Made by a program: the position numbers and the translations under genes. From Octopus sinensis (taxonomy: Eukaryota), in NCBI RefSeq assembly GCF_006345805.1, contig NW_021826451.1:1-12957 (forward strand): a stretch of 12,957 bases of DNA, read 5' to 3'. The notes below the pieces were generated by a model. The model ran no database searches. It was not told the origin of the DNA and worked only from the letters and a program-made list of their open reading frames with translations. Shown here piece by piece: positions 1 to 12,957 of the stretch (within the stretch, counting starts at the first letter, position 1; each line of letters opens with the position of its first letter).

Positions 1-258
1 GATTTTTTCCGGATGATAAGCTAATTACCTTTTAATTATTGAAACAAGACTACTTCATGAAACATACCATCCCAAAGATAGGTTTTTAATTAAATTTTGT
101 AATAAAACAGTTTATATCAAAGAAAAATAATTAGTTAAGACTTGTTTATTATTCTATTGCTAAACAAAAGATAGAATAGAGACGGTTAAATGTTCGCTTT
201 TTTCGACCGAAGTCACAAACAATACATTTTTATTCAGCCACTGCATTCATATTTAACA

Positions 259-652
<394 letters not shown>

Positions 653-1320
653 AATAAAATATTAGGGAATAAATCCAAACTTACAGGGAAAAATCAGATT
701 TAGGATTAAATCCAATTTTATAGTATAAATATATTATATTATGTTATATTAAATTACAGATAAAACCACTATTAGGCAAATCAAATAATGAAAAACATAA
801 GCCAATATACAAAATTAATTAATTTATATTATTTTAAATATATATCAAAAGTATTAAAAGTTTAATAAAAGATAAAGAGTAAAACACTACGATCGTTTCA
901 TGGCTGTACAATTCGTAATAATTCGAGTTATGGTTACAGTCAATCTTCAGGCTAATTGAAATATCTAAAATATAATCAGAAATATTTAAACAATATTTTT
1001 AAGATATAAATAATATAATATTTTACTTATAATAAACTCTATTATCAAACTAGAAACATAAAACTTAACAATTATGATTATATCAAAATCGACTATAATG
1101 TTAATATTAATTTTAATTTATAAGGTAGGAAACCCACCAATAATCTAATATCGGTATTAGTCTATATCTAATTACATAAATATTTAAAAATGACTAATAT
1201 ATATAAATTATCAATGAAAATATATAAATGTATATAAATATTAAAATCTAAAATAATCTGTATAAATAAATATATATGCACATATAATAAAAACCTAATA
1301 AATTAATTTTTCATATTTAA
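653..1320 (-). mobile_element. AT-rich interspersed repeat carrying a minimal hammerhead (Penelope-like non-autonomous element); boundaries approximate
   Basis: 748-825 recurs at 3531-3610 (gataaaaccactattaggcaaatcaaa..tgaaaaacataa). Contains a hammerhead core on the minus strand. Confidence 0.5.
885..953 (-). ncRNA. Minimal type I hammerhead ribozyme motif (degenerate)
   Basis: Minus strand reads CTGAAGA - t TGACTGTA...TACAGCCA t (stem II, 7/8 pairs) - GAAA. Palindromic stem III ACGATCGT, GUA cleavage triplet (cut 888/887), weak stem I. Confidence 0.6.
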
Positions 1321-1324
1321 AGAT

Positions 1325-1388
1325 ATATATGTACACACACACACACACACACAACACTTATATATATATATTATATATATATATATAT

Positions 1389-1441
<53 letters not shown>

Positions 1442-1454
1442 GTACATATGTATA
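1325..1454. repeat. (CA)n/(TA)n microsatellite
   Basis: Seen directly. Confidence 0.95.
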
Positions 1455-1616
1455 TGTGCGTTAAATAGAAAAGTGGCGACGAGTGACAATTCTGCAAATA
1501 ATAATGAATATATTTATAAGCTTAAAAAGCTTATGGACGATCACCGTGTATCGATTAAAGAAAATAGTCTAATTCTGGGGCATATAAGACCACGACGGAT
1601 AAAAGTAAGTTTTTTT

Positions 1617-1688
1617 CCGTACGCATGGGACTCGAACCCACACCTCTTATATTTGCGATAAATGTGCTACCCATTGCATCAATGTACG
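1617..1688 (-). pseudogene. tRNA-like cloverleaf (tRNA pseudogene or tRNA-derived repeat module)
   Basis: Minus strand: acceptor CGTACAT/GCGTACG, D arm ATGC-AATGGGTA-GCAC, anticodon arm TTTAT-CGCAAAT-ATAAG, T arm GTGGG-TTCGAGT-CCCAT with an intact B box. G at position 33 and a CAA anticodon with a short variable loop argue against a functional tRNA. Confidence 0.7.
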
Positions 1689-1769
1689 AGTAAGTGGTCA
1701 AACGAAAGAAAAGGGCACTCAGCATATTTAGTAGGAGTTACATATATTAAATATAGCAGGGGCAGTCCA

Positions 1770-2750
1770 TTTCAGGTTTGGGGTGAGACTACGGCCATGC
1801 TGCAGCACAGTCTTAAAGGGTCTAGTCGAACAATTCGTCCCCAGTACCTATTTTTCAAAGCCTGGTAATTTTGTTCTCGTCCATTTGGTCGAACCTCAGA
1901 GATAAGAAGTCGTGGATCTTTTCCTTTTGAACGGCAGTTTGTAACATAATTTCTAGGTAACTAAAAAGTTTTAAACTTCGTATACTGGTAGAATGTGTTT
2001 ATAAAACATCATTTCCTCTTGGTTTTATTGAGAAAATTCTATAGTTTGTAAGATATTTCGTCTGAAAATCCGAGCATTTCGGCAATTTTAACCAATCGAT
2101 TACCTCCATTCAACTAAAAGCTTTTGCTGCGTCTAAAACTGAGACAACATCCTGTAACTAACCCTAAACCTCACCCTAATTTTTTTTCTTAATTGTTAAA
2201 TTAATTTAATTGTTACGCGTGTAAAAAAAATGGAAGGCTAAAACGAAATAATTCTATAATTTTATACACACGCTTTCCGTATACGTACGGAAAGCGTGTG
2301 TATAAAATTATAGAATTATTTTGTTTGTTAATTGTTTAAATTATTTTTCATTGGTTTAGTTTTTTTTACACACGTAGCAATTAAATTAATTTAACAATTA
2401 AGAAAAAAAAATTTGGGTGAGGGTTAGGGGGGAGGTTTAGGGTTAGTTACAGGATGTTGTCTCAGTTTTAGACGCAGCAAATGATTTTAGCTCAAAAGAG
2501 AGCATAGGATTGGTTAAAATTCGAAAAATTAAACTACGTTAAACAAACAAATTACAATTTTCTCAAGAAAGCCAAGAGAAAAAAATGTTTTATTTTGACA
2601 CATTCTAACAGTATACGAAGTTTAAAAGTGTTTAGTTAACTAGAAATTGTCTGCCGTTCAAAAGGAAAAGATCCGAAGTCGTAAACAAACCAACAACGGT
2701 TGTCAGGTTTTGGTTGAGGACAAACACCAACATAAAACCACACACACATA
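1770..2750 (-). mobile_element. Diverged 3' half of SINE family A, split by the MITE (pieces ~1770-1913 and ~2675-2750)
   Basis: ggccatgctgcagcac..tagtcgaacaattcg..aagcctggta..gaacc and gtaaacaaaccaacaacggttgtcagg..ggacaaacac align with the copies at 4109-4300 and 11911-12115. Confidence 0.7.
1914..2674. mobile_element. 761-bp foldback MITE, Merlin-like
   Basis: Termini GGATCTTTTCCTTTTGAACGGCAG / CTGCCGTTCAAAAGGAAAAGATCC. 8-bp TSD GAAGTCGT at 1906-1913 and 2675-2682. Arms are inverted along the whole length. GG termini with an 8-bp TSD fit the Merlin superfamily (inference). Confidence 0.9.
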
Positions 2751-2886
2751 TACTAGATGATTGTATATATGTGTGTTGTGTGTATATTTTTGTCTGTCTG
2801 TCTGTATGTCTCTCACCCCCTCTCTCTCTCTCTATATATATACGTATGTACATATGTATGTATATGTATAAATGTATATATATATA

Positions 2887-3305
2887 GGCGCAGGAGTGGC
2901 TGTGTGGTAAGTAGCTTGCTTACCAACCACATGGTTCTGGGTTCAGTCCCACTGCGTGGCATCTTGGGCAAGTGTCTTCTGCTATAGCCCCGGGCCGACC
3001 AATGCCTTGTGAGTGGATTTGGTAGACGGAAACTGAAAGAAGCCCGTCGTATGTATGTATATATATGTATATGTATGTGTGTGTGTGTGTGTGTGTGTGC
3101 CTGTGTTTGTCCCCCTAGCATTGCTTGACAACCGATGCTGGTGTGTTTACGTCCCCGTCACTTAGCGGTCGGTTCGGCAAAAGAGACCGATAGAATAAGT
3201 ACTGGGCTTACAAAGAATAAGTCCCGGGGTCGATTTGCTCGACTAAAGGCGGTGCTCCAGCATGGCCGCAGTCAATGACTGAAACATGTAAAAGAGTAAA
3301 AGAGA
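2887..3305 (+). mobile_element. Full-length tRNA-derived SINE, family A (octopus-type)
   Basis: A-box-like TGGCTGTGTGG, B-box-like GGTTCAGTCC, internal (TA/TG)n tract, (gtaaaaga)n tail. Three more copies in the window. Confidence 0.9.
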
Positions 3306-3526
3306 GAAAATATGTATTATTTATGTGTATAGATATATATACGGGTTTGTGTGATTGTGTATAGAAGAATATATTAATAAAAGGAATTCCAACCTTGTCT
3401 GATTTTCACGTTTTATTTGCAATCTTATAATGATATAATAAAAGATAATATAATAAAATAAAATAAAATAAAATAATAGAATGTTAAATGTTCATTCATG
3501 CATGTGTATATATATATACATATATA

Positions 3527-3615
3527 TTAAATTAAATTAGGGATAAAACCACTATTAGGCAAATCAAAGAGTGAAAAACATAAACCAAAACATAAAAATA
3601 ATTTATATAATTTAC
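3527..3615. repeat. Fragment of the repeat at 748-825, abutting the exon acceptor
   Basis: Direct sequence match within the window. Confidence 0.75.
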
Positions 3616-3642
3616 AAAATATATAAAATATATTTTTCAGGA

Positions 3643-3973
3643 ATGGAGACAACAATTCAGTACCATTCGATTCTTCTTCTGCTGCCAGCTTTGACACTTT
3701 TGCTTTTCGTGACTCTTGTAACTGCCGGAGAACCAACGAATAGAGAAGGTCTCTTCGAACAAACCACAGCATCAAAATGCTTAATTGATCAGAATAAAAC
3801 AACTGACGACGCGTCATCTCGTTTGGAATGTGCGAGTCTGTGTCTTTCCCGCGATGAGTGCCAATATTTTAGCTATTGTAATGGCCCGTGTTATATGCAT
3901 CGATCGCTTCACAACGAAGAAATTAAAGATCAGGATTGCACATGTTCATCGTATATTTTACTCTCCGGAAACA
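3643..3973 (+). CDS. First coding exon of a secreted PAN/Apple-domain protein (exon 3641-3973, ATG at 3643)
   Basis: Acceptor tttttcag|GA at 3640/3641 and donor ACA|gtatgt at 3973/3974 (phase 1). The translation METTIQYHSILLLLPALTLLLFVTLVTA is a hydrophobic signal peptide, followed by ECASLCLSRDECQYFSY..C (C-x3-C-x5-C-x2-F-x-Y, the PAN/Apple signature). 8 Cys and one NKT sequon. Confidence 0.85.
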
Positions 3974-4108
3974 GTATGTAAATCACAATTTTCTGGCATA
4001 TTTTTTCTAATTTCTGTATATTTTAATCATTATCCCAATTGCTTTACAAACGAATACACACACACACACACACACACATTTATGTATGTATTCTCCCATT
4101 CTATTATT

Positions 4109-4300
4109 TGTTTCAGTCATTTTACTGTGGCCATGCAGGAGCACCGCCTTTACTCGAGCAAATCGATCCCAGGACTTATTGTTTGTAAGCCTAGTACTTA
4201 TTCTATCGGGCTCTTTTGCCGAACTCCTAAGTTACGGGTGACATAAACACAACAGCTTCGGTTGTCGAGTGATGTTAGGGGCACAAACACAAACACACAA

Positions 4301-4331
<31 letters not shown>

Positions 4332-4502
4332 TATATATATATACATATACACGACGGGCTTCTTTCAGTTTCCATCTACCAAGTACACTCACAAGGCTTT
4401 TCTATAGTAGAAAACAATTGCCGAAGGTGCCACGCAGTGGGACTGAACCCGGAACCATGTGGTTTGTAAGCAAGCTACTTACCACACAGCCACTTCTGCG
4501 GC
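4109..4502 (-). mobile_element. Full-length SINE family A, inverted relative to 2887-3305
   Basis: The reverse complement aligns head to tail with 2887-3305, with a small deletion near 4410. Confidence 0.9.
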
Positions 4503-4639
4503 TATGTATGTTTATTATTCAGTTTATTTCAGGATTTCTTGCCGATAGAGAACGAACCGGTTTCTAACCTAAATCCAGGCTCCTTCATTGGAATTGCAAC
4601 ATCAACAACAGGGTATTTTTGTTTGTAAGTAGGTATGTA

Positions 4640-4899
4640 TGTTATGTATCAAATGAATCAGATGATGTTGAAAATGATGTTTTAGATAATACAGAAAAAA
4701 ATAATGCTTCAACTAGCTCTGGATGGAAAAAGTGCACCGATTCTTCTCCATTTGTTTAAGACCAACAATTATTTTAGTTTTTGTGCTTAATTTAATGAAA
4801 ATAAATATAAAAATTTGTTTTATGAAAAAGAGATTATTTCGATTATTGTCCGTTTGTCACACACATTCATGCAACCCTTTTCCGCCGTTTAAGGGTTAA
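4640..4899 (+). mobile_element. Probable piggyBac-derived remnant (right end)
   Basis: Ends ...AAGGG|TTAA (TTAA at 4896-4899). A preceding acidic frame, SNESDDVENDVLDN..SSGWKK, resembles piggyBac N-termini. No left end found. Confidence 0.35.
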
Positions 4900-4939
4900 C
4901 ATCTTGTTTGTATACTTACATTTTTTATTGCTGATTCAG

Positions 4940-5031
4940 GTAAAAGCTGGCAGAAAGTATTTGAGATGACCCTAAACTCATTTAAGAAAAGCCCTATTTA
5001 TTTGTACTGGGAAGACATGCCTATTGAAAAG
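4940..5031 (+). CDS. Coding exon 2 (SKSWQKVFEMTLNSFKKSPIYLYWEDMPIEK)
   Basis: Acceptor ttttttattgctgattcag| and donor AAG|gtaatg. Phase 1 in, phase 0 out, open in the frame required by exon 1. Confidence 0.8.
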
Positions 5032-5189
5032 GTAATGAATTTTTAGAATTTCAAGAATATTCTCATTTAATAACCAATCTACATATTTGTTGCTGTTTTA
5101 CAATAATTACTAGTGTTTTCTTTTAAATGTTTAATTTCAGTTTCTGATGTTTGTTTCATTTTTAAAATCTATCTTTTTGGTTAGCAAGT

Positions 5190-6070
5190 TTCTTTGGCGG
5201 TGTTTCACGATAGAACTAGATCCAGACTAATTTTCCTCCTAAAATTCAATGGAATATTGTGCAGCGTTTTCCTTTTGTGGCAAGTGTGTTGCTATAAAAT
5301 ATACACGACGCATAGAAACCTATTCCTCTCGATTTATTTCTCCTTTTTTTTCTGTTTCTATTTGATCCTTTATTCTCCCTCCGTGATCCGGGATCATGTG
5401 GGCATGCCTTCCCATGCTTTTTCGTTGCAATTCTACTCCAGATCGGGCTGCAAACCCTTTTGATCCTTCGTTACGCTGTCGTACTGTCAAGCGTCTCTCC
5501 GCTTTGTCATCCCTCTTTCTGGATTGTCAGCAAGTCCTTCCCTGCAGTCAGTATTTGAGGAACTTCAACCGTGTTTCGTGGTCTGCTACCACAACAGCTC
5601 CTTTATAGGATCCAGTTAGCTCAAGACATCATCAGGAGGAACCACGTCCGGTTTCAGCCCCTACTCCTCTTTCGAAGGTGTTTTCAGCTCTGGTGTTGGG
5701 TGCATGTCTTCTTCTTTCTTCTTTCTTCTGTTCCCTGGCCTCTTCGATGTATCGTCAGCGAGTGTCAGCGGGCGACTGTCTTGCATTTTGACAGGAAGAG
5801 GTGAAAGGATGAAATTTAGGTCGAAATTTGTGAATATGTAGATGGGGTGGCAAAAATAAGAATGCTTTTCCCTCGAGACGAACTTCAGAATAGGGTATAA
5901 AGTTACACCCCACCAGGGCCTAATGAACATAATGGACATACCAACATGAGTAGCTACCCTGGCCAAAAACTACTATCCCTCTGACATCCACTCCTCACGT
6001 CCATGAAAAATGCTGTTCAAATGTCCCGCTTCTTGACGTGACGTCACTTCCGCTTTACTTCCGGTCCTGA
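5190..6070 (-). mobile_element. Possible decayed 5' region/ORF1 of a non-LTR retrotransposon
   Basis: Abrupt GC rise. The purine-rich minus strand has a stop-riddled charged frame beginning MQDSRPLTLADDTSKRP. No diagnostic motif seen. Confidence 0.3.
6034..6064 (-). promoter_or_regulatory. Overlapping ETS-CRE composite site plus a second ETS site
   Basis: 6038-6053 reverse complement is GCGGAAGTGACGTCAC. Perfect CRE TGACGTCA at 6039-6046, extra half-CRE TGACG at 6034-6038, CCGGAAGT at 6057-6064. Confidence 0.5.
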
Positions 6071-6549
6071 TGTCTCCCTTCATTCCTCCACAGAATATCA
6101 ATGTGACATTGTTGATGGGAGATTGATTCTTGTTGTTTTTATCTTTTGTTTTTGTCCTGGATTTTGTCAGGGTCTTCTACTTCCCACAGATGCAACGAAA
6201 CTTTTTACAAAGACTCCGAAATCCCGACTCATTAGTTATTAATCCGATTCTCTGTCTCATAAATCCAAACTCTTTCTCGCCATCTTAATCTTCCACTTCA
6301 GTCGCTACTTTGTATTTCCTCCTCTCACTTTCACTCCCTCTCTCTCTCTCCTTTCCCTCCGTCTCCTTTTTCACTTCTCTAATCTTTTTCTCTTTTACTC
6401 TGAAACTCTCTCACACTCTTCCTTCACTTTTCTTTATATCTCCTTCTCACCCTCCAACTCTCTTCCTATATCACAACCCAGTCCCCTTTCTCTTACCTCC
6501 CTTACTCTTTTAGATTCTTTACTGATCCGAGTCAACTTTCTGTTTTCAG

Positions 6550-6701
6550 GTGAAATTTTGGGTGAGCGAAACAAACAATCATTTCATGTTTATTTTCAAC
6601 GGCAGAGGGACGACTTCTACATCGTGGTTCCAAAAAGATAATGTCATTTCAACACCATTTCCCGTTGGTGTTCAATCACAAACCTATACGTTCAATAACA
6701 A
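6550..6701 (+). CDS. Coding exon 3 (VKFWVSETNNHFMFIFNGRGTTSTSWFQKDNVISTPFPVGVQSQTYTFNN)
   Basis: Acceptor ctttctgttttcag| and donor AA|gtatgt. Phase 0 in, phase 2 out, no stops. Confidence 0.8.
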
Positions 6702-6835
6702 GTATGTATAAATTATCTTCTTACTCATTATTTACCTCTTTAATGATTTAATGATAATAAAAATAATGATTTCTCTCATAGGTACAGAATCACGTATTTT
6801 AAGGCAAAGGTGAAGTCGATTTTATTACTTTATTA

Positions 6836-8118
6836 TTGGGTTGGCCGTTTTTTAGATTAAATTTTTTTAAAAGGTTTGATAATAAATAACTAATTCATCA
6901 ATATTGTATTCACCCTTATTGTTTACAACTTCTTCCCAACGTTCAGCAATATTTTCAATACCGCGTTGGTAGAAATAACACGACTTCGACTCAAAAAATT
7001 AATCCAACCAAGCTCTCAATTCTGCATCAGTATTGAACGAAACTTCGTACATAGCATTTGAAAGAGATCGAAAGAGGTGGAAATCCGTTGGTGCCAAATG
7101 AGGAGAGTACGGCGTGTTTGGCAGCACTTCCCAGCCATGCGTTTGAATGGCTTCCTTGGTCATATTGGCGATATTAGAGCGGGTGTTGTCATGCAGCAGA
7201 AGAACTCCATGCTGACGATTAGGTCTTTTCTCTTGAATAACCGTGTTGTCGTTCCATCTGTTGAACATAGTGTTCCGCGTTGACCGTTTGGTTCCGTTCA
7301 AGCAATTCGTAATGGATAATCCCTTCCCAGTGCCACCATACGCACAACATTATTTTATGTGGATGAAGATCTTGTTTCACGCGTGGTGTCGCTTGTTTAC
7401 CGGGGCTAAGCCATTCCTTACGCTGTTTCATATTGTTGTACAGGCACCATTTTTCGTCGCCAGTAATGGTTCGGTAAAGAAATCGTTGCTTGTGTCCATG
7501 AGTTGAGCGGTGAGAAGCAAGCAAACCAGCGGAGAACGTGGCTCGTTGATTTTTGTTGTTGTCACTTAAAGCATGCAGAACCCATGCTCCATACTTCTGA
7601 ACCTTTCCCATCGGGTGAAGATGCTTCTCTATAGCAGTGTGAGAGCATCCCATTTTCTCTGCCGGTTCCCTTGTCGTTTGACGAGAATTGTCATGCAAAA
7701 GTTGGTTTAATCGCTCTTCATCGAACTCAACTGGATGGCCAGAACGAGGTGCGTCTTTGAGGTCAAAATTTCCATTTATTGAACTTGGCATATCAATCAC
7801 GAGCGGGTCTTTCAGCTTTGGCAGCCTCTCCATACACAGCACAAATGTCGCGAGCAGCTTTTTCGGCCTTAGAACCTTGATTAAAAGTGAAAAGAAGGAG
7901 GTGTCGAAAATGCTTGTTTTTCTTAACTTGACATTCCATTTTAATGATCTTAAAATAAACAAAAATTAACTAAACTTAACTAGAAAAAAACCTCAGAAAA
8001 CAAAATAGATTCCAAAATGATTCAAAAATAAAATTCTCGAAAAAATAGATTTCAAAATTTAAAAACGCAATAAATTCCAAAATTTAAAAATACGGCGCGA
8101 ACTTAGTTGCCAACCCAA
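6836..8118 (-). mobile_element. Full-length decayed mariner element (mellifera-subfamily-like)
   Basis: TIR ends TTGGGTTGGC (6836) / GCCAACCCAA (8118). TA on the left, GA on the right. The left TIR has an internal deletion. About 1.28 kb. Confidence 0.92.
6890..7939 (-). pseudogene. mariner DD34D transposase pseudogene
   Basis: Starts MECQVKKNKHFRHLLLF..ARDICAVYGE. Motifs DAPRSG, WVLHAL (WVPHEL), ITGDEKW, LLHDN-x33-D (34 residues between the Asps) with PYSPHLAPTDFHLF. Frameshifts and stops split it across ORFs 7219-7962 and 6999-7301. Confidence 0.95.
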
Positions 8119-8257
8119 GACTTGCTGCTATTATTTTACCGACCGTAAAATAATGGAAGGCAGGTATGGCTTTGGTAGAATTTCCATTCAAAATTTTAAG
8201 GGACGAAACTATCGCAAGGTATATTGCTTGGCACTTCACCGGTTCTCACACTCACCC
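8119..8257 (-). mobile_element. Old SINE family B copy split by the mariner (other piece ~6766-6830)
   Basis: Diverged match to 8775-8884. The tail piece ataggtacaga..agtcgattttat lies left of the mariner. Confidence 0.5.
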
Positions 8258-8308
8258 AGTTCATAATTGTAGTACTTGTAGCAGAGGTGGTAGTGGTGGC
8301 GGCGATGA

Positions 8309-8362
<54 letters not shown>

Positions 8363-8383
8363 CAGTAGTAGTAGTAGTAGTAG
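8309..8383. repeat. (TAG)n microsatellite
   Basis: Seen directly. Confidence 0.97.
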
Positions 8384-8582
8384 TCTTATCTAATTTAGGC
8401 ACAAGACCTGCAGTTTGGGGTAAGGGGGGATTGTTTATTGCTTAATTGGTAATTAATTATTTCATCGACCCCCGAAAGGATGAAATTAATCTCGGCGGAA
8501 TTTGAACTCAGAACGTAAAGACGAAGAAATTGTTGCTAAGCATTTTGTTCGGAGTGCTAAGAATTCTGCCAGCTCGCCGCCT
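8384..8582 (-). mobile_element. tRNA-derived SINE family B
   Basis: Minus-strand head GGCGGCGAGCTGGCAGAA, B box GAGTTCAAATTCC, core ttcatcctttcgggggtcgat. Near-duplicate at 8703-8884. Confidence 0.85.
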
Positions 8583-8584
8583 TC

Positions 8585-8609
8585 TAGTAGTAGTAGTAGT
8601 AGTAGTAGT

Positions 8610-8679
<70 letters not shown>

Positions 8680-8702
8680 TGAATGATAATAATAATAATA
8701 AT
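8585..8702. repeat. (TAG)n(TAA)n microsatellite
   Basis: Seen directly; forms the tail side of the next SINE. Confidence 0.97.
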
Positions 8703-8884
8703 ATCTACTGGAGGCATAAGGCCTCAAATTTGAGGGGAAGCAACTAGTCGATTACATCGACCCCAGAATTCAACTGGTACTTATTTCATCGACCCCGAAA
8801 CGATGAAAGGCAAAGTCGACCTTGACGGAATTTGAACTCAGAACGTCAAGGCGGATGAAATGTCGCTAAGCATTTCGCCCGGCG
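8703..8884 (-). mobile_element. SINE family B, slightly 5'-truncated
   Basis: Aligns with 8384-8582. The core gtcgactttgcctttcatcgtttcggggtcgatgaaataagtaccag resembles the Meta/MESC SINE core (from memory). Confidence 0.85.
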
Positions 8885-9877
8885 AGAAAAACTAATTACT
8901 GGTATTTTTTAAGTAAGAAATTAGTCACAACTCAGAGGCCGGAAATATACATTTAAAATCAATACCAATACAAGGTGAAAAGATAACAACCTATTTTTAA
9001 CATACGTACTTTTCCCATCATAAACTTGATTGTATAAAAATGCTTTTTTTACTTAGAAAATGAGGTTGGAAACTGTATCTTTAAGCTGGCCACTTTCTGC
9101 GCTGGATTTACACTCGAAATTAAGCTAATAATCCTTTCCCCGTCAATCCACTTTAATTAATGGCACATATAATTATCGGTCCATCAACTTGCTGTCCCTC
9201 CATTGTATCTCTTCTACCATTATTAAAATGAATTTCTGCCCCATCAAACTGTATAACTGCTGCCCAAAGCCGCTGGGTACATTTACCAGCCCTTTTTTCT
9301 GTCAGCCAATTTGAGTCTCATTCGTATCAGACACGTTTCCTAAAACTTCCATTTTAGAACCACAGTATTCTGAGGCCCCATCTCAAATCCCCATTTCTCA
9401 AAATACACCCGTAGACACAAGCTGGGGTTGCGTAGCAACTGTTTCGTCTTTTAGATCTAAAAACACGGCATTGTTTGGGTAAAAAAAAAATACGTGATTC
9501 TGATGGAATATCATGTTTTCTATAAGAATCTGCGTTTGTTTCCATTCAACACTGTACTATCGATGGTCGATATAGTTCGACATCCATTCTATCTAAGGAA
9601 TAAACAGGACAGATTGTCACGGTTGGAATGACTTTTAACCACAAATCTCCTTGATCAAAGCTGAATTGAAGCTAAATCAATAAGCTCCGGATTACCCAAA
9701 TTACGTTGTTTTTACTTTCTACTTCATGAATAAATTGGTTATGAAACTCTAAAATCAAATATGAAATGATAAACTCGTTGATTTCATTAAACTAAACTGA
9801 TTGCTATAAACACAGTCGTAAAACCTTTCTGTGAAATAATTTGCATTAATTTATGAATTGTAATATATTAGTTTCAG

Positions 9878-9981
9878 TTACCCAGACTTTGACATCATGA
9901 TTTCAACCAACATTCGGATACAAGCCAAAAGACTAAGTGGAAATGACGAAAAGTACGATATTTATTTCAAAACAGATGGTG
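9878..9981 (+). CDS. Coding exon 4 (NYPDFDIMISTNIRIQAKRLSGNDEKYDIYFKTDG)
   Basis: Acceptor gtttcag| and consensus donor G|gtaagt. Phase 2 in matches exon 3, frame open, phase 1 out. Confidence 0.7.
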
Positions 9982-10177
9982 GTAAGTAAAACATATCCTC
10001 TTGATTTGAGTGCAAATGATTGTATAATTGTGTGTGTGTGAGTGTGTGTGTGTTTTTTGAAAAGTTATCATATAAACGTAAATATTTTAAATATTTTGAA
10101 AGCGAAACAGAGTAAGTTATTAGAATGATAATATTGGTCGCTGGTTGGTACTATTACCTGGTATTTCAATATTTTAG

Positions 10178-10221
10178 AGTTAAGACCATTCTTCGTCAAA
10201 ATTACAAAAGAGTGGTGTTGA
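10178..10221 (+). CDS. Candidate terminal coding exon (ELRPFFVKITKEWC*)
   Basis: The attttag| acceptor gives a phase-1-compatible short frame, but the stop lies inside a MITE arm. The true last exon may be outside the window. Confidence 0.2.
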
Positions 10222-10565
10222 TAGCTGTTTTCTCTGCCCTCTAGTGTGTGAGTATGGAAGTTATTTGATTTTAGTTACTATAGTGTACAATCAGCTGCGT
10301 GCAGTTCAGATCTGTTATTAATTTACAGGTTGTATTTGCCAATTAAGATAGATTCTATTTCACATACGTTCCCAAAGATTCTTACTGTAGCTTCAATGGA
10401 AACTTGAATTCTTGAGTGTGGCTTCTTCTGTTAAGAATCACCCACGGAAATACCACAGCCAAGACATCTGAACTGCACGCAGCTGGTTGGATACTATAAC
10501 AACGCAAAACAAGTCTCTCTCTCCACACACACACACTAGAGGGCAAGGAGATCAGCTATCAATAC
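10215..10565. mobile_element. MITE-like element with ~100-bp imperfect inverted arms
   Basis: 10215-10311 is inverted to 10466-10565 (ttgatagctg, tgccctctagtgtgtg, cagctgcgtgcagttcagat). No clear TSD. Confidence 0.7.
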
Positions 10566-10623
10566 GTATACGTATATACGTACATACACACACACAAATA
10601 TATATATACTATATATAGATATA

Positions 10624-10865
10624 CTAGTGGGTATATATCCGGTCTGTCTGTACGATGTTGAAATATATTCATAAGGCACATATTGGCATCTATCATAATG
10701 CCGATTTTCTTACAATAAAATTTGTTAAATGATATTTAAATATTGCATAGCATAATTTTACAAATTCATTTAGAATATCCAAATACAAAATATAATATAG
10801 ATAATAACAGAGAATTGTATTGTACGAAAAGTATAAAACGTTTACAGAACTTCTGTATACACAAT
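10624..10865 (-). mobile_element. Helitron 3' end (last codons IVYTEVL*, 3' UTR, CTAG terminus)
   Basis: Minus strand ATT GTG TAT ACA GAA GTT CTG TAA at 10865-10842 continues the helicase from 11429. Ends ...ACTAG|T at 10624. Confidence 0.7.
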
Positions 10866-11428
10866 TAGAAATATTGAATTTCTAAATGTCTCAAAGAGAC
10901 ATGAGCGGTGGTGGAGCGATAGATTGGTTGTATAATGTGAACATAACATGATAGTCCCGTAAGAGAATTACACCACCGTTGTTTAGCCCAAGGAAGCATC
11001 GACGCTTCCAGTTGGTTTTGACACATTTCCTCTGTCCTTATATTTGCGAAGGGGAGGCAAGTACTCCCACCAGCCAAGATTCACACCTGAAGACATGCAT
11101 GTTTCTGGGTCTTACTCGTCATCAGTCCGGGATAGTGAGACCTGCTTGCTGAGATGCCTGTCTAGCCTTCGCAAATATATATATTTACAGTGAAATCTAT
11201 TCACTGGTCACCGTAATTAGAAATATTGAATTTCTAAAGGTTTCAAAGAGACATGAGCGGTGGAGGAGCGAATCCTAAATGGTGGGGGTGTTTGCCTCCC
11301 CTTCGCAAATATAAGGACACAGGAAATGTGTCAAAGCCGACAGGAAGCGTCGATGCTTCCTAGGGCTAAACAGCGGTGGTGTAATTCCCTTACGGGACTG
11401 TCACGTTATGTTGACAGTATACAAGCAC
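10866..11428 (-). mobile_element. Hammerhead-bearing non-autonomous retroelement (retrozyme/Penelope-type), ~1.6 monomers with 5' inversion
   Basis: 14-bp TSD TCTGTATACACAAT (10852-10865, 11429-11442). Direct repeat 10863-10919 = 11215-11271 (period 352). 11271-11428 is the inverse of 10924-11081. Confidence 0.8.
11086..11131 (-). ncRNA. Type I hammerhead ribozyme (decayed stem II)
   Basis: Minus strand: cccgga CTGATGA cgagt-aag-accca GAAA catgcat GTC|ttcagg. Complete core, palindromic stem III ACATGCATGT, GUC cut at 11092/11091. Confidence 0.75.
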
Positions 11429-11674
11429 TCTGTATACACAATGCTTTTAACTTATTTGTTTGAAGCATAATAAAAAATTTCTGTGGGTTTTCTACTCTGG
11501 AACTACCTACATATAATTGATTATGTGAGAACCAACCCTCTTCTCGATGGAGACCGACAAGCTGCAGAGTTTGAGCTCGGGACTTGTTAAGGGTCAATGC
11601 GTAACTGACTCTCACTGGGAATTGCAATCGTTTGAAACGAAAGGGGACATCTGTTGGTATTCTAGGTGCAAATA

Positions 11675-11676
<2 letters not shown>
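11429..11676 (-). pseudogene. Helitron Pif1-like helicase C-terminal fragment
   Basis: PRIPTDVPFRFKRLQFPVRVSYALTLNKSRAQTL..FSHNQLYVGSSRV matches SF1/Pif1 motifs V-VI (QFP..AMTINKSQGQT; HGQLYVA.SRV). Frameshift near the end. Confidence 0.9.
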
Positions 11677-11677
<1 letters not shown>

Positions 11678-11713
<36 letters not shown>

Positions 11714-11811
11714 TTCCTGAAAAAGGAGTATTGTTAGTATTGGTGGTAGCAGTCGTGGTAGTTGTAGTGGAGACGCCTCTGTAGTTGTGGTGCTAGTTGT
11801 AGTGATGCGTG

Positions 11812-11865
<54 letters not shown>

Positions 11866-11910
11866 GAGTGTATTTTACCTTGTTTAAACATATATATATA
11901 TATATATATA
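11678..11910. repeat. (CT)n, degenerate (GTA/GTG)n and (TA)n tracts
   Basis: Seen directly. Confidence 0.9.
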
Positions 11911-12115
11911 CTCTTTTACTCTTTTGCTTGTTTCAGTTATTAGACTGTGGCCATGCTGGAGCGCGCTGCCTTTAGTCGAGCAAATCGACACCAGGAGTTA
12001 TTCTTTGTAAGCCTAGCAGTTATTCTATCGGTCTCCTTTACGAACCGCTATGTTACGGGACGTAAACACACTAACATCTGTGTGTCAAGCGATATTGGGG
12101 GACAAACATAAAACA
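11911..12115 (-). mobile_element. SINE family A, 3' half
   Basis: Reverse complement of 3100-3305 including the tail ctcttttactctttt. Truncated at the internal microsatellite. Confidence 0.85.
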
Positions 12116-12178
12116 CAAAAATACACACACGCACACACACACACGCACACACACATATATATATATAAATATAAATAT

Positions 12179-12209
<31 letters not shown>

Positions 12210-12246
12210 GTATGTATATATATATATTATATATATATATATATAT

Positions 12247-12285
<39 letters not shown>
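12116..12285. repeat. (CA)n/(TA)n microsatellite
   Basis: Seen directly. Confidence 0.95.
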
Positions 12286-12286
<1 letters not shown>

Positions 12287-12489
12287 ATAAAAATAATATT
12301 AGTGGTAATAAGAATATAGAAATAATGGGGAGAGTCATTTTATTTTTGTGCCATATAATTTAACACAATCACCGGTCAAATTTCCACTTATTTCTTATTT
12401 TTATTTTCCAAAAATTTTCGTTGAGTCTTGCAACCTTTTCAATGGTCTTGACTCTGTCCGTTATTTACATTGCATTGCTTTTTACTTGT

Positions 12490-12517
12490 TTGTGCGCATG
12501 TGTGTGGGTCAGTGTGT

Positions 12518-12559
<42 letters not shown>

Positions 12560-12957
12560 CTATGCATGCATGTATGTATGTATATATGTGTGTGTCTGCA
12601 TCTGTACGTATGAATTCTGCATATTCGTGTGCTTGCATGTCCGTGTTTGTGTATTTTTTATGTATGAGTGTGTGTGAGCGTGTGTTTGTATATTTATGCA
12701 CCTGTCTCCATGTGTTTGTGTGTGTGTGTGTTTTGCAACTATGTACCATGTTTGTATGTATGGATGTGCCTCTTTATATGTGTGGACCCGTGTCTCCATA
12801 TGTGTCCTTGTGTGAAGTAAAGTGTGTGTGTCATGTCATTCAGTCTCCATTTGCCTATGTGTGCTTGTCTGTTCTTATAACCTATGAACCTATCCGTCTG
12901 TATCTTGATCTGTTTATTTGTTCATATATATATAATATATATATATATATAATATAT
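12490..12957. repeat. Degenerate (TG)n-rich low-complexity tract ending in (TA)n
   Basis: Seen directly. Confidence 0.85.

What the first reader, a model, noticed from the sequence alone, without database searches (positions are those of the whole stretch)
11215..11442. Twin-priming-style 5' inversion whose far end maps next to the ribozyme cleavage site
Seen: the second monomer runs directly to the equivalent of ~10919, then resumes inverted from the equivalent of 10924 (beside the right TSD) up to the equivalent of ~11081-11087. The predicted GUC cut is at 11091. Microhomologies occur at both target junctions (AAT at 10863-10865 vs 11215-11217; AGA at the TSD end vs 10921-10923). Known: this geometry is the twin-priming signature of target-primed reverse transcription. 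Inference: the template's 5' end was created by hammerhead cleavage, a fossil record of ribozyme activity in vivo.
Basis: partly seen in the sequence, partly recalled or inferred. Interest (0 to 1): 0.75.

Follow-up and report, generated by a model that had tools for sequence, protein, structure and literature searches.

The report
Two-start Penelope-type retrozyme insertion
This is an old copy of a small ribozyme-bearing jumping element in a known back-to-back layout, likely made by copying its RNA onto both cut DNA strands from two fixed start points; its inner end lies about ten bases short of the predicted ribozyme cut, and related copies end less often just beyond that cut, which hints at, but does not show, cutting in living cells.

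Summary
The geometry is real: a 14-bp TSD, a 352-nt hammerhead-bearing monomer plus 57 nt of a second, then an inverted arm ending 9-11 nt short of the predicted cut. It is the known layout of Penelope-like elements (PLEs): partial tandem, inverted copy, one-sided tail. Of 382 arms in this genome, 171 start at the unit's 3' end and 142 about 56 nt inside it. Of 110 inverted pairs, 76 join one of each, 1 joins two long-tailed arms, none two short-tailed arms. So the second priming site is fixed, unlike L1 twin priming. The proposed test gave no peak at GUC: 7 ends at q122-127 against 7.9 expected, and 184 arms read through. But the termination rate falls 2.4-3-fold across the cut (49 vs 18 ends, p=3e-4). 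That is the strongest step in the unit, and two independent loci repeat this exact geometry. A cut minority of templates fits; so does stalling in the RNA rod that holds the ribozyme. Chance that cleavage made this end: about 0.35-0.4. No RNA data or activity test was available. The scan noted the two-start layout before, on other genomes.

The parts
10852..10865 (.). left target-site duplication (14 bp; last 3 nt AAT shared with the element's 3' end)
10863..11214 (-). complete 352-nt monomer of a non-coding hammerhead-bearing repeat (q352-q1); 3' part of the long arm, starting at start site 1 (q350-352)
10863..10919 (-). 'tail' between the two inferred reverse-transcription start sites (q296-352), two predicted hairpins
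11086..11131 (-). type I hammerhead motif (stem I q84-89/q124-129, CUGAUGA q90-96, stem II q98-100/q106-108, GAAA q110-113, palindromic stem III, GUC q121-123); predicted cut between 11092 and 11091; this copy has two changes that break pairs (q86, q99)
11039..11179 (-). predicted long RNA rod (q36-176) with the ribozyme at its tip; compensatory changes at q44/168 and q45/167
11215..11271 (-). direct 57-nt piece of the upstream monomer (q352-q296); inner end of the 409-nt long arm
11270..11431 (+). inverted short arm (q133/135-q294), starting at start site 2 beside the right TSD and ending 9-11 nt short of the predicted cut
11429..11442 (.). right target-site duplication (first 3 nt TCT shared with the element at q292-294)

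Best explanation
The stretch is the inner half of one insertion of a 352-nt hammerhead-bearing repeat in the tandem-plus-inverted layout of Penelope-like elements, likely made when a Penelope-type enzyme acting in trans cut both target strands and primed reverse transcription from each cut at two fixed sites of the RNA. One strand started at the unit's 3' end (q350-352) and the other about 56 nt upstream (q294-296), which leaves the tail on one side only (start sites shown as copy ends; the enzyme is inferred). The long cDNA ran 409 nt, straight through one ribozyme site, so its template was a circle or an uncut multimer. The short cDNA stopped after about 160 nt, and the two cDNA ends were likely joined at 2 nt of microhomology. 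The short arm's stop falls in a zone (q124 to about q220) where family copies end somewhat more often than average and 2.4-3 times as often as just beyond the cut. Most likely this one end is an ordinary premature stop in the 3' strand of the long RNA rod (about 0.55-0.6). A template whose 5' end was made by the hammerhead is the close second (about 0.35-0.4).
For: Two 3' end classes: 171 arms at q345-2 and 142 at q289-302, of 382 unique arms from 278 loci. Inverted pairs: 76 long+short, 1 long+long, 0 short+short, 33 with at least one other end, of 110. In 69 of 76 pairs the long arm runs more than 12 nt past the short arm's start, so both arms copy the same template stretch. TSD of 9 nt or more in 53 of 76 pairs, median 12, many in AT microsatellites. 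Long arms mostly end in AAT or GAT, in line with the ATT cleavage preference, nicking and extension of both strands, and two start sites bounding the tail reported in vitro for a Poseidon PLE (PMC11167929, main text parts 1-2 of 4 read). The same layout is described for Pen2a_Av and PLEs in general (PMC3846280, PMC8557442, passages). No peak at the cut: 7 ends at q122-127 vs 7.9 expected, 184 arms read through; stem I 3' strand at 0.76 of the mean rate, rod 3' strand q130-176 at 1.3. 102 of 382 arms cross the monomer junction.
Against: The step in termination rate has its best boundary at q121-130 and sits on the cut. Outside the rod, 3' arms of hairpins show no clear excess of stops over 5' arms (1.00 vs 1.13; 1.24 vs 0.90, p=0.06, with a 6-nt offset), which weakens the stalling reading. 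Three of the four long arms that end at the second start after a full monomer have their partner ending at q127-135 (this locus, L206, L218; Fisher p=0.006, 0.036 without this locus, post hoc). No autonomous partner was found: the abundant PLE-like RT family sampled shared no DNA with the unit in the BLAST rows seen (output cut at 2,500 characters).
Confidence: 0.6

Rival explanations
1. One reading: one RNA of about 1.65 monomers whose upstream hammerhead had cut and whose downstream one had not. The short cDNA ran to the cut end and lost 9-11 nt at joining. The long cDNA stopped where the short one had started.
For: Step at the cut: 49 vs 26 ends for q124-150 vs q84-123, rate ratio 2.58, p=9e-5. 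Pattern-only loci 49 vs 18 with 30-nt windows, p=3e-4; same direction in long arms (25 vs 8), short arms (20 vs 6) and all three samples (15/6 p=0.08, 21/8 p=0.04, 13/4 p=0.009); one arm per locus, median ratio 3.4. Best boundary of 352 at q121-124 with hand shifts, q121-130 without, for 20-40-nt windows; simulated scan-wide P=0.018. Same geometry at L206 and L218. The stem I pair next to the cut covaries, A-U 123 vs G-C 50. Animal retrozymes occur as linear and circular monomers and multimers (PMC7229834, passages). R2 5' junctions track ribozyme cut sites (PMC3774820, abstract).
Against: No run-off peak at q124; the excess at q124-140 is about 4% of arms at risk (upper bound about 10%) against the mean rate. 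The step is as much a deficit inside the core (0.36 at q90-112) as an excess downstream; in unpaired arms q124-150 is at 1.09 of the mean. An early signal in paired short arms (7 of 35, p=0.019) weakened to 7 vs 4.2, p=0.14, with more loci and this locus dropped. In a type I hammerhead the cut coincides with the end of stem I, so structure and cleavage are confounded. For PAc, cleavage was not needed in vitro and no reads began or ended at the cut (PMC11167929). The motif has C-A, not G-C, next to the core, and no Rfam hammerhead match at E<=1.
Confidence: 0.35
2. Classical L1-type twin priming: the second target overhang annealed at a chance internal site of the RNA.
For: At this locus the long arm ends (q296) where the short arm starts (q294), with a TSD and 3-nt microhomologies, as in the description of twin priming (PMC2837659, passages).
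Against: The start is fixed (142 of 382 arms). Only 7 of 76 long arms end within 12 nt of it, and termination at q291-300 is 1.08 of the mean. No poly(A) tail in the sequence.
Confidence: 0.03
3. Fold-back (snap-back) copying of the first cDNA, or later rearrangement, made the inverted arm.
For: Inner ends of the two arms lie within 25 nt of each other in 26 of 76 pairs (permutation mean 13.7, p=0.0002). Self-priming at palindromes has been proposed for PLEs (PMC3846280, passages).
Against: Here the arms' inner ends are about 160 nt apart. The inverted arm shares none of 18 private variant sites with monomer 1 and differs at subfamily sites q138, q140 and q280. In other pairs (L044, L046, L105) the short arm covers sequence absent from the long arm.
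Confidence: 0.02

Closest known systems
Endonuclease-bearing Penelope-like element insertions (Pen2a_Av of Adineta vaga; general PLE layout)
   Same: Partial tandem, adjacent inverted 5'-truncated copy, tail on one side only, TSD, AT-rich and microsatellite targets, hammerhead in the repeat.
   Different: The unit has no RT or endonuclease frame; the tail is about 56 nt rather than 30-40; the autonomous partner was not found.
Poseidon element PAc of Anolis (in vitro two-site internal initiation)
   Same: Two start sites bounding the tail, ATT-type target ends, both strands extended, read-through of the hammerhead site in most copies.
   Different: Evidence here is genomic only; the two starts are split almost strictly between the two target strands; there is a step in terminations at the cut, whereas PAc RNA reads showed no ends there.
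Animal non-LTR retrozymes (type I hammerhead tandem repeats of 150-450 bp)
   Same: 352-nt non-coding unit, type I hammerhead with palindromic helix III, head-to-tail repeats, long TSDs, predicted stable fold (z = -4.7).
   Different: Copies are dispersed, mostly under two monomers (longest arm 733 nt), and often inverted; circular RNA and cleavage were not tested; C-A mismatch next to the core.
L1 twin priming and dual priming
   Same: Both target strands prime; inverted arms inside a TSD; little microhomology at the inner junction.
   Different: Second start is fixed, arms overlap on the template, no poly(A).
R2 retrotransposon 5' junctions set by an HDV-like ribozyme
   Same: The idea that a ribozyme cut leaves a mark on genomic 5' junctions.
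   Different: In R2 the ribozyme defines the element's 5' end; here at most a minority of ends relate to the cut, and there is no sharp peak.

Membership tests
PLE-type insertion | partial tandem with adjacent inverted 5'-truncated copy | tested here: met
   window; 110 inverted pairs, 102 of 382 arms cross the monomer junction
PLE-type insertion | one-sided tail between two reverse-transcription starts | tested here: met
   171 and 142 of 382 arms; 76 of 110 pairs join one of each
PLE-type insertion | TSD and AT-rich, ATT-type target | tested here: met
   14-bp TSD here; 53 of 76 pairs with 9 nt or more, many in microsatellites
autonomous PLE | RT plus GIY-YIG frame within the unit | tested here: not met
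   the unit is 352 nt; the longer 1.9-2.1 kb form carries a CCHC-knuckle frame, with no RT or GIY-YIG family found in the two frames scanned
non-autonomous PLE | sequence shared with an autonomous partner's pLTR | tested here: inconclusive
   29 other loci of one PLE-like RT family gave no match in the BLAST rows seen; other PLE families not sampled
non-LTR retrozyme | type I hammerhead fold conserved in the repeat | tested here: met
   37 copies: 96.9% of cells paired, 35 cells with two-sided change, 0 of 500 shuffles; slid controls 29-54%. The structure was named by me from the consensus motif, and related copies inflate the counts.
non-LTR retrozyme | canonical G10.1-C11.1 pair next to the core | tested here: not met
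   C97 faces A109; the G-C pairs start one step out. No Rfam hammerhead hit at E<=1.
non-LTR retrozyme | self-cleavage and circular RNA in vivo | not testable with these tools
   only assembled contigs were available; no raw RNA reads
L1-type twin priming | second priming site at a variable internal position, arms not overlapping | tested here: not met
   fixed start; 69 of 76 long arms run past it
ribozyme-defined 5' ends (R2-like) | 5' ends peak at the cleavage site | tested here: not met
   7 ends at q122-127 vs 7.9 expected; 184 read through
ribozyme-defined 5' ends (R2-like) | termination rate changes at the cleavage site | tested here: inconclusive
   step of 2.4-3-fold at q121-130, confounded with RNA structure

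The most novel reading that the evidence does not exclude
The genome keeps a population-level footprint of in vivo hammerhead cleavage of PLE templates. Roughly 5-15% of cDNAs were made on RNAs whose 5' end is the cut, and this locus, L206 and L218 are twin-primed products of half-cut 1.65-mers. That would be direct genomic evidence that cut linear RNAs, alongside circles or uncut multimers, serve as templates for retrozyme insertion.
Probability: 0.35. Interest if true: 0.65.

Novelty: new member of a known kind. Interest (0 to 1): 0.42.

Why it matters
What the hammerhead of Penelope-like elements does in the transposition cycle is open: in the one in vitro system, cleavage was dispensable. 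This family has thousands of candidate copies, two sharply defined start sites split between the two target strands, and a measurable drop in cDNA termination at the predicted cut. That makes it a tractable system for asking whether cut, uncut or circular RNAs are the templates. The single locus proves nothing by itself.

Tried and rejected
1) An apparent peak of 5' ends at q61-75 was an artefact: 23 arms continue into a shared 1.67-kb insert. They were censored from then on. 2) An 8-nt microhomology at the inner junction was dropped: the family majority matches only 5 of 8, and alleles place the junction at q133-135. 3) An excess of paired short arms at q124-135 did not hold at p<0.05 in the larger set. 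4) Rfam: no hammerhead match; hits were microsatellite-driven miRNA models and one tRNA-like stretch. 5) Search for an autonomous partner through a neighbouring PLE-like RT remnant (L082): no Pfam family at cut-off and no shared DNA seen. 6) Sequencing runs: no RNA holder listed. Contigs of a DNA run match the left junction and 10906-11046 without differences; no listed contig bridges the inner junction with 31 letters a side, which shows nothing either way. 7) Look-up of earlier findings by place: nothing. 8) Paper searches listed no paper on this family or on a termination step at a PLE hammerhead; most were seen as listings only, subscription journals are missing, and no supplements were read.

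Full report
Observation. The window holds a 14-bp TSD (10852-10865, 11429-11442) around a complete 352-nt monomer on the minus strand (10863-11214), 57 nt of a second monomer in tandem (11215-11271) and an inverted arm (to 11431). I number the monomer q1-q352 from 11214 down to 10863. A type I hammerhead motif spans q84-129, with GUC at q121-123, so the 3' product would start at q124 = 11091. Both 3-nt microhomologies are there. BLAST extends the inverted arm to q127, but family alleles fit the direct arm over 11265-11271, so the inverted arm most likely stops at q133-135, 9-11 nt short of the cut. Three segmental duplicates (L325-L327) carry the same junction with 85-93% identical flanks; over 327 shared bases the window differs from two of them at 16 and 19 places, so the insertion is old.

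The family. The window's genome (G000, 2.72 Gb) gave 2,299 candidates for the monomer, of which 40 were scored. Three exact patterns matched 118, 300 and 185 places, 100 listed each. I took 278 loci: 30 + 8 from the DNA search, and 90, 82 and 68 from the three pattern lists. They held 382 unique arms in 247 loci. The majority fold is a long rod (q36-176) with the ribozyme at its tip; the window copy folds at z = -4.7. On 37 copies the named helices are 96.9% paired with 35 two-sided changes (0 of 500 shuffles), including the pair next to the cut. The motif departs from the canon by a C-A next to the core, and Rfam gave no hammerhead match. Activity is untested.

Two fixed starts. The 3' ends of arms are bimodal: 171 at q345-2 and 142 at q289-302 of 382. 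Among 110 head-to-head pairs, 76 join one of each, 1 joins two long-tailed arms, none joins two short-tailed arms, and 33 have at least one other end. In 69 of the 76 the long arm runs past the short arm's start, so both cover the same template stretch; only 7 end within 12 nt of that start. Paired arms usually belong to the same subfamily (44 differences at 454 diagnostic sites in the first 64 pairs), and their inner ends are correlated (26 of 76 within 25 nt, p=0.0002). This matches the published PLE layout (PMC8557442 and PMC3846280, passages) and the in vitro result that a PLE protein nicks and extends both strands and starts at two sites that bound the tail (PMC11167929, parts 1-2 of 4). 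It differs from L1 twin priming, where the internal site is found by annealing (PMC2837659, passages). A link between animal retrozymes and PLE repeats is argued in bioRxiv 10.64898/2026.07.22.740005 (part 1 of 5 read). That the mobilising enzyme is a PLE is inferred; no partner was found.

I computed termination rates per template position, counting each arm at risk only after its selecting pattern. Dropped: this locus, arms under 80% identity (11 of 382), and arms chosen only by the DNA search; 351 arms remained, with 329 true ends. Arms that run into a cargo insert were censored (23 of 382), and 8 ends were shifted by hand for subfamily indels. There is no peak: 2 ends at q124 of 186 at risk, 7 at q122-127 (7.9 expected), 21 at q124-135 (16.5 expected, p=0.16, rank 109 of 352), and 184 arms read through. 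The long arm of this very insertion reads through a cut site. There is a step: 49 ends at q124-150 against 26 at q84-123 (rate ratio 2.58, p=9e-5). A scan of all 352 boundaries put the best one at q121-124 with the shifts and q121-130 without, for 20-40-nt windows; with 15-nt windows q124 ranked 8th and 13th. The step held in pattern-only loci, in both arm classes, in all three samples (one at p=0.08) and with one arm per locus. Window sizes were my choice, and end positions are good to a few bases at best.

Reading the step. A cut minority of templates would give it, with cDNA ends trimmed before joining; the excess is about 4% of arms at risk against the mean rate (upper bound 10%) and about 15% against the rate beyond the cut (my estimate). 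Stalling in the 3' strand of the rod would give it too, since stem I ends at the cut. By region the relative rates are 1.3 for q130-176, 0.76 for q124-129, 0.36 for the core and 0.96 for the rod's 5' strand; small hairpins elsewhere show no clear 3'/5' bias. Here monomer 1 and the short arm differ at subfamily sites, so they were not copied from one 352-nt circle; a mixed dimer or two RNAs both fit. I put cleavage as the cause of this end at 0.35-0.4.

Context. Animal retrozymes are reported as linear and circular monomers and multimers, with dimer-dependent cleavage in amphibians (PMC7229834, passages); PLE hammerheads cleave poorly in vitro (PMC4209133, passages); R2 junctions follow ribozyme cut sites (PMC3774820, abstract). 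Three earlier notes of this scan report the long-plus-short arm layout in other genomes; one found ends piling up before the ribozyme and not at its cut (unchecked notes, seen after my analysis).

Verdict. The layout is known PLE biology in a family that my paper searches did not list. The cleavage footprint is a testable lead, visible only across the family. Novelty: new member of a known kind. Interest 0.42.

Noticed in passing
L310-L323 (e.g. L312:6492-8628, L323, L315, L316, L318): A 1.9-2.1 kb form of the same family carries about 1.67 kb between q82 and q62, with a sense frame holding a CCHC zinc knuckle (PF00098, E 3.5e-4 and 1e-3) and no RT found; at least two diverged versions; same tandem and inverted layout.
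   Followed up: partly
window 10921-11088 (monomer 1, q127-294): 16 of the monomer's 20 differences from the family majority fall in the 168 nt that face the inverted arm, many G>A on the sense strand; a DNA contig matches 10906-11046 without differences. Unexplained.
   Followed up: partly
L149, L172, L175: A sister family (74-78% identical) with the same two-start inverted layout; L175 shows its own hammerhead-like core.
   Followed up: no
L280-L309; one search list: A very abundant PLE-like RT family (label recalled from motifs; 11,540 candidates, open frames up to about 1,000 aa); no DNA shared with the 352-nt unit was seen.
   Followed up: partly
L297 near 723 (+); L176: A different hammerhead-like motif near a PLE-like locus; the copy in L176 has a TSD that matches sequence just downstream of that motif.
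   Followed up: no
L325-L327 (G000 C27 and C12243) vs window 8775-12676: Segmental duplicates of this region, 85-93% identical, lacking window 10608-11118.
   Followed up: partly
window 1914-2674: MITE-like stretch with 24-bp terminal inverted repeats and a central hairpin at 2243-2327.
   Followed up: no
window 1617-1688 (-): tRNA-like match (RF00005, 33.6 bits), probably the head of a SINE.
   Followed up: no
window about 7060-7130 (-): Reads like a decayed mariner transposase motif (motif recalled, not searched).
   Followed up: no
window 723-842 and 3506-3625: 120-nt direct repeat, 78% identical.
   Followed up: no
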